Positions 1 through 64,000 of a DNA stretch of 64,000 nt are shown here, one piece after another. How positions within the stretch are numbered: the stretch's first letter is position 1; every line of letters starts with the position of its first letter. Under the pieces are notes generated by a model. It had not been told where the DNA came from. It saw only the letters and a list, made by a program, of their open reading frames with translations, and did not search any database. A program made the position numbers and the translations under genes. Location: IMG/VR virus record IMGVR_UViG_3300021400_000034, positions 128,001 to 192,000 of that record; one strand, written 5' to 3'. Source of the DNA: a virus. Its lineage: Duplodnaviria; Caudoviricetes.

Positions 1-37
1 TTGTCTATATTTTGATCATTTATATAAGGAAACTGCT

Positions 38-727
38 ATGGCAAGAATATACTCAAACTGGAAAGAGGCTTACGGCGAGATCAAGCGCGACGTCTCTGAG
101 AACGGCATCTCTGTCCACACTAAGACCTACCAGAACAAGGACATCGAGAAGAACCCGATGTTCGAGACTAAAGAGATCCAGAACTACTCGTGGGTGCTCC
201 AGAACGCTAAGTCTTCCGACATCACTGGCGTTACGCAGCCGTGGGCGGACGCTGAGTTCAAAGAACGCATCGACCCTAATGATCTCAACCCAGGCGAAGC
301 TTGGAAGCTCAGAGCGGACGTATGGACCGAGTTCCTGATGGACGGCAAGCAGAGCTACACGTACAACGAGCGCTACCACCGCAACGACCAGCTCAACAAG
401 GTCATTCAGTGTCTCAAGAACGACCCGATGACGCGTCAGGCATGGCTATCTATGTGGGATCCGAACGAAGATCCAGACAAGTTCACTGGCGTTGGACGCT
501 GTCCGTGCACTCTGGGCTACCACTTCTTCTATCGTGGCGGAAAGCTCAACATGCACAACGTGATGCGTTCATGCGACATCTACACTCACTTCTGCAACGA
601 CGTGTACCTCTCTATCCGTCTCCTCGAGTATGTGGCGATGAAAGTAGGTATGCCCGTAGGAAACTTCCAGCAGACTGTGTTCTCGCTCCACGCATACCGC
701 AAAGACTTCGAAGACAGCATCTTCTAA
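38..727 (+). CDS. Thymidylate-synthase-fold dCMP hydroxymethylase/methylase (T4 gp42-like)
   Basis: Catalytic PC(T) motif and MRSCD..HFCND motif; Asp at the position of E. coli ThyA N177, as in T4 gp42. Confidence 0.75.
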   Translation: MARIYSNWKEAYGEIKRDVSENGISVHTKTYQNKDIEKNPMFETKEIQNYSWVLQNAKSSDITGVTQPWADAEFKERIDPNDLNPGEAWKLRADVWTEFLMDGKQSYTYNERYHRNDQLNKVIQCLKNDPMTRQAWLSMWDPNEDPDKFTGVGRCPCTLGYHFFYRGGKLNMHNVMRSCDIYTHFCNDVYLSIRLLEYVAMKVGMPVGNFQQTVFSLHAYRKDFEDSIF

Positions 728-746
728 TCTGATCTTCCACTAGAAC

Positions 747-779
747 AAAAAAGAGACGGGCCGCAAGCTCGTCTTTTTC
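747..779 (+). terminator. Rho-independent terminator
   Basis: GAGACGGGC-cgcaa-GCTCGTCTT followed by T-run. Confidence 0.7.
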
Positions 780-787
780 TATAAATA
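780..787 (+). promoter_or_regulatory. T4-type late promoter TATAAATA
   Basis: Exact T4 gp55 consensus; also at 3191, 7947, 14370, 19085, 30518, 52636, 56063; GATAAATA variants before the ORFs at 16634, 24026, 52098, 59921. Confidence 0.7.
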
Positions 788-804
788 AATTGGAGAAAAA
801 GACT

Positions 805-1794
805 ATGGATAGACACGAAGCACTACGCATCATCAAAGAGTCTGGCCTCATCGCTGAGAAGATGACAGAGGAAGAGAAGGCAGCTAAGCGCAAGGCCCGT
901 AGAGAGGCACGCAAGGCTGAAGCTAACGCATACAAAGACGCTCACGTGACATTCAAGACGAACAAGAACTCTGGCATATATAGCGACATAATCTACGAGC
1001 TCTGCAAGATGTTCAGTTCTGAGCTGGGCTCATTCGAGATCAGAAAGGGATCAGACGATGGATCCGACTACATGTACATCTTCGATCAGAAGAACGACGC
1101 TTCTGGAAATTCTCACAGGGCAGTGATCGAGTTCGATCTGAGACAGATGAGAAAGCTCTGCATCGTCGCTCACCTTGAAATCGACGGCAGAGACACTGGC
1201 GACACCTTCGGCTATAGAGACTCCGAGGGAAGTCAGGGAATGTTCACTCAACAAGATCTCAACTGGGAATGGCACGAGTACGCTAAGGGACGTTTCAGCA
1301 GCTTCGACATCGACGTAACTATCAACAAGAAGGACTTCTCTGAGTGGCTCAAGAGAATATGCGCAAAGGCTTCTAGCGCTCTAGATCGTGCAGTCGCTAT
1401 GGCTAACGAAGAGACTAAGGATCCTAGCGAGAGAGGAATTCCTAACTTCGAGCACTTGGAGTTCGAGTTCACAGATGATTCGATCGACTCTATGACTGGA
1501 GAAAGGCTTAGATACAGAGTCCCGAAGTCTTTTGTGATGGAGTTCTTCCACAAGAACTGTGGAGAGGACAACAACAGCTACAAGGACTTCAAGAACTTCT
1601 TCGACAGCCTGGACATCAGCTACATGAGAAGCATGAGCGAGCCAGCGTCACTCTTCAGAGGAAGCTTCAGCTTCAGCCAGTACAAGTGGTTCAAGAGAGG
1701 CGGTGGAGAGCTGCAGGGTCGTCTATGGTCGTTCCCTGCATTCAGTGGATACGAGAACGATGATGTAGAAGTCAAGGGCTGGAAGCTATCTTAA
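805..1794 (+). CDS. Hypothetical late protein with shared N-terminal EA..I.E.G..MT.EEKA motif
   Basis: Long ORF, phage codon usage, GGAG SD before ATG 805, late promoter. Confidence 0.75.
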   Translation: MDRHEALRIIKESGLIAEKMTEEEKAAKRKARREARKAEANAYKDAHVTFKTNKNSGIYSDIIYELCKMFSSELGSFEIRKGSDDGSDYMYIFDQKNDASGNSHRAVIEFDLRQMRKLCIVAHLEIDGRDTGDTFGYRDSEGSQGMFTQQDLNWEWHEYAKGRFSSFDIDVTINKKDFSEWLKRICAKASSALDRAVAMANEETKDPSERGIPNFEHLEFEFTDDSIDSMTGERLRYRVPKSFVMEFFHKNCGEDNNSYKDFKNFFDSLDISYMRSMSEPASLFRGSFSFSQYKWFKRGGGELQGRLWSFPAFSGYENDDVEVKGWKLS

Positions 1795-1872
1795 CGAAAT
1801 CTATGTTCCGCTCCACTGAGAGCGGAATTTTTGTGTTCAGAATTTGTCTATATTTAAAGCTGAGGTAACTTT

Positions 1873-2421
1873 ATGAACATTGTAGTCTACGGCTGCGACA
1901 ACTCTGGAAAGACATCGCTAGCCAATCACATCGCGGACAAGTTCAAGTTCGAATACATCCGCAGCAAAGGCGGTCCCAAGATGGACCTGATCGAAGTTCT
2001 CAAGTACATCCACGAGAATCTCTGCTCTGGCGGAAACAAAGTCTTCGACCGCTTCACGCCTATCGAGGAGTTCGCCAACGGCATCGCTCTCCGCAACGAG
2101 AACAAGATCGCCACGAGCTTCATCGACACCAGCGACTTTTTCAGCTCTGTCAGCCTGTTCATCTACGCTCGTCCCGACATGGAGACCGTCAAGAACTTTG
2201 GCGATCGTGAGCAGATGGACGGAATTATCAAGAACATAGACCGTCTTCGCAGTCTATATGACTTCTACACTGTCGACAAGATCGAGAACGACAGACCGCT
2301 CTACATCTTTGACTGGACTAAGGATCCGAGCTACGACAAGATCGACAAGTTCTTGGAGATGTGGATCGAGAACGACGAGAACATCGCAAAAGCTTTCGCG
2401 CAGGGCTCCTGCTGCGCATAA
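1873..2421 (+). CDS. dNMP/thymidylate kinase-like P-loop kinase
   Basis: GCDNSGKT Walker A and FDRF motif. Confidence 0.75.
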   Translation: MNIVVYGCDNSGKTSLANHIADKFKFEYIRSKGGPKMDLIEVLKYIHENLCSGGNKVFDRFTPIEEFANGIALRNENKIATSFIDTSDFFSSVSLFIYARPDMETVKNFGDREQMDGIIKNIDRLRSLYDFYTVDKIENDRPLYIFDWTKDPSYDKIDKFLEMWIENDENIAKAFAQGSCCA

Positions 2422-2438
2422 CTCTAGAGGAAACACCA

Positions 2439-3059
2439 ATGAACGTAACTGACTTCAAAGACAACAAAGAGTACATCAAGTACATGGACAAGGGCATCAT
2501 CCCTGGCATCTTCGGACTCCAGGACACCCTGATCGACGCATACGTGAAGATCGAAGGAGAGAACGACCCGCAGAATCCGTACAACATCCACCGTCATCTC
2601 GACATCAACAACACTCGCGACCAGCTGATCATCAAGATCCTCTCTCAGCGCGTGATCGAAGAGCTCGCCGAGATGAGCATGGCTGGACACAACATCGAGC
2701 ACGTCAAGGAAGAGTTCGTAGACGCTCTCATCTTCGCGACGGAGATGATGATCTTGCTAGACGTGAAGGCCGAGGATCTCAACGAAGACTACACGCTCAA
2801 CGACAACTACAGTCTGCCGTTCGGAAACAGAATGATCGTGATCGACTATCTCGCTTCCGCGACGAACTGCTTGAAGAACAAGAGCTGGAAGAAGGATCAG
2901 GTGCTCGTGGACGCTAAAGCGTTCTGGCGCAGAATCATGAAGTTCTACCAGCACCTCTTGGCGCTCGGCACTAACATCTTCGGATCGAACACGGACATGT
3001 TCCTCTACTTCTACGCGAAGTGGTCGACGAACAAGTTCCGTCAGGTCTCGAACTACTAA
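2439..3059 (+). CDS. All-alpha dCTP/dUTP pyrophosphatase (gp56/MazG-like)
   Basis: EELAE...EEFVDALIF acidic motifs, K.W and NKFRQ C-terminal motifs; GAGG SD. Confidence 0.65.
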   Translation: MNVTDFKDNKEYIKYMDKGIIPGIFGLQDTLIDAYVKIEGENDPQNPYNIHRHLDINNTRDQLIIKILSQRVIEELAEMSMAGHNIEHVKEEFVDALIFATEMMILLDVKAEDLNEDYTLNDNYSLPFGNRMIVIDYLASATNCLKNKSWKKDQVLVDAKAFWRRIMKFYQHLLALGTNIFGSNTDMFLYFYAKWSTNKFRQVSNY

Positions 3060-3079
3060 CTGATCCATAGCAGAGCCGC

Positions 3080-3112
3080 GAGAGTGGAGCCGTCATGAGC
3101 TCCGCTCTTTTT
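3080..3112 (+). terminator. Rho-independent terminator
   Basis: AGAGTGGAGC...GCTCCGCTCT followed by T-run. Confidence 0.7.
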
Positions 3113-3235
3113 GTGTAGATGCAACTATGTAGAGGCAACCATGTTTAGAAAGTTTTACAAAAGTTTCTCATAAAAATATGTATATTGTTGTATAAATAAA
3201 ACAATCAAAGCTGGAATACAGCGCAAAGGAATAAA

Positions 3236-3364
3236 ATGATCCTGACCGGAACGACATATCAGTCAAAATACGCCAATCACAAGGCGGTTGAAAATTGCGG
3301 TCGCGATCAAGGCTTGAGAAGCATCGATCCAAGATTTGCAATCGAGCCGAACCGCTGCGAATGA
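3236..3364 (+). CDS. Putative 42-aa leader peptide of the tRNA operon
   Basis: AAGGA SD, ATG 3236, TGA 3362-3364 overlapping an antiterminator arm. Confidence 0.5.
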   Translation: MILTGTTYQSKYANHKAVENCGRDQGLRSIDPRFAIEPNRCE

Positions 3365-3431
3365 CTTCCAGTCTCTAAGACGCTTTTATAAGAGGAGAAC
3401 GAGGAAGTCACCACGACTTCCTCTCTTTTTT
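3362..3431 (+). promoter_or_regulatory. Attenuator-like terminator/antiterminator
   Basis: Terminator GAGGAAGTC-accac-GACTTCCTC + T6; alternative pairing TGACTTCC(3362-3369)/GGAAGTCA(3403-3410). Confidence 0.55.
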
Positions 3432-3496
3432 GTATAAGCGTCGAAACACCGTCTCGTGAAGATGATGTGCAGATTGACATTTCGGCAATGACTTAT

Positions 3497-3570
3497 GGAC
3501 CGGTAGCCCAACTGGCAGAGGCAGGGCACTCAAAACGCCCGCAGTGATGGTTCGAATCCATCTCGGTCCA
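3497..3570 (+). tRNA. tRNA-Leu(CAA), short variable arm
   Basis: Cloverleaf, loop CT-CAA-AA, GGTTCGAATCC. Confidence 0.8.
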
Positions 3571-3575
3571 CTTAT

Positions 3576-3649
3576 GGGGCTGCATGTACCAAGGCTGGCG
3601 ATGGATCTTAGCAAGATTCGTGAGAAGGGTTCGATTCCCTTCGGTTCCA
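3576..3649 (+). tRNA. tRNA-Ala(AGC)
   Basis: Loop TT-AGC-AA, G3:U70, atypical D arm. Confidence 0.7.
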
Positions 3650-3655
3650 CTACAT

Positions 3656-3729
3656 TAGGTCGTAGTTCTAATTGGCAGAACGCCTGGCCGTTAACCAGGA
3701 TGTTGCAGGTTCGAGTCCTGCCCTCCCAG
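3656..3729 (+). pseudogene. Degenerate tRNA-Asn(GTT)
   Basis: Good D/AC/T arms, C33, acceptor stem with 3 mismatches. Confidence 0.55.
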
Positions 3730-3736
3730 CTAATTT

Positions 3737-3810
3737 CAGCGTATAGCTCAGTCTGGTAGAGCGTTGGTTTCGGGTACCAAAGGTCGGTGGTTCGAATCCA
3801 CCTACGCTGA
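3737..3810 (+). tRNA. tRNA-Pro(CGG)
   Basis: Cloverleaf, TTGGT-TTCGGGT-ACCAA. Confidence 0.9.
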
Positions 3811-3846
3811 CTCTTTAGAAAAACTTTGAAAATGACAAAATTTGAC

Positions 3847-3875
3847 TTTACAAAACAGCTAAAAATTCCTATAAT
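3847..3875 (+). promoter_or_regulatory. Early (sigma70-type) promoter family TTTA(C/G)(A/G)-N17-TATA(T/A)T
   Basis: Same motif with -35 at 5241, 12934, 14855, 17371, 19860, 21784, 25355, 49043, 51698, 55057 (+) and 36732-36759 (16-nt spacer), 39642-39670, 41223-41251, 42093-42121, 43796-43824 (-). Confidence 0.75.
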
Positions 3876-3911
3876 ATATATGTAAAACTCTTAAAGAAAA
3901 GGACCTGAACT

Positions 3912-4253
3912 ATGAAATTCAGAATCGTCTACATCGGCAACACCCGCCACATCAAGGAACTCAAGGCTGCAGCCCAGGAATTCAACCCCACCGCCCGCTC
4001 TCAGTGGCTCGGGATCTGCTTCCCGGACGACGCGATCGAAGCTGAAGTCGAAAGCGTAGAAGAGGGCAAGAAGCTCATGGCCCACATCTACAAGAAGGTC
4101 AACTGCTTCCCGAAGAAGTACTCTTACGTGGACGGACCGGAATGGTGGTCCAACGACATGAAGCACTTCCTCGGCACTTCTGTCTGCTCCGACCGCTTCG
4201 ACTACGAGAAGCCAGTCACCGAAGAACACTTTGAAGACTTCTTGGAGGCATAA
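3912..4253 (+). CDS. Hypothetical early protein
   Basis: ORF after early promoter with AAGGACC RBS. Confidence 0.75.
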   Translation: MKFRIVYIGNTRHIKELKAAAQEFNPTARSQWLGICFPDDAIEAEVESVEEGKKLMAHIYKKVNCFPKKYSYVDGPEWWSNDMKHFLGTSVCSDRFDYEKPVTEEHFEDFLEA

Positions 4254-4537
4254 TGATCTGGAAGCGCTCTACATACAGTCACAGCGGAACGCTCGCTGTG
4301 TTCGCAAACGATGACGATGGCAGTCCTTACGGCGTCGCTACCGTATATCTGGAAGGGCAGAGCGAAACGCTCCCCAGAGACTGCGCATTCGTCGATACGA
4401 ACAACTGGCCAGACATCGTCGAGACGCTGGAGAAAGCCGATCTCGCTGAAGAGCTGATCGACTCCTATGGCTCTTCGGGATTCTGCGTCTATCCAGCGAT
4501 GCGCTTCAAGATCGAGAAGATCTCGGAAGCACGATAA
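4253..4537 (+). CDS. Hypothetical protein (DUF4313-like)
   Basis: PYG.ATV.L...AFVDTNN...SGFCVYP pattern. Confidence 0.55.
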   Translation: MIWKRSTYSHSGTLAVFANDDDGSPYGVATVYLEGQSETLPRDCAFVDTNNWPDIVETLEKADLAEELIDSYGSSGFCVYPAMRFKIEKISEAR

Positions 4538-4557
4538 ATTAAGTAGATTTGTTCTAC

Positions 4558-4631
4558 GCCCCGATAGCTCAGCTGGATAGAGCAACTGCCTTCTAAGCAG
4601 TAGGTCGCAGGTTCGAATCCTGCTCGGGGTA
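4558..4631 (+). tRNA. tRNA-Arg(TCT)
   Basis: Canonical cloverleaf. Confidence 0.92.
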
Positions 4632-4755
4632 CTACCGAGTCTAGCTCTCGACCTATATCCTCACACAAATATGGGTTTCCCTTAAACTAACATACTGCTA
4701 GACTCTGTCATGGTCTTCTCCGTTCCCATGAATAAAGAACCGAGACGCCTTTCAT

Positions 4756-4829
4756 GGATCTGTATGACAACTGGAATAGTCGAGGCGACTTTTAATCGTC
4801 GGATCTGGGTTCGAGTCCCGGCAGGTCCA
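4756..4829 (+). tRNA. tRNA-Lys(TTT)
   Basis: GGCGA-CTTTTAA-TCGTC, T arm. Confidence 0.85.
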
Positions 4830-4842
4830 CTAACATAGAACA

Positions 4843-5034
4843 ATGGAGATGAAGATGAAGAAAGACAAGAAAGAGCCTGAGACTTGGGAAGAGAAGAAGA
4901 ACCGCTGGGAGAAGCAGACGAAGAAGGCACTGTCTTTCGCTAAACAGAGCGGAATCGACGTCAAGAAGTTACAACGCGAACGAGCTAAGAACGAAGCTGA
5001 GAAGAGAGATCGATCTCGTTCGCAGTTCTTCTAA
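4843..5034 (+). CDS. Small basic hypothetical protein
   Basis: ORF between tRNAs with phage codon usage. Confidence 0.55.
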   Translation: MEMKMKKDKKEPETWEEKKNRWEKQTKKALSFAKQSGIDVKKLQRERAKNEAEKRDRSRSQFF

Positions 5035-5039
5035 GACAA

Positions 5040-5124
5040 GGCCACATGGCGGAACTGGTAGACGCTATGGACTTAAAATCCATTGAAGGTAATCTTCGTG
5101 AGAGTTCGAGTCTCTCTGCGGCTA
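5040..5124 (+). tRNA. tRNA-Leu(TAA)
   Basis: Type II cloverleaf. Confidence 0.88.
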
Positions 5125-5127
5125 TAC

Positions 5128-5219
5128 TGGGCAGTCGCCAAGTCTGGTTCAAGGCCCCGGACTTTGACTCCGGTAGAGAGGAAGTTCCTCCGTCAGTGGT
5201 TCGAATCCACTCTGCCCAA
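5128..5219 (+). tRNA. tRNA-Gln(TTG) with long variable arm
   Basis: CCGGA-CTTTGAC-TCCGG; extra GAGGA-agt-TCCTC hairpin. Confidence 0.8.
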
Positions 5220-5340
5220 TAAAAAATTCTAGAAATAGGGTTTAGAAACTGAACTTCAATTTCTATATTCTAATCATCGTCAATCGATGAGGCTCTTCCG
5301 AGAGAAGAACCAGCAAATTGAAATTTCGGCAATGACTTAT

Positions 5341-5414
5341 TCCACTCTAGCTCAATTGGTAGTAGCGGGCGGCTGTTAACCGCCAGGTTCCTGGTTCGAG
5401 TCCAGGGAGTGGAG
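5341..5414 (+). tRNA. tRNA-Asn(GTT)
   Basis: Canonical cloverleaf. Confidence 0.92.
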
Positions 5415-5415
5415 C

Positions 5416-5822
5416 TACACACGCGGTAATTGTTTTACAGTTTCTGCTTGGCGTGAGCATTCCTCCGTCCGGGGTGCCTTTTGAGCCCTCGGGTCGCGGT
5501 AAAAGAATGAAACTGGAGAGACTAAGTTGAAAAGGCTGCGATGTACCGCACAGGTGAAGTAAGTGCAACAACACTGGTTTCGAATTAAATGGCGAGGAGC
5601 CATCGAGAGAAGTCGAACTGTGGTAAGAGCAGAGGCTCTACGCTCTGGAGGTTGCATACTCCGGACGTGGACTACAAAGTGCATCCGATCGTCGCGGATA
5701 TTCTTCTTTCGATACGGGCAAATCGCAAGTCAGGAACAGTCATGCAAGACTCAGTACTGGCGAGCTCTTTAACGAGAGAGAACACTGCACTGAGGTCACC
5801 GCAGTCTAATCAAACCTCACCT
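5416..5822 (+). ncRNA. Large structured ncRNA candidate (possibly GOLLD/ROOL-like)
   Basis: ~400 nt between two tRNAs, no credible ORF, multiple helices (CAGTTTC/GAAACTG, TGAGGT/ACCTCA). Confidence 0.4.
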
Positions 5823-5823
5823 C

Positions 5824-5896
5824 GGGGCCGTGGCGCAATTGGTAGCGCATCAGATTTGCATTCTGAGGGTTGCGGGTCCGACTCCCGCCGGTTCCA
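5824..5896 (+). tRNA. tRNA-Ala(TGC)
   Basis: Cloverleaf, G3:U70, T loop TCCGACT. Confidence 0.85.
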
Positions 5897-5899
5897 CTA

Positions 5900-5960
5900 T
5901 AGATCCTAACAGCAATTCAAAGCACATTCCTGTTAAGAATCGAAAGCTAAAATGGATCTA
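5900..5960 (+). ncRNA. ACAGCAA-stem element E1 carrying an Asn(GTT) anticodon stem-loop
   Basis: TAGATCC/GGATCTA stem, TAACAGCAA, ATTC-CTGTTAA-GAAT. Confidence 0.7.
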
Positions 5961-5967
5961 GTCATTT

Positions 5968-6040
5968 CAGTCTGTACGTCAATTGGTAGACGGATGGTTT
6001 TGGGAACCATTAGTTGAGTGTTCGAGTCACTCCAGACTGA
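5968..6040 (+). tRNA. tRNA-Pro(TGG)
   Basis: Cloverleaf. Confidence 0.88.
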
Positions 6041-6161
6041 CTACTAAAAGAGGGACAAGAGGCTTCCACCTCCTGATCGAATTTCGTCGTTCGATCTCAC
6101 CTCTATACAATATGAGGATATGGAAGAATCCTCGTAAAAATAAAGATAACAGAGGCGAATT

Positions 6162-6944
6162 ATGATTTGCGAAAATTGCGGAAAAGAACATGACGGTTCT
6201 TACGGAAGTGGAAGATTCTGCTCTAGAGATTGCAGATTTTCTTATATAGGTAAACAGACTAACAAGAATGGTAAACATACTGGTCATCCTAATTATAATA
6301 CTGGAAGGACTCATTTTACTGCTTCACCAGATGGATGGAAATGCAAATGGTGTGATTTAGTCTTTAGAACTAGACGTGAACGTTCAAAACATTCAAATGA
6401 AGTTCATATACGCGATAAAAAGCATCCTTGGAATTATGGACTAACCAAAGATACTTCTAAAAAGGTAAAAGAGAGTACAGAATTAGTTAGGGAACTATAC
6501 AAAGCTGGAAAAATTCGTAAACCTGACAAAAAATTAGTATGGACGGAAGAGAGAAGACAAAGACAATCTGATAAGAAAAAGAAGTTTTATTCTGAACATC
6601 CAGAAGCACATCCAAATCGAAAATTAGCTAATAATCGTTCTAAGATGAGTTATCCAGAAAAGATAGTTTACGATTGGCTTACTGAGAAAAACATATCTTT
6701 TGAACATAATAAGCTGATAAGAACTAAAACTATTACGAGATATGTAGATTTTTATCTAAAAGACAATAATCTTATAATAGAAGTTGATGGAGAATTTTGG
6801 CACAATAGAAAGATTGAAAAAGATAAAAAGAAAGATTTTGAAGCCGAAGAAGCCGGTTATACTACTCTCCGAATAAAAGCAAAAGAGAGGATAATAGACC
6901 GATTAAATGACTTCTTCAGCTATCATATAAAAACGCTGGAATAG
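6162..6944 (+). CDS. Homing endonuclease (Zn fingers + DUF559/Vsr-like PD-(D/E)xK domain)
   Basis: CENC, CSRDC, CKWC; SYPE...VDFY...IIEVDGEFWH; AT-rich; stop lies inside the next tRNA. Confidence 0.75.
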   Translation: MICENCGKEHDGSYGSGRFCSRDCRFSYIGKQTNKNGKHTGHPNYNTGRTHFTASPDGWKCKWCDLVFRTRRERSKHSNEVHIRDKKHPWNYGLTKDTSKKVKESTELVRELYKAGKIRKPDKKLVWTEERRQRQSDKKKKFYSEHPEAHPNRKLANNRSKMSYPEKIVYDWLTEKNISFEHNKLIRTKTITRYVDFYLKDNNLIIEVDGEFWHNRKIEKDKKKDFEAEEAGYTTLRIKAKERIIDRLNDFFSYHIKTLE

Positions 6945-7007
6945 CTCAGCTGGTAGAGCAGGGCTTTCGTAAAGCTCAGGTCGGCAGTTCGAGCCTGTCT
7001 TCCAGCG
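6935..7007 (+). tRNA. tRNA-Thr(CGT)
   Basis: Cloverleaf. Confidence 0.88.
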
Positions 7008-7019
7008 CTACTGAAATTA

Positions 7020-7142
7020 GAGATGGTAACAGCAATTCTCTTTAGGCTGGTAACCTCGTGGTCGCGGGTTCGAGTCCCGTCTGGTCAGTCTCCGGATTGA
7101 TCGGTAGCTCAGTTGGTAGAGCACGTACAAGAAATCCATCTC
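7020..7142 (+). ncRNA. Element E2: circularly permuted tRNA(GGT)
   Basis: GAGATGG/CCATCTC stem, AACAGCAA; 3' piece 7044-7088 precedes 5' piece 7098-7125. Confidence 0.8.
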
Positions 7143-7148
7143 GTCTTT

Positions 7149-7222
7149 GGTGCCGTGGTGAAGTGGCCTAACACATCGGTCTGTCTAACCGACATACGCG
7201 AGTTCGAATCTCGCCGGCATCG
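7149..7222 (+). tRNA. tRNA-Asp(GTC)
   Basis: Cloverleaf. Confidence 0.88.
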
Positions 7223-7225
7223 CTA

Positions 7226-7555
7226 TGATCTGAAGGAGAGACTCTAGCAATAGTGGAGTCGCTATCCTTGCAAAGGCCGCTACATTGAGCGTTACTTCGC
7301 CGTCAATTGGATCCAATGGAAGGACGCTTACTGGTTGATCAGCAGAAGTCAATTCGACGTCAACATGATGTCACCGACGAAGGCTGTGATGGAGTCAGGG
7401 GAGAGCATAGGCATAAGCATCCTGGCCCGGCCGCTGGAATCTCGAATTCATTTCAACCATCGAACGAGTCCGATGGTTCTATCGCGAAAAATAACGGCAT
7501 AAGCGCGAGACAGGTAAAGTCTTCGGTCACAAGACTATAAATGACCGGCCGTACA
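7226..7555 (+). ncRNA. Unknown ~300-nt structured RNA
   Basis: 5' TGATCTGAAGG pairs with TCTTCGGTCA (7520-7529); internal hairpins; between tRNAs. Confidence 0.4.
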
Positions 7556-7556
7556 A

Positions 7557-7640
7557 GTCAGCTTCGGATAGCGGCAATTCCAGGAGACTGTAAATCTCCT
7601 GCCTTAACGGGCTTCGTAGGTTCGAGTCCTACAGCTGGCA
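7557..7640 (+). tRNA. tRNA-Tyr(GTA)
   Basis: Type II cloverleaf. Confidence 0.9.
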
Positions 7641-7647
7641 CTAATCC

Positions 7648-7823
7648 ATAGCGTCTGAATTCAAGTACGTATCTTCGTAGCTCAGTTGGTAGAGCGCAGG
7701 CCGAGAGGGCCTGAGGCGGTGGTTCGAGTCCATTCGTCGACCGTGAAGAGGGGGAGGCTTGGAGAGGATATCGGTTGAACTGTGAACTCGAGATAGCTTT
7801 TCACTCTTATCCTCAGCGCTATT
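7648..7823 (+). ncRNA. tRNA-like domain nested in a larger closed RNA
   Basis: Outer ATAGCG/CGCTAT stem; canonical D and T arms; AC loop lacks U33; poor acceptor stem. Confidence 0.55.
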
Positions 7824-7825
7824 AT

Positions 7826-7898
7826 GCTGGAATAGCTCAATTGGCAGAGCGTCGCCTTTGTAACGCGAGGGTTGGGAGTTCGATTCTCTCTTCCAGCG
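7826..7898 (+). tRNA. tRNA-Thr(TGT)
   Basis: Cloverleaf. Confidence 0.85.
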
Positions 7899-7959
7899 CT
7901 ATAATGAAAAGAATTGTAAAAGTTTTCTAAATCTTGGCTTTATCGATATAAATAGACAG

Positions 7960-8589
7960 ATGGTTCACTACACTGTCTATAAGATAACAAATCTTCTAAA
8001 CGGGATGATCTACATCGGTAAGCACAAGACGGAGAATCTGGACGATTCTTACATGGGATCTTCTGAGTGGTTGAAGTCTTCTATCAAGAAGCACGGAATA
8101 GAGAACTACAAGAAAGAGATTCTATTCGACTTCGAGACAAAAGAAGAGATGGACTTGAAGGAGAAAGAGCTAGTCAACGAAGAGTTCGTCAGACGCAAAG
8201 ATACATACAATCTGAACACTGGCGGAACTGGAGGCTGGTTCGCATGTAACAGCTCTGGTCTGAATCATTCGGCTGGTCAACATCTTCTCTCAGGCGAGAG
8301 ATGTCGGAAGGATCCAGAATACCGGAAGAAGTTCTGCGAGAAAGTGAGCGAGGGACTAAAGAAATATTACGAAGATCCAGAACATCGTCTCTATGGCGTC
8401 AAGAACCCTAGATACGGAATTCAGCTCACTCCGGAAGAGAAAGCGAGACTCAGCGCATCTCATTCTGGAAAGAAGAACGGTTCTTACGGTTCGCACTGGA
8501 TAACGAACCCGAAGCTGAAGAAGAACATGAGACTGAAAGGACTTGTGAAACTTCCAAGAGGTTGGAAGTTCGGAAGAAAGAAGTATTAA
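7960..8589 (+). CDS. GIY-YIG homing endonuclease (Seg-like)
   Basis: VYKITN..NGMIYIGKH...YMGS...YNL; late promoter at 7947. Confidence 0.9.
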   Translation: MVHYTVYKITNLLNGMIYIGKHKTENLDDSYMGSSEWLKSSIKKHGIENYKKEILFDFETKEEMDLKEKELVNEEFVRRKDTYNLNTGGTGGWFACNSSGLNHSAGQHLLSGERCRKDPEYRKKFCEKVSEGLKKYYEDPEHRLYGVKNPRYGIQLTPEEKARLSASHSGKKNGSYGSHWITNPKLKKNMRLKGLVKLPRGWKFGRKKY

Positions 8590-8592
8590 CGA

Positions 8593-8664
8593 CGCGGAGT
8601 GGAGGAGTGGTTTCCTTGAAGGGTTCATACCCCTTAGACCCCGGTTCGAGTCCGGGCTCCGCTA
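8593..8664 (+). tRNA. Initiator tRNA-fMet(CAT)
   Basis: C1 mismatch, three G-C pairs in the anticodon stem. Confidence 0.8.
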
Positions 8665-8669
8665 CTAAT

Positions 8670-8935
8670 TTTAGTCAAGTCAATGTCGGGCCGTTTGACT
8701 CGCGCTTCGATGTAACGACATACTTGGCAAGGCGTCAGTGAAGTGATGGCCATCGCGGATCTTTCGCCGGATCTTTTAAAGCGTAGCGCATGTACCGATA
8801 GAGATCTCCTGAGGTTGCGAACTCTCTTGATCTTGACAAGCAGGTAGCTTCGGTCCCGTCGTTGAGACGGTGCAAAAAGTCTCAGTCGTCGCAACGGCTG
8901 TGATCGCGGTTCGAATCCGTCGTGCGTGACACAAT
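8670..8935 (+). ncRNA. Unknown ~260-nt structured RNA ending in a T-arm-like hairpin
   Basis: Hairpins, TGAGAC/GTCTCA alternative pairing, GCGGTTCGAATCCGT near the 3' end. Confidence 0.35.
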
Positions 8936-8938
8936 TTA

Positions 8939-9037
8939 GAGATACCGACAGCAATTCATTGTTAGTGGTTCGAATCCATAAGCTGAATAGCTGCGGTCTG
9001 GCGCAAGTCAGATGGGCAATACAAACAGCGGTATCTC
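8939..9037 (+). ncRNA. Element E3: T-arm-first degenerate permuted tRNA-like payload
   Basis: GAGATACCG/CGGTATCTC stem, ACAGCAA, GTGGTTCGAATCCAT followed by two hairpins. Confidence 0.7.
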
Positions 9038-9042
9038 GTCAT

Positions 9043-9114
9043 GGTCCCTTCGGCCAGTGGTTAAGCCATCGCACTTTCTATGCGAGGACCCCAGTTCGAC
9101 TCTGGGAGGGACTA
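9043..9114 (+). tRNA. tRNA-Glu(TTC)
   Basis: Cloverleaf. Confidence 0.88.
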
Positions 9115-9229
9115 CTAAGAGTGACTCGGTGGGTGTTCGCGGCTGATAGTCCTAACACACCTCCGGCAACACTTCGAACTAGATGACTAGCTACTGCGAC
9201 GAGTTCGAAGGAGAACACTCTTCGTTTTT

Positions 9230-9299
9230 GAGATAGGTACAGCAATGATCACCAACTCTGCTCCATCATGCGGTTCGTGGCGTTAGGCCACTCTATCTC
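9230..9299 (+). ncRNA. Element E4 (payload unclear)
   Basis: GAGATAG/CTATCTC stem, GTACAGCAA. Confidence 0.65.
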
Positions 9300-9366
9300 G
9301 TAAACTTGGGTGCGCGGTCGGAGGAAGCCCTCCGGAGTTTCTCAATTCTCGAAAAATTGATCATAT

Positions 9367-9439
9367 CCCGGTATAGTTCAGTTGGTAGAACAGCTCCTTC
9401 ATACGGAGACGGTCGCAGGTTCAAGTCCTGCTATCGGAA
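9367..9439 (+). tRNA. tRNA-Met/Ile2(CAT)
   Basis: Cloverleaf, loop TTCATAC. Confidence 0.78.
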
Positions 9440-9445
9440 CTATAT

Positions 9446-9518
9446 GCCTCGCTGGCGCAATTGGTAGCGCAAGGCACTCTTAATGCTTGGGTTGAAGGTT
9501 CGAGTCCTTCGCGGGGTA
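9446..9518 (+). tRNA. tRNA-Lys(CTT)
   Basis: Cloverleaf. Confidence 0.9.
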
Positions 9519-9646
9519 CTAAAATCTATCTCATGCTTATTAAGCTACGGCATGAGCTCTAGCTATGTTTCGTCCGAGAGCCATCAGGTATAAAAAGCGG
9601 TCAGGGCACGGTTCTTGCTCTAAAGCGGTCGCTAGCATGAACTTTT

Positions 9647-9719
9647 CTCCGGTTAACTCAGCGGTTAGAGTGCCATCCTTACAAGTTGGAAGTCCGGGGT
9701 TCGAATCCCTGATCGGAGA
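9647..9719 (+). tRNA. tRNA-Val(TAC)
   Basis: Cloverleaf. Confidence 0.88.
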
Positions 9720-9725
9720 CTACTA

Positions 9726-9793
9726 AAGATCCTAACTGCAAATTTCTTATAACATCCGATTGGTAATCAGACTACGTTAGAAAAATGGATCTT
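9726..9793 (+). ncRNA. Element E5 carrying a Thr(GGT) anticodon stem-loop
   Basis: AAGATCC/GGATCTT stem, TAACTGCAA, TCCGA-TTGGTAA-TCAGA. Confidence 0.68.
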
Positions 9794-9804
9794 GAAATTT
9801 TTAT

Positions 9805-9878
9805 CGGCATCTAGCGCAATTGGTTAGAGCACTGCTCTGATAAGGCAGAGGTTTTTGGTTCAAGTCCAAGGTTGCCGA
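9805..9878 (+). tRNA. tRNA-Ile(GAT)
   Basis: Cloverleaf. Confidence 0.85.
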
Positions 9879-9882
9879 CTAA

Positions 9883-9938
9883 GAGGTTCTTACAGCAATT
9901 CTACAATCTTCTTTTTGGTTAAGAAAAAAAGGAATCTC
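9883..9938 (+). ncRNA. Element E6 carrying a Pro(TGG)-like anticodon stem-loop
   Basis: GAGGTTCT/GGAATCTC stem, TACAGCAA, TTCTT-TTTGGTT-AAGAA. Confidence 0.62.
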
Positions 9939-9944
9939 GATTAT

Positions 9945-10018
9945 CCACCTATAGCTCAGAACGGTAGAGCGGAAGACTGAAGATCTTCGCGTCGGAGTCT
10001 CGAACCCTCCTAGGTGGA
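9945..10018 (+). tRNA. tRNA-Phe(GAA)
   Basis: Cloverleaf with atypical T loop. Confidence 0.8.
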
Positions 10019-10027
10019 CTACAATAT

Positions 10028-10109
10028 CCCCTCGTGGCGGAACTGGTAGACGCGCCTGACTTAGGATCAGGAGCCGAGAGGCGTGCAGGTTCGAGTCCTG
10101 CCGAGGGGA
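10028..10109 (+). tRNA. tRNA-Leu(TAG)
   Basis: Type II cloverleaf. Confidence 0.92.
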
Positions 10110-10113
10110 CTAT

Positions 10114-10223
10114 AAGATAACAGACAGCAATCATCTACCCCAAAGCGGCTATGTTGGTGAAAGTCCAGCCGTCGATGTATGTCGGCGTCATCTAATCTAG
10201 GATTCCGCTCAAAATGTCATCTT
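10114..10223 (+). ncRNA. Element E7: permuted tRNA opened in the anticodon loop (Gly CCC-like)
   Basis: AAGATAACA/TGTCATCTT stem, GACAGCAA; AGCGG-T arm-acceptor hairpin-D arm-CCGCT. Confidence 0.7.
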
Positions 10224-10229
10224 GACTAT

Positions 10230-10303
10230 ACTCCGTTGGTGTAATGGACTTAGCATACGGGCCTACGAAGCCCTTGATCCAAGTTCGAATCTTGGACGGA
10301 GTA
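10230..10303 (+). tRNA. tRNA-Arg(ACG)
   Basis: Cloverleaf. Confidence 0.88.
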
Positions 10304-10315
10304 CTATTCCATGAT

Positions 10316-10436
10316 TAGATCCAAACTGCAACTCTCAAATCGTTACCATCAATCAACGGCCAAGCATCTCGGGATGCGCCTAGCTACATGGACTGGGAGA
10401 GGAGGGTTCGAATCCCCGGAAAATGAATCGGATCTA
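10316..10436 (+). ncRNA. Element E8 with a T-arm-containing payload
   Basis: TAGATCC/GGATCTA stem, AACTGCAA, GGGTTCGAATCCC. Confidence 0.65.
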
Positions 10437-10623
10437 GCTAAGCTCTCGATGCTGCTGACATTACGTCTAAATCGGAAAAACGCTATTCCATGTCTCGTGA
10501 AAGATATAAGCGAGAAGCAAGATAGTTAGCTCTGCATCGTCGATGCTAAGAGAGACGATGTCGTCATATATCCTCTGAACGGTCTTCGAGACAAGCGCTA
10601 AATCAACGCACAGGATAAATTAA

Positions 10624-10696
10624 GCTGACGTGCCGAAGTGGGAACGGAGGAGTCTGCAAAACTTTCTATGAGTGGGTTCGATTCCTACCGTCAGCT
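10624..10696 (+). tRNA. tRNA-Cys(GCA)
   Basis: Cloverleaf, U73. Confidence 0.88.
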
Positions 10697-10701
10697 CTAT
10701 A

Positions 10702-10811
10702 CAAGATGTCAACCGCAATTCCTTTCCAGGGTAGCTCTAGAGGTAGAGCACCGTCCTTGAGGCGGAAGAAGCTGGTTCGATCCCAGCCCCGGGAGCACAG
10801 ACGGCATCTTG
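10702..10811 (+). ncRNA. Element E9: whole tRNA-like payload with a 5-nt anticodon loop
   Basis: CAAGATGTC/GGCATCTTG stem, AACCGCAA, CCGTC-CTTGA-GGCGG. Confidence 0.7.
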
Positions 10812-10822
10812 ACAATTTAAAT

Positions 10823-10906
10823 CGGGCTATTACCTTGGGCCGGACTCATAACCCGGGCCGTTAAAATCCAGGGCGGTGCGGAGAGGTTCGACTCCTCGTG
10901 GCCCGA
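10823..10906 (+). tRNA. D-armless tRNA(CAT)-like RNA with long variable arm
   Basis: CGGGCTA/TGGCCCG acceptor, CTCATAA loop, T arm, no D stem. Confidence 0.55.
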
Positions 10907-10909
10907 TAA

Positions 10910-10994
10910 GGAGGACTACACTAATTGGTAAGTGACCACGGTGCTAACGTGGCGCCTCGAAAGAGGCTTCCAGGTTCGAGCCCTGGGTCCTCCG
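10910..10994 (+). tRNA. tRNA-Ser(GCT)
   Basis: Type II cloverleaf. Confidence 0.88.
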
Positions 10995-11076
10995 CTAAAG
11001 ATCTTAGGAGTCGTTGCCCTAAGCAACGTGGAGCGCACGCGCCGGTACCGTCCAGAGCCGTCAAATCTGGACTTTT

Positions 11077-11167
11077 GGAAGTGTGCCAGAGTCTGGCTTA
11101 TCGGACCGGTCTTGAAAACCGAGGGCGGTACCCATTCCGCACGGGGGTTCGAATCCCTCCACTTCCT
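11077..11167 (+). tRNA. tRNA-Ser(TGA)
   Basis: Type II cloverleaf. Confidence 0.88.
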
Positions 11168-11172
11168 CTATC

Positions 11173-11243
11173 GCGTCCTTGATGTAGTGGTAGCACTTCT
11201 CATTGCCTGTGAGAAAGCGCCAGTTCGAATCTGGCAGGACGCT
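11173..11243 (+). tRNA. tRNA-Gly(GCC)
   Basis: Cloverleaf. Confidence 0.85.
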
Positions 11244-11266
11244 TACTTTTCTATATTTAAAATACA

Positions 11267-11348
11267 GAGATAGACACAGCAATCCTTTTGGATAACGTAA
11301 TGATCTGCAAAATCAAAGCTAGACGGTCCAAATCCGTCAATCTATCTC
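11267..11348 (+). ncRNA. Element E10: Cys(GCA) anticodon arm + T-like arm
   Basis: GAGATAGA/TCTATCTC stem, CACAGCAA, TGAT-CTGCAAA-ATCA, GACGG-TCCAAAT-CCGTC. Confidence 0.7.
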
Positions 11349-11356
11349 GTTCATAA

Positions 11357-11427
11357 GCACCACTGGTCTAAAAGTATGATCAAACTCTTCCAAAGTTTGG
11401 GAACCGGGGCAGTACCGGTGTGGTGCT
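11357..11427 (+). tRNA. tRNA-Gly(TCC)
   Basis: Cloverleaf with atypical T loop GGCAGTA. Confidence 0.75.
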
Positions 11428-11430
11428 CTA

Positions 11431-11545
11431 GAGATTCCAACAGCAAACTCTGGTTTTTTCCGCCGTTGGGAAAATAGCTCAATTGGTAGAGCGCTCGTCA
11501 CTATGACGAGAGGTTACGGGTTCGAGTCCCGCTAAAGTGAATCTC
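11431..11545 (+). ncRNA. Element E11: tRNA permuted between T arm and acceptor
   Basis: GAGATTC/GAATCTC stem, AACAGCAA; acceptor hairpin, then D, AC and T arms. Confidence 0.72.
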
Positions 11546-11552
11546 GTCTTTT

Positions 11553-11626
11553 GGCTCTGTCGAATAACTGGTTCAGTTCGTTAGCCTCTCAAGCTAGAAA
11601 TTCGGGTTCAAGTCCCGACAGAGCTA
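11553..11626 (+). tRNA. tRNA-Glu(CTC)
   Basis: Cloverleaf. Confidence 0.88.
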
Positions 11627-11632
11627 TACATC

Positions 11633-11706
11633 CCCGCAGTAGTGTGAATTGGTTAGCACGCCTGCTTGTGGCGCAGGAAGTTCGGGTTCGAATCTCGGCT
11701 ATGGGA
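11633..11706 (+). tRNA. tRNA-His(GTG)
   Basis: Cloverleaf; no encoded G-1, A73. Confidence 0.8.
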
Positions 11707-11844
11707 CTAAGTCACTGATGAAGATGATGTAAGTAAGCCCGTCCAAGGTAGATCCTTTTGGGGCTAGTGCAGTAGCATAAGTTGCGGTATAGAGGCTGAG
11801 AATGCGTACAGGATAGCTCAGTAATGCGTCATCAGAGACTTTCA

Positions 11845-12225
11845 ATGATAGGCACAGCAACTCTAACACGTTCAATACATCAAATGCTGACGTGCAGAGC
11901 TACGGGAAATTGCCTTGATCGACGAGGACAGGGCCATGGTCGAGCAGCGCAGCTGAATCTCGATCACCTTGACGGACGGTCAGAACGTTCGTCTAACTTC
12001 CGGGCAGACTGCTCGGTAAGATCTTGCCCGTCTCTGATAGTTCCAAGACGAAGAACTTGGTGCTTGCTCTAATAAGTAAGGAGATAGTGCTGGTGACACC
12101 AGATAGCGTCAATGAGAAACCGTTGACTGATCTTTTGTAAGCTGCTATTCGAATCAAGAGAGAAGCGACACGAAGCAGCGGAGACTGAAAAGACAGCAAA
12201 CTCTAATCGGTCTCGTCCCTATCAT
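11845..12225 (+). ncRNA. Element E12: ~380-nt element with hairpin-dense payload
   Basis: ATGATAGG/CCTATCAT stem, CACAGCAACTCTAA. Confidence 0.55.
12181..12214 (+). ncRNA. Element E13: minimal empty element nested in E12
   Basis: GAGACTGA/TCGGTCTC stem, GACAGCAAACTCTAA. Confidence 0.55.
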
Positions 12226-12231
12226 GTTTTC

Positions 12232-12302
12232 TGCCCGTTGGTATAACGGTATTACACCTGACTCTGACTCAGGTGACGGTGGTCCGACTCCATCACGGGC
12301 AA
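12232..12302 (+). tRNA. tRNA-Gln(CTG)
   Basis: Cloverleaf. Confidence 0.85.
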
Positions 12303-12420
12303 TATGGAATGATAAGGTTCAGCCTCTGTTCTAGAGATCGGTGAATTCGCGACACTTCATCGAGATCGAGAACTACCACCAGCACGATCTGTCTTCGAAG
12401 CGGATCAAAAGAGGCATTCT

Positions 12421-12492
12421 AGGGAATTCGTATATCGGTTATTACGGCGGTCTCCAAAACCGTTCAGCTCTGTTCGACTCGGAGATTCCCTG
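12421..12492 (+). tRNA. tRNA-Trp(CCA)
   Basis: Cloverleaf. Confidence 0.85.
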
Positions 12493-12495
12493 CTA

Positions 12496-12624
12496 GAGAT
12501 TCTAACAGCAGAACGGTCTGTAAAACCGTTGGCTTTCGCCTTCGCAGGTTCGAATCCTGTCCACCTCCATACGAGGAGGTGTGCCCGAGCTGGTCAAAGG
12601 GGACGGTCCGCTAAAATGAATCTC
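12496..12624 (+). ncRNA. Element E14: circularly permuted tRNA-Tyr(GTA)
   Basis: GAGATTC/GAATCTC stem, AACAGCA; AC-V-T arms, CACCTCCA, linker, GGAGGTG, D arm; ACGGTC duplicated. Confidence 0.8.
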
Positions 12625-12629
12625 GTTCT

Positions 12630-12714
12630 CCTCCGGTACCCGAATTGGTATAGGGGCCTGCTTGAGGGGCAGGTGGGCGATATGCCCGTGAGAGTTCAAG
12701 TCTCTCTTGGAGGA
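12630..12714 (+). tRNA. tRNA-Leu(GAG)
   Basis: Type II cloverleaf. Confidence 0.88.
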
Positions 12715-12831
12715 CTAAAGTTTGTTCTTGCAAGGCGGACTCCGTCAATTAAGTCAATCATGTCGAGATGGACATGGGACGACGGAGGACGTGACCCCCT
12801 GCTCGGTGTCAGGCTAAAACGCCGCTATTTG

Positions 12832-12845
12832 AAGTCATTGCCGAA
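12832..12845 (+). repeat. Trailer complementary to leaders at 3481-3494 and 5325-5338
   Basis: AAGTCATTGCCGAA is the exact reverse complement of TTCGGCAATGACTT. Confidence 0.8.
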
Positions 12846-12879
12846 CACTTCCTCGCTTTTGTGGGCTTTAGGCGAGGAC

Positions 12880-12914
12880 AGCGAGTTCAGGACCGCTCTG
12901 AACCCGCTCTTTTT
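12880..12914 (+). terminator. Terminator ending the RNA operon
   Basis: AGCG.GTTCAG/CTGAAC.CGCT + T-run. Confidence 0.65.
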
Positions 12915-12994
12915 GTAGATTTTCGAATAATGGTTTACGAATTCTCCAAAAAGACCTATATTTAAAACGAAACCTCAACAAGAAGGACCATATC

Positions 12995-13165
12995 ATGGCT
13001 ACCGAAACCGAAAAGAAAGAAACTCACAACTGTGTCATCTGCGGAGATCCGTTCACTGGCTACGGAAACAATCCAGTCCCCGTCAAGTTCTCGGGACGCT
13101 GCTGCGACACGTGCAACGGCAGGTACGTCATTCCCGCTAGATTCATGTTAGCCGCTGCAAAGTGA
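12995..13165 (+). CDS. Small Cys-rich (Zn-binding) phage protein
   Basis: CVICG..GYGNNP...CCDTCN..VIPAR; early promoter and AAGGACC RBS. Confidence 0.7.
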   Translation: MATETEKKETHNCVICGDPFTGYGNNPVPVKFSGRCCDTCNGRYVIPARFMLAAAK

Positions 13166-13308
13166 TGGAATACCGCGAGACTGACAGACTGAGAGATCAG
13201 AGAATCGAAGGAACGGACAACGGCCGAACTCTTCGCACTCGCGTAGTGAGAGACAAGACTAAGTACACTCGAAAACTCAAGCACAAGGAGACAACTGAAA
13301 ATGAGTAA
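13165..13308 (+). CDS. Small basic protein with ArfA-like motif
   Basis: RTRVVRDKTKYTRKLKHK; start overlaps the upstream stop. Confidence 0.5.
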   Translation: MEYRETDRLRDQRIEGTDNGRTLRTRVVRDKTKYTRKLKHKETTENE

Positions 13309-13900
13309 AGTGACTATTGAAACACGAGAAGAAACACGTGAAGAAATCTTCAAGAAGATGAAGCGCTGGACCAATGCAATGCACAGGCTAGAAAGAGAGC
13401 GCTCTTTTCACAAACAGAACCTCAGGATGTGCAAGTTCGTCAATCTCTCATGCAACGAGCAGATCAGAATCGTCCAGCATGAAGCTGATGAGATCAACAG
13501 ACGCTCAGTCCGCATCATGAACCTTCGCCATCTCCACAACGACCAATGGCGAGGACTCACCTACGAAGATCGCTGCCGCTACCGCTTCTGGGTCGCAAAC
13601 GAGCCTTTTCCGAACGATCTCTATGAGCAGTGGACTGAGACTGGAGCTAAGCGCTCGTTCTTCGACTGGCTCAAGAAGCCAGATCACGCTTCAGAGATGA
13701 AGAAGGTCATCGAAGAGTTTGACGACAAGCTGACCGTCATCGGAAAGGCAGACTTCGACGCTGCTCCGAACTCTACTGAGCTGAATGTAGAGATGCGCCT
13801 CACTAGGGTAGAAGCTGAGAAGATCGCGAACAAGATCATTCACTTCCTCGCTAGCTCAACCGCCGCTGAGCTCATCTTGGACCTTCACGATGAAGATTGA
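13301..13900 (+). CDS. Hypothetical protein
   Basis: ORF with AAGGAG SD. Confidence 0.7.
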   Translation: MSKVTIETREETREEIFKKMKRWTNAMHRLERERSFHKQNLRMCKFVNLSCNEQIRIVQHEADEINRRSVRIMNLRHLHNDQWRGLTYEDRCRYRFWVANEPFPNDLYEQWTETGAKRSFFDWLKKPDHASEMKKVIEEFDDKLTVIGKADFDAAPNSTELNVEMRLTRVEAEKIANKIIHFLASSTAAELILDLHDED

Positions 13901-14369
13901 ACTAGTCGACCTCATAGACGAGTCATTCGCTGAGTACAAGCTGCCGCACATGCTGGTAGCTTTTCCTCATTGCACGTTCAAGTGCGACAGAGAGAACGGA
14001 AACCGAGTGTGCCAGAACTGGGAGCTCGCTAAGGCGCCTAGAATCACCGTAGAAGCGGAGGACGTCGCTGCCCGGTATGTTTCCAACGATTTGACAAAAG
14101 CGGTCGTATTCGCCGGTCTAGAGCCATTTGACAGCTATGCGGAGATGGTAGACCTGATCGTTCATCTACGCGAAGTCACAAAAGATCCTATCGTGATCTA
14201 CACTGGCTACGAGATGGAGGAGATCTACCCGCAGATTGTGCACTGGAACAGCTTAGGAAACATAATCATCAAGTTCGGACGCTACCGTCCAGGACAGCAG
14301 AAGCACTTCGACGAGGTTCTAGGTGTCGAGCTAGCGTCAGACAATCAGTATGCTAAGCAGATCTGCTGA
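13890..14369 (+). CDS. nrdG: Anaerobic RNR activase-like radical SAM protein
   Basis: CTFKC...CQN cluster motif, GLEPFD, IYTGY, LASDNQ. Confidence 0.75.
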   Translation: MKIELVDLIDESFAEYKLPHMLVAFPHCTFKCDRENGNRVCQNWELAKAPRITVEAEDVAARYVSNDLTKAVVFAGLEPFDSYAEMVDLIVHLREVTKDPIVIYTGYEMEEIYPQIVHWNSLGNIIIKFGRYRPGQQKHFDEVLGVELASDNQYAKQIC

Positions 14370-14399
14370 TATAAATAAGAAAAAGAGAGGTTTAAACCT

Positions 14400-14819
14400 A
14401 TGAAGATGAAGATAAACGAAGCGAAGAAGATCCTAAAAGAGGCACGTATCTCTGTAAAGCCAGCCAAGGCGCTCGCTGCAGACGATCTTGAAGGATTCTT
14501 TGAAGATCTGAACGCAGCTCTGGATCGTGTCGGATTTGACCCAGTAGAAGACTTTAACGAGTTCGAGGAAGAGCTTAACGACATGGGCTCGGCTCATCTG
14601 TTCAACGTAGCTAGCGACGACGAGTACGAGGCTTGGGAAGAGGAAAACGACGGAGACGAAGGCTACTCTGACCACTATTTCGAACTCGCAGAAAAGATCA
14701 TCAAGAGGATCAACAGGGTTCTCGGCGCAAAGTGGTCTGGCTATTCGCTCGACTCCGACGAAGATGACACTCAGATCTTCGTAACGCTGAGCGTTGACGG
14801 CATGGGCGACGACCTATAA
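14400..14819 (+). CDS. Acidic late protein
   Basis: Late promoter 14370; MKINEAKKILKEA N-terminus. Confidence 0.7.
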   Translation: MKMKINEAKKILKEARISVKPAKALAADDLEGFFEDLNAALDRVGFDPVEDFNEFEEELNDMGSAHLFNVASDDEYEAWEEENDGDEGYSDHYFELAEKIIKRINRVLGAKWSGYSLDSDEDDTQIFVTLSVDGMGDDL

Positions 14820-14915
14820 GTCCTAAAAATCTCAAGAAAATCTCAATCCAAGGGTTTAGATTTCCCTTGGATTTTCTTATATTTTACTTGTAAAACTCAA
14901 TAAAGGACCAGCAAC

Positions 14916-15791
14916 ATGCTCAACATTCACCCTATCTTCGCCGAATATGTCAAGAAGTCCATCAACCTCCCGACTGAGTGCCCCGTCTGCAATGGCAATC
15001 TCACTATCACTGACTCTGGCTTCGTCGAGTGCCAGAACATCGACTGCCAGCAGAAGGTCGTCCACCTGCTCGCTGAGTTCTTCAAGGTGCTCGACATTCG
15101 CGGCGCTGGCGACTCTTTCGTCGACAACCTCGTCAACGTCTGCGGCGTCCGCCACATCCACGACCTCTTCGAAGACGGCGCTCAGAAGAAGTTCATCGAA
15201 GCTGCGGGTGGCGTCAACGGCATGAAAGTCTTCGACACTCTCATGGAGGCGCTCAAAGCTCCGATGAGTCTCCCAAAGTTCGTCGCTCTCTTCGATCTTC
15301 GCGGATTCGGCGAGAAGAAGTTCCTCGATCTCGACCAGCTCCCGCAGTTCAAGGAGTTCTACAAGAACCCCGTCAACACGCTCTTCACTCTGAAGCTCCA
15401 GGACTTCCAGACCAGCCATCCAGCTTCGATGGTTAGCGCAGAAGTCATCAACAAGTTCGCTTACGAGTTCGGCCTCAAGCGCAATGACATGGTTCGGACT
15501 GCCAAGATCGCCATGATAAAGTTCGCTCCCAAGGAAGAAGTCAAAGTCGTCGGCGGCAAGTTAGAAGGAAAGAGCTTCTGCTTCACTGGAAAGGCCGAAG
15601 CTATCGGTTCTCGCTCTAAGTGCGAAGAACTCGTCATCGCTAACGGCGGAACTATCAGCTCTGTAAACAAAAATTTAAGTTTTCTCGTCACCGACGACAC
15701 AGAATCTGGCTCTAGCAAGAACAAGAAGGCTAAGGAACTCGGCATTCCGGTCATCACCTCTTTCGAATTCAAGGCCATGCTGGAAGCATAA
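14916..15791 (+). CDS. ligA: NAD-dependent DNA ligase, C-terminal part (Zn finger, HhH, BRCT)
   Basis: PTECPVC...C.N.DC, LDIRGAG, LRGFGEK, LEGKSFCFTG...SSKNKKAKELGIP. Confidence 0.85.
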   Translation: MLNIHPIFAEYVKKSINLPTECPVCNGNLTITDSGFVECQNIDCQQKVVHLLAEFFKVLDIRGAGDSFVDNLVNVCGVRHIHDLFEDGAQKKFIEAAGGVNGMKVFDTLMEALKAPMSLPKFVALFDLRGFGEKKFLDLDQLPQFKEFYKNPVNTLFTLKLQDFQTSHPASMVSAEVINKFAYEFGLKRNDMVRTAKIAMIKFAPKEEVKVVGGKLEGKSFCFTGKAEAIGSRSKCEELVIANGGTISSVNKNLSFLVTDDTESGSSKNKKAKELGIPVITSFEFKAMLEA

Positions 15792-15804
15792 AGAGAGGCG
15801 ATCT

Positions 15805-15990
15805 ATGATGAGAAAGCAACTGGTAGAACCTGGCGCATTCAAAGGTCTTCACTGCTCTATCTGCAAGAAGGATCTCGGAAACGAAGAGAAGGTAGTAGAG
15901 TCGACCGAGATCTTCGGACGCTGGATGTGCATGGACTGCTTCTACGAGCGTCAGAAAGAACGTCAACTAGCTACACGGATGTGGGGTTAG
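15805..15990 (+). CDS. Small Zn-finger protein
   Basis: CSIC...CMDC. Confidence 0.55.
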   Translation: MMRKQLVEPGAFKGLHCSICKKDLGNEEKVVESTEIFGRWMCMDCFYERQKERQLATRMWG

Positions 15991-15994
15991 TGAT

Positions 15995-16615
15995 ATGGAA
16001 CATCTGATCGGCAAATTCCTGAAGATGATGGAACTGCGTTCTGTCAGATTCCTTCACAGAGTAGAAGAGATCACGAAGCAGTATGAGGCCGAGCATGACA
16101 CTTATCCAGACATCATCGCAAAGCCTCATCAATTTCAGATAGCTGATCTGACATGTGACTTCTATGATGATGTGAGGGTCGATCACTACAATAAGAACGG
16201 CGTCGGACACATGGTTCTGGAGATCGTCAACTCTAACTTCTCTCGTGTCGCTGATATGCTAAACGGACTCCTAGCAGCTTATAATGCTCCCGGAATCAGA
16301 CGCAATCTCATCGAGGATAATCTGAAGCATCTCGACAATTTCCTCGGACTTCCAGGATTCAACCCTCCGAGGCTTCTCACAGATGATGAGTTCATAGATG
16401 CAAGCAAAGTCGCACTAGAAGAGATACTCAACTCGACATCCGAAATGATGAAAGATCCGATGGACTTCTATTCTGGGGCAACGTGCGTCACCATGTCTGG
16501 AATGGTCGGAATAAAGAATTATTTGAAGAAGTTGAAAGAAGAAGGGGATCCTGAGTGGGACGAAGTCGACTTTGCTGAATTCTTCTTTCCTAGATTCGCA
16601 CTCTCCGATAAATAA
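15995..16615 (+). CDS. Hypothetical protein, paralog family A
   Basis: Aligns with 17911-18576 (ELRS.R, VNSN.S, F..GA.C...SGM.G..NY). Confidence 0.75.
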   Translation: MEHLIGKFLKMMELRSVRFLHRVEEITKQYEAEHDTYPDIIAKPHQFQIADLTCDFYDDVRVDHYNKNGVGHMVLEIVNSNFSRVADMLNGLLAAYNAPGIRRNLIEDNLKHLDNFLGLPGFNPPRLLTDDEFIDASKVALEEILNSTSEMMKDPMDFYSGATCVTMSGMVGIKNYLKKLKEEGDPEWDEVDFAEFFFPRFALSDK

Positions 16616-16633
16616 AACGAATAGGAGAGACCT

Positions 16634-17341
16634 ATGCCACAGATGTCATTTGAAGATGCGAAGTTGATCATCGAAGCTGCCGGAAAGAAGGCTGTCGAGA
16701 TGACGCCAGAAGATAAAGCGAGAAGAAGAGAGCGAAGACAGATGCGCAGGGCTCTCGTGACTGGAAAACCAGTCAAAGCAGGAATCTGGGCGCTCGTACT
16801 AGGAGCATGCCGTCCAGATCCAGAGTTCTTCGAAAAGAGAAGTCCAGTCGGTCTATCGAAAGATGCAGTAGATGGCGCACTGACGAACGGCGCTCGTCAT
16901 CAGGTCAGCAAGGCCGTCGTGATCGGTCTATATCCAGATCGAAAGTCCGCTATCAAGGCTGCTGAGAAGCTAGTCGACATGCTTATCGCAGATATCGATA
17001 AGGAGTATCACTATCTCATTGACAGATACCAAGGCAAAGAGCGGTACTGTCGAGCTGTCTTGGATGAACTCGAGTGGATAGCCAAGGCGTTCACGATCGT
17101 CAACATCGACGAAAGCAACAAAACGTGGTCCAATCAGCGCTGGTCTCCATTCGACCGTGGGTACTGCTACAGCACAGACACTGAAGCCAGAGAAGAGGCT
17201 GCTAAGGCTACAGAACCGTTGATCCAGAAGTACAGGAAAGAACTGGAAAGGCTGGAGAGAGGTGAAGATGATCGAGGAAGTCGCAATTCCTCGTGGGATC
17301 CTTATTCCGGAAACTTCCGCAACGTATACGCACACCACTAA
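16634..17341 (+). CDS. Hypothetical late protein with shared N-terminal motif
   Basis: N-terminus similar to ORF 805. Confidence 0.7.
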   Translation: MPQMSFEDAKLIIEAAGKKAVEMTPEDKARRRERRQMRRALVTGKPVKAGIWALVLGACRPDPEFFEKRSPVGLSKDAVDGALTNGARHQVSKAVVIGLYPDRKSAIKAAEKLVDMLIADIDKEYHYLIDRYQGKERYCRAVLDELEWIAKAFTIVNIDESNKTWSNQRWSPFDRGYCYSTDTEAREEAAKATEPLIQKYRKELERLERGEDDRGSRNSSWDPYSGNFRNVYAHH

Positions 17342-17418
17342 GAGAAATTGAGAAATCTCAATCCAAAGGGTTTAGATTCCCTTTGGATTTTCTTATATTG
17401 TATATGTAACTCGAACAA

Positions 17419-17883
17419 ATGACAAACAGAATGTACCACGAGAAGTCAGCCGTCATCTATCATGCTCCTATACGAGTCATCGATCTGATCCGCAAGGTCA
17501 AGAACAGCGATATCATATTTCCAGATAACGTGAGATCGTGGAACGTTCAGGAGAATCCCAACCTGGTCGAGAATATTCTGCTAGACATCCAGCCGAACGA
17601 TCTGCTCTTCCAAGTCAAGGAGGATGGACAGTGGATCGTAAGGTACGGCTTCGAGACTATCAAGTCGATATACTCATATCTGGTCGAGCCAGAATTTCCA
17701 GAGGCATCTAAGAAATTCCCTCTGCGCTACGAGAACATCTCATCTATACGCTTCTCTGATCTGAAGCCGATCTGGTACAACGCTGTCAACGAGCACGTCA
17801 TAAAGTGCACATTCATCAGTCCATCAACTCGAAAAGAGATCGTAGAGGACTTAGTCGAACGATTCAAAGGCAAAGAAGTATGA
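17419..17883 (+). CDS. Degenerate DUF262 (GmrSD/ParB-like) domain protein
   Basis: P..VRSW...LVENILL..P...F...DGQW.V pattern; DGQQR motif replaced. Confidence 0.45.
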   Translation: MTNRMYHEKSAVIYHAPIRVIDLIRKVKNSDIIFPDNVRSWNVQENPNLVENILLDIQPNDLLFQVKEDGQWIVRYGFETIKSIYSYLVEPEFPEASKKFPLRYENISSIRFSDLKPIWYNAVNEHVIKCTFISPSTRKEIVEDLVERFKGKEV

Positions 17884-17910
17884 GGAAGAACGACAACAGG
17901 AGAGCTGTGA

Positions 17911-18576
17911 ATGGAACACACGATCACTAAGTTCATAAGAACTATAGAAGTCAGATCTGCTCGCATGTTTAGACTCATGAAGGAGTTCACGGAGTGGTAC
18001 CGGAAAGAGTATCATATTCACGTAGATCTGAGCAATAGAACTATGACGCCGAGGAATTACTTCGTCTACGGCCTCAACATCATCATCTACGACGACATAT
18101 CGATCTACGAGTATGACTCTGAGGGACGAGGTCATCTGATTCTGAGACTAGTCAACTCGAACATGAGTAAGATATGCGAAATACTCGGAGCTATTATGAG
18201 AGCTTACACTTTCAACAATTCTTCAGAAATCACAAAGAAAGTATACGAACTCTCTGGGTTCTTAGGTCTATGGGCGCCAGACTCTAGCAGAGTTCTAGAT
18301 CCTGCTCTTTTCGAAGATCTCTTATGCAAGGCTAGCGAGAGGATGTCTGGTCCGACAAAGTTCTTCGACGGCGCTAGCTGCTACAGTATCTCTGGTATGA
18401 TCGGAACCGAGAACTACATGGACACACTGAAACAGAGGAGATTTGGTCTCATCAACGACAACGAGTACAAGATAGCGGAAGCTTTCTTCAAGTACATAGA
18501 GGACAAGAAGTATGAGGAAGAAGAAAGACAAGAAAGTACACTCGATAGGGTTCCAGTTCGTGAACTCGACTACTAA
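17911..18576 (+). CDS. Hypothetical protein, paralog family A
   Basis: Paralog of 15995. Confidence 0.75.
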   Translation: MEHTITKFIRTIEVRSARMFRLMKEFTEWYRKEYHIHVDLSNRTMTPRNYFVYGLNIIIYDDISIYEYDSEGRGHLILRLVNSNMSKICEILGAIMRAYTFNNSSEITKKVYELSGFLGLWAPDSSRVLDPALFEDLLCKASERMSGPTKFFDGASCYSISGMIGTENYMDTLKQRRFGLINDNEYKIAEAFFKYIEDKKYEEEERQESTLDRVPVRELDY

Positions 18577-19066
18577 GGTATACTACAACGATCCACAGAT
18601 AGCTGTAGAGATCGGCGCAGCGTCTGACACTAGTCCATACCGCGTCAAAGTGAATGGCGAGTCAATCGGATGCGAGACGATAGCGAAAGTCATCATAGAC
18701 GGCAAAATTCACACCTTCGCAGATCCTTTCATGAAAGGATCTTTCACTGATAGAGATGAAGTGATCGAGTGGAGAAAGCACGTCGGTCTAGAGTGCTTCG
18801 AGCGCATCTTGCACTCTGTCGATCCTGACGAGACGGCTTTCGCTGAGTTCCTCAAAGCGCCGTTCAAGGACGGGATCGAAGCTGAGAAGAAAAAGAAGAT
18901 GATAGAGCTGAAGGTCGCTAAGGCTGTCCGAGATAAGAGAGAAGCCGAGAAGCCCAAAGAACCAGATCCTCCGAAGAAGATTGACCCCTATAACCAGAGC
19001 TATCCGACAAGCTACTCGAAGTCATCCTCTATAGATACAGTCCTTCCAATCGGTTCGAGAGGTTAG
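18512..19066 (+). CDS. Hypothetical protein
   Basis: ORF with phage codon usage. Confidence 0.6.
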   Translation: MRKKKDKKVHSIGFQFVNSTTKVYYNDPQIAVEIGAASDTSPYRVKVNGESIGCETIAKVIIDGKIHTFADPFMKGSFTDRDEVIEWRKHVGLECFERILHSVDPDETAFAEFLKAPFKDGIEAEKKKKMIELKVAKAVRDKREAEKPKEPDPPKKIDPYNQSYPTSYSKSSSIDTVLPIGSRG

Positions 19067-19112
19067 ATCTCAACCGATGGTAGGTATAAATAAAGAGAAA
19101 TGGAGAATAAAG

Positions 19113-19601
19113 ATGATAGCACAGTTTTTTGCGTCAGACGAAAGAGAGACAAGCCTTCTGGTCAAGACTGGCTCTCCGGAAGAAGCTATTAAGCTTCAGA
19201 AGTATATGTCAGATCAGCTTTATAATTCTAATGGGCTACTAATAGAGTTCAACAAGACACTTATATCCCATTGGACCATCGGAAAGTTCTACACGATCTC
19301 CTTTGACGACGATCTGGAAGCTCTCGAAGCAGCTGAACAGTGCATCCATGACTACGTGAATCACGTGAACGAGGACTTCTCGATGGGAGTCGAAGGTCCC
19401 ACTGGACTAAATCAAGGAATTCCTCTCGGCGGTCCAGGCAAAGGAGTCATCCCAGCGCCTCTCTTCGGAAAGGGCAAGATCGTGACAAGGGACGACGACA
19501 AGAAGAAGCTCAAGAAGGCTCTCGACGTGCTCGACGTCTACGGCGTCAAAGTCAAGAAGACGAAGAATGTCTCCGAAGACGCTAAGCCTGAGTGGTTCTG
19601 A
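19113..19601 (+). CDS. Hypothetical late protein (possible TGA readthrough to 19772)
   Basis: Late promoter 19085, GGAG SD. Confidence 0.65.
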   Translation: MIAQFFASDERETSLLVKTGSPEEAIKLQKYMSDQLYNSNGLLIEFNKTLISHWTIGKFYTISFDDDLEALEAAEQCIHDYVNHVNEDFSMGVEGPTGLNQGIPLGGPGKGVIPAPLFGKGKIVTRDDDKKKLKKALDVLDVYGVKVKKTKNVSEDAKPEWF

Positions 19602-19896
19602 CGAAATCCTTACACGTTGGAAGACTTCGAGAACTACCTATATGAAGATCTAGGATTCAACGTTGACGAAATCGATGACATCGTGAACGACAACAGGGAG
19701 CTGATCTTCAATATGCTATACGACGGAAAGTCCCCAGCAGATATCGCTGCTGAGATCGACTTTGAAAGCTAATTTAGCTCACCTACAAGCGTAGAGATAC
19801 GCTGTAACGTAGGCAGAGTTCCTAGAGACGGACTAACCCTCTGTCTCTTGCTTTTAGGGTTTAGAAAGCTGCAAGAGTTTCTTATATTTTCTATGC

Positions 19897-20424
19897 ATGG
19901 AACAGGAAAAAGACATAAACCGTATCAAAGGCGAGAAGACAGTCGACATGTTGATGGCCAGGATAGTCCATGAGCTGAACGCAATCGACCCCAGGTTCAG
20001 GTTCTTCATGGAAGCTAGAGCTGGCGTGTTCGTAGCTGACTATCATCACATTACTGGTCGACTTCGAGAAACTCTCCCTACTCTTAGACGGGCTGTCAAA
20101 GTCGAGTCAGGTAGACTATCAGTCATGTACAGTCCCAGATGGATCGATGAACCTTATCTAGCTGGCGCTCACAGCTTCTTCGAGGAGATCAGAAGGACCC
20201 ATCCGGTTGACCTGAACGAGCTGACGCCTATGCACATTGCTCCAAACATATACTGGAGACGAAATTCGGGGTCACGAGAAGACGCTGAAGAGATCGACAT
20301 ATCTAATTCTCTAGCGATCAAGCTAGGAATACCACTTCAGAATACGGCGTTCGGAATATGGGAGTTCAGCCCAGAGAATTTGAAAAAGCTAGGCGACTAT
20401 ATGGATTTGAGCTTTGAGGAGTAA
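19897..20424 (+). CDS. Hypothetical early protein
   Basis: Early promoter 19860. Confidence 0.65.
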   Translation: MEQEKDINRIKGEKTVDMLMARIVHELNAIDPRFRFFMEARAGVFVADYHHITGRLRETLPTLRRAVKVESGRLSVMYSPRWIDEPYLAGAHSFFEEIRRTHPVDLNELTPMHIAPNIYWRRNSGSREDAEEIDISNSLAIKLGIPLQNTAFGIWEFSPENLKKLGDYMDLSFEE

Positions 20425-20558
20425 AATGGTAGAAAAGGATAAGAATGAAGATGGACTTGCTGCTGGTTGCTTTGGCGCAATCGTGGCAGGAATGTTCGTC
20501 ATGGGAATTTTAATGTTCATGGGAACGGGTGCATAAGTAGTATCTCGGACTGAAGAAG

Positions 20559-21152
20559 ATGTTCGATCTAGAGATTGACAAGTACTTTCGAACGATAGCG
20601 TTCCGGCAGTCGAAGTATCTGCAGGACCTGAAGCACGCGTACCCGATCCTCACGTTCAATCTCCTCAAAGAAGAGGCCGACAAGTGCGGAAGGACGCTGA
20701 AAGTCTACAAGGACATGCCCGTCAAGGATCCTAGCTGGGCTCAGCTGTCACTCAGCCTGAAGTCTCCTATGCTCGCTAGGATGAACAGCAGTCTAGAATA
20801 CCTATACATGATGAACGATGATGTAGATCTCGACAGGGTAGGTCCAGTCGCGACGATGTACTCCGATCTCTTCAAGCGAGAGTGGAACGGAGATCCAGCG
20901 ATAGGACTGAAGAAGTGCATCGACGAGATTCTGAAGAGAACCTCGCACGGTCCCTTCAGCATGTGGACCGACTACGAGCGTGAGATACAGCTCTACACCG
21001 GAGCAGCAAAGAGGGCGTTTCTGGACGCTGTGCTGAAGTTTAATCTAGAGATAAGCGGAACTACCACTAAGAACATTATGGACTCCTGTGCTGACGATTT
21101 TGACCGCTTGTCGATATTCATACAGAGCAACTTGGAGAAGTACAAGTACTGA
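20559..21152 (+). CDS. Hypothetical protein (family A-like N-terminus)
   Basis: LEI.K..R....R..KY shared with 21152. Confidence 0.7.
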   Translation: MFDLEIDKYFRTIAFRQSKYLQDLKHAYPILTFNLLKEEADKCGRTLKVYKDMPVKDPSWAQLSLSLKSPMLARMNSSLEYLYMMNDDVDLDRVGPVATMYSDLFKREWNGDPAIGLKKCIDEILKRTSHGPFSMWTDYEREIQLYTGAAKRAFLDAVLKFNLEISGTTTKNIMDSCADDFDRLSIFIQSNLEKYKY

Positions 21153-21775
21153 TGTGGGAACTAGAGATATCTAAAGTGATTCGAGTCGTCGACCTGAGAC
21201 TGGCTAAGTACTGCCACGAGATATCGGAACGATTGACTTACCCAGCTATGGTCAAGAGATTCTGTCAATCTTATGCAGCATCTAGGGTCTGGACTGAGCT
21301 TTACATCAGCGCTGACGAGTGTCCAGGTCACTCATTGACGCTCGAACATCCTAAGCTCTACCTTATTCTCAGGGACCTAGACGAACTATCGAAGATGGAC
21401 CTCTACGGAACACCTTTCACCAATGAGAATCCTGGTATCGCTGTTATCAGTCGTCTCTACTACAACTGCACTGGATATGAACTAGACTGGATGAAATATC
21501 TGAGCGAGCGAACGATCGTTAAGCCTTTCCAGACCGCGATAGATCATCTGCTAGACTATATCACTGGACGCGGAGCTATGCCCACGTTGAAGAGATACAC
21601 GAGAAACTGCCGCATGTTCAGTGGCGACTACAGCATAGAGCCAGAGGATCTGCTGAATGCTGCGAGAGGATGCAATCTCAGCGTAGAGGGAATGAGCCAC
21701 TGGGAGATCCTAGAGGAGTTCCCTTACGACTGCTTCAAGATCGATGAAGAGCTGAAAAAGATGGGAAAACTCTAA
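21152..21775 (+). CDS. Hypothetical protein (family A-like N-terminus)
   Basis: Coupled to the upstream paralog. Confidence 0.7.
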   Translation: MWELEISKVIRVVDLRLAKYCHEISERLTYPAMVKRFCQSYAASRVWTELYISADECPGHSLTLEHPKLYLILRDLDELSKMDLYGTPFTNENPGIAVISRLYYNCTGYELDWMKYLSERTIVKPFQTAIDHLLDYITGRGAMPTLKRYTRNCRMFSGDYSIEPEDLLNAARGCNLSVEGMSHWEILEEFPYDCFKIDEELKKMGKL

Positions 21776-21854
21776 AATAAGGGTTTAGATTCCCTCTGGA
21801 TTTTCTTATATTGTCTATGTAAACCTAGTTCAACCGCCAACAAAAGGACCAAAT

Positions 21855-22316
21855 ATGGCAAAGAACAAGCTCTCCCTCTGGGACCAGATCGACGACCACG
21901 ACGCTGAACGCGCCTGCTCCCTCCTCCAGAACCCTAATGACCGTAAGCTCAGTCAGGCGCTGAACGGCTACGATCGCGCTACCAACGAAAAGAAGCGCCG
22001 TCGTCGCACTGCTCTGCTCTGCGCTCTCACTCTCATCGAAGGCGAGATCGGCATCGGCTCTATCGTTCGCGCTGTGAACCGTCTCTGCGACACTGACGGC
22101 ATCGCCGAAGTCAACGAAGAGTCTATGCGAGACCTCGTCGCATTCATGAAGACCGACACCAAGGGTCAGAGGATCATGCGCCAGATCGTCACCAAGCTCT
22201 CTCGGATGGCTAACGGCATGGACGAAGAGAAGCTCGCCCGCAAGTTCGAGATGAGGATGAACTTCATCGAGCACAAGCCGAAGACAGACATCCCGTTCGA
22301 GATCAACTGGTACTAG
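21855..22316 (+). CDS. Hypothetical protein, paralog family B
   Basis: Early promoter 21784, AAGGACC RBS. Confidence 0.75.
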   Translation: MAKNKLSLWDQIDDHDAERACSLLQNPNDRKLSQALNGYDRATNEKKRRRRTALLCALTLIEGEIGIGSIVRAVNRLCDTDGIAEVNEESMRDLVAFMKTDTKGQRIMRQIVTKLSRMANGMDEEKLARKFEMRMNFIEHKPKTDIPFEINWY

Positions 22317-22319
22317 TCT

Positions 22320-22814
22320 ATGGCCAGCGACCATGTCATAAGGATCAATCTAGCATCGAACATCCTCGGAGACTTCAACGAGGATTTTCTCGAATGCCTT
22401 ATCCATCATGGCGCACTAGATGTCGTTCAGAAGGTGAACGGCCTCTCCGGAATGAGCACTTTCTCTCAACGCGGTTACCGTACCTCCATTATTCTAGCCG
22501 CTGGAGTGATGAGAGAGGAGTTCACGAACTACTATGACGTCGTGACCTACCTCATCGGTCGAGAGCAGTGCACGGGATTCATGACAAAGGAGAAGCTAGA
22601 TCTTCTCCTAGACTGCATAGTGAACTGCGACTACGGACAGTCGCAGCTGCTGATGGCTGTTTCCTACTATGAGCGCTGGAACAAGAAAGACAGACTATCT
22701 CCAGACGAGTTCAAGACCTTGCGTGTGTGGATGACACGCATCGCGAGGATCCGATATGACTTCAAGAAGAATGGCTGGACATATCCGCCAGATTGGCTTC
22801 AAGTGAGGTGGTGA
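22320..22814 (+). CDS. Hypothetical protein, paralog family B
   Basis: Tandem helical ORF. Confidence 0.7.
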   Translation: MASDHVIRINLASNILGDFNEDFLECLIHHGALDVVQKVNGLSGMSTFSQRGYRTSIILAAGVMREEFTNYYDVVTYLIGREQCTGFMTKEKLDLLLDCIVNCDYGQSQLLMAVSYYERWNKKDRLSPDEFKTLRVWMTRIARIRYDFKKNGWTYPPDWLQVRW

Positions 22815-23446
22815 TGCGCAGAGGAATGATGTCGATCATAGAGAATCTCCAGATGGAATTTCCGGAATGGGATAAGGGTCCGCATCTGATGCAGATGCCT
22901 ATGCGTGAGTTTCAGCTCAACTTGTCGACTAACCTAGACGCTAGCAATATCGACCTGATGGTCCGCTATCTGATTCACCGTGAGTCGCTGGACCGAATCT
23001 TCTTGGAGGTCGGATGGCTAGGAAATGTCGCTACTGAAGATCAGTGCAGCCGCATGGGAACCGCTATGCTGACTGCGCTCGCTTACATGACGGAGACTGT
23101 CGATCATGTCGATCTGTCTCACGCGGCTCACAGACTTCTGTTTGACGAGCTGTCTATCTTCGAGCCAGAAACGATGATCCAGTTCTTGCGAGATCTAGCA
23201 AATTGCGGAATGTCTCTGAACGCGCTAGGCATCGCGCTCAGCGCGATGAAGAGAAATGTCGAAGACGATGAGAGATACTATCCTCCGTTCAATACAGAGG
23301 AGCTCAAGCTGATGAGATCATACCAGATGAAGTACGAGTTTCTGAGACACAACGTATATGAAGGAGATGCTCATTTGTACAACGAAGTCTTGAAGCTAGG
23401 CGACGCTTTAGTCAATGTCAAGTGGTCTTATCCGGAGTGGAAGTGA
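22814..23446 (+). CDS. Hypothetical protein, paralog family B
   Basis: AML.A...M, F..E..KLM.SY motif. Confidence 0.7.
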   Translation: MRRGMMSIIENLQMEFPEWDKGPHLMQMPMREFQLNLSTNLDASNIDLMVRYLIHRESLDRIFLEVGWLGNVATEDQCSRMGTAMLTALAYMTETVDHVDLSHAAHRLLFDELSIFEPETMIQFLRDLANCGMSLNALGIALSAMKRNVEDDERYYPPFNTEELKLMRSYQMKYEFLRHNVYEGDAHLYNEVLKLGDALVNVKWSYPEWK

Positions 23447-23994
23447 TGGGTGAGAAGACGATATATCTCAGGACAGTCAACGACGATACGGGCATCTGCG
23501 CACTGATCTCAGCACTGATCGTACGTTACATCATGAAGCGCATAAAGTTCTTTCGTCTAATCGACAGCGAAAAGATGAAACCGTTGATGAGTGGCGAGTA
23601 TCACTACAAACAGTCCGCAATGCTATACTCCGCAGCTATCATGAAGAACACTGAAGAGCCTGGCTGGCGAGTGAAGCACGTCGCTATGGCGACTGGTCTG
23701 TCAGAAGAGACCAGCGAGCAAGTCTTGCACCTCGTAGAGTCCTATCACGGAACGGTGCAGGCTCTAAGCAGAGCTCTCGACTCGATCCGCAAAGAGCAAG
23801 ACGAGCCATACTTCGATCACGAGCAGAGAAAGCTCATGATGTCGTACGAGCTCAGACTCAAGAATCTCCGCCGAGAGCAAGAGAAGACGGAAGAGCCCAG
23901 AATCCAGCTCAGACAAACGGGCTTCATGAATACCTACGAGATGTATACCGAGTTTTTCGCGAAGGAAGGCGAAATTACTATTATTTGGGAATAA
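23446..23994 (+). CDS. Hypothetical protein, paralog family B
   Basis: AMLYSA.IM, F..EQRKLMMSYE motif. Confidence 0.7.
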   Translation: MGEKTIYLRTVNDDTGICALISALIVRYIMKRIKFFRLIDSEKMKPLMSGEYHYKQSAMLYSAAIMKNTEEPGWRVKHVAMATGLSEETSEQVLHLVESYHGTVQALSRALDSIRKEQDEPYFDHEQRKLMMSYELRLKNLRREQEKTEEPRIQLRQTGFMNTYEMYTEFFAKEGEITIIWE

Positions 23995-24025
23995 GAGACT
24001 TGGGATAAATAAGTCGAGGTATGAA

Positions 24026-24226
24026 ATGAAAGTCATCAAGAACCCAGACTGGACCGAAGAACAGATCAAAGAATTCGAAGAAAAGATCAAGAACAACGAC
24101 GGATATTGCCCGTGCGCAATCGCTAAGACAAAAGACACCAAGTGCATGTGTTTAGAATTCCGTGAGCAGATCAAGGCTAAGCAGCCAGGCTTGTGCCATT
24201 GTCAATTGCATAAACTAATAGTGTAA
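24026..24226 (+). CDS. Ferredoxin-thioredoxin reductase catalytic-subunit-like protein
   Basis: GYCPC...CMC...CHCQL. Confidence 0.75.
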   Translation: MKVIKNPDWTEEQIKEFEEKIKNNDGYCPCAIAKTKDTKCMCLEFREQIKAKQPGLCHCQLHKLIV

Positions 24227-24948
24227 TGAGCATAGATGATGTACTAGTTCTCCCGTCAGACTGGACAGTGCTTGAGCGCTGCCGTTTTAAGCCTGAGAGC
24301 ATAGACGACGTTGTCTTAGAGATAGCAGAGTACATTCTCGAAGATTCTCAAGGCTACCAGCTGCAGAATCAGATAGACGACGCTGAGAACTTCAAGATGC
24401 ACGGCGATGCTTACAACACTAGGATCTACTTCATACTAGCATCTTGTCGTCTTCTGTGGGATGAGGAGATGATCCGGAAGGCCGTCAAAGAGTTCTTCAC
24501 TGTCCAGAACACTCCTATGGGCGTCAAGGGGGATGGCTTAGGAAACTATGACGCTGAGCAGCTGCTGGAGTACATCGCCAGGATGACGAAAGCCGTCATG
24601 ACTAGCCCAGATGTCGACAAAGTCTGTGAGTATCTCTTCAACTACTACATGAACAAGTCTATCTGCTCAGATCCTTATTACATGAAGACCCAGAAGCTGA
24701 CGAGAATGAGAATTCTTCGAGGACGAAAGCTTGACTTGGACTACAATCACAGCACTGTAGAGCTAGTCGTTCCTGAGGCTAAGATTCAGAAGACTACACT
24801 CATTGTCCAAGAAGAAAAAGACGTAGATGACAACGAAGCGCTAGTCGACACGAAAGATCGAATCGATCCAACCACCGAAAAGTGGATGTCAGTGAACGAT
24901 GACCAAGACGAAGTCCGTGAAGACTGGAACAAAATCCTAGGAAAGTAA
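24226..24948 (+). CDS. Hypothetical protein
   Basis: Long ORF. Confidence 0.7.
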   Translation: MSIDDVLVLPSDWTVLERCRFKPESIDDVVLEIAEYILEDSQGYQLQNQIDDAENFKMHGDAYNTRIYFILASCRLLWDEEMIRKAVKEFFTVQNTPMGVKGDGLGNYDAEQLLEYIARMTKAVMTSPDVDKVCEYLFNYYMNKSICSDPYYMKTQKLTRMRILRGRKLDLDYNHSTVELVVPEAKIQKTTLIVQEEKDVDDNEALVDTKDRIDPTTEKWMSVNDDQDEVREDWNKILGK

Positions 24949-24951
24949 CTG

Positions 24952-25326
24952 ATGAAGAAGATTCCGCTAAAGCTATACAAAGAGTTCGTAGAAGAGAATG
25001 GACTTGAATCGAAGCTGGAGAAGTGGGCTAAGAAGCGTAATACATCTAACAACGCTAAGCCAAAGATCGAACTTGGCAAAGAGGTAGATAGGCGTTGCTT
25101 AGAAGTTGGTCACGCTTACTGGACTGGCGAGATCGATAAATGTGGTCCCGAAGCATGGATCTATGCCTCCTCAGGTCACTTGACATGTTTCGGAACTTTC
25201 ATCAATCCGATATGGGCAAAGAAGTGCAACGAGATCTCGATTGAAGACTACAATAAGTATGTCGAGTACTGGATCAAGAAGCGATACGGCAAGAAATACT
25301 ACGACGAGCTACACAGAGAAGAGTAA
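24952..25326 (+). CDS. Hypothetical protein
   Basis: ORF. Confidence 0.6.
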   Translation: MKKIPLKLYKEFVEENGLESKLEKWAKKRNTSNNAKPKIELGKEVDRRCLEVGHAYWTGEIDKCGPEAWIYASSGHLTCFGTFINPIWAKKCNEISIEDYNKYVEYWIKKRYGKKYYDELHREE

Positions 25327-25414
25327 TAAAATCAAGAAAATCTCAATTTAGGGGTTTACATTTCTCCGCAAAATACCTATATTGTTAATATAAACTTAAA
25401 CAAGGACCTAACTC

Positions 25415-26515
25415 ATGGACAAGAACCAGATCCGCGAACTCCTCCTCACTGCCGCTCAGGCATACTACAACGGCGACGAAATCATGAGCGACGCTGAATA
25501 TGACGCTCTCATCAACAAGCTCAAGGAAATCGATCCGAACGATCCGCTCTGCGCCAACGGCATGGCTGCTGCCGACAGCTGCGGCAACGAGAAGAAGATC
25601 CAGCACGACATGACCACTGGAACCCTCTCCAAGTGCGCTAACCTCGAAGAACTCCGCGAATGGGCCGCTAAGAAGAACCTCAAAGAACGCTACAGCCTCG
25701 AACTCAAGATCGACGGATCCAGCATGGAGCTCCAGTTCATCAACGGTCAGTTCGTCAAGGCTATCACTCGCGGCGATGGCGCTACTGGCCTCGATCGCAC
25801 CGCTACTCTCAACCTCATGAACTTCCCGAAGTCAATCGATCCGTCCTTCACTGGCTCTATTCGCGCCGAGATGGTCATCTACAACTCCGACTTCAAGGCT
25901 CGCTTCGCTACTAAGAACGCTAACCCGCGCAACGCTGTCGCTGGCATCATCAACCGCAAGTTCGAAACCCTCTCCGCCGAAGACAAGAACGATCTCCAGT
26001 TCATTCACGCCATCTGCTACGACGTGAAAGATGAACGCAGCTTCGACACTCAGACCAAGCTCATGGCTTGGCTCGAAACCAACGGCTTCGAAGTCTCTCC
26101 ACACATCACCGTCGAAGGCGTCGATATGCTCTCCAAGGCTAACGATCTTCGCGAACATCTTCGCGAACGCATCGCTAACGGCGAAATCAAGTTCAACTGC
26201 GACGGCGTCGTCATCAAGGCCGACATCATCGACCGAGCAGACCGTCAGCTCAAGACTCCTAAGCACGACGTGGCTCTCAAGCCAGAACTCGAGACCGCTG
26301 TCTCTGAGATCGTCGACATCGTCTGGGAAATGGCTGGCTCCACTCTCAACCCGGTAGCCGTCATCAAGCCCGTCCAGCTGGAAGGAACGACTGTCACTCG
26401 CGCCTCTCTGTCCAACCTCGCCAAGATGATGGATCTCGGCGTCGAGATAGGCAAACTCGCTGTCGTCAGCAAACATGGACAAATCATACCCATGATCGAC
26501 AAGGTTCTCGCTTAA
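25415..26515 (+). CDS. ligA: NAD-dependent DNA ligase, N-terminal part (Ia, adenylation, OB)
   Basis: AYYNG...SDAEYD, ELKIDG, TRGDG, NPRNA.AG, DGVVIK, PV.L.GTTVTRASL, IIP; ends after the OB fold. Confidence 0.9.
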   Translation: MDKNQIRELLLTAAQAYYNGDEIMSDAEYDALINKLKEIDPNDPLCANGMAAADSCGNEKKIQHDMTTGTLSKCANLEELREWAAKKNLKERYSLELKIDGSSMELQFINGQFVKAITRGDGATGLDRTATLNLMNFPKSIDPSFTGSIRAEMVIYNSDFKARFATKNANPRNAVAGIINRKFETLSAEDKNDLQFIHAICYDVKDERSFDTQTKLMAWLETNGFEVSPHITVEGVDMLSKANDLREHLRERIANGEIKFNCDGVVIKADIIDRADRQLKTPKHDVALKPELETAVSEIVDIVWEMAGSTLNPVAVIKPVQLEGTTVTRASLSNLAKMMDLGVEIGKLAVVSKHGQIIPMIDKVLA

Positions 26516-26528
26516 CTCGGAGGAAACT

Positions 26529-26804
26529 ATGAACGAATATCAGAGAAACTGCAAACGTCGCTTGGAAGGAATCCTCCAGACCAAGGCGGTTCCCGTCCAC
26601 AAAGTATCTCACGGATCCTTGAACGGATCGAGCAGCTACTGCTTCGTTCTTGAGCCGTGGGCCTCTAAGCTCGATCTGGTCGAGATCTCCTCTAGCTCAC
26701 AGAAGTGCTTCAGGAAGGCGACCGTCAAGCTGGGCAAAGGCGCTCATCCGACTTATGCTCCAGAGTTGAACTTCCCGACGATCTACCTCACTTTCGACAA
26801 GTAA
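26529..26804 (+). CDS. Hypothetical protein
   Basis: GGAGG SD. Confidence 0.6.
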   Translation: MNEYQRNCKRRLEGILQTKAVPVHKVSHGSLNGSSSYCFVLEPWASKLDLVEISSSSQKCFRKATVKLGKGAHPTYAPELNFPTIYLTFDK

Positions 26805-26815
26805 GGAGTATATGG

Positions 26816-27199
26816 ATGTATAACTATTTCATAGGTGGAGAACAGTACAAATACGCTGGACGTCCAGTAGTAGTCACTATTCCTTATGGAAATCCTCTAT
26901 ACGAACTTCACATCACTGATGACAAATATATCTCCGAGAACAAGATAAAGCTGTCTAAGAAGCTGTTTGAGCTTTTCGGAATTCACATCGACTGGAACAC
27001 CTATCAGGTGAGGTCAAAAGGCCAATTGTGCTGGGCTAGCTCTTGTGTGAATTACTGGGATCCAGGAGATGATCTAGACAAGATAGCCGTACATATTCTA
27101 AACTTTCACAGACCTTTGAAGTCCTATTTGAAAAAGAAGGCGAAGCTAGAGCTCGTAAAAGATACCGGAACATGGCTTCATATAGATGGAGATCTATAG
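26816..27199 (+). CDS. Hypothetical protein
   Basis: AAGGAG SD before ATG 26816. Confidence 0.6.
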   Translation: MYNYFIGGEQYKYAGRPVVVTIPYGNPLYELHITDDKYISENKIKLSKKLFELFGIHIDWNTYQVRSKGQLCWASSCVNYWDPGDDLDKIAVHILNFHRPLKSYLKKKAKLELVKDTGTWLHIDGDL

Positions 27200-27297
27200 A
27201 AGTAGGTAACTAAATCTTTACACTAAAGAGCCGAGAGAAAAATTCTCGGCTCTCTTTTTGTCTAAATTTGCATAGAACAGAATCCTATGAGGAACTT

Positions 27298-28035
27298 ATG
27301 AAAGAAGAAAAACTAGAGTACAACAAGAGCTACATCGATGCAGTCGACAGTCTCTCCGCCGTGAACCACCGTATCCTGATGTCTAAGGAAGGCGACAAGG
27401 TGACTATCAAAGCTAACAACCTGCCGTCCAATTTCTGCTACATTCTCCAGGCTCCGACGAGCTTCTTCGGAATGCCAGTCGACAAGATCGGTCTCGTTGA
27501 CTTCACGCGCTTCAAGAAGTTCTATGAAGCTATGTCGACGAAGACGGTCTCTGCTAACCTGTCTCTCAACATCGACGATGACGGATCTGCAGTGGATATG
27601 CTCTTCAAGAACGAGACCCGCTCCGACACGCTCACTCTGAGACTCGGCGACACTTCTCTTCCGACATTCGACGCTTCCTTCAACGAGCTCGCTGAGCACC
27701 AGCAGGACGTCGTTGCTGAGTTCGACGAAGAGACGATCGACCAGCTCCAGAGAAAGATCTCTCTGATCGGCGCAGACTACATCGACGTGATCGCTAACGA
27801 CAACGTCCTTAACTTCTGCATCTACACGATGAGATCTGCTGACCGTGCTGACTATCCGGTCTTCTTGAGCCAGCCGTCAACCAAGAGCTTCAAGCTCAAG
27901 TTCACTGCTGAGACGCTCAACCTTCTTCCGAAGGGAAAGTACAAGATCGAGATCGACGCTGACGGATGCCTCTACATGAAGCAGATCCGTGAAGACGAGA
28001 TCTCCGTCGAGATCATGCTGCTCGCGGAGGAATAA
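27298..28035 (+). CDS. Sliding clamp (gp45-like)
   Basis: Size, S.VN..I / IG..D...F / LP.G.Y.I.I pattern, near the clamp loader. Confidence 0.65.
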   Translation: MKEEKLEYNKSYIDAVDSLSAVNHRILMSKEGDKVTIKANNLPSNFCYILQAPTSFFGMPVDKIGLVDFTRFKKFYEAMSTKTVSANLSLNIDDDGSAVDMLFKNETRSDTLTLRLGDTSLPTFDASFNELAEHQQDVVAEFDEETIDQLQRKISLIGADYIDVIANDNVLNFCIYTMRSADRADYPVFLSQPSTKSFKLKFTAETLNLLPKGKYKIEIDADGCLYMKQIREDEISVEIMLLAEE

Positions 28036-28382
28036 TGAACTTCCAGAATCCATCATTCACAACGATTGACGATCCTATCGAGAACTTCACTGGCCTGAAC
28101 AAGCCAGACGCTGTCGCTACAGACGAAGAAGCCGCTGGAGTAGAATATCTCAAGTCGCTGTCTCCGCTAGAGAAGCTCCGTCTCGGCTACCAGATTCTCG
28201 GCGTCCAGATCAATGATCCGAAGTCTGACTGCCAGCGCTGCCACGGCAAAGGCTACGTCTCGATCAATCCTGACACTAGCGAGCCGAGAGCCTGTCCTTG
28301 CATTCTTCCACCAGAGATGCACAACGGCAACAGAGCTGAGCGCAGAGCCGCCGCTAGAGCTGCACGCAAGATGAAGTTCTAA
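28035..28382 (+). CDS. Zn-finger hypothetical protein
   Basis: CQRCHGKG...CPC. Confidence 0.6.
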   Translation: MNFQNPSFTTIDDPIENFTGLNKPDAVATDEEAAGVEYLKSLSPLEKLRLGYQILGVQINDPKSDCQRCHGKGYVSINPDTSEPRACPCILPPEMHNGNRAERRAAARAARKMKF

Positions 28383-28449
28383 ACGAAAAATCACCGTCTC
28401 CCTGAATTAGTATATTTTCAGGGAGACATATTTGTAGAAGGAATTGAGT

Positions 28450-29373
28450 ATGAACAAGAACTGTTCCAAGTGGGTAGAGAAATACCGTCCTGACCATGTC
28501 AAAGACGTCATCCTTCCCAAGACCGAGAGAAGATTCTTCGACGAGATCGTGAAGACGAAAGAAGTTCCGAACTTGATGCTGTACAGCGCAAAGGGAAGAG
28601 GAAAGACTTCTGTCGCCCTCGCGCTCATCAACGATCTCGACGCTCAGGTGTTCAAGATAAACGCTTCGATGGAAGGAAAGATCGAGCTGCTCCGTGAAGA
28701 CCTGTCCAAGTTCGCTAGAACGAAGAACCCGAAGAAGACGCCGAAGATCGTCTTCCTAGACGAGTTCGACATGTGCTCCGCTAAGTTCCAAGGCGCTCTG
28801 AGAAACTTGATCGAAGAGACTGCTCAGGGCTGCAGCTACATCATGACCTGCAACTTCCCGATGAACGTGATCGACGCTCTCAAGGAAGGAAGAACGATGG
28901 AACTCGACTTCAACTTCAACGATCCGAAAAAGCAGCAAGAGATGAAGGACCAGATCCTCGTTCGAGCCATCGGAATTCTGAAGCACGAAGGAGTCGAATA
29001 CGACGAAGCCGTCGTGAAGGAGCTCGTGGAGCGCTACGGCACTTCTATCCGTGAGCTGTACTCGATGCTCCAGAAGTACTACAAGCTCTACGGAAAGATC
29101 GACGCTAACATTCTCAAGTTCTCTCAAGTGGACGAGAAGCTCATCGACCTGCTCAAGGAGAAGAAGGTCTCTGAGGCGAGAACGCTGATCAACCAGAAGG
29201 GCTGGTCCGACGTGGACGTCTACCGGTTCTTGTTTGACAAGTACGTCCCGACCTGCCAGAAGAAGGGAAGCGCGATTCTGACCATCGCTCAGTACGAGGG
29301 AATCGGCGCTACCTCTAGACTTCCAGACATTCAGCTCGCTGCGTGTCTCATCTCTCTCATAGGACTTGAATAA
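28450..29373 (+). CDS. Clamp loader large subunit (gp44/RFC)
   Basis: WVEKYRP, GRGKTS, INAS, LDEFD. Confidence 0.92.
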   Translation: MNKNCSKWVEKYRPDHVKDVILPKTERRFFDEIVKTKEVPNLMLYSAKGRGKTSVALALINDLDAQVFKINASMEGKIELLREDLSKFARTKNPKKTPKIVFLDEFDMCSAKFQGALRNLIEETAQGCSYIMTCNFPMNVIDALKEGRTMELDFNFNDPKKQQEMKDQILVRAIGILKHEGVEYDEAVVKELVERYGTSIRELYSMLQKYYKLYGKIDANILKFSQVDEKLIDLLKEKKVSEARTLINQKGWSDVDVYRFLFDKYVPTCQKKGSAILTIAQYEGIGATSRLPDIQLAACLISLIGLE

Positions 29374-30065
29374 TGCTAGACAGCCAGAAGATGGGAGCGC
29401 ACGAGTTCATCGTAGGGTTCAAGCACGGACTCTACGTCTGCGTATCTGACACCTGCCAGCTCTGCATGGACTACAAGCAGGACTTGAAGACCGTCGACAG
29501 CCATCACCTGAGGCTCGTCGAGGTCTCTACGGACGATCAGAAGAAGGCTATCTACCAGATCGCAGGAAGGACGGCTTTTCCTATCACGATGGGATTCTGG
29601 AAGAACGAGCTCAAGTTCGTCAAGCTCGGACAGCTGTTCGGCGATGATCTGAGCAGAGCTTTGAAGTTTCTTGAGAGATTCCCTAAGGATCCTTTCACGC
29701 CAGAGGAGCTCGCTATGCTCCAAAAGGACGTGTATAAGCGGTGCAAGCTAGCCTACTATGTGTTTCCTCCGGGTACTGGAAAAGAAGCACGTATGGCCGC
29801 TCTAAACGCCGCTTTTGAGCATGATGAGCTGCCTATGGACGTCGATGAGCAGCCAGGACTGCCTGTCGGATCCGAAGACCGGGTCAAAGCGCTATCCGGA
29901 ATGCTCGCTCACGCGAAGTTAGTTATATTTGACATATTCAAGACGGCCGAATACTCAGAAGTCGCGACTAAGCTCATCGCGAAGTTCATGGAGGACAAAG
30001 ACTATGGCGAAACGACAGTCGAGCATCGCACTCTTCAGAAAGCAGCTCAAGCTCAACAATCCTGA
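29373..30065 (+). CDS. Thioredoxin-like fold protein
   Basis: CQLC and FP motif. Confidence 0.45.
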   Translation: MLDSQKMGAHEFIVGFKHGLYVCVSDTCQLCMDYKQDLKTVDSHHLRLVEVSTDDQKKAIYQIAGRTAFPITMGFWKNELKFVKLGQLFGDDLSRALKFLERFPKDPFTPEELAMLQKDVYKRCKLAYYVFPPGTGKEARMAALNAAFEHDELPMDVDEQPGLPVGSEDRVKALSGMLAHAKLVIFDIFKTAEYSEVATKLIAKFMEDKDYGETTVEHRTLQKAAQAQQS

Positions 30066-30516
30066 TGCGCCCAAAGAAGAGCCAAAGAAGAAGAAAAAGT
30101 CTCCGCTGTTCAGTCTGATCGACCACATGAGCGGAGATAAGTGCCCATGGGATCAGCTCACAGACGACGAGAGAAACGCGATGAACCAGTGGCTCATCTT
30201 GCGGTGGCTGTCCACTTACGAGGAGTATGTCCCTATCTTCGCTATCATCTCTACGATGGAGTTCACAGACAAGGACTTCTACGAGCTCATGTGCGTCACC
30301 CTGAAGCGACAGAAGCACTACTTCACGAGCAAGATCTACAAGAAGATCGAAGAGCCAGACGAGATTCTACTGAACTGCATCATGAAGGAGTACTTCTACA
30401 CCGTCGAGAAGGCTCGTGACTACATGGAAGACCTCGATCAGTCCGAGATCGACTATCTCAAGAGGCGCTGGGGCGACATCGTCGAGGAAGAGCTCGCTGA
30501 ATCGAAGAAGCGTTAG
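30004..30516 (+). CDS. Clamp loader small subunit (gp62-like)
   Basis: PLF..I...W.I.RWLS...EYF.....A..Y pattern. Confidence 0.6.
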   Translation: MAKRQSSIALFRKQLKLNNPDAPKEEPKKKKKSPLFSLIDHMSGDKCPWDQLTDDERNAMNQWLILRWLSTYEEYVPIFAIISTMEFTDKDFYELMCVTLKRQKHYFTSKIYKKIEEPDEILLNCIMKEYFYTVEKARDYMEDLDQSEIDYLKRRWGDIVEEELAESKKR

Positions 30517-30548
30517 GTATAAATAGAATAAAAAGAGAGGAATCCCAA

Positions 30549-30683
30549 ATGAAGTTTCTAACGGCTTATCAGCTTCTTGAATCTACCGGAATGTTCAAAA
30601 TTGAGCCGATCAGCGAAGCTATGATCGACAAAAAGAAAGAAGAGAAGGAAGACGACCAGAAGGTCGCGAAAGACGAAAAGTAA
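30549..30683 (+). CDS. Small late protein
   Basis: Late promoter 30518, GAGG SD, 44 aa. Confidence 0.5.
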   Translation: MKFLTAYQLLESTGMFKIEPISEAMIDKKKEEKEDDQKVAKDEK

Positions 30684-32173
30684 TGGAGGCTAAAGTGATA
30701 GTAGGCTTCAAAGACTTTCTAGTGACCGAAGCTAAGGTCGCTCCTAAGAATACGGATCGCACTGCAGACACTATCGTCCGCTATTTCAACAGCAAGCTAA
30801 AGAGATCATACGTCTTGATGGACGTCTTCGAAGGAATCAAGGGCGACAACAAGATACTTCAGGCTGTGTATATCGATCCGAGCGGTTCTGCTCTCGGAAT
30901 CAACTTCAAGACGAGCGGAGAATTCCTGTCTATCTCTTACTGGAACAAGTTCAAGATGAACTCTGACGGTCGTTGGGGAAATCCAGACAAGGAGATCAAG
31001 TTCTCTTCTTCAGAGTCGTTCGCTAAAGTTCTTCCTGCAGCAATCGACGAGCTCACTGGAGTGAAAGAGTCAGTCAGAGTAGACGAAGTTCTGAACACTT
31101 ACAAGTACAACGGAGTCACATACAACGGAAAGCGTGACACGGCTCTCGCTATGAAGAGCAACGGCGAGAGCGACTACCGCATCATGCAGATGCTCAACAT
31201 TCCGGCTAACAAGCTCAGAAAGTTCATCGAAGGAACTAACGCTGCTGAGGCAGGAGAAGACGGAACGTTCGAGATCACTGCTGGCGAGCCGCAGAGGATG
31301 GCTGAGAGAGACGACGTGAGCAACGCCGTGAAGCTATTCGAGGAGACTGAGTACGCTGATCCAGCCGTCGTGTTTGACCAGCTAGACGTTCTCGTGAAGA
31401 GCGTAGGAGAAGGTGTCAACCCAGCTCTGATCATCACAGGTCAGGGAGGCATCGGAAAGTCGTTCGGAGTAGGAAGGGTTCTCAAGGAAGTTCTAGGTCT
31501 CGTCAAGGGCGAAGACTACGTGATCATGAAGGGCTCTAACTCTTCATACGCTATGTACCGCTTCCTCTACAACAACTACAACAAGACTATAATCTTCGAC
31601 GACTGCGACTCAGTCTTCGGCGACAAAGACTCTCTGAACGTCCTGAAGGCCGTGCTAGACTCTGGCGCAGAGAGAATCGTATCTTGGGACACGGCTGGAA
31701 CAGTTCCTGTGAAGACTGGAATGAGCCACGAGCAGATCGAGCAGGAGCTCGCTGCGTACTCTGCCGCTCACGGAAACAAGCCAGTGATTCCTTCTCAGTT
31801 CGAGTTCGAAGGATCTATCATATTCATCTCGAACATGACCCGCAAGCAGATCGAAGCTAAAGACGCTGCTCTCTTGACCCGCTGTCTGTCTATCGACATC
31901 ACGCTGAGCCAAGAAGACACGATCAACCGAATCAAGACTTGTCTGCCAGGAATCAGATACTACGCTGCGAAGAAGGTCGAAGGACGTCCAGTAGACATAA
32001 CGAACGAAGAAGACAAGCGAGAAGTGATGGAGTACATGATGGGAACTGAGTTCAGGTCTATCTTGTCCCGCAAGTCGCAGGCGCAGGTCTCCTTCAGAAC
32101 GCTCATCAACTTGTGCAAGCTCAAAGCATCTGATCCAGTCAACTGGAAGTCGTGCGCTGAGCTGGCTATCTAG
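30683..32173 (+). CDS. P-loop AAA-type ATPase
   Basis: GQGGIGKS, IFDDCD, FISN. Confidence 0.8.
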   Translation: MEAKVIVGFKDFLVTEAKVAPKNTDRTADTIVRYFNSKLKRSYVLMDVFEGIKGDNKILQAVYIDPSGSALGINFKTSGEFLSISYWNKFKMNSDGRWGNPDKEIKFSSSESFAKVLPAAIDELTGVKESVRVDEVLNTYKYNGVTYNGKRDTALAMKSNGESDYRIMQMLNIPANKLRKFIEGTNAAEAGEDGTFEITAGEPQRMAERDDVSNAVKLFEETEYADPAVVFDQLDVLVKSVGEGVNPALIITGQGGIGKSFGVGRVLKEVLGLVKGEDYVIMKGSNSSYAMYRFLYNNYNKTIIFDDCDSVFGDKDSLNVLKAVLDSGAERIVSWDTAGTVPVKTGMSHEQIEQELAAYSAAHGNKPVIPSQFEFEGSIIFISNMTRKQIEAKDAALLTRCLSIDITLSQEDTINRIKTCLPGIRYYAAKKVEGRPVDITNEEDKREVMEYMMGTEFRSILSRKSQAQVSFRTLINLCKLKASDPVNWKSCAELAI

Positions 32174-32183
32174 AGGAGAGTCT

Positions 32184-32465
32184 ATGAAAGAGAAGATGAC
32201 ACTGAAAGAAGCTCTCAGCACTCTAAGATGCGAAGGCATACACTTCACGTATGACGAGATCAACCAGGCGTTCGACGAAGAGTCCAGGCTGTCTAACTTT
32301 CCGGAGTATCTATACGAAGTCAGGGAGATGCTCGTTCGAAAGGGATTCAGCCGAGGAAAGCAAGCTGACAACTACGAAGAGCTGAGAGACATCGCTCACC
32401 GATGCTGCAGACTAGGAAAGAGCAAAGAAGACTGCGTTGCCGAGATAAAGGCAGCTATCAAGTAG
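32184..32465 (+). CDS. Hypothetical protein
   Basis: GAGGAG SD. Confidence 0.6.
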   Translation: MKEKMTLKEALSTLRCEGIHFTYDEINQAFDEESRLSNFPEYLYEVREMLVRKGFSRGKQADNYEELRDIAHRCCRLGKSKEDCVAEIKAAIK

Positions 32466-32487
32466 AGAACTGATACCAATAGGAACT

Positions 32488-33336
32488 ATGAAAGGCTACT
32501 TCATTAACGATCTACACATAGACAAGTGGGTGAAGACGCAGTCTTCGTTCGCTAACACTGCTCAGTACAAGAAGCTGCTAGAGAAGTGGTGCATTCCGGC
32601 AGACTGCCTCTTCATCGCTGGAGACGTAGCCTGCAGCGTCAACTCGATCTACTCGACATTCAAGGTTCTCTCTGAGATGTATGACCACATCTTCTACGTC
32701 TACGGCAATCACGAGATGAGACTGAACGATGAAGATCGTCAGAGAAACCTCGACACTTACAGCAAGCGCGAGAGGATCGAGACGTTCCTGCACACCGCTA
32801 CCTTCGACGAGCGAAAGAAGAAGGACATGCTCACTATCCTGAAGGGCAACGAGAAGTTCCACGAAGGAATCAGAGTCATCGGCGGCATGTGCTACGCTGA
32901 CGCTATGATCTCGGATGATCCTAATGCTGCAGAAGAGAAGTGGAAGTCTAGCGGAGACAGCCAGAACTTCGACCTAGGATGGTCGGCTGATCTGTTCGAG
33001 ATCGCAAACTACGAGAATGAGGCTGTGGCGAAAGTAGCGAGCACGATCGACTCTGTCGTCATGACACACTTCGGTCCTCACCAGCTCGTCGAAATCGATC
33101 CAGAGCTCAAAGCTAATGGACTAGACTACGGTCTGAGCACTTTCGACGGCGAGAAGATCATAAACAAGCTGAGCTCAGACCTGACGATCTGGCACTACGG
33201 TCATCTGCACGACCAGACTAAGAAGGAGTACCGCGTCAACGGAAAGACGATCCTGGCTCTCAACAACTCGGTAGGAAGTCCAGACAAGCCGACAAAGCAC
33301 AAGCTCGACAAGTCCGAATTTCTCATCACTCTATAA
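32488..33336 (+). CDS. Metallophosphoesterase
   Basis: DLH, AGD, GNHE, THF.P, GHLH. Confidence 0.88.
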   Translation: MKGYFINDLHIDKWVKTQSSFANTAQYKKLLEKWCIPADCLFIAGDVACSVNSIYSTFKVLSEMYDHIFYVYGNHEMRLNDEDRQRNLDTYSKRERIETFLHTATFDERKKKDMLTILKGNEKFHEGIRVIGGMCYADAMISDDPNAAEEKWKSSGDSQNFDLGWSADLFEIANYENEAVAKVASTIDSVVMTHFGPHQLVEIDPELKANGLDYGLSTFDGEKIINKLSSDLTIWHYGHLHDQTKKEYRVNGKTILALNNSVGSPDKPTKHKLDKSEFLITL

Positions 33337-33371
33337 ATTCTATATTCAGAAAACTACTATAGGAGTCAACT

Positions 33372-33743
33372 ATGATCATCGTAGACGACAAGATTGCAAT
33401 CGAAGTTCCCAAGAAGACCCAGATCAAGGGCATCTACATCCCAGAAGAGCACAAGACTATCGGCCTAGTCGAAGGCACAGTCATCAAGACCGGTCCAGGA
33501 CGCTACTATCCTGACGGCCAGCGCAGACCTCCTAACGTGAAGGTCGGCGACCGAGTGATCATCAACAATATCGCTGCTCTCCATCTCAACTACGAGAAGG
33601 ACGGCGAGAAGAAGGATGTCTGGGTCTGCAAGGAACCAGAGATCATCATGGTGCTAGAAGATGGCGAACACGCTGACGAGTTCCTCGAGAACGTGAGCGA
33701 GCAGGCCAACGGAATGTCTAGATCTGGCATGTTCGGGATCTAA
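33372..33743 (+). CDS. groES: GroES-like co-chaperonin
   Basis: GIYIP, GTVIKTGPG, VKVGDRV. Confidence 0.8.
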   Translation: MIIVDDKIAIEVPKKTQIKGIYIPEEHKTIGLVEGTVIKTGPGRYYPDGQRRPPNVKVGDRVIINNIAALHLNYEKDGEKKDVWVCKEPEIIMVLEDGEHADEFLENVSEQANGMSRSGMFGI

Positions 33744-33745
33744 TC

Positions 33746-34048
33746 ATGAAGAAGAAGTATGTCATATCGACGCTGATCGTCGTGTCTCTATACCTCGCGG
33801 TCGTCGCTGGCTGCGGGCTGTTCGGAGACACTGCGGCTAGCTTCATCAGAATGATCACGCCATACTTCTTCGCTACTCTCGGTCTGGCTCTAGCGATCAT
33901 CGTGCCTTACAGAGTCATGTGGGCGCTCGACCGCAACGCCGAGATCAAGAGAAAGATCGAGGAAGAGAGACGAATGGCTATGGCTGCAGCTAGGAACAAG
34001 AAGATGGTACAGGCTGCTAAGAAGTTCGACATGGAGAACATGGTATAA
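33746..34048 (+). CDS. Membrane protein
   Basis: Two hydrophobic segments. Confidence 0.6.
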   Translation: MKKKYVISTLIVVSLYLAVVAGCGLFGDTAASFIRMITPYFFATLGLALAIIVPYRVMWALDRNAEIKRKIEEERRMAMAAARNKKMVQAAKKFDMENMV

Positions 34049-34515
34049 TGACCGACAACGTAAATCACCCGAAACACTACACCAACAGCAAGACTGGAAT
34101 TGAAGTCATCGAAGTGACCAGTCTTCTCAACTTCGACTTGGGAAACGCATTCAAGTACCTAGCACGCTACAAGACTAAGAAAGATCCTGCGGAAGACGTC
34201 AACAAGGCAGTCTGGTATCTCAACCACTACGCTACTCATCTCAACAGCATCGACCGCATCACTGTCGTGGACGACATGCTGAATCTGAGAGAGCTTCTCC
34301 GCAAGATGGAGAAGTTCGTAGGGGTCGAAGATGTGCCGTGCATCAAGCGCGCCCTATTGACTATCACTCAGACGGCTCAGGCTGAAGATGAGCTCTGCAA
34401 TCCTGAAGAAGATCTGCCTCTGCTTCGCGCTGATGAATGGAAGATCACGATCAAGGAACTGAAAGACTACGCTGAGCGGATCAAGGGCATGAAGCCAGAG
34501 GACTTCAATGGCTAA
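34048..34515 (+). CDS. DUF3310/SaV-like protein
   Basis: DNVNHPKHY...GNAFKYL.R...ED..KA.WYL. Confidence 0.8.
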   Translation: MTDNVNHPKHYTNSKTGIEVIEVTSLLNFDLGNAFKYLARYKTKKDPAEDVNKAVWYLNHYATHLNSIDRITVVDDMLNLRELLRKMEKFVGVEDVPCIKRALLTITQTAQAEDELCNPEEDLPLLRADEWKITIKELKDYAERIKGMKPEDFNG

Positions 34516-36394
34516 GTCATACGACGCTAACGCGATCGAGGCGCTGCAGTACCCAGAGAACGTCAGAAAGCGTCCGGACATGTACATGGGCGCTACTACG
34601 GGAAAGTTCGCTCCAGCGCTCTACAGGTGCCTCAGAGAGATCCTAGACAACTCGCTCGACGAGTACCTGTGCGGTCACAACGACAAGGTCTACGTGTTCT
34701 ACGACACTAAGACAGCCGTCTGCACAGTCATCGACAACGGACGAGGCATTCCGACTGAGATAAACGAGAAGACTGGAAAGTCTGCTCTATTCCTCGTGTT
34801 CGGACAGCTTCACGCTGGCGGAAAGTTCGACCAAGACGCTTACAAGATCTCTGCAGGTAAGAACGGAATCGGTAACAAGGGAACTAACGCTCTGTCTGAG
34901 TGGCTAGTCGCTTTCTCGAACAACAACCGCTCTAAGGCATGGATGTGCCAGAAGTTCAAGAGAGGCATAGCAGTCGGCGGCGTCTCTGCTGCGGCTATTC
35001 CTCCGGAGTTCAAGAGCTGCGTAAAGAAGAACGGAACGATCGTCCAGTTCAAGCCCGATCCCGAGATCTTCAAGTCTGGAATCGAGATGGACATCGCACG
35101 CCTCAAGCGAGAGCTGAGAGACATTCAGTACCTGTGTCCTAAGCTTCACATCAAGCTCATCGTCGACGGACAAGAGACTGAGTACTACAGCGAGAGCGGT
35201 CTGACTGAGCTAGTCTGCGACGGAAAGCAGTACGAGTACGTCTTCTCTTACACGGAAGAGACTATCGACGCAGCTATCGCTTTCACTAAGAAGGACGGAT
35301 GCTCGTTCAAGTCATACGTCAACATCGTCTACACAGACATGGGCGGAACCCACTTGGCTGGTTTCAAGAAGATCATCTGCGACATCGTCAAAGAGAACTC
35401 TAAGAAGCCCATCGCTAACGACGACATTCTCGAAGGCATGGTAGGCGCTATCCACTACAAGATGTCGGAGCCTCAGTACCAGTCTCAGACGAAGAACGAG
35501 CTCACCTCGGCAGAGGCTAAGGATGACGTGATGAGGCTCTTAGAACAGCCTCTACGGCGCTTCTTCAAGAAGAACAAGAGTCTGCTAGACCGGATCGTCA
35601 AGTATGCTGAAGAGATGTACGCGAAGAAAGAGAAGATGAAGGCCGACAAGGACCTCTTGAAGGGCCTGAAGAACATCAACAACGCTGCACGCTATATCTC
35701 TGAGAAGTTCTCGGACGCCGACAGACGCAAGTACAGAAACGTGGACGACCTAGAGATGTTCGTCGTCGAGGGGGACTCTGCTGGTGGTCACTTCAAGCAA
35801 GCTCGTGAAGGATTCCAAGCCTGTCTGAAGCTTCGCGGAAAGATCATCAACGCCGCCAAGGCTACACAGACGCAGCTCTTCGGATCCACGAAGAAAGGAT
35901 CTGAGCAAGACGGCAACCGAGAGATCAAAGACTTGACGGCTGCGCTCGGCTGCGGAGTCCTAGACCAGTACAACGAGTCGAACTTGAGATTCGGAAAGCT
36001 GATCATACTGACTGACGCTGACCCTGACGGAAATCACATCACGAACCTCGTGCTAGCGTTTCTCATCAAGTACATGCCTGACCTAGTCAAGAACGGTCAC
36101 GTCTACACAGTGGACGCTCCTCTCTTCATGGCTAACGGCGCAAGCGCTAGAGCTTACGGAAACAGCAGAAACGAAGTAGAGAGGAAGATGAAGGAAGCGA
36201 AGTGCAAGCAGTACACGATCACTCGACTCAAAGGATGGGGAGAGTGCAACGCTGACGACTTGGCTACTCTCTGCATCTCTCCGAAGACGAGAAAGCTGAT
36301 CCGCATGAACTATGACGACAAGACCATCGAGACGCTAGAGCAGACGATGGCTGGAGACTCTGAGTTCAGAAAGGTTCTGCTCGACGTGAAGTAA
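34508..36394 (+). CDS. Type II topoisomerase B subunit (GyrB/ParE-like)
   Basis: VRKRPDMY, EILDNSLDE, HAGGKF, VEGDSAGG, LRGK, DADPDG. Confidence 0.93.
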   Translation: MAKSYDANAIEALQYPENVRKRPDMYMGATTGKFAPALYRCLREILDNSLDEYLCGHNDKVYVFYDTKTAVCTVIDNGRGIPTEINEKTGKSALFLVFGQLHAGGKFDQDAYKISAGKNGIGNKGTNALSEWLVAFSNNNRSKAWMCQKFKRGIAVGGVSAAAIPPEFKSCVKKNGTIVQFKPDPEIFKSGIEMDIARLKRELRDIQYLCPKLHIKLIVDGQETEYYSESGLTELVCDGKQYEYVFSYTEETIDAAIAFTKKDGCSFKSYVNIVYTDMGGTHLAGFKKIICDIVKENSKKPIANDDILEGMVGAIHYKMSEPQYQSQTKNELTSAEAKDDVMRLLEQPLRRFFKKNKSLLDRIVKYAEEMYAKKEKMKADKDLLKGLKNINNAARYISEKFSDADRRKYRNVDDLEMFVVEGDSAGGHFKQAREGFQACLKLRGKIINAAKATQTQLFGSTKKGSEQDGNREIKDLTAALGCGVLDQYNESNLRFGKLIILTDADPDGNHITNLVLAFLIKYMPDLVKNGHVYTVDAPLFMANGASARAYGNSRNEVERKMKEAKCKQYTITRLKGWGECNADDLATLCISPKTRKLIRMNYDDKTIETLEQTMAGDSEFRKVLLDVK

Positions 36395-36437
36395 CACAAA
36401 TATGGCGCTGTCAGTTCAGCGCCATTGTTGTATCTAC

Positions 36438-36698
36438 TCAGTCGTCGAACGCTAGGTCAGCAGACCACGGTCGGTTGAAGAAGTCGCAGCTCTTTCGTAT
36501 CAGTCCAGACGCTTTCTCTTCGCGAGTCATGCGGCGGTTCGGATTTGATTCAGCCTTCGCCGAGATGAACTCGAAGTTGCCGCGCATGCAGCACTGCTTC
36601 AAGAAGTACTCGTTGACTTCGTCATTTCCAGGAAGGCCGCATATAGTGAAGTACTTCTGGTCCTTCTTCGGCTCTTTGTATATGACAGACACCCACAT
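36438..36698 (-). CDS. Hypothetical early protein
   Basis: Own early promoter, AAGGAG SD. Confidence 0.65.
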   Translation of the reverse strand: MWVSVIYKEPKKDQKYFTICGLPGNDEVNEYFLKQCCMRGNFEFISAKAESNPNRRMTREEKASGLIRKSCDFFNRPWSADLAFDD

Positions 36699-36783
36699 AG
36701 ATTACTCCTTTTTGTTTGAGTTTACAGTGTAAATATAAGTAAATCTAGAGAAATCTAAACCCAAAAATCGGAGAAACTGAAAG

Positions 36784-37680
36784 ATGTTCCAAGGTGCAGA
36801 CAATATCAGGGGCCACAAAGAGAAAGTGGAGATGACGCCAGAGCAAGTCGAGGAGTACGCGAAGTGCCAGAACGACATATTCCACTTCGCTAAGTACTTC
36901 TACATCCTGACGCCGAAAGGCTCTAAGCCTATCCCTCTGCGTGAGTACCAGATCCGCGAGATCAAGACGCTGTGCGCTAAAGTCGAGGGCAAGAACAACC
37001 GAATCATCATGCAGGGTCGTCAGTCGGGAAAGACGACGATTGCGACACTGTATCTGACTTGGAAGGCTCTCTTCGAAGAGGACAAGACGATCGCTATCTT
37101 GGCTAACAAGCTCGCTCAGGCTCTAGAGATCATGGCCCGTATCAGAGACGCCTACATCAGACTCCCTCTATGGCTCCAGCAGGGAATCGATCCTCAGCGC
37201 GGAGGCTGGTCTAAGTCCTGCATAGGTCTCGACAACGGCACTAAGATCTTCGCTGCTGCTTCATCTACGAGCTCTATTCGTGGTAAGTCCGTCAACTACA
37301 TGCTCGTGGACGAGTTCGCTCACTTGGACGACTCGATCGCTGAAGACTTCATCCAGTCAGTCATGCCGGTGCAGACCTCTGACCCGGACGCTGAGCTGAT
37401 CCTCATCTCTACTCCTAATGGAATGAACCACTTCGCCGACATCTGGCAGAATGCTGTCGCTGGCGAGAATTCCTACATTCCGTGCAAAGTCCAGTGGTGG
37501 GAGATCGAAGGAAGAGACGAAGCTTGGAAGGCTAGAGTCATCAGAGACTATGGTGTTAAGCATTTTGCCCAAGAATATGCGTGTTGCGACAAAAATCAGA
37601 AAGTTAAGATAAGAAGAAACGGAATTGAGTCAATAGTTACGTTCGAAGAGCTACATTCTATCCTAGAACATGAGCTATAG
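36784..37680 (+). CDS. Terminase large subunit (gp17) ATPase half fused to a 32-aa N-intein
   Basis: GRQSGKTT, VDEFAH, ISTPNG, FAQEYA then C-start intein block. Confidence 0.88.
   Translation: MFQGADNIRGHKEKVEMTPEQVEEYAKCQNDIFHFAKYFYILTPKGSKPIPLREYQIREIKTLCAKVEGKNNRIIMQGRQSGKTTIATLYLTWKALFEEDKTIAILANKLAQALEIMARIRDAYIRLPLWLQQGIDPQRGGWSKSCIGLDNGTKIFAAASSTSSIRGKSVNYMLVDEFAHLDDSIAEDFIQSVMPVQTSDPDAELILISTPNGMNHFADIWQNAVAGENSYIPCKVQWWEIEGRDEAWKARVIRDYGVKHFAQEYACCDKNQKVKIRRNGIESIVTFEELHSILEHEL
37582..37680 (+). mobile_element. Atypical short split intein N-fragment
   Basis: CCDKNQKVKIRRNGIESIVTFEELH... at the QE(Y/F)x|C TerL insertion site. Confidence 0.7.
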
Positions 37681-37786
37681 TCATAAAAATCAGCATAAAA
37701 TCACATAAAAGTCAAATTTTTCTATATTCAAAATTGTAAATATCATATAAAATGGGTATGAACACTTTGAATAAGGAAATAAGACA

Positions 37787-39196
37787 ATGTTAGAGTGCAA
37801 GATATGCGGCAAGGATGACTTCGAAAAGATAACAGCTCTCACAACGCACATTCAGTTTCACCATAAGGAGTACACAGCTCAGAGCTACTATGACGAGTTC
37901 TTGAAGAAACCTGGAGAGGGAATCTGTCATACTTGCGGAGGTCCGACTCCTTTCCGAGGTCTCATCAAAGGATATCAGAAGTACTGCTCCAACAAGTGCG
38001 TATGGCAGGATCCAGAGGTCAAAGCTAAGCGTGCAGAGAGCATATCGAAGCTAACAGAAGATCAAATACGTGAGTGGAGACAGAAGAACATAGAATCTCA
38101 TAAGAACGCTGACGGAAAGTGCATATCATACGAAGAGCTAGAGAAGCGAAAGAAGATCAGCGAAGATTCATTCAAGAAATACTTCGAGAAAGCTGACTGC
38201 GAATTCATCAGCTACGAGCAGACAGAGAAGCAGCCAGTCACCTTCAGATGCAACAAGTGCGGAAACGAAGCGACATACGTCAGATCTCTCGTCGACCGCA
38301 TGGCTCGAAACGAAGACTACGGGATATGTCACTTCTGCAACAACAGAAAGTCTGTCAGCACCCCTGAGCGTGAGCTGAGAAAGTTCTTGACTGACAACTA
38401 TCAAGGAAAGATCCTGCTAAACGACAGAAAGATCCTCGTTGGAAAAGAGCTCGACATAGTCATTCCAGAGGCTAAGCTCGCTATCGAGTACGACGGATTC
38501 TACTGGCACAACGAGAATTCTGTATCAGCCAAATATCACCTAGAGAAGACTGAAGCATGCGAAGCTGCTGGATATAGGCTCATACACATATTCGAAGACG
38601 AGTGGAAGCAGAAGCGTTCGATAGTCGAGAGTAGACTCAGAGGAATTCTCGGCTTGAACGAGAGAGTCTACGCTAGAAAGACTGAATGCCGAGAGGTGAG
38701 CTACGAGGAGAGCAGAGAGTTCCTTGAAGAGAATCACATTCAGGGAAGCTGCATGTCAAAGTGGAGATACGGTCTCTTCTACAATGATCAGCTAGTCGCC
38801 GTGATGACGTTCGGAAAGAGCCGATTCGAAGACGGATTTGAGCTGTTGAGATTCTGCAACAAGTTGAACTTGAATGTCGTAGGAGGCGCTGGAAAGCTGC
38901 TGGCTCGTTTCAGAGCTGATCATCCGGAGATAGAGAAGATAGTAAGCTACGCAGACAGACGCTGGTCTATTGGTGGTCTGTACGAGAAGCTGAGATTCAG
39001 GCTAGTGCAGAAGACAGATCCGTCATACTTCTACATAGTGAACCATCAGAGAAAGTCGAGACTTCAGTTCCAGAAGCACAAGCTCGTCGCCGAAGGCGCT
39101 GATCCCTCTCTGTCTGAGCACGAGATAATGAAGCAGAAGAAGTGTCCACGCATATACGACTGCGGGACACTGAAGTACGAGTTGAGTAGAAGCTAA
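37787..39196 (+). CDS. Hef-like homing endonuclease
   Basis: Zn fingers, ELDI..P..LAIEYDG.YWH, LIHIFEDEW, YADRRWS, IYDCG. Confidence 0.8.
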   Translation: MLECKICGKDDFEKITALTTHIQFHHKEYTAQSYYDEFLKKPGEGICHTCGGPTPFRGLIKGYQKYCSNKCVWQDPEVKAKRAESISKLTEDQIREWRQKNIESHKNADGKCISYEELEKRKKISEDSFKKYFEKADCEFISYEQTEKQPVTFRCNKCGNEATYVRSLVDRMARNEDYGICHFCNNRKSVSTPERELRKFLTDNYQGKILLNDRKILVGKELDIVIPEAKLAIEYDGFYWHNENSVSAKYHLEKTEACEAAGYRLIHIFEDEWKQKRSIVESRLRGILGLNERVYARKTECREVSYEESREFLEENHIQGSCMSKWRYGLFYNDQLVAVMTFGKSRFEDGFELLRFCNKLNLNVVGGAGKLLARFRADHPEIEKIVSYADRRWSIGGLYEKLRFRLVQKTDPSYFYIVNHQRKSRLQFQKHKLVAEGADPSLSEHEIMKQKKCPRIYDCGTLKYELSRS

Positions 39197-39295
39197 AGCC
39201 TTGATGGGCACCAGTTGGTCAAGATCAGAAGAGACGGAGTGGAGTGCGTAGTCTCGATGGAGGAATTGGCTAGCATGCTTGAGCACCAGCTCTAG
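39197..39295 (+). pseudogene. Displaced second copy of the N-intein coding segment
   Basis: SLDGHQLVKIRRDGVECVVSMEELASMLEHQL* aligns gap-free to the terminase C-terminal 32 aa. Confidence 0.75.
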
Positions 39296-39607
39296 TTAGT
39301 TTCCGTGGTCCGCAGAGTCATCAGTGTTTCCGTTGTCACGTTCAGGTTCTGCCGGATCGTAGGTGATCGTGTAGATAGCGATCACAGTGTCGTACCTGCC
39401 GTTGTTGTGTCGGTTGAGTGTGTAAGTCGTGATCTTGATGTCGTGAATGACAGCAGGTTTGTTCTTCTCGATCCACTTGTTCAGCTTCCGGTCGATCTCT
39501 TTCTCCGTCACTGGAATCGCCTTGGGATTGTAGCTACCCGGGTCGTAGTTGTACACGAGGTTTCCGCCGAAGTTGGAAAGTAGGAACTGGAAAGTCTTGA
39601 TTTTCAT
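39296..39607 (-). CDS. Hypothetical early protein
   Basis: Own early promoter, AAGGACC RBS. Confidence 0.7.
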   Translation of the reverse strand: MKIKTFQFLLSNFGGNLVYNYDPGSYNPKAIPVTEKEIDRKLNKWIEKNKPAVIHDIKITTYTLNRHNNGRYDTVIAIYTITYDPAEPERDNGNTDDSADHGN

Positions 39608-39680
39608 GTTGTTGGTCCTTGTTGATTGTTTTTACGTAGTAAATATAAGAAAATCTGAGAGAAATCTAAACCCCTAAAAT

Positions 39681-40130
39681 TCATTTAATGAGAAATTTCG
39701 ACTTTCGATCTTTCTTGCTCTTCCAAGTCTCTACATCCCATTCGAAGATGTCTGAGTTGACGAAGTTATGCTTTACGATATCTCTGACATCTTCGTCCGT
39801 GAAGTTCTTCATGAACTTGATGATGCGCTGTTGAGCGTATCTGTGAGTCGGCGGATCTAGCTCTACGCCGTAAGTGTTCTTGAGCGCAGTGATTGGATCT
39901 TGTCCGTGCTCTACGATCCTGCGGTACAGCATAGCGATCACGATGTTGCCAGCACCCATCGTCGGATCTAGCATAGTCTTTGACGGATCGTTCCAGTTAG
40001 CGATAGGCCACTTGTCCATCATCTTAGCGATCGTGTCGTATGGAGTCCATACCTGGCCGAGCTTCTGACGCTCCTTCTTGTCAGCGTGCTCATAGTGATT
40101 GAAGTCATTGTCGTAATCGTATATGCTCAT
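39681..40130 (-). CDS. DNA methyltransferase fragment (SAM-binding motifs X/I/II)
   Basis: GQVWTP, MLDPTMGAGN, YGVELD. Confidence 0.8.
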   Translation of the reverse strand: MSIYDYDNDFNHYEHADKKERQKLGQVWTPYDTIAKMMDKWPIANWNDPSKTMLDPTMGAGNIVIAMLYRRIVEHGQDPITALKNTYGVELDPPTHRYAQQRIIKFMKNFTDEDVRDIVKHNFVNSDIFEWDVETWKSKKDRKSKFLIK

Positions 40131-41188
40131 TTTCCAAGTTCCTTTACAGTGTCATGTAGGATCTTCTGCTCTTCTTCTGTGATGTCGAACAGGTTGAAGA
40201 GATCTTCGTCTGTCCAAGAACGTCTGTAGTCGGACATGTAAGGAATGTATGCAAGCGGGACGTGAAAGTCCCGCTTGATCGTGAGACCCAAAAACTTAAT
40301 GAAGTCCGTCTGCATATAGTTGAAGAAATTCTCGGCTTCTTCCTGGGTGTTGAAGTTCAAGCCACCAACCTTCTTAGCATTCTCGTCGAATGCTAGATTA
40401 TGATCAGGTGACAAGAATATATGCCAGTCATTCTGATGTTTATGACCATGAATATCACTAAATCTCATGAAAGGAATACTCATATCTAGTTCATCTCGGT
40501 CAAGATAGTGATCTGCTACTGAGTCATATAATCCATCTATCACTTTATCTACTACTTTCTCAATGAACCACTCGTTCGCATATAACTGCTTCGGATCAAA
40601 GTCTACTGTATTCTCTTCAGTTAGATGATATACTGCTAGATCAGTTGGTATTCTAGCGCCTTTCTTCTTAGAGTCTTTCTCAGTGTTTCCTTCGAAAATC
40701 TTTATAGCTTCAGCTGCTCCAACTACTTCGGCTTCTTTCAGCTTAGTCAAGATAGTGTCTTTGTACTTCAGCAGATCAGAAGTCTTCTTGTACTTAGCTA
40801 ACGGATCTTGAAGCCATCGAACAGGACTGATCCATACGATCTCTCTAGCGTAAGGAAGCAGGTGTTCAAGAATCTTCAAGTGAAGTGAACGGTCATAAGG
40901 AGGATTGCCAACGATCAAGTCGAATTTCATACCAGTGATCTCCTTCGTGTAGTCGCCTTTGTAGTCGACCAAGTGGACGGAGTCGTCCATTCCGAAATTT
41001 ACATTATTTAGAGGAGACACCATTTCTAAGAAGTCATAGTAGCACTGATGATCATCCGTGAGATAAGTGACAGAGTTATTTTGAGACAGCTTTAAAGCGA
41101 GCTGAAAGTCGTTCACGACCAAGATCTTCTTGTCGGTTACGTTATCAGTGTATTTAGCAGCCCAGTTCTTGTTCCAGCGATATGCCAT
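40127..41188 (-). CDS. Amino-methyltransferase catalytic part (Eco57I-like, NPPY + TRD)
   Basis: KFDLIVGNPPY, ISP.RW; lacks motif I. Confidence 0.78.
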   Translation of the reverse strand: MAYRWNKNWAAKYTDNVTDKKILVVNDFQLALKLSQNNSVTYLTDDHQCYYDFLEMVSPLNNVNFGMDDSVHLVDYKGDYTKEITGMKFDLIVGNPPYDRSLHLKILEHLLPYAREIVWISPVRWLQDPLAKYKKTSDLLKYKDTILTKLKEAEVVGAAEAIKIFEGNTEKDSKKKGARIPTDLAVYHLTEENTVDFDPKQLYANEWFIEKVVDKVIDGLYDSVADHYLDRDELDMSIPFMRFSDIHGHKHQNDWHIFLSPDHNLAFDENAKKVGGLNFNTQEEAENFFNYMQTDFIKFLGLTIKRDFHVPLAYIPYMSDYRRSWTDEDLFNLFDITEEEQKILHDTVKELGK

Positions 41189-41276
41189 AGCCTTCTCCAG
41201 TGATAGTTGTGATTTCTCCAATAATATAAGAAAATTCTGGATTTCTCTAAACCCAAAATTTGAGAAAATCTTAATT

Positions 41277-42062
41277 TTATTGCTTCATGAGTTCAAGCGA
41301 AGCTTCCCAGAAAGACTTGTTAGGGACAGCGCCTTTTCCGAGCGCCTGGAACAGAGTCCAGCTGTCGATGACGATCACGTCAGGGAACTTCTTACTGAGA
41401 AATTCCCTGACGATGTTGTCAGTGAAGAGTACGCCAGAAGGGCAGTCTAGAGCTGCTAGAGCTGATTCTGGATCCTTCTTCTTGAGTTCCTTGACGACTT
41501 CACGGCTAGCGCTCTGAAGCTTCAGGAAAGCCTCAAATTCCTTGATTTCTTCGATCGTCTTATGCTTAGCGTTGACAGGGATCTTGATGCAGTAAGTCGG
41601 TTCAGTTAACCATGCATCCACGCCCTTGAAGTCCCAGTCTCCTCCGTTGACCTCTTCGTATCCAGTGAACTGCTGCAGTCTAGGGTCTCGCACATTAGCA
41701 TGTGCAAAGTAGCACTGCATGACTGCTTCGAAAAGATTTCCTACATACTTCAATCGAAGATCGAAGAAGTATTCGTCGATATTGACGATATTGATCTTCT
41801 TGTTGTCCTTGATAGCAGTCTCGATGTCCTTCTCCGACGAGATAGCGAGAAACTTGGTCTTGTACGCTTCATAGAACTTCTTTCCGAATTCGTTGATCGT
41901 ATTTCGGAGATACTCTGGATTGTCGTATTCAATGCAACCATTTTGAGTCATGTGTTCGAAGAAGTCCAAGTATGCACGGTTGTAGTCGAACTGAGAGTCG
42001 TCCATGACAGTATTTGGCTCGAGCACTGCAGTCATCGCTTTGTGGGTGAATAAGTGGTTCAT
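41277..42062 (-). CDS. Putative PD-(D/E)xK-like endonuclease subunit
   Basis: GNLFEA...D.KGVDA...NAK pattern; context. Confidence 0.4.
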   Translation of the reverse strand: MNHLFTHKAMTAVLEPNTVMDDSQFDYNRAYLDFFEHMTQNGCIEYDNPEYLRNTINEFGKKFYEAYKTKFLAISSEKDIETAIKDNKKINIVNIDEYFFDLRLKYVGNLFEAVMQCYFAHANVRDPRLQQFTGYEEVNGGDWDFKGVDAWLTEPTYCIKIPVNAKHKTIEEIKEFEAFLKLQSASREVVKELKKKDPESALAALDCPSGVLFTDNIVREFLSKKFPDVIVIDSWTLFQALGKGAVPNKSFWEASLELMKQ

Positions 42063-42124
42063 GATTGGTCCTTTTGTTGAAGTTTCTCTTATAATATAAG
42101 TAATTTCAAGAGAAATCTAAATCC

Positions 42125-43762
42125 TTATTTAGAGAAAAGCTCTTCTTTTACCCAAGTTTTCAGAGAATTAAATACTTCCTTTGAGAAGTGATCGAATTCG
42201 TCACGTGCGAAGAGGGTCCATACCTTACCGATCTCTTGGCCAGCTCTCCACATCTTCCAGGCTTCGTCCTTGAAGTCATCGGAAGCGATCTCTCTCGCGT
42301 TGTCGGTATTGTACTCATCTACTGCCCTTACTACTGCGTTCTTGTAACGGAAGGCGATAGGAACGACGGATTTGAGCATGCTGATGTCGACTTCTTCAGT
42401 CTCCGTCTCTTTTCCAGCGCCAGTCTCGATGCCGTCTCCGAAGTCGATCATGTTCTCGAATCCGTTGACCATCTTGTCGAGGAATTCGTGAATCTGCTCG
42501 TCAGAGTCAGCAGTGACATAGATGTTGAACTTCTCTTTCCCAGGAGCAGTTCTGTCTCCACGGCAGATCGCCTGATAGAGATTGTTCTCACGCTTGTCGC
42601 AGAGAATGCATACGCCGTTGATAGACTTGATGTCTATTCCCTCTTGGATCTTGTAAGCAGAGAGAATGATTGTGTGCTTCTTGGAGTCTTTGATCTTCTC
42701 GAGGACTGCTCTGTCGTCGAGCTTCTCTCCGTTGAAGCTAGAGGATATGTCCTTCTTGTTTACTGGTTCGCCATGCAGATTCTTCACTGCCACTTCTTTC
42801 TCGGAAGCCAAGATAGCTACATCCATCTTGTCTACTGGATAGACCTTGCGAATTGTGCTCTCGTAGTTTCCGAGATAGTCGATGCTGTTGTCGAATACGA
42901 CTTCGACAGCTCGACCGCTGTTTCCGAGCCTTCTAGAGCTCTCGGCTTCGTTCACGTGATGCTTGATGCTAGCCATGATAGAAGTAGCTTTGTCTTTCTC
43001 TTTCTTCTTGTTGGTCTTCGAGACCAGATAGAGAGACGGTCTGACGACAACGCCGTCAGCGATAGCCCGACGGAATCCATAAGAGATTCTCTTCGTAGAG
43101 CAGAGCTCTGCTAATCTCTTAGACGGAGTAGCAGTGTAAGCGACGAAAGCGTTGCTCATATTCTTCAATTCACGAAGAACCGAGAGATCTATGTCTTTGT
43201 GGGCTTCATCTACGATGGTGAGATCGAAAGTGACTTCATGTCCGTTCTTCGTGCGATGAGAGGCCAGATTCATTATTCTGGACTCGACTTGACGAGCAGC
43301 GTTTTCGAAGTCCAGGTTGACTGATTTGTCGCAGGCTAAGATGATGTTGTGCTTGTTCGAATTGAGCTTGTTGGAGATTCCGCAGCCTGTAGACATAGCC
43401 ATGTCGAACTTAGCGTCTCCGAGCTCCCTAGAAGACATATCGAGAACGTTGAAGCGCTCTTCGAAGTCTTTGATCTTCGCTCTGCATTCATCGACTAGCT
43501 GCTCGTTGAGAAGAAGACGTGGCGAGGAGAGGAGAATCATCGCCTTCTTTCCCTCGGCTTCTCTCTGACGAGCCACGTAGTCGATAGTCAAGTGCTGAAC
43601 CGTAGTCTTGCCAGAACCGCAGGTAGCATCGACCAAGACAGAGATTCTCGGCTTAGCCATCAGCTGATCCAAGCTCTTCAACGCCTGAAGCTGCCAGTCA
43701 CGAAGCTTAATAGAGTTGTGTATTTCGTAGTCGGCGATGACGGTTTCAAGAATGTTTTTCAT
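42125..43762 (-). CDS. SF2 helicase (ResIII/DEAD-like)
   Basis: LRDWQ, ATCGSGKT, VDEAH, TATP, EGID, QAICRGDR. Confidence 0.85.
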   Translation of the reverse strand: MKNILETVIADYEIHNSIKLRDWQLQALKSLDQLMAKPRISVLVDATCGSGKTTVQHLTIDYVARQREAEGKKAMILLSSPRLLLNEQLVDECRAKIKDFEERFNVLDMSSRELGDAKFDMAMSTGCGISNKLNSNKHNIILACDKSVNLDFENAARQVESRIMNLASHRTKNGHEVTFDLTIVDEAHKDIDLSVLRELKNMSNAFVAYTATPSKRLAELCSTKRISYGFRRAIADGVVVRPSLYLVSKTNKKKEKDKATSIMASIKHHVNEAESSRRLGNSGRAVEVVFDNSIDYLGNYESTIRKVYPVDKMDVAILASEKEVAVKNLHGEPVNKKDISSSFNGEKLDDRAVLEKIKDSKKHTIILSAYKIQEGIDIKSINGVCILCDKRENNLYQAICRGDRTAPGKEKFNIYVTADSDEQIHEFLDKMVNGFENMIDFGDGIETGAGKETETEEVDISMLKSVVPIAFRYKNAVVRAVDEYNTDNAREIASDDFKDEAWKMWRAGQEIGKVWTLFARDEFDHFSKEVFNSLKTWVKEELFSK

Positions 43763-43954
43763 AGTTCCGGTCCTTGTTTTGAGTTTTACAAGTAAAATAT
43801 AAGTATATTTTTGAGAAATCTAAACCCTAAAATTGAGAAAATCCCAATCCGTCGTGCACCATATATGAGCACTATCTCACGAAATCTACAAAGGACATAT
43901 TTTACTATTATTTGACTATCTTCCAAACTATGGAAGAGAAGGAAAGTTACAAAT

Positions 43955-45271
43955 ATGGCAAAGAAAAAAGACAAGAAAGCAAAAGACATCGGCGCTACCG
44001 CAGCGACTAACGACTTCGGCACTGGCGCTAAGTCATTCACGAAGGCAGACGAGATCATCCGCGAGATCAAGAAAGACAAAGAGCTCAACAAGCTCGTCAT
44101 CGATCCCGAGACGATCAAGTACGAGTGGCTGAACACGAACGTGATCTCCCTCAACCTCGTCTTCTCCGGAAAGATCCGTGGCGGCATCAAGAAGGGCGCC
44201 ATCACGTCGATGGCTGCAGACTCTCAGCTCGGTAAGTCACTCATCGGCTACAACCTGCTCCAGTGCGCATACCGCTCGGGCATGGCCTGCGTCGTGATCG
44301 ACACTGAACACGCTATCAACCTCGAACTCTTGAAGCAGCTCGGCATCGATCTCTCCAAGATCGTCATCTACCAGACCTCCAAGATCAATGAGCTCAAGCA
44401 GATCTTCGCCCGCATCAACAAAGGCAAGACTCGTGAAGAGTCTCTCAACACCTTCGTCCTGATGGACTCCTGGGGTCCGATCGTTGAAGTTCAGGTTCTC
44501 GACAAGGCTGAAGAAGCTTCCTCCGCTAGAAACATGTCAGCTGCTGTCTACAAGAACGAGCTCGCTAACATCATCAACGCATGCGGCAACACTACGTTCG
44601 TGATCAACCACGTCTACGCTTCTCTCGAGCAGTACGGCGAGAAGGTCAAGATTCCAGGCGGCAAGAGACTGTTCTTCAACTCTGACTCTATCGGCTTGGC
44701 TTCTTCCGCTGCCAAGTACAAAGACGCTCAGGACAACATTCTCGGAAAGGTGGTCACGGTCGGCGTGAAGAAAGGTCGTGGCGCTAAGGAATTCCTCAAG
44801 ACCAAGTACCTCATCCGTCATGACGGCGGTCTTGATCCGTTCTTCGGTCTTCTCGACGACTCCATCGAAGCTGAAGTCGTATTCAAGCCGAAGCCGGGCT
44901 ACTACGCTAGAACCGACTACGACGTCGACAAGGAGACTGGAGAAGTCAAGAAGATGTGGAAGGAGTCTGAGCTCTACTGCGCTGCATTCTGGGTTCCGCT
45001 CTACCGCGACAAGAAGTTCGTAGACTTCTGCGAAGACAAGTACAGCTTCGTCAACGCCAAGCTCATCTCGTCAAGCGTGGACGTCATGGACCTCATCGAC
45101 AACGCTACAGACTTCGACGACACTTCAGTGCCAGTCATCTCTGCCGACGATGAAGAGGCTCAGTTCCAGGCCGAGTACGGCGACGACAAGGAAGACCTTG
45201 AACTCGATGCAAGCGGCATCTTCCAGAAATACAGCCAGGAAGAGATCGAAGCCGCAACTGACGAGGACTAG
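43955..45271 (+). CDS. uvsX: UvsX/RecA-like recombinase
   Basis: ADSQLGKS, IDTE, MDSWG, INHVY, PGG. Confidence 0.85.
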   Translation: MAKKKDKKAKDIGATAATNDFGTGAKSFTKADEIIREIKKDKELNKLVIDPETIKYEWLNTNVISLNLVFSGKIRGGIKKGAITSMAADSQLGKSLIGYNLLQCAYRSGMACVVIDTEHAINLELLKQLGIDLSKIVIYQTSKINELKQIFARINKGKTREESLNTFVLMDSWGPIVEVQVLDKAEEASSARNMSAAVYKNELANIINACGNTTFVINHVYASLEQYGEKVKIPGGKRLFFNSDSIGLASSAAKYKDAQDNILGKVVTVGVKKGRGAKEFLKTKYLIRHDGGLDPFFGLLDDSIEAEVVFKPKPGYYARTDYDVDKETGEVKKMWKESELYCAAFWVPLYRDKKFVDFCEDKYSFVNAKLISSSVDVMDLIDNATDFDDTSVPVISADDEEAQFQAEYGDDKEDLELDASGIFQKYSQEEIEAATDED

Positions 45272-45336
45272 TTTCCTTCTCAATCGGGACTGGAGTCCAA
45301 TTCTAGGCTCCAGTCCTTTTTCTATTTTAGCTAAGT

Positions 45337-46815
45337 ATGGTAAACGTTCAATTTCCGCATTTGATCCTAAAGACGCTCTACGTCAATCAGAGCGTTCGCA
45401 ATCGTGTAACCCCTTATCTCTCAGCTGACTGGTTCAGAGAGAATCAGAACATCAGCACAATCATAACTAAGATCTTAGAATACATGGAAAAGTTCGGCCA
45501 GTTCCCGACCGTCATCGAGTCGAGAATGATGCTCCGGACTGACGCTAGCATCCTAGAAGAGTTCGACGCTGCTATGGGAATTCCTGAAGAGGAAGCCTGC
45601 ACTGAGTTCATCCTGCAGGACATCGAGCAGTTTATTCGTCAGAAGCTCCTCTATGACGCTACAGTGAAGATTCAAGAGGCTCTGTTCTCTCACAGCGAGC
45701 CGACCAGCGACGAAGGATCGTTCGCACAGATGGTCGCAGACGCAGAGTCTTTCACGTTCGACACAGACATCGGATTCGACCTAGTAGACGATCTAGACCA
45801 AGTATACGAAGAGATGATCACAGCCGTGAGCATCATTCCTTCGGGAATCAAAGAGATAGACACTCTGCTCAACGGTGGTGTTCCCGACAAGGTGATGATC
45901 GGCATCATGGCTCCGACGAACGTCGGCAAGACTCTAATCATGTCTGCCTTGGCGTCGAACATGCTCACACAGGGACACAACGTTCTGTACATCACCTTCG
46001 AAGACTCTAAGACGAAGATCGCTACGAGAATGATGCAGAACCTGTGCGACATATCGCAAGAGCAGCTCAAGATGCTCAACCGGAACTCGTTCATCGCTCT
46101 CAAGGACATGATGAAGAAGAAGTCTTCACAGCACTTGAAGATCGCCGAAATGGAAGAGTGCACGGTCAACGCTATGAGAATCCGCACTCTCTTGAAGGAT
46201 CTCAAAGAGAAGAAGCACTTCGAGCCAGAGATCATATTCATCGACTACATCGGATGCATGATTCCGAACGGAAGGCCTAACCCGAACCTCAACTCTAACA
46301 CTATCCTGCAGAAGGTAGCAGCCGAGACTAGAGGCTCGATCTGCATGAAGCTGGGCATTCCTATCGTGACTGCTCTTCAGACGAACAGAGGCGGCTATGG
46401 AAGCGCTTCTGTCGATCTGAACGACGTCGCTGACTCTTACGGATCTACGATGAAGCTAGACGCTATCCTAGCTGTGACCCAAGACCAGACGATGCTGCAG
46501 AACGGCATGTACAAGATCAAGGTCGCGAAGACGAGAATCAAGAACAACAAGGGAACTGAAGTCATGATCGGCGTGAGCATCGACAAGCAGCAGATCTATG
46601 ACCTCAACGGCAGCACTCCGTCCGTAGGATCGACTCCAGTGGCTCCAGCAGCTACTCCTAGCCTGACGGACACGGCGACCATCACCGTTCCTACGACTCC
46701 GTCATCTGGAGCTCCGACTCACGCCGTAGAGATTGAACCGAACAAGGACGTAGCAGAGAACGCATACGTCGCTAGCGCAAAAGTTGACCTGGACAAGATA
46801 AATGCGATACTGTAG
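45337..46815 (+). CDS. Replicative helicase (gp41/DnaB-like)
   Basis: APTNVGKT, YITFE, IDYI, TA.QTNR.G, ADS. Confidence 0.9.
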   Translation: MVNVQFPHLILKTLYVNQSVRNRVTPYLSADWFRENQNISTIITKILEYMEKFGQFPTVIESRMMLRTDASILEEFDAAMGIPEEEACTEFILQDIEQFIRQKLLYDATVKIQEALFSHSEPTSDEGSFAQMVADAESFTFDTDIGFDLVDDLDQVYEEMITAVSIIPSGIKEIDTLLNGGVPDKVMIGIMAPTNVGKTLIMSALASNMLTQGHNVLYITFEDSKTKIATRMMQNLCDISQEQLKMLNRNSFIALKDMMKKKSSQHLKIAEMEECTVNAMRIRTLLKDLKEKKHFEPEIIFIDYIGCMIPNGRPNPNLNSNTILQKVAAETRGSICMKLGIPIVTALQTNRGGYGSASVDLNDVADSYGSTMKLDAILAVTQDQTMLQNGMYKIKVAKTRIKNNKGTEVMIGVSIDKQQIYDLNGSTPSVGSTPVAPAATPSLTDTATITVPTTPSSGAPTHAVEIEPNKDVAENAYVASAKVDLDKINAIL

Positions 46816-46824
46816 GAGTAAGAT

Positions 46825-47202
46825 ATGCTAGTGGACAGCGACTACCGGATAGAGAGCTTGGAGAAGGACTCCGCTAAGAAGGAGTTCTTCGAGCTCATGA
46901 AGAAGAGAGGATACGACATGTACGACATCGACGAGAATTCCCGTCTACCCAAGTGTCTGCTTCCGATCATTCAGAAGAAGGATCTGAACTCCTTCATTCT
47001 GTTCAACAACATGCTAGAGAAAGTGCATCTATGCGACGACGTGAGCGTGATCGACATGTGCACCTACCTCATCGAAGACTTCTTCGAGCCCGAGCAGCTT
47101 CTCACGCTGTTGCAGACTAACCTCTATGACGCGCTCCGTCTAGAGCTCAAGAAGAAGAACGGGCAAGTAGCCGAGAGATTCAGCAAGTTCCTGATCAAAT
47201 GA
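46825..47202 (+). CDS. Possible late-transcription coactivator (gp33-like)
   Basis: Helical pattern and position upstream of gp32. Confidence 0.35.
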   Translation: MLVDSDYRIESLEKDSAKKEFFELMKKRGYDMYDIDENSRLPKCLLPIIQKKDLNSFILFNNMLEKVHLCDDVSVIDMCTYLIEDFFEPEQLLTLLQTNLYDALRLELKKKNGQVAERFSKFLIK

Positions 47203-47900
47203 TAAAGAAGAGCGAAATATACTGCATCCTGTATCTCTTGAACAAAGAGGTTCACAAGCCCGGAAAGAGCGTCAGCTACGCTAACGCGTTCAATCCTATC
47301 TGCTGGGATGTCGCTATGGACGAGATGGAAGCCGCTAGAGCTTTCGGAAAGAACGAGAACATCGACCGCATCGGAATGGACCGCTGCGTCAAGGCTGCGA
47401 ACGCTCTAGAGTGCGGCCAGACGAACCTAGACACGCTCAAAGTCTATTTCCTCGGGGAATACATCAGAAAGAATCACGGCTGCTTCTTGAAGCGCAAGAA
47501 GGACGGTTCTATACAAGAGAGAAAGTCAAAGAAGTCTGACAAGACGAAGAAGATGTACAACGCAGTGGACGTCAAGGCGCTAGGAAATCTCGAAGGCATA
47601 GACTTCTACAAGCCAGAGAATCTTAAAGGACAGTTCGATACGCTACGCGAGGAAGCTGGAAAGACTGCGTCCCTTATAAACCTACGGCCTGACCAGACAA
47701 ACGGCTTATACGACCTCGTCTGCGCAGGCAAGATAGGGATCCACATCTACCTGCAGCTTTGGAGAAACAACGAGGGGTTCGGGATCGACCTGAGCAAGAA
47801 GAGCGTAAACGACGAGTACAGGAAGTTCGTCAAGATGGTGATGTTCTTGGACCACGACGGCGTCCAGCTGGAGAACGTCTGGTGCCACGACAAAGCGTGA
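47199..47900 (+). CDS. Hypothetical protein (gp59 position)
   Basis: ORF; synteny only. Confidence 0.55.
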   Translation: MIKKSEIYCILYLLNKEVHKPGKSVSYANAFNPICWDVAMDEMEAARAFGKNENIDRIGMDRCVKAANALECGQTNLDTLKVYFLGEYIRKNHGCFLKRKKDGSIQERKSKKSDKTKKMYNAVDVKALGNLEGIDFYKPENLKGQFDTLREEAGKTASLINLRPDQTNGLYDLVCAGKIGIHIYLQLWRNNEGFGIDLSKKSVNDEYRKFVKMVMFLDHDGVQLENVWCHDKA

Positions 47901-47968
47901 GAGAAATTTGCGAGTCAAAAAATTTCCTATATATAAACTAGATCCGCTGGAAAATATCCAGTGAGACG

Positions 47969-48001
47969 AAAGGAACAATAAAGGAACAATAAAGGTACAA
48001 T
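47969..48001 (+). repeat. 3x 11-nt tandem repeat AAAGG(A/T)ACAAT over the gp32 RBS
   Basis: Direct reading. Confidence 0.8.
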
Positions 48002-48932
48002 GATGATTGAAAGAAAATTCGACAATTACTTCGAACAGATCAAAGAGGTGGCTGCCAAGAAGAGTGGAAGCTCGTTTTCTATTGAAAACGAATTCGTCCC
48101 TGTGATGGTCAATGGCGAGTGCGAAGTCGTGATGCGACTCCTCCCTCAGCCGAGCACGGAAGCTGCACCGTTCGTCGAGAACAGAACGCACTCGTTCAAG
48201 GGCTCTGACGGCAAGTGGCACGTGGTTGACTGTCTCCGCAAGTCCGGCAGCAAGTGCCCGATCTGCGAATGGAACTCAGCCGTGTTCAAGGCATTCCCGA
48301 AAGAGAAGGCTAAGGACATCTGCAAGAAGAAAGCTAAGAGGTCGTTCATCTCCAACGTCTACATCGTGAAGAACACTGCTGCACCGAACACGGAAGGCAA
48401 AGTCTACCGCTTCAAGTACGGCATCCAGATCATGGAGAAGATTCTCGCCAAGATGTCTGACAAGGAAGATCCGGACAAGGGTTTCATCAAGGGAGTCAAC
48501 GTCTTCGACTACTACAACGGCGCTAACCTGATCTTCAAGGCTAAGGACGGCAACTTCGGCCCGAACCCTGAGGCATCATACTTCGGCGACGCAAAGCCGA
48601 TCAGCGACAAGAACAACGTTCCGCTGACTGATGAAGAGATCAAGGCAATCGACGACAGCCTCTACACGCTGAAGGACTGCGAGAAGGACACCTCTAACGA
48701 GACCTTCGAAAGCGTTCTCAACTTGTACGAGAAGTTCGTTGAAGGCGAAAAGCTCTTCGTCCGTGGCAAGGACGCTGAAGGCAAGACGACTTACGATCCG
48801 ATCATTCCGGGCGTGGCCGCAGGCAACACTGCTGCTCTGAACGACGCTGTCCGCAGCGAGTTCGACGTGGAAGAGCCGGATGTCCGTCCGACTGCCGAAG
48901 CTAGCGAAGATTTCTTCGACACCTTGAAGTAA
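48000..48932 (+). CDS. Single-stranded DNA-binding protein (gp32)
   Basis: R.LP, H.F, C...CPICE.N, N.YIVK, EGKV..F.YG, GAN, acidic tail. Confidence 0.9.
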   Translation: MMIERKFDNYFEQIKEVAAKKSGSSFSIENEFVPVMVNGECEVVMRLLPQPSTEAAPFVENRTHSFKGSDGKWHVVDCLRKSGSKCPICEWNSAVFKAFPKEKAKDICKKKAKRSFISNVYIVKNTAAPNTEGKVYRFKYGIQIMEKILAKMSDKEDPDKGFIKGVNVFDYYNGANLIFKAKDGNFGPNPEASYFGDAKPISDKNNVPLTDEEIKAIDDSLYTLKDCEKDTSNETFESVLNLYEKFVEGEKLFVRGKDAEGKTTYDPIIPGVAAGNTAALNDAVRSEFDVEEPDVRPTAEASEDFFDTLK

Positions 48933-49100
48933 AGAGACTGGTTGGGCCGACGAAACTGATAATCGTCCTTTTACTCCTATTTTTAGTCGACCCACGAAGT
49001 AAACCTAGGCCACGGGAAGTCAAATTTCCGTGGCCTTTCCTATTTACGAAATCCGAGAATTTTCTTATATTGTATATGAACTAGCAATAGAGGAGCCATA

Positions 49101-49994
49101 ATGGACCTTAGAGATCGAAACCTCAGAATCCTCAACTTCACATCATGGAGCATGAACGGAGCAGTGGCGTCAATCATTCTCAAAGCATACTACCCTAGGT
49201 GCAAGACGATATTCACGTCATACCGCACTCAGGAAAACGTGGTCAAGATGATGCTGACGGAGAAGAACTACGACGTCGTGATCTTCACGAACTTCGCTCC
49301 GACCGTCAACCGCGACTTCTACCTCCGCTCAGAGAAGCCTATCGTGATCTTCGACCATCACGAGAATGCGCTCTGGTGGAAGAGCAAGAACAATCCCGAC
49401 TTCCACGTCAATCAGGAATATTCTGGCGCTATGATGGTCTACATGTTCTACAAGCGATGGATGGCCGACATCGAACGCTATCAGGAACAGGCTTATCTGG
49501 CAGACGACTTCGAGCTGTGGAAGCTAAAGGACGCACGCTCGTTCCACTTCAACACGCTGTTCTGGAAGTCCGAGAGCGTCTATGACTTCATCAAGCGCTG
49601 GGCTGCTGGCGGTCCGCTCGCTCTCACTCAGGCCGAGAAAGATATGCTCACTGAGCACGTTCGCGACTGGAAGCTCTACTACGAGTCTCTCGCTCAGCTC
49701 AGTCTGGAGTTCAACGGAAGGTTCATCACTACGAACGACTATCACGCCGAGATCAGCAAGCAGATGGACATCGAAGGAGTCAACTACTTCATGATCTACC
49801 ATCCGAAGTCCAACTACGTGACTTTCCGCTCTTGCAACGCGCTCATCGACTGCAAGGAGATTCTCGGCAGCATGCAAGTCTACACCGCTTCGACTGGAGT
49901 CGGCGTCGTCCCGTGCAAGAACGTCGAAGAGGCTAAGAAGATCTGCAAGGACATCGAAAAGGCTATCCTCACACACATACCAAAAGGTGCTTAA
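49101..49994 (+). CDS. DHH-family phosphoesterase-like protein
   Basis: FDHH, SGA, D.ELW. Confidence 0.65.
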   Translation: MDLRDRNLRILNFTSWSMNGAVASIILKAYYPRCKTIFTSYRTQENVVKMMLTEKNYDVVIFTNFAPTVNRDFYLRSEKPIVIFDHHENALWWKSKNNPDFHVNQEYSGAMMVYMFYKRWMADIERYQEQAYLADDFELWKLKDARSFHFNTLFWKSESVYDFIKRWAAGGPLALTQAEKDMLTEHVRDWKLYYESLAQLSLEFNGRFITTNDYHAEISKQMDIEGVNYFMIYHPKSNYVTFRSCNALIDCKEILGSMQVYTASTGVGVVPCKNVEEAKKICKDIEKAILTHIPKGA

Positions 49995-50352
49995 CATGGC
50001 TAAGAAGAAAGCTGTCAAGTATATGGCTGACGAAGAGGTTCAGAAGGACGAGTTCGTCAAAGAAGTTTATGACCTCATCTCTGAGAAATACTACAAGTAC
50101 AAGAAGGTCACTCGCGAGAACGCGATCAAGTACTTCACGGCTCAGTGCAAGAAGCTCAGAAAAGTCGTCGAGAAGCGTGGCAACATACACGCTTCTATCG
50201 CTCTGACTGAGATGCCGAACAAAGGAATGGTTCAGATCATCGTAGCTTGGCACACTGATGAAGAGATGGCGAGATCATACTACTTCGTTCACGCTACTAG
50301 CTATATTCCAGGAGACATAGGTCCAGACTGCAGAAAGCTCGGTGAATTCTAA
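49987..50352 (+). CDS. Hypothetical protein
   Basis: ORF. Confidence 0.6.
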   Translation: MLNMAKKKAVKYMADEEVQKDEFVKEVYDLISEKYYKYKKVTRENAIKYFTAQCKKLRKVVEKRGNIHASIALTEMPNKGMVQIIVAWHTDEEMARSYYFVHATSYIPGDIGPDCRKLGEF

Positions 50353-51449
50353 TGACCCAAGTAGACGATCAGACTAAGACGTACATCCTAGAGAAGTATA
50401 TCCGCAGGGCTGTCGACGGAGTCAAGCACCGTGGAAGAGGACACGAGATCAAAGTCAACTGTCCGTTCTGCGGCGACAAAGAGATGAAAGGAACTCTGTG
50501 GCTGACGAACACGTACCGCTGGTGCTACACTTGCTGGCGTGCTTCATGCCGTTGCGCTGATCACGGCATTCTCGCTACTAAGTGGCTGAAGGAAGTCAAT
50601 CCTTCGCTGCATCAAGAGTATCTAGACGAGATCAAGTCTTACGGCAAGAAAGACAAGAAAGAGACAGACGCATTGAAGATGCTCATCGAGCGCCAGCGTG
50701 AAGATGACGCGATCAAGCAGAAGAAGATGCTAGAGAGCGACATGGAGAAAGACAAGCAGGCAACGAAGTTCTTCAAGAAGATCACGAAGCCTGGTCAGTT
50801 TCAGCAAGCCGCTGTCGAGTTCTGCAAGAAGCGCATGATACCTGAGGAAGTGTGGAAGAAGTTCTACTACTGCGACGAGGGAAAGTATCATGGACGAGTG
50901 ATTATTCCGTTCTACGACAAAGACGGCAAGATCGTGTTCTTCCAAGGACGAACCCTAGACGGTAGCAAAGCCAAGTACATGTCGAGAGTCGGACACACCG
51001 CTCTCTACAACTGGGACTTCATCGACAAAAACAAGGCGATCGCAGTTCTCGAAGGACCGATAAACGCCATGTTCGTAGAGAATGGAACCGCTACGGTCGG
51101 CGCTGGATCGTCTGGCGGACTTGACGACCAGCTGAAGGATCTAGACTGCTGGTACATCTTCGACAACGATGACGCTGGAAGGAAGCACGCTTACAAGAAG
51201 GTACAGGAAGGAAAGCCAGTCTTCATGTGGAACACCTTCATATTCTCTTACAATCTTCCGAGAGACATAAACGACATCAACGACGCGATAATGTACTTGA
51301 AGAGGACGAAGAAGTTCACAATCAAAGAGCTGCAGCACTGCTTCACTCGATACGTAGAGCAGTACAAAGCGCTAGAGCTCGCAAAGGTGAAGATGAAGCC
51401 TATCAAACCGAACGACAACGCCGAGACCGAAGAGGACGGCATAGACTAA
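50352..51449 (+). CDS. DNA primase (gp61-like)
   Basis: CPFCGD Zn finger, IIPF...FQGR, EGP, FDND. Confidence 0.9.
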   Translation: MTQVDDQTKTYILEKYIRRAVDGVKHRGRGHEIKVNCPFCGDKEMKGTLWLTNTYRWCYTCWRASCRCADHGILATKWLKEVNPSLHQEYLDEIKSYGKKDKKETDALKMLIERQREDDAIKQKKMLESDMEKDKQATKFFKKITKPGQFQQAAVEFCKKRMIPEEVWKKFYYCDEGKYHGRVIIPFYDKDGKIVFFQGRTLDGSKAKYMSRVGHTALYNWDFIDKNKAIAVLEGPINAMFVENGTATVGAGSSGGLDDQLKDLDCWYIFDNDDAGRKHAYKKVQEGKPVFMWNTFIFSYNLPRDINDINDAIMYLKRTKKFTIKELQHCFTRYVEQYKALELAKVKMKPIKPNDNAETEEDGID

Positions 51450-51460
51450 AGGAGAAGAAG

Positions 51461-51673
51461 ATGAACACCGACATCTACTGCGAAATCGACCAGAACCTCG
51501 TTGAAGAGATCTGCGTGCTGAAAGCCAAGAACTGCGATCTGGATCCAAATCCGAAGAGTCCGTTCGCTAAGTGGCTCAACAAGACGAAGAAGTGGCGTGA
51601 GAAGTGCATGAAGCGCATGCAGGAGAAGCCTTGGTCGGCTAAGAAAGACGTCTGGATCGCTCCTATCAAATAA
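51461..51673 (+). CDS. Hypothetical protein
   Basis: AAGGAG SD before ATG 51461. Confidence 0.55.
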   Translation: MNTDIYCEIDQNLVEEICVLKAKNCDLDPNPKSPFAKWLNKTKKWREKCMKRMQEKPWSAKKDVWIAPIK

Positions 51674-51759
51674 ATTGAGATTTTCTTGATTTTGAGGTTT
51701 AGATTTCTCTGGTATTTTCTTATATTTACTATGTAAGAAACAATAACAAGGAGCTACTC

Positions 51760-52023
51760 ATGGCAAACATCGTCCTCGTCAAGAACCTCACCGCCGAAAA
51801 GACTATCAAGGAGCTCTTTAAGGCTGGTCTCTGCAGCAACGCTCAACTTCTTCCGATGGTAAAAGACGGCGTCATCGGGTTCGCTCCTACTAAGGGGTTC
51901 GCCGAGTTCCTGAAGCGCTGCGAAGAGTGGAGGATGCATGGTGAGTCCAAGACTACAGTCGACTGCGACGTCGCTCTCGGCAATCCTTCTGTCGAATATC
52001 GACACATCGAAATGGCCTTCTAA
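51760..52023 (+). CDS. Hypothetical early protein
   Basis: Early promoter 51698, AAGGAG SD. Confidence 0.7.
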   Translation: MANIVLVKNLTAEKTIKELFKAGLCSNAQLLPMVKDGVIGFAPTKGFAEFLKRCEEWRMHGESKTTVDCDVALGNPSVEYRHIEMAF

Positions 52024-52097
52024 TAAGTTTTCTCAACCCCGCACGAGACCCGAGCTACACCCTTTGCTCGGGTCTTATTTTTGTTGATAAATACTTT

Positions 52098-52640
52098 ATG
52101 TCTACCTTTGCGAAGAACTACTATCAGGGAACTTTCGTTCCAAAGCATCCGGAGAAGTGTCTCAACTACAACGGGAAGCTCTATCCCGACAAAGTTCTTC
52201 CTATAACTTACCGAAGCTCATGGGAGCAGATCTTGTGCAACTTCTGCGACATGGAAGTGTATGTGCTAGCTTGGGGCTCTGAGGTCGTCGAGATTCCATA
52301 CTACTCACAGATCGATCAGAAGACACACCGCTACGTTCTAGACTTTCTCATCATACTGAGGAACAAGCGTGGAGAACTGAAGAAGTGGGCTGTCGAAGTG
52401 AAGCCAGACAATCAGGCAGCTTATCTGGACAAGATGGGCAACGTGATCTACCCGCCAGCGCCGAAGAGAAAGACTCAGAAGGCGATGGCTAGATGGCAAG
52501 AGAAGTGCCGGGTCATCAGGAGAAACGCTGAGAAGTGGGACGCCGCGAAGGAATGGGCGAAGCGCCGTGGGTTCGAATTCTGTGTAAAGACAGAGAAAGA
52601 GATCTTCGGACTAGCTGGCGAGCACAGGGGCGATGTATAA
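52098..52640 (+). CDS. Head completion nuclease (gp4-like)
   Basis: YRSSWE, W.SE..IPY, HRY..DF, EVKP, KW.AA. Confidence 0.88.
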   Translation: MSTFAKNYYQGTFVPKHPEKCLNYNGKLYPDKVLPITYRSSWEQILCNFCDMEVYVLAWGSEVVEIPYYSQIDQKTHRYVLDFLIILRNKRGELKKWAVEVKPDNQAAYLDKMGNVIYPPAPKRKTQKAMARWQEKCRVIRRNAEKWDAAKEWAKRRGFEFCVKTEKEIFGLAGEHRGDV

Positions 52641-52647
52641 ATAATCT

Positions 52648-54258
52648 ATGAACCTTAACTTTCTAAACTTTCTAAGCAGCAACTTTCTCAAGAACGAAGA
52701 GGACGCACAGACCCTTCGTGAGCTTGAGGCTAGAAACAACTCAATCGGTCTAGACGAAGACCAGACGAACTGGGCATCCATTGGCGGCGGCTGGGGAATG
52801 ACTAACGGCGACGCAGTCAACCCAGACCAGCAGTCGATCCTGTTCGATTCAGTCTTCGAGAACAAGAAGCAGAGAATCGCTTTCTACCGCAGCATGTACA
52901 ACTATCCTCTCGTCAAGAAGGCCGTCACTATGATGGTCGACGAGATGTGCAAGCCTAACGCCGAGAACGAGGTCGCTAGCTTCAACATAAACAAAGCTTT
53001 CTCCGCACAGTTCAACTCGACAGAGTATGCGTCACTCAAGAAGGAGTTCGACTACGTCATGAACTGCGTCATCGGTCAAGACAACGTCCACGACATGCTG
53101 AGACGTTGGCTCGTTGACGGCGAACAGTTCGTCGAGAACTGCGCATCCGACGACGGAAAGAAGCTAGTCGGCATCAAGGTCCTTCCTGCGTACTGCTCTC
53201 TAGTCATCTACGAAGAGGGCAAGGCTACTGGCTACATTCAGGATCCTAGAATGATCGACCTGAACTCGACTGGCGAGATCAAGAAGTTCACGCTCGACCA
53301 GATCTCTTACTCGGACTACGGCCAGTGGGGCGCTAACCGAAACGACGTGAGAGGACATCTTGATCCAGCTATCCGTCCGCTCAACCAGCTGAGAGCCATC
53401 GAGGACGCCCTCACGGTTACGAGAATCAACAGAGCTCCTGAGCGCAGACTCTGGAACGTCTACATCGGCAGAGCTAACGACGCTAAGGCTACTGCGATGG
53501 TCAACGACATCAAGAACAAGTACCGCAAGACCATGACGATCGACCCGATAACGGGAATGATCCAGAGCTCCAAGAACGTTCAGAGCTTCACCGAAGACAT
53601 CTTCGTCGGAAAGACAGACCAAGGCAACGGCACTACGATCGAGCCGATCAAGTCCTCGACCGAGTTCAACGGACAGATGGACGACGTGAAAATGTTCCAG
53701 CAGCAAGTCATGGACGCTCTTCTCACACCTTCGATCCGCTGGGCGGAAGGAGAAGGCGGTGGCGGTCAGTACGCTGTCGCTCCCGAGCAGCAGCTCTCTG
53801 AGATCACTTACCAGGAGATGTGCCGCAGACTCGGACAGAGATACTGCAACCAGATCATCAAGCACACTTTCATAGTCCACCTCAAGATGTGCGGATTCAA
53901 GACTAAGTACTTGGATCCAGCTCTATACAACATCACCCTCAACGGCGCAAACAACTTCGAGAAGATCAGGCAGTTAGCCGTATGGGAGAAGATGGGTGGA
54001 ATCTTGGGTCAGCTCCAGACGATGCTTCCGTCTCTGGCTAACGCTAAGGCTGACTCCGAAGAAGCTAAGCCGCTCATCTCTCGCCAGTATCTCTACGAGA
54101 ACATTCTGCACATGAGCGACGCCGACATACTGAAGAATCAGCAGTGCATCAAGGAAGAGTGCGAAGCTCTCCTAGAAGATGCAAAGGCTGCACAAGAAGA
54201 AGCTGCACCTGAAGACCAGGATGAAGATCTAGAAGGCGGAGATGACATAGGGTTCTAA
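52648..54258 (+). CDS. Portal protein (gp20)
   Basis: W.VDG, AI.P.NQL..IED....RI.RAPERR, ED.F. Confidence 0.9.
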   Translation: MNLNFLNFLSSNFLKNEEDAQTLRELEARNNSIGLDEDQTNWASIGGGWGMTNGDAVNPDQQSILFDSVFENKKQRIAFYRSMYNYPLVKKAVTMMVDEMCKPNAENEVASFNINKAFSAQFNSTEYASLKKEFDYVMNCVIGQDNVHDMLRRWLVDGEQFVENCASDDGKKLVGIKVLPAYCSLVIYEEGKATGYIQDPRMIDLNSTGEIKKFTLDQISYSDYGQWGANRNDVRGHLDPAIRPLNQLRAIEDALTVTRINRAPERRLWNVYIGRANDAKATAMVNDIKNKYRKTMTIDPITGMIQSSKNVQSFTEDIFVGKTDQGNGTTIEPIKSSTEFNGQMDDVKMFQQQVMDALLTPSIRWAEGEGGGGQYAVAPEQQLSEITYQEMCRRLGQRYCNQIIKHTFIVHLKMCGFKTKYLDPALYNITLNGANNFEKIRQLAVWEKMGGILGQLQTMLPSLANAKADSEEAKPLISRQYLYENILHMSDADILKNQQCIKEECEALLEDAKAAQEEAAPEDQDEDLEGGDDIGF

Positions 54259-54280
54259 AGTTTCGTGATAGGAGGTTTCC

Positions 54281-55024
54281 GTGAAGTACTCGCTAGCTGA
54301 CTGCAACATGTTGTACAAGTTCTTCAACAAGGACTTCTTTCAGGAAGAACTAGGACAGAAGCTCGGACGCTGCAAGATCTTCACGGACGTCGGCGAAGCG
54401 GTTCAGGCATTCGGAAACGAAGATTACGATTCGCTGAGCGGAATCTCTAAGTATGACAACGGAAAGTCGTGGATCTGGATCAATAAGTATCTCTTAGAAA
54501 ACAAGAAGCTTCTCTCCAACACGATCCTTCACGAGATGATCCATCTCTACGTTGCTATAGTCGATCCAGACACTCGCTACTATCGTCTAGGACACGGCGC
54601 ACTGTGGACCAAGGTCGCCAACTACGCTACTAGCATCTACGGACACAAGATCGGAAAGATCGACAGGTTCGCAGACGAGAGCGAACAAGAGCGCAAGGAG
54701 CACTACAAGCTCATGCACACGACCAAGACCTTGGCTAACACGTTCATCGTGGTGCTGAGGTCTAGAGATCTAGTTCCAGTGAAGGATCTGACGCCAGAGC
54801 AGATCTCTGAGATCCAGAAGACGGACGCTAGAGCTATCTTCAAAGTGAAGCCTACGCTAGAGCAGTCGGCGAAGACGAGAGTGAAGAACTACGCTACCTT
54901 CGACATGCTCATGGACGACATCAAGTACGGAATCTCCTATGACGAAGAGCTCATGTACCAGGAGCTTGACCTGAAGCTCGGGACGGACTCTGAGAGAATA
55001 TGGATAAACCCTAAGAACAAATGA
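54281..55024 (+). CDS. SprT-like zinc metalloprotease
   Basis: LHEMIH...HG..W. Confidence 0.7.
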   Translation: MKYSLADCNMLYKFFNKDFFQEELGQKLGRCKIFTDVGEAVQAFGNEDYDSLSGISKYDNGKSWIWINKYLLENKKLLSNTILHEMIHLYVAIVDPDTRYYRLGHGALWTKVANYATSIYGHKIGKIDRFADESEQERKEHYKLMHTTKTLANTFIVVLRSRDLVPVKDLTPEQISEIQKTDARAIFKVKPTLEQSAKTRVKNYATFDMLMDDIKYGISYDEELMYQELDLKLGTDSERIWINPKNK

Positions 55025-55143
55025 ATGTAAAATCTGCTTAACAGACAGAAAAGAAGTTTACAAATGGTGCTAAACGTATTATATTGTCTATATGATGTTA
55101 GCACCGAGAGTATAAATGAACTATAACTCAAGGAAGAGCTGAC

Positions 55144-55440
55144 ATGAACAAGACTATCACGGTCGACACTCTAGATATGGTAAAACTAGACAACGGCTCA
55201 CACAACTGCGTGGCTATCTTCAAAGCAGTCATCAACGACTGCATCAGGATCACCGGAGTGAAGCTGTTCAATGATCCAAGCACAGACAAATGGTGGCTGA
55301 AGTTCCCAGTAAATGAGAGCAATCACAAGAAGTTACCCTTTTTCTCGTTCGTGAATCGCGACGACTACCAGTATCTGCTGGAGTGCGCCATGAACGAATT
55401 TCTAGGTAACTCAGATGAAGAAGAAGCACACATGGGCTAA
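55144..55440 (+). CDS. SpoVG-like protein
   Basis: V.IND..RI.G.KL...W...P pattern. Confidence 0.55.
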   Translation: MNKTITVDTLDMVKLDNGSHNCVAIFKAVINDCIRITGVKLFNDPSTDKWWLKFPVNESNHKKLPFFSFVNRDDYQYLLECAMNEFLGNSDEEEAHMG

Positions 55441-55912
55441 TGCTATCCCAAAGACGAGGCGAGAGAAGGACATCATCCGTATCGCCAAGAACCCGGACGA
55501 GTTCAAGCGCATGAAAGACTTGCTCGAGTCCGCTACCCGCGTAACAGACAATATCAGTAAGTACAACCAAGAGGCGTTCAAGAGCGTCGAGGAGATCCTC
55601 GCTTTTGTCACCTGCAGAATCTCAGACGAGCTCCCGAGAAAGGATGTTCTGATCGAAGAGCTATACAAAATGCAGGAGCGCTATGAAGAACGAATCTTAC
55701 CTGACGAAGGAAGTAGTGAAGATACCACAGTTTGTGGTGGGCGGGGAGTACAAGGACGAACAGGGGAACGAGTACCGAGTTCTGTCGATAACGGGGGACA
55801 TGATGGAGGCGAAGTTCAACTTCGTGAAGAAGCGCTTCAAGATCATTCCGTACGGGTCGGTGATGGGTGCGATGAACAGCGGCAGAGTCTGGTTCAAGAG
55901 CGCCAAGAATGA
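55415..55912 (+). CDS. Hypothetical protein (3' part overlaps next gene)
   Basis: First ~90 codons look coding. Confidence 0.45.
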   Translation: MKKKHTWANAIPKTRREKDIIRIAKNPDEFKRMKDLLESATRVTDNISKYNQEAFKSVEEILAFVTCRISDELPRKDVLIEELYKMQERYEERILPDEGSSEDTTVCGGRGVQGRTGERVPSSVDNGGHDGGEVQLREEALQDHSVRVGDGCDEQRQSLVQERQE

Positions 55913-56102
55913 TCCGAGCCTGATCGAGGCAGACGAGAGCTGCAACATTGTTCCACGCGGAAAGTACAACAAGCTCACCAAGATGACGCCGGAAGAGAAG
56001 AGAGCTTACCGTCGCGAGAGAGCCAGAAAGCGCAGAAGAGCGAGAAGGGCTGCGAAAGCTGCTATAAATAACACAGAACACTCTACAGAGGAGCACAACT
56101 AA
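55683..56102 (+). CDS. Hypothetical protein with Arg-rich C-terminus
   Basis: AGGAG SD. Confidence 0.65.
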   Translation: MKNESYLTKEVVKIPQFVVGGEYKDEQGNEYRVLSITGDMMEAKFNFVKKRFKIIPYGSVMGAMNSGRVWFKSAKNDPSLIEADESCNIVPRGKYNKLTKMTPEEKRAYRRERARKRRRARRAAKAAINNTEHSTEEHN

Positions 56103-56103
56103 T

Positions 56104-57060
56104 ATGGCATTCAGTGATTTTCTACACGATCACGAAATGAAGAAGTCTCGGAGAGCTGAAGAGTTCGAAGTACCCGAGATCGAAGAGAACTATGAGGAAA
56201 CTCCTAGAAGACCCGTACACGAGGTCGAAGAAGACGAAGTTCCGGCCGAGGATCGCAAGATCTTGAACGAAGTAGACTTCTACAAGAGCCGCCTCTATAA
56301 GAAGATCGACTCTTGCTTCCTGCGCTACGGTCTAGAAGGTCTGAAGCGCATCGACGAAGGAATCGCTAACTCGATCGCTAAGTACATCGACAGCCTGAAG
56401 GGAGGAAACCGATTTGAAGAGCGTCAGCCAGTCCGTGAGAGATACACTCCGAACTTCCGTCGTCCTCCTGATCGCGTCAGATACCGCGACGAAGAGCTTG
56501 ACGAGGCTGAAGACGAGATTCCGCCTAAGCCAGCTCCTAAGCCGTTCAAGAAGCCACAGAAGATCGAAGGATCTAACCCGAATCCAGCTCCAGTCAGAAG
56601 ACTTGGCGAGCCAAAGCTAGAGAGCAGCGCATTCAATCCAGATCTTCTCAACGCTATCCTGACAGACGTCATCCCGCCTACCGAGATACACGAGGTCGAA
56701 GTCAAGAGCAACATCCCTCGTCCTGAACAGAGACAGAAGCCAGTCGAAGAGAAGGTAGATTTCGCTCCTATGCCTGAACCGGAGGTCGAAGATGTTCCTC
56801 TCGTAGAGGAACCGACTATCGAAGAATCTGTTGAACAGCCGCAAGAACAGCCAGAGCAGACTTACGACATCGCTGACGAGATGCTCGCTGGAGTTCAGAC
56901 CGAAGATGTAGATCTGTTCGTCCCGCCCGTCATCGAAGAAGACACGCCAGAGACGTTCACGTCAGAAGAAGAGCTTGACGCTCCGATCGTAGAGTCTGAG
57001 ACTCAGACGCCGATCGAGATGCCAGCTCCTCAGCCAAGAAAGAGAAAGAAGAAGAAATGA
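56104..57060 (+). CDS. Acidic Pro/Glu-rich late protein
   Basis: Late promoter 56063, GAGGAG SD. Confidence 0.7.
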   Translation: MAFSDFLHDHEMKKSRRAEEFEVPEIEENYEETPRRPVHEVEEDEVPAEDRKILNEVDFYKSRLYKKIDSCFLRYGLEGLKRIDEGIANSIAKYIDSLKGGNRFEERQPVRERYTPNFRRPPDRVRYRDEELDEAEDEIPPKPAPKPFKKPQKIEGSNPNPAPVRRLGEPKLESSAFNPDLLNAILTDVIPPTEIHEVEVKSNIPRPEQRQKPVEEKVDFAPMPEPEVEDVPLVEEPTIEESVEQPQEQPEQTYDIADEMLAGVQTEDVDLFVPPVIEEDTPETFTSEEELDAPIVESETQTPIEMPAPQPRKRKKKK

Positions 57061-57251
57061 GCACTATCCCGTTAGAAGAGCTAGAGAATCAACCTTTCGT
57101 GCAGGCCCACAAGGACCTGTACAAGGTAGCTCTTGAGCGTGGAAAGTACTCGGACAGAGCCTTCTGGGAGGAAATGGATCCCGAGCAGAAGGAAGCTATC
57201 CAAGAGCAGATGAAAAAGTACGGAACGAAGCCCGTTTGGAGATTGCTGTGA
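57057..57251 (+). CDS. Hypothetical protein
   Basis: Coupled ORF. Confidence 0.55.
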   Translation: MSTIPLEELENQPFVQAHKDLYKVALERGKYSDRAFWEEMDPEQKEAIQEQMKKYGTKPVWRLL

Positions 57252-57793
57252 GCCTAGATATTCTAAATGTCTGTTTTAGGCGCCTAGAAGAGGCCTCTGG
57301 AGGCGACAACAAGCACTTCCTTGAGAAACTACAGCGTAACTGCAAAATGGCCGTAGCGGCTCTAGAATCAGACAATGTGATCGCCGAGGCACAGTCGTCT
57401 GTGAAGACCCTGAAGGCGATGAACAAGAAGATCTCCATGTCGACGCACCTCAGAACGATCGACAACATTCTAGTCTACGTCTTCTTGAAGAATCTCATGA
57501 CTGCTCCGTCCACGACGAAAGCCTACAAGCTGGGTCTGATCGACAAGGAAGGAAACCTGCTCCGTGAGCCGAAGACGCAAGAAGAGAATGACTGCATATC
57601 GAACCTAGACCTGTTCATCGGAAAGCTCAGAACCTGGCTAAGACCTTACATGTCCCGTCTGTCGAAGATGGCATGGGTCAAGAGCATGGACGCATCCTAT
57701 CGCGTCCAGAACGCGCTCGGAAACGCCGAGTCGCTATCCAAGAGAGCCACAGTGCTACGCGTCAACGACGAACTAGACAAGCTGCTGAAATGA
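57236..57793 (+). CDS. T4 gp30.3-like protein
   Basis: T.AYKLGLID..GN.L..P.T pattern; start uncertain. Confidence 0.5.
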   Translation: MEIAVSLDILNVCFRRLEEASGGDNKHFLEKLQRNCKMAVAALESDNVIAEAQSSVKTLKAMNKKISMSTHLRTIDNILVYVFLKNLMTAPSTTKAYKLGLIDKEGNLLREPKTQEENDCISNLDLFIGKLRTWLRPYMSRLSKMAWVKSMDASYRVQNALGNAESLSKRATVLRVNDELDKLLK

Positions 57794-58014
57794 GTTGCCC
57801 AGTCTGCGACAGAGCTTTCAAGCAATACGGCTTCTCCCTGAAGCCAGGTCTCAAGTGCTACACTGGAACCGCTCAAGCTTGCTGTCCGAAGAAGGTCATC
57901 GTCACTTCGTTCAGCGCGAGTGAAGTGAAGTTCACGACTAAGGACGGCGTCGAGCACTCAAAGCCGTTCATCGAGTTCATGAAGTCGTCTTGGATAGATA
58001 GAACTTCGCTATAA
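57790..58014 (+). CDS. Small Cys-rich protein
   Basis: MSCPVC...CC. Confidence 0.55.
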   Translation: MSCPVCDRAFKQYGFSLKPGLKCYTGTAQACCPKKVIVTSFSASEVKFTTKDGVEHSKPFIEFMKSSWIDRTSL

Positions 58015-58053
58015 TTTTCTATATTGTCTCTGAACTGAATTCAGGAGATCAAT

Positions 58054-59910
58054 ATGGATCTTAACTTTGTATTGTTAACAAAATGTTACGATAAGTACGA
58101 CCTTCAGTACTGGCTGGAGTACCATCACAAGAGATTCACAGACGCTAGATTCACGATAGTCGACAACGAGTCGATCGTAGACGTCCGCAGAGTCGCTGAC
58201 AGTGTTCTAGGTCCAGAAAAATACAGATATCTTCGCATCAACGGATTTCCAAACCAGAAGAAACTCTATGCTGACTTGATGAACGACCAGTATGGTCACA
58301 TCTTCTGGCACGGCGAGGTCGTCGCATTCTTCGACGATGACGAGTACTTCTACCTGCATGACCCTAACGCTGACGACAAGGACTTCGACTACGAGGAAGT
58401 CCTAGAGAAAGCTTTCGAGTACGAGAAGGATTATGAAGGATGGGACTGGACGAAGTATGACACTCTCTGCATTCCTCACATAAACATGTCGAGCAATCCG
58501 CTCTTAGACGACCGCAACACTTCTGCAAGCATGCCGTTCATTCTCACTAACCGCAGAGATGACAAGACAGCTACGGTCAAGTGCCTAGTCAGATACGATT
58601 CGTCCAACGAGTACGAGTGGAAGGTTCAGGAAGGAGTCGATGAAGCTGGTCACGTCCCGTTCGTCAACGGAAAGAGAAACGCTGCAGTCTTCACGGCATG
58701 GTATGACAAGAAGAAAGGACAGGTCGTCGCTCAGTCGTGGCCGCTAGGAAACACTTCGTTCGCAGAAGTCGACTACAACAGCAACGTCCGTCTCTACCAC
58801 TATCATCTCAAGTCTAGATGGGACTGGGACCAGAAGATCAAGCGCGGCTCTTGCTCTAGCCTGATTCCTTGGTACTCTGACAAGATCGAAGAGAACTGCT
58901 TCTACGACCACTACGACATCGTCGACAACAGCATGTGCGTCGAGTTCAACAGATTCGTCAATCCCGATGTCGTAGAGACGTTCCACGAAGTCTGGAATCC
59001 TATTGAAGAGAACGAGACGACTAAGAGACGTGATGCGCACGATCCGGAGTGGGACAAGATGCCTCACAAGATCAACTACGAGGACATCCGCTTCGCTAAG
59101 TCGTTCGAACAGAAGAGAAAGATGGGTGAGTTGTGGATCACACAGAACTGCCCGACCATAGACCTTGCATGTCCAGGATCTAACTTAGCGAACCAGATCA
59201 ACTACTGGAAGCTGAACGACATGAACCCGAAGAAAGTTCTCTGGGCTGACAAGTGCGCAGTCTACAAAGAGCTCTACGATCTAGGCCTAGAGAACATCAG
59301 AATTCCTATCCTGTACGAGAAGTACAAGCCGTCTGACAGCGACATCCGAGAGGTGATCGACTGCCTCTGCGTCAGAAACGACTGTATTCTCAAGTGCAAC
59401 CACGCGTCTGGGTACAACATCAGATTCAACGCTCTCGAAGGAGTAAACACAGACTTCCTTGTGAAGAAGATCCGCACCTGGCTAGACACTAACTACGCTT
59501 ACATAGCTGGGTACGAGTGGCACTATGAGCCGATCGTTCCAGCTATTCTCGTCCAGCCGTCTCTGACACGCAAGGACGTCGTCCCTATCGACTACCAGTT
59601 CTACTGCGTAGAAGGTAAGATCGTCGCTATCGAGATTCAACGCAAGGTCAGCAAGGTCCTCATCGAGCACCTCGCATTCACCGACGAAGATGGAAACGAT
59701 CTGGACTGGTGCTTGGGCAGCTGGCCTCTCCAGCACGGACTAGGAAAAGAACAGAAGGAAGCCGTCGAAGCGATGAAGCCAGTCGTGAAGAAGATAGCGT
59801 CTCAGTTCACGTTCGTTCGAGTCGACCTGTTCTGGATCAACAAGCGCATCTACTTCTGCGAGACCACGTTCTGTCCTTCATCCGGAGTTCTCGACTATCA
59901 AGAACGGTGA
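58054..59910 (+). CDS. Glycosyltransferase (GT-A) fused to TupA-like ATP-grasp
   Basis: WLEYH, DNES, DDDEY, HYH.KS; ADK..V, LKCNH.SG, DY.FYC, VRVDL, E.TF.P.SG. Confidence 0.75.
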   Translation: MDLNFVLLTKCYDKYDLQYWLEYHHKRFTDARFTIVDNESIVDVRRVADSVLGPEKYRYLRINGFPNQKKLYADLMNDQYGHIFWHGEVVAFFDDDEYFYLHDPNADDKDFDYEEVLEKAFEYEKDYEGWDWTKYDTLCIPHINMSSNPLLDDRNTSASMPFILTNRRDDKTATVKCLVRYDSSNEYEWKVQEGVDEAGHVPFVNGKRNAAVFTAWYDKKKGQVVAQSWPLGNTSFAEVDYNSNVRLYHYHLKSRWDWDQKIKRGSCSSLIPWYSDKIEENCFYDHYDIVDNSMCVEFNRFVNPDVVETFHEVWNPIEENETTKRRDAHDPEWDKMPHKINYEDIRFAKSFEQKRKMGELWITQNCPTIDLACPGSNLANQINYWKLNDMNPKKVLWADKCAVYKELYDLGLENIRIPILYEKYKPSDSDIREVIDCLCVRNDCILKCNHASGYNIRFNALEGVNTDFLVKKIRTWLDTNYAYIAGYEWHYEPIVPAILVQPSLTRKDVVPIDYQFYCVEGKIVAIEIQRKVSKVLIEHLAFTDEDGNDLDWCLGSWPLQHGLGKEQKEAVEAMKPVVKKIASQFTFVRVDLFWINKRIYFCETTFCPSSGVLDYQER

Positions 59911-59920
59911 TAAATAATGT

Positions 59921-60715
59921 ATGCTAGACAGTAGATTCATATACGACGTAGACGCGACGACGCTTCCGCTCTCTAGGGATCTCTTGAAGTCCTGCATAGA
60001 CAGCAAGCCGATTTTCTCGTTCGTGCTGTGCAAGTATGAGAACCTGATTACGACGATCAACACTATCAACCGTTCGCCAGAGATCTCTGGAACGCTGAAC
60101 GGCAATGTCTTGTTCGACACGATCAACAGCCCGGAGACGAGCTATGACTGTGTCATCAAGATCGAGGGTCTGAAGTCTACCGAGGACAACTACCTCAACA
60201 ATGTGCTACGCTCTAACGAGAACTGCACTTGGACGGACTTCAAGACATACTCGAGCATGCTCAGATCCGAGATCAAGGGCATGAAAGAGACCGTGTTCAA
60301 GAAGGCTCTCTGGAACAAGGACAACATCGACTCCTGGTTCGACAGCTCGACGATGCAGCTTCCAGACAGCGTCCGAGATGGACTCGCGAACGACTGGAAC
60401 GTCTTCAAGGCGACAGTCATCAGATCTAAAGACCTAGATGCTTTCGTCTCGGCATGCTCAGACGACGCTAAGAACCAGTACATCAGCTTGATCTACAAGA
60501 ACGCGAAGAATCTGCTCGACCGCTACAAGGTCGAGCTCATGGCGCACGTCCAGCAGCAGAACAAGAACGACGAGAACGTGACTATCTCTAAGCCCGTCGT
60601 ATCGAAGATATACATAATGTCAAACAACTACGCAAGATGTCAGAAGGAGTGGCCGACTCTCAGAGTCGCTCCGCTGAACAAGAAGAACTTAGAAACACTG
60701 GGGCTGTATCTGTGA
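59921..60715 (+). CDS. Hypothetical late protein
   Basis: GATAAATA upstream. Confidence 0.65.
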   Translation: MLDSRFIYDVDATTLPLSRDLLKSCIDSKPIFSFVLCKYENLITTINTINRSPEISGTLNGNVLFDTINSPETSYDCVIKIEGLKSTEDNYLNNVLRSNENCTWTDFKTYSSMLRSEIKGMKETVFKKALWNKDNIDSWFDSSTMQLPDSVRDGLANDWNVFKATVIRSKDLDAFVSACSDDAKNQYISLIYKNAKNLLDRYKVELMAHVQQQNKNDENVTISKPVVSKIYIMSNNYARCQKEWPTLRVAPLNKKNLETLGLYL

Positions 60716-61413
60716 TCAAGACTTTCGTTCCAACTAAAGATCCTAAACCGTATGACGAGAAGCGTGACATCACCTACCTCGATAACTCCTATGGCGACTC
60801 GATGTGCAAGAAGTACAACAGAGCCATCGACATGCTCGGAGACTATCAGGGCTGGGTCTGCTTCATTCACGACGACGCTGAGATCAGAACACCTGACGAC
60901 ATCGTCGAAGCTAGACTGAGACAAGCTTACGAGAAAGGACAGCTCATCGCTGGAGTCATCGGCACTTTCAACTTAGACTACACGATGCACTGGTGGTACC
61001 CAGACAGGGGCGTCAACGGCGCAGGCTACATTCTCCAGAAGGTTCTGGGTCCAGACAAGAAGCCAGTAGTGCCAGAGAAGTGCTACGAGATGAAGGACTG
61101 GCCAGGATTCCACGACGGACTCGCTACAGTGGACGGATGCTGCATGTGGATCCACACAGACGCTTTCAAGAAGATCCGTTTCGACGAGAATCTTCTCAGC
61201 TACCACTTCTACGACGTCGACATCTGTCTCCAAGCGCTCAGAAATAAGATGGGCGTCTGCGTCATTCCGGTCGTAGTCGTTCACGCGTCTCCTGGAGAGC
61301 TTCCGAAGAACATAGGGGAGCTTAGAGCCTACGTCTTCGACAAGTGGTCAAACATCGTAAACACGTTCCCTATCAACAAGTATAGCTTATTCAAGAAAGA
61401 GGAAGAGAAATGA
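60712..61413 (+). CDS. Glycosyltransferase family 2-like
   Basis: YN.AI, FIHDD, GVIG, VDG, FDE..YHFYD.D.CL. Confidence 0.75.
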   Translation: MIKTFVPTKDPKPYDEKRDITYLDNSYGDSMCKKYNRAIDMLGDYQGWVCFIHDDAEIRTPDDIVEARLRQAYEKGQLIAGVIGTFNLDYTMHWWYPDRGVNGAGYILQKVLGPDKKPVVPEKCYEMKDWPGFHDGLATVDGCCMWIHTDAFKKIRFDENLLSYHFYDVDICLQALRNKMGVCVIPVVVVHASPGELPKNIGELRAYVFDKWSNIVNTFPINKYSLFKKEEEK

Positions 61414-61994
61414 CTTTCGACAACTTCGACAAGATGGCTAGAATCAAAGATGAGCTGGGAAAGAACTATCTGAAGAAGCTCGGTCTAGATTCTGACCTAG
61501 AAGACACTGCACCAGCTTACGAGGTAGCGGATGAAGTCGTCCGTGCGTTCGAGTTCGCATACCCTGGAAAATACGCTAAGATGGAAGAAGAAATCAAGAA
61601 AGAGTATGAGGCTAGCTTAGATCCGACGATGTCGAGAGAAGAGACGATCGAGGATCTGATGAGCAAAGTCAGCGATGACGACATGGCTGACATCTACATG
61701 GACGACTACAAGTATGGCCGAAGCCCTAGGAGCAGAGAGTTCCGCTGCTGTCAGGAAGTCATTCTGAACACTCTGTTCGAGAAGAAGTTCAAGAACCTGG
61801 GCGAGATGATCGGAGCTCTCAGAAGCGCTCCTGGCAGCTACATAGGTCCTTACAACTACAAGAGGCTTCTGAACCACATCACGTTCGCGGTAAAGAGCCG
61901 CATCATTCAGTACTACCTCACTAGAAGACGCATCGCTCAGAGCGGAAAGAGGTTCTACTACGTGGATCCGTCGAGATTCCAGAGAGGCAGATAG
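61410..61994 (+). CDS. Hypothetical protein
   Basis: ORF. Confidence 0.65.
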   Translation: MTFDNFDKMARIKDELGKNYLKKLGLDSDLEDTAPAYEVADEVVRAFEFAYPGKYAKMEEEIKKEYEASLDPTMSREETIEDLMSKVSDDDMADIYMDDYKYGRSPRSREFRCCQEVILNTLFEKKFKNLGEMIGALRSAPGSYIGPYNYKRLLNHITFAVKSRIIQYYLTRRRIAQSGKRFYYVDPSRFQRGR

Positions 61995-62002
61995 GAGGAG
62001 AG

Positions 62003-62470
62003 ATGAAGAGATTTCTGAAGTTCGTAGACGAGTCAAACGTAATCAGCGAGAAAGAGACGCTGACTCAGCTCAGGGACAACTTCACTAAGGTGTTCCCTTA
62101 CTCTGACTACAAGAACTTGAAGATTCTCAACTCCACTAGCAAGGGCAAAGACACCCTTACTCTCGTCTGCCGTGGCACCGTCCAGTCATCTACGCTGGCG
62201 CACAACTACACCGTTCTCTGCCAGTTCCACAGAAAGACCTTGGAAGATCCGTGGGATCTGAACGCTATGGTCGAGATCAAGTGCACCTGCAACGCGTTCC
62301 GCTTCAACGTGGCTTACCCGCTGTTCAAGAACAAGAACTACGCAGGAACTGTTCCGGGAAACTCGAGGATTCCTAACAGGGTCCAGAACGCCCAGCAGGT
62401 CCCGACATTCTGCAAGCACATCTACGCTTATCTGCGATACCTGATTCAGCAGAAAGTCATAACTATGTAG
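62003..62470 (+). CDS. SWIM zinc-finger protein
   Basis: CTC..F...CKH. Confidence 0.7.
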   Translation: MKRFLKFVDESNVISEKETLTQLRDNFTKVFPYSDYKNLKILNSTSKGKDTLTLVCRGTVQSSTLAHNYTVLCQFHRKTLEDPWDLNAMVEIKCTCNAFRFNVAYPLFKNKNYAGTVPGNSRIPNRVQNAQQVPTFCKHIYAYLRYLIQQKVITM

Positions 62471-62491
62471 AAATTTCTAAATTTAAACTGT

Positions 62492-63982
62492 ATGAGCAAG
62501 AAGAGCAAATTTCTAAAGACCGAAGAGCCGGTTCAAGAGGAATCGGTTGAACAAGATCTCTCGAACGTACTAGAGTTCAACATCAAAGAATACGGCATGT
62601 CCGTGATCGAGGACCGCATGATCCCATCGATTCGCGACGGACTCAAGCCTTCTCAGCGCAGACTTCTCAAGGCTATGTATGACCTGAAGGCTTGGTCGAC
62701 TTCTCCTACTGTGAAGTCCGCTAGAGTCACTGGTGACTGCATGGGAAAGTATCACCCGCACTCTGAAGCCTATGGCGCACTGGGCGGTCTAGTCAACCAG
62801 ACGTACAGTCTCGTTCAAGGACAGGGAAACTGGGGCAGCCTAGACGACGAGCCAGCTGCCGCGAGATACACCGAGTGCCGATTCAGCAAGCTCGGACAGA
62901 GGTGCTTCGAGAACTACGAAGTCGCCGACGAAGTTCCTAACTTCTCTGGCGAGTACATGGAGCCTATCGACATTCCGATGGACTTCCCTCTGTTCTTCGT
63001 CAACGGCGGAAAAGGCATCGGAGTCGCAGTCCGTCTAGAGACTCCAGACCACAACCTGCAAGAGATCGTAGAAGCGATGAAGATCGTTCTGAAGAAAGGC
63101 GACAAGACTAAGATGAGCGATCTGTTCAAAGTTTTCCACGGTCCGGACTCTGTCTATGGCGGAAAGCTGCTCACCAGCGAAGAAGAGCTGAAGACGATCT
63201 ACGAGACAGGATCTGGAAAGATCACTTACGAGTGCGACTACGAGATAGCACAGCAAGGACGCAACAAGTTCCTTCTCACAGTGACTGGGTACTGTCCAGA
63301 GTTCAAGCCGTCTACGTTCCAGAACGAGATGATCAAGCTCATGGCCGACAAGAACGACAGGAGCATTCTGAACGCCAACGACGCTTCGACGAAAGACAAC
63401 AAGTGCAACTTCCAGGTTCTCTACGAAGGCGAAGACACTTTCGAGAAGAAGATCCACAAGCATCTCATCAAGACGCAGAACGTGCAGTACTATGCGCTAG
63501 ACCGTCGAAAGAGCGCTAACCCTCAGCTGAGAGACATCGACACCGTTCTCCTGAAGAAGTCCTTCATCGAGTACATGCAGATCTGGCTAGACTGGCGCAG
63601 AGAGCAAGAGACTAAGCTTCTCTCCATTCGCGCTAAAGAGATAGACGACCGCATGTTCCACGTCGAGTGCCGCATGGACGCTGCAGAGAACGTGAAGATC
63701 ATTCAGGCTGCGCTAGCTGCTGACGACGCAGTATCGCACCTGATGAAGAACATGCCTTACCTCATGGGACACCAGAGAGCCAAAGAAGGCGCTGAGTACA
63801 TCCTCGATCTGAAGATCGGATCCATCAAGAAGACTGACATGCAGAAGATGCGCCTAGAGTTCGGCGAGCTCGATCAAGAGCTGCAGCGCATCAAGAAGGA
63901 CATGAGCGACATAGACAAGGTCGTTGCTAGAAAGCTCGACTCGCTAAAAGAGTTCTTCAAGCCCCGCATGCTGAAGTACTAA
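62492..63982 (+). CDS. Type II topoisomerase A subunit (GyrA/ParC-like, no CTD)
   Basis: R.IP..RDGLKP.QRR, KSAR, YHPH, GQGN.GS, AA.RYTE. Confidence 0.92.
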   Translation: MSKKSKFLKTEEPVQEESVEQDLSNVLEFNIKEYGMSVIEDRMIPSIRDGLKPSQRRLLKAMYDLKAWSTSPTVKSARVTGDCMGKYHPHSEAYGALGGLVNQTYSLVQGQGNWGSLDDEPAAARYTECRFSKLGQRCFENYEVADEVPNFSGEYMEPIDIPMDFPLFFVNGGKGIGVAVRLETPDHNLQEIVEAMKIVLKKGDKTKMSDLFKVFHGPDSVYGGKLLTSEEELKTIYETGSGKITYECDYEIAQQGRNKFLLTVTGYCPEFKPSTFQNEMIKLMADKNDRSILNANDASTKDNKCNFQVLYEGEDTFEKKIHKHLIKTQNVQYYALDRRKSANPQLRDIDTVLLKKSFIEYMQIWLDWRREQETKLLSIRAKEIDDRMFHVECRMDAAENVKIIQAALAADDAVSHLMKNMPYLMGHQRAKEGAEYILDLKIGSIKKTDMQKMRLEFGELDQELQRIKKDMSDIDKVVARKLDSLKEFFKPRMLKY

Positions 63983-64000
63983 CAAACAAGCATCCCTTAC

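Follow-up and report, generated by a model that had tools for sequence, protein, structure and literature searches.

Leader-peptide attenuators and the phage locus

Leader-peptide attenuators precede the amino-acid operons of enterobacteria, as in the trpL, hisL, leuL, thrL, pheL and ilv leaders. Attenuators of this kind in amino-acid operons have been reviewed, for example, in PMC1183508. We describe here an element at the head of a phage tRNA array that resembles these leaders in its layout, and we compare it with the trp and his leaders in particular. First of all, a putative promoter, a short ORF, a predicted intrinsic terminator and the genes that would be regulated follow one another in the same order. 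Second, the 5′ arm of the terminator has an alternative partner upstream, which a terminating ribosome could cover. Third, a segment further upstream can sequester that partner, giving the 1:2, 2:3 and 3:4 logic of the classical leaders, and the terminator is again somewhat more stable than the antiterminator. The phage element, on the other hand, has no sequence homology to the trp and his leaders and differs from them in several ways. The genes downstream specify phage tRNAs and not biosynthetic enzymes, and the leader ORF lacks a regulatory codon run. Segment 1 is situated in the 5′UTR, outside the ORF, and includes the Shine–Dalgarno (SD) sequence in two clades. The peptide itself is conserved, and the terminator is embedded in a long hairpin that can be complete only in read-through RNA.

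Two other systems, bmrB–bmrCD of Bacillus subtilis (PMC4191407) and the mef/mel leader (PMC4335068), are ribosome-mediated attenuators that sense general inhibition of translation. The phage element shares with them a leader ORF that lacks an amino-acid-specific codon run and an arrangement in which slowing of the ribosome at any suitable place on the leader would favour the antiterminator. They, however, respond to antibiotics, control resistance transporters and reside on bacterial chromosomes or mobile elements, whereas the output of the phage element would be tRNA supply. A third comparison can be made with bacterial rRNA operons, in which leader–trailer and processing stems flank a stable-RNA transcription unit. 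Similarly, the leader of the phage array (3481–3494) is perfectly complementary to a trailer just past the last tRNA (12832–12845), and a long hairpin precedes the first stable RNA. Bacterial rRNA operons differ in that they lack a translated leader ORF and, at this position, offer no choice between terminator and antiterminator.

Literature searches returned no publication describing such control for phage tRNA genes. Why large phages carry tRNA arrays, and by what means these are controlled, is still debated, codon compensation and escape from tRNA-targeting defences being among the explanations offered (e.g. PMC10264068). A translation-sensing switch at the head of the array, if true, would mean that the phage monitors how well decoding proceeds and sets its supply of tRNAs to match. 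Leader-peptide attenuation would thereby reach beyond amino-acid and resistance genes to viral stable-RNA genes. That the element is a ribosome-dependent transcription attenuator is the interpretation developed here, and we hold it to be evenly poised between right and wrong; the other explanations are weighed below together with the evidence that bears on each of them.

The element and its relatives

The window, that is, the whole stretch of 64,000 nucleotides that was analysed, comprises bases 128001–192000 of a source record of 243,336 bp with direct terminal repeats, which belongs to a T4-like phage of rumen or gut metagenomes. The phage carries T4-like genes for the large subunit of topoisomerase II and a DNA end protector. 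Searches of cultured phages by blastn and tblastn matched tRNAs only, with no relative of the leader peptide and no close cultured phage, and a search of IMG/VR with the neighbouring 113-aa gene gave no match. Relatives were gathered through the neighbouring protein, through DNA patterns and through two peptide sequence/profile searches, followed by look-ups of the encoding contigs, and they originate from rumen or gut metagenomes. The collection comprises seven peptide clades (A–G) with 16 distinct ORF sequences, the window's own element being clade A and the peptides of the other clades being 32–44% identical to that of the window. The seven clades are related and are not independent of one another. 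The features of the element in the window are as follows:

3144–3186, + strand: possible early-type promoter pieces, GTTTAGA (3144–3150), TTTACA (3154–3159) and TATATT (3181–3186)
3191–3198, + strand: TATAAATA box, a T4-type late-promoter motif found in 7 of 7 clades
3210–3224, + strand: segment 1, the 5′UTR strand of the closing helix (GCTGGAA and CAGCGC), which pairs with the end of the ORF and segment 2
3226–3231, + strand: SD sequence AAGGAA, separated from the ATG by 4 nt; every clade has a purine-rich SD
3236–3364, + strand: leader ORF, 42 codons and TGA, with homologues of 40–45 aa in seven clades
3237–3248 with 3298–3309, + strand: conserved RNA hairpin I, with compensatory changes in 3 pairs
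3311–3317 with 3342–3348, + strand: conserved RNA hairpin II, within the ORF
3362–3369, + strand: segment 2, TGACTTCC, which contains the stop codon and has segment 1 or segment 3 as alternative partners
3379–3442, + strand: long hairpin, with an outer stem (3379–3391 with 3430–3442), an A-rich/U-rich middle and the terminator core at its tip
3401–3431, + strand: predicted intrinsic terminator, GAGGAAGTC / GACTTCCTC at 3401–3423 (9 bp, 5-nt loop) followed by TCTTTTTT at 3424–3431; segment 3 is the 5′ arm (3401–3409), segment 4 the 3′ arm (3415–3423) and 3424–3431 the U-tract
3453–3494, + strand: tRNA-array leader, with the conserved CTCGTGAAG hairpin loop (3453–3461) and TTGACATTTCGGC (3474–3486)
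3497–3811, + strand: first tRNA cluster, consisting of Leu(CAA), a tRNA-like element (3576–3652), Asn(GTT) and Pro(CGG)

All clades share one order, namely TATATT, TATAAATA, SD, an ORF of 40–45 codons, segment 2, a variable spacer, the terminator core, the U-tract, the array leader (CTCGTGAAG and TTGACAnTTCGGC) and tRNA-Leu(CAA). The last of these is the first gene to follow the element in clades A to F; clade G carries an inserted homing-endonuclease gene behind the array leader. The gene upstream of the element differs among clades and the array leader follows in every case, so that the element belongs to the tRNA array. The array-leader motif is also found 3′ of the element in 10 of 10 true matches in JGI metagenomes, and a metagenome scan with this motif revealed no new clade with a changed core.

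Rearrangements were seen in some contigs. In L030 (830–1021), a clade-B variant, the leader ORF is replaced by unrelated sequence from codon 38 onwards, which yields a fusion of 63 aa with a further gene behind it. Either the leader has received an insertion or the assembly is chimeric, and the contig ends 5′ of the terminator region. Homing-endonuclease-like genes (DUF559/Vsr-like, NUMOD3) occur at varying sites in L016, L036, L038 and one clade-C contig, either just 3′ of the element or among the first tRNAs, and the one in L038 has a TATAAATA box of its own.

Promoter motifs and the start of the leader RNA

There are eight copies of TATAAATA in the window compared with 0.43 expected (at 780, 3191, 7947, 14370, 19085, 30518, 52636 and 56063). 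Each of them lies on the + strand and directly 5′ of an SD–ATG, from a few to about 45 nt before the ATG. Together they look like a T4-type late-promoter regulon. Promoter activity of the box at 3191 is predicted from its sequence, with an RNA start near 3204 that places the box at about −10. No homologue of a gp55-type sigma factor was confirmed in the region scanned. The TATATT further upstream is kept in 7 of 7 clades; its distance of 21–22 nt from TTTACA is non-canonical, which makes it uncertain whether these motifs function as promoter pieces, and a sigma-70 scan did not report those at 3144–3186. In the mechanism that we propose, the TATAAATA box would be the site of transcription initiation, and the upstream TATATT perhaps a second one.

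The leader ORF is under coding selection

Several features of the ORF are those of a coding sequence. In a frame-blind MAFFT alignment of the ORFs, 13 of 13 gap runs are multiples of three, and third codon positions are more variable (0.505) than first and second positions (0.42). Variants of the same length inside clades differ by six synonymous and three non-synonymous changes, where 21% synonymous changes would be expected (P = 0.004), and dN/dS ranges from 0.3 to 0.7 in comparisons between clades. The frame of the leader ORF is the only one that is open in all clades, and ORFs on the minus strand show no conservation across clades. From the gap lengths, the synonymous excess, the dN/dS values and the sole open frame, we infer that the ORF is translated and mildly constrained. 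Part of the constraint on its sequence stems from RNA structure, since hairpin I has compensatory changes in three pairs.

Purifying selection on the peptide is not something that a mere sensor needs, and it counts against an attenuator. It would be accounted for directly if the locus were an ordinary small late gene that has a promoter of its own, ends in a terminator that leaks in part and codes for a functional micro-protein, and the succession of TATAAATA box and SD–ATG is indeed the layout of the other late genes. Segment 2 would then be kept for nothing but its role as 3′ strand in the closing helix, by which the mRNA is stabilised or its translation limited, and its complementarity to the terminator arm would have no regulatory role. 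Against a micro-protein gene, however, stand the absence of any match to the peptide in Pfam or PHROGs, the lack of a predicted fold (AlphaFold on the peptide alignment, pLDDT 52, which is weak evidence either way) and the constant association of the element with the tRNA leader rather than with the gene upstream of it. We consider this explanation unlikely, and further evidence on it, for and against, comes from the RNA structures described in the following sections. A type I toxin and a RiPP precursor were considered for the peptide and rejected, as it is hydrophilic, its Cys pattern is unconserved and no modifying enzymes are encoded nearby.

The stop codon is followed by C in 7 of 7 clades and is never TAA. 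Such a weak context would fit a long dwell time of the terminating ribosome, a reading that is confounded by the sequence of segment 2.

A covarying helix closes the leader RNA

The minimum-energy fold (−87 kcal/mol, z = −6.5) pairs segment 2 with GCTGGAA (3210–3216) in the 5′UTR, and the resulting closing helix closes a junction that holds the two hairpins within the ORF. Helices between the 5′UTR and segment 2 are present in the minimum-energy folds of all clades, built in each from clade-specific sequences; in clades C and F, segment 1 includes the SD. When applied to the element as a whole, RNAalifold recovers hairpin I and the terminator core only. Two variable parts, the closing helix and the long hairpin's outer stem, are misaligned by MAFFT, and we thus tested both by comparing cognate with non-cognate chimeras. 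For the closing helix, the duplex energy is −15.1 for cognate strands compared with −10.0 for non-cognate ones, and compensatory changes are evident in CAGC/GCUG versus CAAC/GUUG and in GGAC/GUCC versus GGAU/AUCC. This covariation is also what a micro-protein gene with a structured mRNA would predict.

A closed junction of this kind, followed by a terminator, has the architecture of a P1-type aptamer with its expression platform, and the element could be an RNA switch that works independently of the ribosome. The three-way junction formed by the closing helix and hairpins I and II would sense a ligand, a protein or a tRNA; as in OFF riboswitches, a stabilised closing helix would leave segment 3 available to the terminator, and the ORF would be secondary. 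The very stable fold, with its z of −6.5, and the covariation of hairpin I and the closing helix are in line with such a switch. It leaves aside, however, the selection on the ORF, evident in gaps of three and multiples thereof, in the synonymous excess and in conserved start and stop positions. Furthermore, the unpaired regions of the junction are unconserved between clades, and an Rfam scan of 2900–13500 with E values up to 1 gave no match in 3130–3496. We regard a ribosome-independent switch as rather improbable.

Segment 2 can pair with the terminator arm

In the window, the TGA stop (3362–3364) constitutes the first three bases of TGACTTCC, and this segment is perfectly complementary to GGAAGTCA (3403–3410), with 33 nt in between. 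The terminator arms are identical in 15 of 15 distinct sequences from the seven clades, while the loop, the spacer (20–31 nt) and the outer stem vary, and a GC-rich 9-bp stem followed by a U-tract is present in every clade. Segment 2 is invariant in 12 of the 15; the exceptions are two sequences with the same one-base substitution (L033 and L035) and a one-base insertion in clade D. The distance from the stop codon to the start of segment 2 is 0–4 nt throughout, and it is achieved in two ways, by the TGA of segment 2 itself in clades A, C, F and G and by a TAG-C just before segment 2 in clades B, D and E, the TAG being 1 nt away from the segment. The footprint of a ribosome reaches about 12 nt from the A-site codon. 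Segment 2 falls within that distance in both layouts, and a terminating ribosome would be predicted to cover it whole.

The pairing between segments 2 and 3 extends over 8–13 bp and takes up 8–9 of the 9 bases of the terminator 5′ arm. When nascent RNA up to segment 3 is folded, the minimum-energy structure pairs segment 2 with segment 3 in 11 of 11 representatives, with local energies of −13.5 to −20.4 kcal/mol for the antiterminator compared with −15 to −22 for the terminator. Additional, clade-specific pairs extend the antiterminator into the terminator loop (clades B, D, E and F) and at its base (clades C, D, F and G). Segments 2, 3 and 4 being invariant, the 8-bp core shows no covariation, and support for the antiterminator thus rests on these flanks, for which cognate combinations (−17.3) are more stable than non-cognate ones (−15.3; permutation P = 0.006, or 0.02 when clade E is left out).

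The pattern of conservation is informative in two further respects. Segment 2 contains an invariant AC (TGAC in clades A and G) that has no partner in the closing helix, and only pairing with segment 3 accounts for its invariance. Moreover, invariance of segments 3 and 4 amid a changing loop, spacer and outer stem is as expected of a strand that has to fit two partners. For a micro-protein gene, by contrast, the invariant AC, the co-varying antiterminator flanks, the two different solutions that fix the stop position and the constancy of the terminator stem beside a freely changing outer stem are all difficult to accommodate. What it does have in its favour here is that natural variants weaken the antiterminator pairing, by a mismatch in L033 and L035 and a bulge in clade D, both without a compensating change; these variants also count against the antiterminator.

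An initial annotation of this DNA, made from its letters alone, had proposed a leader-peptide attenuator on the basis of an SD and a 42-codon ORF at 3236–3364, a stop codon within an 8-mer complementary to the terminator 5′ arm and a terminator hairpin with a U-tract upstream of the first tRNA. These elements are all present, the complement of TGACTTCC and GGAAGTCA is perfect, and tRNA-Leu(CAA) does begin at 3497, past the hairpin. The annotation had also called for both conformers to be folded and for conservation to be sought in related phages. The folds bear it out, the antiterminator being the minimum-energy state of the nascent RNA at an energy near that of the terminator, and so do the relatives, in which the ORF, the position of its stop and the antiterminator and terminator cores are kept in seven clades. 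The geometry of an attenuator is thus strongly supported by the open ORF, the fixed stop, the invariant cores and the covarying flanks and outer stem. Missed at that stage were the TATAAATA box, the second, covarying partner of segment 2 in the 5′UTR and the hairpin of about 64 nt around the terminator.

As a check on chance, an upstream complement of at least 8 nt is found for only 2 of 19 perfect-stem terminators in the 243-kb genome, and at the array the pairing persists in seven diverged clades despite a freely changing spacer. The other of the two terminators lies on the minus strand outside the window (reverse-complement coordinate 196747), with an 8-nt complement to its 5′ arm. We also considered that the terminator at the array might be bidirectional and rejected this, since its minus-strand tail is not U-rich in clade A and the neighbouring genes are all on the + strand.

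The long hairpin and the read-through RNA

The 3′ arm of the outer stem lies past the U-tract, so that read-through RNA alone can form the stem. Each clade builds it from unrelated sequences, with a cognate energy of −29.1 kcal/mol compared with −22.3 kcal/mol for non-cognate chimeras, and the cognate combination is the best in 6 of 7 rows and columns. As the outer stem both covaries and needs read-through, the read-through RNA is under selection. The long hairpin may be an RNA processing site.

A near-continuous hairpin of this length, with a covarying outer stem, resembles a processing stem, and it raises the question of whether the structured leader RNA of about 225 nt is itself the main product, perhaps as a dual-function small RNA and likened to the stable RNAs of the T4 tRNA region. 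The long hairpin would then be chiefly an RNase III-type processing or stability element, and termination would be constitutive, partial and unregulated. The closed 5′ end, the strong 3′ hairpin and the very low folding energy would suit such an RNA, and the array holds other small RNAs. This explanation, however, accounts neither for the place of the stop codon on segment 2 nor for the match between segment 2 and the terminator arm with its clade-specific extensions, and as a rival to the attenuator we judge it very improbable; it is, moreover, compatible with the attenuator and does not exclude it.

Proposed mechanism of attenuation

In the attenuator interpretation, each transcript would carry a short translated ORF that lies within a conserved RNA fold and ends exactly on segment 2. 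Two pairings would then compete for this segment. The first, with the 5′UTR, would be the state of the finished, untranslated RNA; the closing helix would shut the completed leader RNA and, in clades C and F, would also hide the SD. The alternative, with the 5′ arm of the terminator, would constitute an antiterminator of 8–13 bp.

The outcome would depend on where the ribosome is at the time the terminator is made. If it is at the stop codon, segment 2 would be covered, the terminator would form and a leader RNA of about 225 nt would be released. If, on the other hand, the ribosome is late or has stalled, segment 2 could capture segment 3 as it emerges, and the polymerase would read on into the array leader. 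The read-through product would include the tRNAs Leu(CAA), Asn and Pro and might extend through the entire array, and the RNA would later refold into the long hairpin, probably a processing site. When no ribosome is present at all, the outcome would hinge on whether the closing helix traps segment 2 kinetically. Since segment 1 is outside the ORF, a stalled ribosome need not block the closing helix, unlike in trp. Tight coupling of transcription and translation is assumed in this scheme.

Codon content and the possible signal

The leader ORF of the window uses 19 amino acids and 34 distinct codons, the first 19 of which are all different, and a recount agrees with these figures of the initial annotation. 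Its codon diversity is high in comparison with the phage's own genes (P = 0.001), the corresponding value against unbiased codon choice being P = 0.08. The relatives use 26–33 distinct codons, which is at or below the expectation for uniform use, and 17–19 amino acids, Trp being absent from all of them. The annotation had argued from codon diversity that the leader is a general sensor of the tRNA pool, responsive to depletion of any tRNA. This argument fails because the other clades are ordinary in codon diversity; the diversity is unconserved and matches unbiased codon use. The interpretation given there thus divides into a geometry that withstood comparison across the seven clades and a pool sensor, argued from codon diversity, that did not.

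A more specific signal is hinted at by UUG, the codon read by tRNA-Leu(CAA), whose gene is the first one downstream. It occurs 11 times in 299 leader codons compared with 2.4 expected and at least once in every clade. The Asn and CCG codons of the leaders show no significant enrichment. The conserved UUG is located in the stem of hairpin II; as it could be fixed by RNA structure, and as the clades are related, the enrichment is suggestive and goes no further. The signal to which the switch responds could be slow decoding, possibly of UUG. More tentatively, and with doubt prevailing over confidence, the element could be a feedback sensor of decoding capacity, in which slowed leader ribosomes lead to more transcription of phage tRNAs; the slowing could come from a shortage of tRNAs such as Leu(CAA) or from host defences that cleave tRNAs. 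Such a sensor, if true, would be trp-style control applied to the tRNA supply of a virus.

The tRNA array and its leader

The window holds 33 tRNA genes (3497–12715), and the array trailer is followed by a terminator at 12885–12903. The array leader consists of a hairpin, whose loop CTCGTGAAG is conserved and whose stems covary, and of TTGACAnTTCGGC after it. No canonical promoter was found between the terminator and the first tRNA (3432–3496). A TTGACA at 3474 was considered as a −35 box and rejected, since no −10 follows it, the motif recurs in another promoter-led tRNA leader and it shares bases with the trailer-pairing strand of the leader. Internal promoters of the array are located at 3847, which is the next clear promoter after the first cluster, and at 5241, and only part of tRNA expression would thus depend on the switch.

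Several minor observations concern the array itself. The tRNA-like element at 3576–3652 in the first cluster is not called by ARAGORN and has a weak match to the Rfam tmRNA-ends model (19.8 bits); a similar element is found at the same place in L002 (about 7963–8040). At 5241–5340, a near copy of the array-leader motif (TTGAAATTTCGGCAATGACTTAT) stands behind a promoter-like TTTAGA-17-TATATT and immediately ahead of the second tRNA-Asn, which suggests a duplicated leader-plus-tRNA unit. The sequence AATGACTT is present in both segment 2 (3360–3367) and the array leader (3487–3494), so that the trailer in clade A could have a second pairing site of about 9 nt in the segment 2 region; the other clades lack this pairing, which is probably a coincidence. 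Finally, a region among the tRNA genes (7057–7125) has a sub-threshold Rfam match to YrlA, a Y RNA-like family, at 38 bits compared with a gathering score of 69.

Follow-up and report, generated by a model that had tools for sequence, protein, structure and literature searches.

The two ends of the tRNA array of a large T4-like phage carry complementary sequences, and since both sides have changed together in related phages, the two ends of the cluster RNA almost certainly pair. The array (33 genes, in a genome of 243 kb) was analyzed within a stretch of 64,000 nucleotides, referred to here as the window. Each of two leader modules in the array ends in a short sequence referred to here as the core, and the reverse complement of the core, the anti-core, lies in the trailer of the array. 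We observed complementarity between the two ends, covariation of both strands among relatives, and RNA structure within the leader. Taken as a whole, our best explanation, which we consider probable, is that core and anti-core form the two strands of an RNA duplex that is under selection.

The initial annotation had described two leader copies situated just before tRNAs and behind two promoter regions, and we found them where it had placed them (Table 1). The 24-nt leader element ATTGA(C/A)ATTTCGGCAATGACTTAT occurs at 3473-3496 and 5317-5340 (two matches, with 0.00 expected from shuffles), and the 5' ends of the first tRNA and of tRNA-Asn adjoin the two elements. An exact 14-nt reverse complement past the last tRNA and ahead of the terminator had also been claimed, and it is indeed present. 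The 14-mer TTCGGCAATGACTT has three perfect copies in the window, i.e., the two leader cores on the plus strand and one minus-strand copy at the anti-core, between the last tRNA and the terminator hairpin with its T-run. By our own estimate, the chance of a 14-nt reverse-complement match of the 24-nt leader is approximately 0.003 in 64 kb, and approximately 1e-5 for the same match within a 200-nt trailer. Upon co-folding, the minimum-energy structure includes the 14-bp helix, and the net gain amounts to approximately -16 to -20 kcal/mol.

Table 1. Features at the two ends of the tRNA array (positions in the window).
Feature	Position	Strand	Remark
Promoter region feeding leader 1	3150..3198	+	sigma-70-like TTTACA...TATATT and T4-type late box TATAAATA (3191-3198)
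42-codon ORF upstream of leader 1	3236..3364	+	shared with relatives, in the same place
Terminator or attenuator hairpin and T-run, just upstream of leader 1	3401..3423	+	kept in relatives
Leader 1 hairpin	3447..3467	+	loop CGUGA
Leader 1 conserved single-stranded box	3469..3479	+	GCAGAUUGACA; family consensus GCAnAUUGAMA
Leader 1 core, proposed 5' strand of duplex	3481..3494	+	ends 2 nt before tRNA at 3497
Phage-type promoter driving leader 2	5240..5269	+	GTTTAGA-N17-TATATT
Leader 2 hairpin	5291..5311	+	loop CGAGA
Leader 2 conserved box	5313..5323	+	GCAAAUUGAAA
Leader 2 core	5325..5338	+	ends 2 nt before tRNA-Asn at 5341
Last tRNA of array, Leu (GAG)	12630..12715	+	
Structured spacer, last tRNA to anti-core	12716..12831	+	116 nt; lineage-specific; 3-13 nt in relatives
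Trailer anti-core, proposed 3' strand of duplex	12832..12845	+	AAGUCAUUGCCGAA
Trailer hairpin 1	12850..12878	+	in variants A and B (unrelated sequences); absent from C, D, and E
Intrinsic terminator hairpin and T-run ending the array	12880..12914	+	hairpin 12885-12903

The family comparison covered 11 related phage records, with arrays of 9-12 kb that contain approximately 25-37 tRNAs as well as endonuclease genes; the trailer is missing for three metagenome records (L011, L016, and L013). In an unbiased scan of 12 related arrays, namely those with the leader inside the DNA examined, the longest complement of the 28-nt trailer segment always lay in a leader module, and the only conserved partner of the trailer that we found is the leader of its own array. 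Five core variants occur in total (A, TTCGGCAATGACTT; B, TTCGGCTTTATCT; C, ATTTCGGCAATACT; D, TTCGGCTTTTC; E, AAATTTCGGCTTTA), split into two main clades, and every variant core finds its complement in the trailer that belongs to it (11-15 bp). Compensatory changes in related phages had been suggested as a check on the pairing, and both leaders and the trailer do carry matching changes, so that complementarity is conserved among relatives with differing cores. Own-genome pairs of variants A and B span 12-15 bp, while A-by-B crosses reach 6-7 bp only, with duplex energies of -10 to -15 kcal/mol for the crosses compared to approximately -20 to -27 kcal/mol for own-genome pairs (A, B, C, and E; -16.8 kcal/mol for D). 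Pair types are altered on both strands at positions 6, 7, 9, 10, and 11. Compared to A, variant C lacks 1 nt on both strands, and within each genome both leader copies and the trailer changed together. In one relative (L018), 2 bp are missing from one helix terminus and the opposite terminus is extended by an A-U and a G-U pair, and terminal G-U pairs are found in L149 and L147 too. These shifted helix ends and G-U pairs point to RNA rather than DNA. Two observations count against our explanation: variant D pairs over 11 and 9 bp only, and the low number of variants (about five, in two main clades) means that the changes reflect a small number of independent events. A chance match, or a decaying remnant of a former hairpin with the array having expanded inside its loop, has nothing in its favor beyond the shortness of the match; no match was seen in shuffles, and the compensatory changes in the 11 relatives refute this reading, the probability of which we regard as negligible.

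We considered whether the three sites could instead act as DNA, i.e., as operators for a phage DNA-binding protein, as recombination or inversion sites, or as terminal inverted repeats of a mobile tRNA cassette. The block bracketed by the sites, two in direct and one in inverted orientation, does contain homing-endonuclease genes, and in one relative an endonuclease gene is inserted right inside the leader core. However, the register of the match differs from variant to variant, and the match ends in G-T oppositions that can form pairs in RNA only. Complementarity alone is conserved with no fixed site, such that five variants would need a change of protein specificity every time. Terminal inverted repeats would have a fixed register and an element-encoded recombinase or transposase; the three sites lack the former, and no recombinase or transposase was found in the block, the scanned array ORFs being homing endonucleases. 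The hairpin beside the core also covaries as RNA. We hold a role as DNA sites to be highly improbable.

The leader module has a constant order in which the core directly follows a hairpin with the loop C-G-(A/U)-G-A and the GCAnAUUGAMA box. Among the 11 leader modules aligned, compensatory changes occur at seven of seven predicted hairpin pairs with the loop conserved, and ATTGA together with the next A of the box is invariant. This covariation and the conserved loop indicate that the leader region works as RNA. Only two such modules are present in the 243-kb genome. The distance from core to first tRNA ranges from 2 to 129 nt across arrays, with some cores 109-129 nt from the next tRNA. The TTGACA within the box was rejected as a -35 hexamer because no -10 element lies at 16-18 nt, where the tRNA starts instead. 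Both promoter types belong to larger sets within the window: the late box TATAAATA occurs eight times, always on the plus strand (0.43 expected), and the GTTTAGA-N17-TATATT family has 14 members (0.02 expected). Leader 1 lies behind a predicted terminator hairpin, which puts the extent of transcription into leader 1 in doubt and speaks against our explanation. The same applies to a third leader module before tRNA-Ala in variant B (core AACCGGAAACTTCT), for which no partner was found in the records where this module is within the examined DNA; it suggests that the module can work without pairing. The best partner for this core was a 10-nt match in a promoter spacer, which we took as chance.

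The anti-core is kept at 45-66 nt before the T-run across arrays, and its distance from the last tRNA ranges from 3 to 116 nt. Of ten trailers, six have an anti-core with a predicted mean unpaired probability of 0.7-0.98; for the other four, the window among them (0.36), the values are 0.31-0.48. The low accessibility in the window is attributed to the 116-nt insertion and is a further point against our explanation. Overall, the trailer looks like a small RNA, with the anti-core being followed by a terminator with a putative U-tail and, in some cases, by a hairpin in between.

The initial annotation had likened this arrangement to an rRNA operon, and with respect to architecture the likeness holds and is closer than first claimed. 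As in rRNA operons, with their boxB-boxA-boxC leaders and the RNase III stems of pre-16S and pre-23S rRNA, the stable-RNA genes are flanked on the same strand by complementary and covarying sequences, which can drift provided that they still pair. Close to the promoter, a hairpin and a conserved single-stranded box likewise directly precede the 5' strand, and the leader elements recur once more within the operon. In contrast to rRNA operons, the box is GCAnAUUGAMA rather than boxA, the block is a 9-12 kb array of tRNAs and endonuclease genes whose members are cut out individually, and the distances to mature RNAs are not fixed. No match resembling boxA, the antitermination element, was found in either leader, and one match with two mismatches at 5763-5775 is not conserved in relatives. 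The likeness also fails on helix length: rRNA leader-trailer helices measure 25-40 bp (16S) and 27 bp (23S) (Warner et al. 2023, PMC10250234), compared to 11-15 bp here, which would make a poor RNase III substrate. The proposed RNase III processing stem is thus unsupported.

A strict rRNA-type helix in cis would have the leader attached or tethered to the elongating polymerase, pair with the emerging trailer, and close a 7.5- or 9.3-kb loop as put forward in the initial annotation, resulting in an RNase III cut, antitermination, or end protection. The rrn-like leader layout, the second leader copy inside the array (like the rrn spacer box), and the fixed short distance from anti-core to terminator agree with such a helix, and a consensus scan found no strong intrinsic terminator between leader and trailer sites, which allows a spanning transcript without showing one. 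In a published model, the RNA exit channel retains boxC, which would solve the distance problem (PMC10250234). Against it stand the short helix and the lack of a conserved boxA. RNase P should also cut the leader off the first tRNA long before the trailer is made, such that the loop would require a leader that outlasts RNase P cleavage for minutes, and one anti-core would serve two competing cores. As cores may be separated from the next tRNA by 109-129 nt and the last tRNA from the anti-core by 116 nt, the geometry needed for tRNA end processing is not conserved. We therefore regard a strict cis helix as unlikely.

A fourth exact copy of the 14-mer lies outside the window at genome position 28846-28859, in sense orientation and 21 nt downstream of the start codon (ATG) of a gene for a 244-aa protein with a weak match to phrog_4542 (tail tube). 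In this tail-tube-like late gene, a 15-nt stretch at codons 8-12 is complementary to the anti-core extended by one base. The trailer might therefore be a small RNA that acts in trans and is actually directed at a phage mRNA, here that of the tail-tube-like gene, with the leader cores serving as decoys or sponges. We estimate the chance of a fourth copy in 243 kb at approximately 0.002, the first approximately 40 coding bases are nearly invariant between relatives with proteins 78% identical, and the trailer is built like a small RNA. However, the homologous site in a variant-B phage (G001) is TTTCACAATGACTTT, which has no complementarity to the G001 anti-core, indicating that the match is not conserved across variants; the leader is the one partner that is. 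This reading thus appears very unlikely. A second sequence, TTCGGAAACGACTT in G001 and G002, was rejected as a homologue of the coding copy since alignment places it in an unrelated gene.

Small RNAs are known from other tRNA operons. The end of the phage T4 tRNA cluster encodes stable small RNAs (species 1 and 2, rnaC and rnaD), and our trailer would likewise be a putative non-tRNA RNA encoded with the tRNA genes of a T4-like phage. We found no sequence or Rfam relation of species 1 and 2 to the trailer or leader, and we know of no report of either species pairing with a leader. The 3'ETS-leuZ sponge of Escherichia coli, attributed to Lalaouna et al. 2015, is reportedly a small RNA from the 3' external transcribed spacer of the glyW-cysT-leuZ tRNA operon. 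Similar to 3'ETS-leuZ, the trailer follows the last tRNA of a tRNA operon and precedes the intrinsic terminator, its pairing stretch is single-stranded and leads into a terminator hairpin with a putative U-tail, and its pairing length is in the small-RNA range. The partners of 3'ETS-leuZ, which is reportedly bound by Hfq, are unrelated small RNAs encoded in trans, such as RyhB or RybB, whereas the partner of the trailer is the 5' leader of its own operon, and leader and trailer covary as a closed system. A preprint discusses 3'ETS-leuZ (bioRxiv 10.1101/2021.04.25.441314).

The duplex that we favor would require transcription of both ends and an encounter of the resulting RNAs, in cis or in trans. 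The leader module at the array start and the anti-core before the terminator resemble an rrn-like leader/trailer pair in layout. We propose that the leader module opens tRNA-array transcripts and would supply the 5' strand, with the 3' strand being the single-stranded stretch 45-66 nt ahead of the terminator T-run. When transcription has reached the end of the array, the trailer may anneal to the leader module. This could happen on leaders that are still kept close to polymerase; annealing in trans, to nascent leaders or to those already released by RNase P, is the more likely route. Such pairing would couple both ends of the transcription unit without creating an RNase III maturation site for the tRNAs. 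Our guess as to the functional consequence is that the coupling serves feedback on, or clearance and stabilization of, leader-dependent expression. A bolder scheme, which we rate as improbable, is that the leader module represents a loading signal specific to the phage, similar in kind to antitermination or RNA-chaperone signals, which would ride with polymerase through the untranslated, highly structured array, and that the anti-core at its fixed distance before the terminator would pair with the core and switch the signal off so that transcription stops, i.e., an 'end of operon' RNA signal. Alternatively or additionally, a released trailer could, as a small RNA, link the supply of tRNAs to the translation of a late structural gene via the 15-nt match in the tail-tube-like mRNA.

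We also searched for the modules in viral contigs. A 199-aa protein downstream, used as an anchor, had no relatives there, and an exact 18-mer scan gave one match, in a coding region of an unrelated AT-rich phage, which we consider chance. A degenerate leader pattern gave at least 118 matches; of the 80 loci that were inspected, only the two known relatives proved genuine, with chance matches in coding DNA making up the rest. The same two relatives were the only real matches to a trailer pattern, and an Rfam search with leader and trailer returned nothing.

Large phages often have long tRNA arrays, and to our knowledge there is little explanation of how such untranslated units of several kilobases are processed and regulated or how transcription reaches their end. 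We found no description of leader/trailer pairing across a whole array for phage tRNA clusters, the layout being known from rRNA operons. The array begins with a dedicated RNA module and ends with its counterpart, and the two have stayed complementary in five sequence variants, which points to an organizing principle borrowed from, or convergent with, rRNA operons and the small RNAs of tRNA-operon spacers. The variants represent natural allele swaps, and 14 bp are easy to break and restore. If pairing controls array expression, it would be a simple means of acting on phage tRNA supply, and bacterial-type transcription units whose two ends communicate would gain a new example.

The tRNA array of the window, which covers bases 128001-192000, lies in a virus record of 243,336 bp with direct terminal repeats, and homing-endonuclease genes are scattered among its tRNA genes. 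We found that a 14-nt core precedes a tRNA in each of two leaders, while its reverse complement (the anti-core) lies in the trailer. The initial annotation had described these elements, and exact-match searches and shuffles confirmed their coordinates, their complementarity and the place of the anti-core before the terminator. Shuffled sequence gave no matches like the leader element or the core/anti-core pair. Our literature search found no such leader-trailer pair described for a phage tRNA array.

Coordinates of the features (window positions unless another stretch of the phage or of a relative, L-number, is named)
Feature	Position	Strand	Remark
tRNA genes of the array	3497-12715	+	33 genes
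Leader element, 24 nt, two copies	3473-3496; 5317-5340	+	each stops one base short of a tRNA
Core 14-mer TTCGGCAATGACTT	3481-3494 (+); 5325-5338 (+); 12832-12845 (-)		the window has these three perfect copies and no others
Strongly folding insertion	12716-12831		116 nt, between last tRNA and anti-core
Terminator hairpin and T-run	12885-12903 (hairpin)		closes the array; minus core copy falls between last tRNA and hairpin
Promoter region upstream of leader 1	3191-3198 (late box)		T4-type late box
ORF upstream of leader 1			42 codons
Hairpin and T-run upstream of leader 1	3401-3423
Promoter upstream of leader 2	5240-5269		about 48 nt upstream; GTTTASA-N17-TATATT family
Third variant-B leader module	L007:14164-14187; L006:7375-7397; L146:2207-2232		core AACCGGAAACTTCT
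Trailers of arrays lacking tRNA-Leu(GAG)	L018:~18165-18235; L148:~5110-5180		variant A
Insertion in leader core	L013:11225-12260; L017:1220-1900		endonuclease-like ORF carrying a late box of its own, after TTCGGCAAT
Non-tRNA element GTTGAAAAGGCTGCGATGTACCGCACAGGTGAAGTAAGTGCAACAACACTG	5519-5580; L007:10890-10945; L015:~3830-3885		about 55 nt
YrlA (Y RNA-like) matches, Rfam	7057-7125; 3677-3797		sub-threshold, 38 and 30 bits; gathering score 69
Fourth core copy	genome 28846-28859 (L001:1501-1514)	sense	outside the window

Related arrays were reached via two anchor proteins, one of 208 aa in the flank and a radical-SAM-activase-like one of 159 aa downstream, in the viral records G001 (248 kb) and G002 and in metagenome, ENA and Logan contigs. 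In G001, the core before the homologous tRNA-Leu(CAA) differs and reads TTCGGCTTTATCT, and the trailer, 5 nt past the last tRNA, reads AGATAAAGCCGAA, the exact complement of TTCGGCTTTATCT. Since the same 13-mer is also found before tRNA-Asn, G001 and G002 each carry their core twice in sense and once in antisense orientation, as the window phage does its own. We also carried out an unbiased scan of 13 arrays that include a trailer site, in which a 28-nt segment spanning that site was compared with the upstream sequence and all complements of at least 9 nt were listed. The longest complement of the trailer segment fell within a leader module in all 12 arrays that contain a leader; L148 begins mid-array and contains none. 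The variant-A relatives L018 and L148 lack the last tRNA, Leu(GAG), and have the anti-core far past the last detected tRNA (Trp); anti-core and terminator are kept there with a 12-bp Watson-Crick match, extended in L018 by G-U and A-U pairs.

The core occurs in five variants, which represent two main clades with a small count of independent switches: A (window phage, TTCGGCAATGACTT, helix of 12-15 bp), B (TTCGGCTTTATCT, 13-14 bp), C (ATTTCGGCAATACT, 14 bp), D (TTCGGCTTTTC, 11 bp, and 9 bp for the second leader) and E (AAATTTCGGCTTTA, 14 bp). Within a variant, leader and trailer match over 11-16 bp; the duplex energy is about -20 to -27 kcal/mol for A, B, C and E and -16.8 kcal/mol for D. When A is crossed with B, the invariant TTCGGC is all that the two have in common, and the match shrinks to 6-7 bp (about -10 to -15 kcal/mol). 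Both-sided changes, read from register-anchored pair tables, were found at helix positions 6 and 7 (A-U or U-A at each), 9 (G-C, A-U or U-A), 10 (A-U, U-A, C-G or U-G) and 11 (C-G or U-A). Relative to A, each strand of variant C lacks one base, and two pairs are added to the helix at the opposite end; the L018 helix loses two pairs distally and gains A-U and G-U proximally, and the L149 and L147 helices also terminate in G-U pairs. The complementary sites might instead act as DNA sites, which is unlikely given that a constant helix length with shifting boundaries, together with G-U pairs, is unlike a fixed DNA site. For the same reasons, our comparison of sequences indicates that the helix is the product of selection on an RNA duplex.

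The distance from the core to the next tRNA is mostly 2-4 nt, and 109-129 nt in L018, L142, L149 and L147, while the last tRNA and the start of the anti-core are 3-13 nt apart in nine genomes and 116 nt apart in the window phage. Since both distances vary, a function that depends on a set geometry at the sites of RNase P or 3' processing appears disfavoured. The constant features are the hairpin-box-core order within the leader module and the anti-core-terminator distance (45-66 nt to the T-run in ten genomes). Our data suggest that the core/anti-core pair belongs to transcription-unit boundaries.

We found 14 sites of the phage-specific GTTTASA-N17-TATATT promoter family in the window against 0.02 expected, and eight T4-type late boxes (TATAAATA), where 0.43 were expected; all eight are on the + strand. 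The layout upstream of leader 1 (promoter region, ORF, hairpin) is kept in relatives. A consensus scan of the stretch from the leaders to the trailer detected no strong intrinsic terminator, which would permit a spanning transcript.

Alignment of 11 leader modules gave a consensus in which the hairpin has compensatory changes in 7 of 7 predicted pairs and a nearly invariant C-G-(A/U)-G-A loop. It is followed by GCA and an invariant AUUGA-M-A box, with the core 1-2 nt downstream. Only two modules of this type occur in the 243-kb genome. The variant-B records that cover the region contain a third, before tRNA-Ala(AGC), with the same hairpin, an AUUGAAA box and an unrelated core; no complementary partner of this core occurs anywhere in G001 or G002. 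Since this module is partnerless, the leader module seems to have a job of its own, with pairing a property of a subset of modules. The L013 and L017 insertion separates the core from the first tRNA. The GTTGAAAAGGCTGCGATGTACCGCACAGGTGAAGTAAGTGCAACAACACTG element, possibly another small RNA, is near letter-for-letter identical between distant relatives at differing array positions.

The initial annotation had proposed an rRNA-operon-like helix bracketing the whole array. In rRNA operons, a boxB hairpin and boxA are followed by boxC, the 5' strand of a 25-40 bp leader-trailer helix that covaries freely, structure counting above sequence (PMC10250234). A published model holds that boxC is kept at the RNA exit channel and pairs as the trailer emerges (PMC10250234). 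The phage array has the same layout (hairpin, box and 5' helix strand, plus a trailer strand), and this part of the proposal stands. Two defining features are missing, since the helix is too short and the phage leaders have no conserved match to boxA.

The trailer itself looks like a small RNA. A hairpin lies between anti-core and terminator in variants A and B, with unrelated sequences, and none does in C, D or E. Folding predicts a mostly unpaired anti-core in 6 of 10 trailers and one that is 31-48% unpaired in the other four, including the window, where the 116-nt insertion reduces predicted accessibility to 0.36. When leader and trailer are co-folded, the minimum-energy structure contains the 14-bp helix, and the net gain is about -16 to -20 kcal/mol. 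Rfam had no match for the leader or trailer element. The leuZ spacer sponge is reportedly a small RNA processed out of a tRNA operon's 3' spacer; the phage trailer is alike in position and build but differs in its partner, the operon's own leader.

We also considered an mRNA partner. The fourth perfect core copy (chance about 0.002 by our own estimate) has 15 nt complementary to the trailer and falls at codons 8-12 (peptide FGNDF) in a gene for 244 aa, which matches phrog_4542 (tail tube) weakly. Within this gene, the first ~40 coding bases are nearly invariant among relatives with 78% identical proteins. Since the true G001 homologue (48% identity) reads TTTCACAATGACTTT at the site, with no match to the G001 anti-core, targeting of this tail-tube-like mRNA would at best be confined to one lineage.

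Beyond the complementarity, its covariation and the leader RNA structure, we infer the mechanism. A cis version is possible, in which the leader, tethered to the polymerase, pairs with the trailer. An early cis loop is less likely than pairing in trans or late, since RNase P should cut the first tRNA away from the leader minutes before the trailer has been transcribed, since one anti-core serves two cores and since small RNAs typically pair over 11-15 bp. The core/anti-core duplex would thus be of small-RNA size and would form in trans or late.

What the first reader, a model, noticed from the sequence alone, without database searches (positions are those of the whole stretch)
5900..12624. A 14-member family of carrier RNAs (closing stem + ACAGCAA) displaying diverse tRNA-derived payloads
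Seen: elements at 5900, 7020, 8939, 9230, 9726, 9883, 10114, 10316, 10702, 11267, 11431, 11845, 12181 and 12496 share a 7-9-bp terminal helix, usually RAGAT-NN.../...NN-ATCTY. The inner pairs covary between copies (CC/GG, GG/CC, AC/GT, AG/CT, TC/GA). An unpaired AC(A/T/C)GCA(A) follows the 5' strand at near-fixed spacing. Payloads differ completely: permuted tRNAs, bare anticodon stem-loops, AC+T arm, whole tRNA with a damaged loop, a large RNA, or nothing. Most sit between two tRNAs, so tRNA processing would release them. Established: bacterial Y RNAs (YrlA) join a Ro60-binding terminal stem to a tRNA-like domain with a closed acceptor end; hosts use anticodon nucleases (PrrC, RloC, AriB, PtuAB) against phage. 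Inference: a protein-bound handle plus variable bait, i.e. a diversified phage library of Y-like tRNA-mimic/decoy RNAs, or substrates of an unknown ligation pathway. No Ro60/TROVE or RtcB gene is visible in this window.
Basis: partly seen in the sequence, partly recalled or inferred. Interest (0 to 1): 0.95.

Follow-up and report, generated by a model that had tools for sequence, protein, structure and literature searches.

The report
Phage Y-like RNAs displaying tRNA mimics
A 243-kb rumen phage has about 13 small RNAs scattered through its tRNA gene cluster; they share one short docking "handle" but carry different tRNA-like pieces, and the same handle sits in front of a Ro60-shaped ring-protein gene in this and many other phages, which points to an undescribed relative of the Ro60/Y-RNA particles.

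Summary
Twelve of the 14 elements have a 7-9 bp closing helix in fixed register (N-A/U-G-N6) before an unpaired AC(A/U/C)GCA(A/G). E07 is imperfect. E13 is doubtful, because the nearest relative lacks it. A covariance model built mostly from other phages returns all 14 stated intervals, though five only at chance-level E-values (0.4-5.5).

A 15th copy of the handle sits about 30 nt upstream of a DUF2828/DUF7788 gene. The model of that protein (pLDDT 94.6) matches Ro60 over its full length (Z 22.9). The gene lies beside a kinase, a phosphoesterase and an Rnl1 RNA ligase.

In 84 diverse phage loci encoding this protein, exact ACAGCAA occurs within 260 nt upstream in 56 on the sense strand and 0 on the antisense strand. 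Felix O1, Listeria P100-like phages, mycobacteriophages and others also carry the elements.

Payloads include permuted tRNAs (Tyr, Thr), bare anticodon stem-loops (Asn, Cys) and tRNA bodies without a usable anticodon loop.

Best reading: Y-RNA-like partner RNAs of a Ro60-like protein that display tRNA mimics, probably for counter-defence or tRNA repair. The function is untested.

This scan had already noted the same handle/protein pair in at least 19 other genomes. I found no paper that describes it.

The parts
5900..5960 (+). E01. Handle UAGAUCC/GGAUCUA plus ACAGCAA. Payload is a bare anticodon stem-loop mimic with loop CUGUUAA (GUU, Asn).
   Evidence: R1 39.1 bits, E 1.4e-7. Fold; ASL scan. 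Starts 2 nt after tRNA-Ala and ends 7 nt before tRNA-Pro.
7020..7142 (+). E02. Handle GAGAUGG/CCAUCUC. Payload is a circularly permuted tRNA-like body: anticodon loop CUGGUAA (GGU, Thr), T arm, acceptor stem closed by a loop, D arm.
   Evidence: Rfam YrlA model positions 24-84, 38.2 bits (gathering score 69). R1 21.5 bits. ARAGORN finds a tRNA across the junction of the rotated payload.
8939..9037 (+). E03. 9-bp handle. Payload is a T arm, a short closed hairpin and a 7-bp hairpin with a GNRA loop.
   Evidence: R1 22.6 bits. Fold. The G001 orthologue keeps the hairpin and a GNRA loop (GCAA versus GAAA).
9230..9299 (+). E04. Handle GAGAUAG/CUAUCUC. Payload is two small hairpins with no clear tRNA part.
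   Evidence: R1 23.7 bits. Orthologue present in G001.
9726..9793 (+). E05. Handle AAGAUCC/GGAUCUU with core ACUGCAA. Payload is a weak hairpin with loop UUGGUAA.
   Evidence: R1 33.4 bits. Nearly identical in G001. Lies between tRNA-Val and tRNA-Ile.
9883..9938 (+). E06. 9-bp handle with two G-U pairs. Payload is a short A/U-rich hairpin.
   Evidence: Best R1 hit, 41.6 bits. The G-U pairs argue for RNA-level pairing, not DNA-level.
10114..10223 (+). E07. Atypical handle AAGAUAAC/GUCAUCUU with one A-C mismatch and the core one nucleotide further away. Payload is three hairpins.
   Evidence: R1 10.3 bits, E 1.6. Fails the fixed-register test. No counterpart seen in G001.
10316..10436 (+). E08. 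Handle UAGAUCC/GGAUCUA with core ACUGCAA. Payload has a long second helix and a T-arm-like hairpin (UUCGAAU loop).
   Evidence: R1 15.4 bits, E 0.088. Fold.
10703..10810 (+). E09. Handle AAGAUGUC/GGCAUCUU (one G-U) with core ACCGCAA. Payload is a whole cloverleaf called tRNA-Leu(GAG), but without the long arm of a Leu tRNA and with a 5-nt anticodon loop in the fold.
   Evidence: ARAGORN. Rfam tRNA 41.4 bits. Fold. The anticodon region differs completely in the G001 orthologue. R1 weak, 8.1 bits, because of the long insert.
11267..11348 (+). E10. Handle GAGAUAGA/UCUAUCUC. Payload is an anticodon stem-loop mimic with loop CUGCAAA (GCA, Cys) plus a T-arm-like hairpin.
   Evidence: R1 24.3 bits. 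ASL scan; fold.
11431..11545 (+). E11. Handle GAGAUUC/GAAUCUC. Payload is a tRNA body with D and T arms, whose anticodon arm is a 7-bp stem with a 3-nt loop and whose acceptor is replaced by a hairpin.
   Evidence: Rfam tRNA 33.3 bits, model positions 7-64 only. R1 18.3 bits. In G001 the long stem has a different, compensated sequence and a GAAA loop.
11845..12225 (+). E12. Handle AUGAUAGG/CCUAUCAU plus ACAGCAA, enclosing a roughly 350-nt structured RNA of unknown family.
   Evidence: MFE -129.9 kcal/mol, z -4.0, closing helix present in the MFE. Conserved in G001 with apparent compensatory changes in helices, judged by eye and not counted. No Rfam match at E<=5.
12181..12214 (+). E13. Doubtful member: a mini-hairpin with ACAGCAA nested near the 3' end of E12.
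   Evidence: R1 8.8 bits, E 3.7. Different spacing. The motif is absent at the same place in G001, although the flanks are conserved.
12496..12624 (+). E14. Handle GAGAUUC/GAAUCUC with core ACAGCAG. Payload is a complete circularly permuted class II tRNA-Tyr(GUA) whose acceptor is closed by a loop.
   Evidence: ARAGORN calls tRNA-Tyr(GUA) across the junction of the rotated payload. In the G001 orthologue the acceptor stem is fully compensated. R1 12.6 bits. A normal tRNA-Tyr(GUA) also exists at 7557-7641.

Best explanation
These elements are small non-coding RNAs of a Y-RNA-like kind.

Production (inferred). Each is transcribed as part of the phage's tRNA operon and is probably cut out by the same enzymes that trim the neighbouring tRNAs: RNase P at the next tRNA's 5' end, and tRNA 3' processing upstream.

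The constant part. This is the 'handle': a 7-9 bp helix formed by the RNA's two ends, with conserved outer A-G/C-U pairs. It is followed on the 5' strand by two nucleotides and an unpaired ACAGCAA, opposite an A-rich AAAU stretch. I take the handle to be the docking site for the phage's own Ro60-shaped ring protein (DUF2828 + vWA, encoded at genome 62822-64318). That gene carries a copy of the handle at the start of its own mRNA.

The variable part. It shows tRNA shapes: whole permuted tRNAs, anticodon stem-loops, T arms, and tRNA bodies without a usable anticodon.

Committed mechanism. The ring protein holds the handle while the payload engages proteins that recognise tRNAs. The most likely targets are host tRNA-targeting defence nucleases, which would be titrated or trapped. 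Alternatively, the particle works with the kinase, phosphoesterase and Rnl1 ligase encoded next to the protein gene to deal with broken tRNAs.

What is shown and what is inferred. Shown: the RNA family, its structure-preserving evolution, its genomic link to the Ro60-fold gene, and the tRNA-like nature of several payloads. Inferred: binding, processing, and the counter-defence role.

The confidence of 0.62 refers to 'partner RNAs of the Ro60-like protein'. Within that, I put a decoy or bait role at about 0.35, a repair or quality-control scaffold at about 0.25, and other roles at the rest.
For: 1. The family is real and selected as RNA. Fixed-register pairing holds at 12 of 15 sites against a 12% background. 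The pairs covary and include G-U pairs. The elements are strand-specific: 8 forward, 0 reverse. CM R1 recovers them.

2. Link to the protein in this genome. A 15th copy (GAGAUGG..ACAGCAA..CCAUCUC, the same helix as E02) lies 31 nt before the start codon of a 498-aa ORF. A TTTACA-17-TATATT promoter-like site lies 18 nt upstream of it. The ORF matches Pfam DUF7788 (140 bits) and DUF2828 (95.8 bits).

3. The protein has the Ro60 fold. AF2 pLDDT is 94.6. The 13 best Foldseek hits are all Ro60/TROVE. VIA Z is 22.9 over 410 residues against 2i91_A, compared with about 11-12 for vWA-only hits. The MIDAS residues D290/S292/S294 are invariant.

4. The link holds across phages. All 5 close or medium relatives keep a handle in the leader, including two at 57% protein identity with minimal payloads. 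Exact ACAGCAA occurs within 260 nt upstream in 56 of 84 loci on the sense strand, 0 of 84 on the antisense strand, and 0-4 of 84 in gene-internal windows.

5. Cultured phages of four bacterial phyla carry elements beside the gene: Felix O1 (4), Listeria LMTA-94 (3), Mycobacterium Acquire49 (3), Bacillus PK-3 (at least 6), Campylobacter CPX and Sinorhizobium phiM12.

6. tRNA mimicry. E02 matches the YrlA tRNA-like module. E14 is a permuted tRNA-Tyr. Hairpins shaped like anticodon stem-loops occur in 63 of 176 payloads, against 10.8 in shuffles; Lys-UUU and Asn-GUU are the commonest.

7. They are not decoders. E09 and E11 lack a 7-nt anticodon loop. The E11 stem is compensated in G001 and carries a GAAA loop there. 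E14 duplicates an ordinary tRNA-Tyr.

8. RNA-repair context. A Metallophos phosphoesterase, an AAA_33 kinase and an Rnl1 ligase lie directly upstream of the protein gene. In Listeria LMTA-94 an RtcB gene lies 1.3 kb downstream.

9. Literature.
- Bas63 gp130 is Ro60-like by structure, sits just upstream of the tRNA genes and counters the Ppl defence. The authors guess that some 'tRNA genes' are Y RNAs (PMC11482910).
- Listeria phage CKA15_055 is Rsr-like by HHpred and is found in virions. Very abundant non-coding transcripts lie within 2 kb upstream, and the authors guess they are Y RNAs (PMC12282133).
Against: - No experiment shows binding, processing or accumulation for any member.
- In this genome the array lies 65 kb from the protein gene, so the link rests on the shared motif.
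- Bas63 gp130 alone, expressed in T7 infections (T7 has no such RNAs), was enough to restore plaquing on the Ppl strain (PMC11482910). The protein can therefore act without phage-encoded partner RNAs, at least against that system. I also could not confirm directly that gp130 is the Felix O1 gp42 homologue.
- The handle does not resemble the Ro60-binding stem of YrlA or of metazoan Y RNAs, and Pfam TROVE does not detect the protein.
- The Rnl1 neighbourhood is kept only in close relatives.
- About a third of the DUF2828 loci show no upstream element within 260 nt.
- Aeromonas phiAS5 shows none near its gene.
- The most abundant CKA15 transcripts seem to map to a stretch that has no ACAGCAA in the related LMTA-94. 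That expression evidence therefore cannot be claimed for this family.
Confidence: 0.62

Rival explanations
1. Same ribonucleoprotein, different job. The Ro60-like ring and its handle RNAs form an RNA quality-control or repair platform, like the bacterial Rsr/Y-RNA/PNPase machine or the rsr-yrlA-rtcBA operon. The tRNA-like payload would tether the ring to a nuclease or to the neighbouring kinase, phosphoesterase and Rnl1 enzymes, so that broken or misfolded tRNAs are repaired or degraded. Host nucleases would not be decoyed.
For: The kinase, Metallophos phosphoesterase and Rnl1 lie directly upstream of the gene. RtcB lies near the gene in Listeria LMTA-94. Established knowledge of Rsr/Y RNA/PNPase (Chen et al. 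2013, as cited in PMC4201824) and the view of TROVE proteins as repair platforms in jumbo phages (PMC7824862) fit this reading.
Against: The repair-gene adjacency is not conserved beyond close relatives. A scaffold would not obviously need a dozen different payloads, many of them bare anticodon stem-loops.
Confidence: 0.2
2. The elements are unusual tRNA genes: permuted or intron-bearing precursors. The handle would be a processing signal, analogous to the archaeal bulge-helix-bulge motif. Cleavage and ligation, for example by the phage Rnl1, would convert them into working tRNAs.
For: E02 and E14 contain every part of a tRNA in permuted order. In other phages the same module sits as a 40-60 nt insert in the anticodon arm of otherwise complete tRNAs. 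The genome encodes Rnl1 and Rnl2-type ligases. No ordinary tRNA-Thr(GGU) is present in the array.
Against: Most members cannot yield a tRNA. E01, E05, E06 and E10 are fragments, E12 is a 350-nt RNA, and E09 and E11 lack a 7-nt anticodon loop that is also not restored in the relative. E14 duplicates a normal tRNA-Tyr. The module also stands alone, with trivial payloads, in the leaders of the protein gene. No RtcB is present. I did not search for a splicing endonuclease gene.
Confidence: 0.08
3. The handles are punctuation for the long tRNA transcript. They would be sites for a host or phage ribonuclease, or stabilising end-helices, with no dedicated protein partner. The copy before the DUF2828 gene would be an unrelated regulatory hairpin.
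For: The elements abut tRNAs with short spacers of constant length (5-7 nt). Terminal helices protect RNA ends.
Against: A sequence-invariant unpaired heptamer kept across phages of four bacterial phyla, tied to one protein family (56 of 84 sense, 0 of 84 antisense), is not expected of a generic RNase site. Most tRNA junctions in the array have no such element.
Confidence: 0.07
4. A DNA-level feature: inverted-repeat ends of small mobile cassettes, or recombination or homing sites that shuffle tRNA fragments.
For: The set of elements differs between close relatives: about 9 in G001 against 13-14 here. Two homing-endonuclease genes lie inside the array.
Against: The elements are strictly on one strand. 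The helix sequence is free to vary as long as pairing is kept, and includes G-U pairs that would be mismatches in DNA. No target-site duplications were noticed.
Confidence: 0.03

Closest known systems
YrlA-type bacterial and phage Y RNAs with Ro60/Rsr (Rfam RF02553; Chen et al. 2014, PMC4201824)
   Same: Both are modular RNAs. The two ends form a protein-binding stem, and the rest mimics a tRNA with a closed acceptor end. Both are encoded near a Ro60-fold protein and often near RNA-repair genes. E02 and a mycobacteriophage element align to the YrlA tRNA-like module (38-40 bits).
   Different: All scores fall below the gathering threshold of 69 bits. The YrlA consensus has no ACAGCAA and its stem does not align to the handle. 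The protein is DUF2828/DUF7788, not Pfam TROVE. Payloads are highly diverse (stem-loops only, T arms, a 350-nt RNA), and there are up to about 13 copies per genome inside a tRNA array.
Bas63 (Felixounavirus) gp130, a Ro60-like counter-defence protein (PhageMaP preprint, PMC11482910)
   Same: A Ro60-shaped phage protein encoded directly upstream of the tRNA array. The authors speculate that some neighbouring 'tRNA genes' are Y RNAs. Felix O1 gp42 has exactly this layout, is a homologue of the protein here (31% identity over 98%), and is followed by four handle elements.
   Different: The preprint identifies no RNA motif or partner. The protein alone protected T7 from Ppl, a DNA-directed system. 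I inferred, and did not verify, that gp130 is the gp42 homologue.
Listeria phage CKA15_055 and neighbouring abundant non-coding RNAs (PMC12282133)
   Same: A P100-like phage with an Rsr-like protein downstream of its tRNA genes, for which the authors propose Y RNAs. The related LMTA-94 has a DUF2828 gene with three handle elements 75-340 nt upstream and RtcB 1.3 kb downstream.
   Different: The paper gives no motif. Its most abundant transcripts appear to come from a stretch further upstream that has no ACAGCAA in LMTA-94, so expression of the handle RNAs themselves is not established.
Circularly permuted and intron-bearing tRNA genes processed at bulge-helix-bulge motifs (red alga Cyanidioschyzon merolae and archaea; from my own knowledge)
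   Same: E02 and E14 have their 3' half before their 5' half. In other phages the same module is inserted in the anticodon arm, as a circular permutation of the form seen here.
   Different: No bulge-helix-bulge motif was evident, though I did not test this formally. Most members cannot give a tRNA, and some have no anticodon loop.
Phage T4 stable RNAs 'species 1 and 2' (rnaC, rnaD) in the tRNA cluster (from my own knowledge)
   Same: Small stable RNAs of unknown function, co-transcribed and co-processed with phage tRNAs in a T4-type phage.
   Different: No sequence comparison was made here. No handle motif or Ro60-like partner is known for them.

Membership tests
YrlA (Rfam RF02553) | Score at or above the curated gathering threshold (69 bits) | tested here: not met
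   The best score in the window is 38.2 bits, for E02 over model positions 24-84 only. There is no match at the gathering threshold anywhere in the window.
YrlA (Rfam RF02553) | tRNA-like module: T arm, acceptor-like stem closed by a loop, D arm | tested here: met
   E02 aligns to the YrlA module with all three helices. Rotated E14 is called tRNA-Tyr by ARAGORN. Most other members do not have the full module.
YrlA (Rfam RF02553) | Ro60-binding stem with the family's consensus sequence | tested here: not met
   The YrlA consensus printed contains no ACAGCAA. The alignment of the mycobacteriophage element starts only after the handle.
YrlA / Y RNAs in general | Encoded next to the gene of the Ro60-type partner protein | tested here: met
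   One copy lies 31 nt upstream of the Ro60-fold gene in this genome. In 84 other loci, ACAGCAA is upstream in 56 on the sense strand and 0 on the antisense strand. The 14 elements of the finding itself are 65 kb away.
Y RNAs in general | Physical binding to the Ro60-type protein | not testable with these tools
   Needs pull-down, CLIP or gel shift.
Ro60 / TROVE proteins | Match to Pfam TROVE (PF05731) | tested here: not met
   No match in the whole genome. A profile of the family against PDB sequences puts Ro60 first, but only at E 0.02 and over the vWA part alone.
Ro60 / TROVE proteins | Fold: ring of helical repeats followed by a vWA domain with a MIDAS motif | tested here: met
   Model pLDDT 94.6. 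Z 22.9, rmsd 3.8 A over 410 of 498 residues against Xenopus Ro60 (2i91_A). D290/S292/S294 are invariant in 104 homologues.
DUF2828 + DUF7788 (Pfam PF11443, PF25043) | Scores above the curated cut-offs | tested here: met
   95.8 bits (cut-off 29) and 140 bits (cut-off 27.1).
Functional tRNA genes (permuted or with introns) | A 7-nt anticodon loop and a complete cloverleaf after removal of the module | tested here: not met
   Met only by E02 and E14. E09 has a 5-nt loop, E11 a 3-nt loop (a GAAA tetraloop in the relative), and E01, E05, E06 and E10 are fragments.
Handle family as modelled here (CM R1, built from 47 elements of about 30 phages) | Full-length match to the model on the sense strand | tested here: met
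   All 14 intervals are returned as full-length hits. Nine score E<=0.1. Five (E07, E09, E12, E13, E14) score E 0.4-5.5, which by itself is inconclusive for them.

The most novel reading that the evidence does not exclude
The array is an evolvable bait library. Each payload copies the part of a particular tRNA that a given host tRNA-cleaving defence nuclease recognises: anticodon loops of Asn, Cys, Thr and Tyr here, and mostly Lys-UUU and Asn-GUU in other phages. The Ro60-like ring bound to the common handle would capture or neutralise whatever attacks the bait, or hand the broken bait or tRNA to the adjacent kinase, phosphoesterase and Rnl1 enzymes. That would make it a modular RNA-protein anti-defence system in which specificity is changed simply by swapping the RNA cargo.
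Probability: 0.3. Interest if true: 0.9.

Novelty: new variant of a known kind. Interest (0 to 1): 0.8.

Why it matters
Ro60 and its Y RNAs are conserved from bacteria to humans, yet their function in bacteria and phages is still poorly understood.

This finding gives a large protein family of unknown function a concrete, sequence-defined candidate RNA partner. The family, DUF2828, has more than 6,000 clusters at 50% identity. It occurs in 710 cultured phage records, including Felix O1, P100/A511-like phages and mycobacteriophages. Pfam also describes it in eukaryotes, a point I take from memory.

It also suggests what many odd 'tRNA genes' and unannotated gaps in phage tRNA clusters may be. 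Two recent papers guessed that Y RNAs might lie near these genes (PMC11482910, PMC12282133). The motif makes that guess directly testable in laboratory phages.

If the tRNA-mimic payloads are baits for tRNA-targeting defences, this would be a new, RNA-programmable class of phage counter-defence. This window holds the richest and most varied set I saw: about 13 elements, all in the open, Y-RNA-like topology.

Tried and rejected
- Single-sequence AlphaFold of the protein failed (pLDDT 42). It was redone with a 104-sequence alignment.
- Megablast of the array against cultured phages found only a tRNA fragment.
- Rfam, at gathering and at permissive thresholds, gave nothing on the window array, 14 related loci, Felix O1 or the mycobacteriophage locus except tRNA and sub-threshold YrlA.
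- The first generic 'core plus any 7-bp helix' scan of the genome was too permissive. I replaced it with fixed-register tests.
- The reverse-complement control for anticodon-loop-like hairpins is uninformative, because A/U-rich loops match both ways. Only the shuffle control is used. T loops also match the loop pattern, so the four 'CGA' calls are T loops.
- The pattern AG-N6-ACAGCAA across five cultured phage genomes gave chance-level counts, because other lineages use a register of N7. As a negative control it shows only that a T5-like phage without DUF2828 has no hit.
- A guessed accession for Bas63 turned out to be Bas27, so the identity of gp130 with the Felix O1 gp42 homologue remains inferred.
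- Rnl1 adjacency was sought in 85 loci and found only in the three close relatives.
- I could not map the CKA15 'abundant RNA' coordinates onto the handle elements.
- A literature search for DUF2828 returned only plant and tardigrade gene lists.

Full report
**Context.** The window is bases 128001-192000 of a complete 243,336-bp IMG/VR virus record with direct terminal repeats. It is a T4-like phage, with topoisomerase II, UvsX, a DnaB-like helicase and a portal protein. Earlier notes of this scan call it a rumen phage. ARAGORN finds 33 tRNA genes at 3497-12715, all on the + strand. Rfam adds one more at 9945-10018 and, at gathering thresholds, finds nothing but tRNA.

**The observation.**
Each has a terminal helix, usually (G/A/U)AGAU-NN.../...NN-AUCU(C/U/A). 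Two nucleotides later comes an unpaired AC(A/U/C)GCA(A/G).
- The register is fixed. The 5' strand is N-(A/U)-G-N6, directly followed by the heptamer.
- To avoid choosing pairs by eye, I took every AC[ACT]GCA[AG] on the + strand of the array (15 sites). I asked whether the 7-mer at -9..-3 has a complement (at most one G-U) 20-420 nt downstream. Twelve do. The rate is 12% for arbitrary 7-mers in the region, and 12 of 136 for core sites elsewhere in the genome.
- The three failures are a site nobody claimed (5798), E07 (register +1, one A-C mismatch) and E13.
- The stricter pattern RAGATNNNNACNGCAA occurs 8 times forward, never in reverse, and never for the reversed control in the whole genome.
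- The minimum-free-energy fold of each element folded closes with this helix and leaves the heptamer mostly unpaired.

**The missing protein.**
- One of the eight pattern hits lies outside the window, at genome 62739. It is a 53-nt element with the same helix as E02.
- It ends 31 nt before the ATG of a 498-codon ORF. A TTTACA-17-TATATT promoter-like site lies 18 nt upstream.
- The ORF is Pfam DUF2828 plus DUF7788.
- A single-sequence fold failed. With 104 homologues the model reaches pLDDT 94.6.
- Its 13 best Foldseek matches are all Ro60/TROVE proteins. VIA-align gives Z 22.9, rmsd 3.8 A over 410 residues against Xenopus Ro60, far above the vWA-only matches at Z 11-12.
- By sequence the relation is marginal. 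Pfam TROVE finds nothing, and a family profile reaches Ro60 only at E 0.02.
The genome does encode a Ro60-fold protein, with a copy of the handle on its leader.
- Directly upstream lie a calcineurin-type phosphoesterase, an AAA_33 kinase and a T4 Rnl1-type RNA ligase. An Rnl2-type ligase lies elsewhere, and there is no RtcB.

**Is the link more than one coincidence?**
- Five relatives found with the protein (57-77% identity) all carry a handle in the leader. The two most distant have unrelated helix sequences and almost no payload.
- A profile search returned 80 further, much more diverse viral loci (35-55% identity).
- Across the 84 usable loci, exact ACAGCAA lies within 260 nt upstream on the sense strand in 56. 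It occurs in none on the antisense strand, and in 0-4 loci in gene-internal windows. It is also enriched 260-520 nt upstream (37 of 83) and just downstream (20 of 82).
- Cultured phages show the same:
  - Felix O1 has the gene directly before its tRNA array, with four elements between the first tRNAs.
  - Listeria LMTA-94 has three elements 75-340 nt upstream and an RtcB gene 1.3 kb downstream.
  - Mycobacteriophage Acquire49 has three elements after its annotated 'Ro-like RNA binding protein'.
  - Bacillus PK-3, Campylobacter CPX and Sinorhizobium phiM12 also have them. Aeromonas phiAS5 does not, at least near the gene.
- The protein family is in 710 cultured phage records.

**Structure and covariation.**
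- An alignment of 47 short elements, 41 of them from other phages, puts the helix strands in register.
- All seven core pairs change on both sides. The first pair, for example, is A-U 20, U-A 15 and G-C 7.
- 84.6% of cells pair, against 63% in shuffles and 33-50% when partners are slid. No shuffle of 500 reaches the observed covariation. Because the rows were picked for complementarity, I give more weight.
- The consensus is nAGACnCUnACAGCAAUU...AAAAUGnGUCUn.
- The covariance model built from this alignment finds seven window elements and the leader copy with default filters, and nothing else in 64 kb at E<=1.
- With filters off it returns all 14 intervals. Five are weak because of long inserts or deviant cores.

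**Topology.**
- In many other phages Rfam reports 'tRNAs' of 114-139 nt. They contain a closed hairpin followed by ACAGCAA, inserted in the anticodon arm. By my reading of those sequences, the insert often lies between positions 28 and 29.
- That is the circular permutation of what is seen here. In this window the helix is open, formed by the RNA's own ends, and the tRNA acceptor end, where present, is closed by a loop. This is exactly the YrlA arrangement.

**Payloads.**
- E14 is a complete permuted class II tRNA-Tyr(GUA). ARAGORN calls it across the junction of the rotated payload.
- E02 is a permuted tRNA-like body with a GGU loop. It aligns to positions 24-84 of Rfam YrlA (38.2 bits, gathering score 69).
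- E01 and E10 carry anticodon stem-loops with loops CUGUUAA and CUGCAAA. E10 adds a T-arm-like hairpin.
- E09 is a whole cloverleaf with a shortened loop. E11 is a tRNA body whose anticodon arm is a 7-bp stem with a 3-nt loop.
- E12 encloses a roughly 350-nt RNA (z -4.0) with no Rfam match.
- Over 176 elements from all loci, hairpins with a 7-nt YU-NNN-R-N loop occur in 63, against 10.8 in shuffles. Lys-UUU (14) and Asn-GUU (7) lead.

**Comparison with the closest near-complete relative.** This is G001, 247,923 bp.
- Handles are conserved, while payload helices are compensated. The E11 long stem has a new sequence and a GAAA loop. The E14 acceptor stem is entirely different but still paired. 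The E03 hairpin keeps a GNRA loop.
- The relative has about nine elements. E07, E08 and E10 have no counterpart.
- E13 is replaced by unrelated sequence inside the otherwise 89%-identical E12. I therefore regard E13 as doubtful.

**Processing.**
- Eight elements end 5-7 nt before the next tRNA's first base, nine within 11 nt. Eight begin within 11 nt of the preceding tRNA's end.
- RNase P and tRNA 3' trimming would therefore release them with a short 3' tail. This is inference; no RNA data exist for this phage.

**Interpretation.**
- The best-supported reading is a Ro60/Y-RNA-like particle: the DUF2828 ring protein plus handle RNAs whose variable halves mimic tRNA parts.
- They are not decoding tRNAs (E09, E11, the fragments, and the duplication of tRNA-Tyr).
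- They are not DNA repeats (strand-specific, G-U pairs, free helix sequence).
- What the particle does is open. The anticodon-loop payloads and the repair genes beside the protein point to the conflict over tRNA cleavage, either as baits for host nucleases or as a scaffold for repair or decay.

**Published observations that bear on this.**
- Bas63 gp130 is Ro60-like by structure and sits just upstream of the tRNA genes. It counters the Ppl defence and works even when moved into T7, so the protein does not strictly need phage RNAs for that effect. The authors speculate that some tRNA genes are Y RNAs (PMC11482910).
- In Listeria phage CKA15 an Rsr-like protein is found in virions, and very abundant non-coding transcripts arise within 2 kb upstream. 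These are again speculatively called Y RNAs (PMC12282133). By my rough mapping, the most abundant ones come from a stretch without the motif.
- Neither paper defines the RNA. Chen et al. 2014 searched only genomes annotated with TROVE proteins (PMC4201824).
- My paper searches found no description of the handle.

**Relation to earlier notes of this scan.** After I had found the protein link independently, a look-up showed that the same hairpin-plus-ACAGCAA module with a DUF2828 gene had been noted in at least 19 other genomes. Those notes mostly describe the closed, in-tRNA topology. One of them pointed me to the Bas63 preprint. This window adds the open, Y-RNA-like topology, the largest and most varied set, a protein gene far from the array with its own leader copy, and the Rnl1/kinase/phosphoesterase neighbourhood.

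**Verdict.** In detail: 12 sound members, E07 imperfect, E13 doubtful, plus one copy outside the window. The Y-like handle-plus-payload architecture and a Ro60-fold partner gene are backed by independent evidence. Binding, processing, and a decoy or ligation role are untested. It is a new variant of a known kind of system, and apparently unpublished.

Noticed in passing
outside the window: G000:C1:58079-62250 (L009:79-4250): An RNA-repair-like gene set lies directly upstream of the Ro60-like gene. It comprises a calcineurin-type phosphoesterase, an AAA_33 (polynucleotide-kinase-like) P-loop kinase, a weak HAD/NT5C match and a T4 Rnl1-type RNA ligase. A 147-aa ORF of unknown family sits between the ligase and the handle.
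   Followed up: partly
window 11845-12225: The payload of E12 is a roughly 350-nt structured RNA (z -4.0). It is 89% identical in the relative G001, with what look by eye like compensatory helix changes, and has no Rfam match. Its identity is unknown.
   Followed up: partly
window 10811-10909: An unannotated stretch between E09 and tRNA-Ser looks like a degenerate tRNA. It has a 7-bp acceptor-like closing helix (AUCGGGC/GCCCGAU), a CUCAUAA (CAU) loop and a T arm, but no clear D arm. Neither ARAGORN nor Rfam calls it.
   Followed up: no
window 7224-7556, 8666-8938, 10437-10623, 11708-11844, 12303-12420: Several ORF-free gaps of 118-333 nt inside the tRNA array carry neither a tRNA nor the handle. 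They may hold other small RNAs.
   Followed up: no
window 5128-5219: tRNA-Gln(UUG) is 92 nt long and has a long extra arm, which is unusual for a glutamine tRNA.
   Followed up: no
window 3497-12715 (tRNA 3' flanks): The tRNA genes do not encode CCA. Many are followed by CUA or ACUA after the discriminator base. The spacer between an element and the next tRNA is nearly always 5-7 nt, beginning with G.
   Followed up: no
window 6162-6944 and 7960-8589: Two probable homing-endonuclease genes interrupt the tRNA array. One is Vsr/DUF559-type and the other is SegE-like GIY-YIG with a NUMOD3 motif. In the relative G001, the element corresponding to E01/E02 appears interrupted by an A/T-rich insert.
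   Followed up: partly
L099:1497-2568 (Listeria phage LMTA-94): An unannotated 1-kb gap lies about 1-2 kb upstream of the DUF2828 gene. By rough mapping, it corresponds to the region that yields up to two thirds of phage transcripts in the related phage CKA15 (PMC12282133). It contains no ACAGCAA, so it holds a different abundant RNA.
   Followed up: partly
L097:2990-3116 (Mycobacterium phage Acquire49): The middle element after the 'Ro-like RNA binding protein' gene uses AGCAGCAA in place of ACAGCAA. It carries a permuted tRNA-like body that matches Rfam YrlA over the full model at 39.8 bits (below the threshold of 69). It may be a bridge between this family and YrlA.
   Followed up: partly
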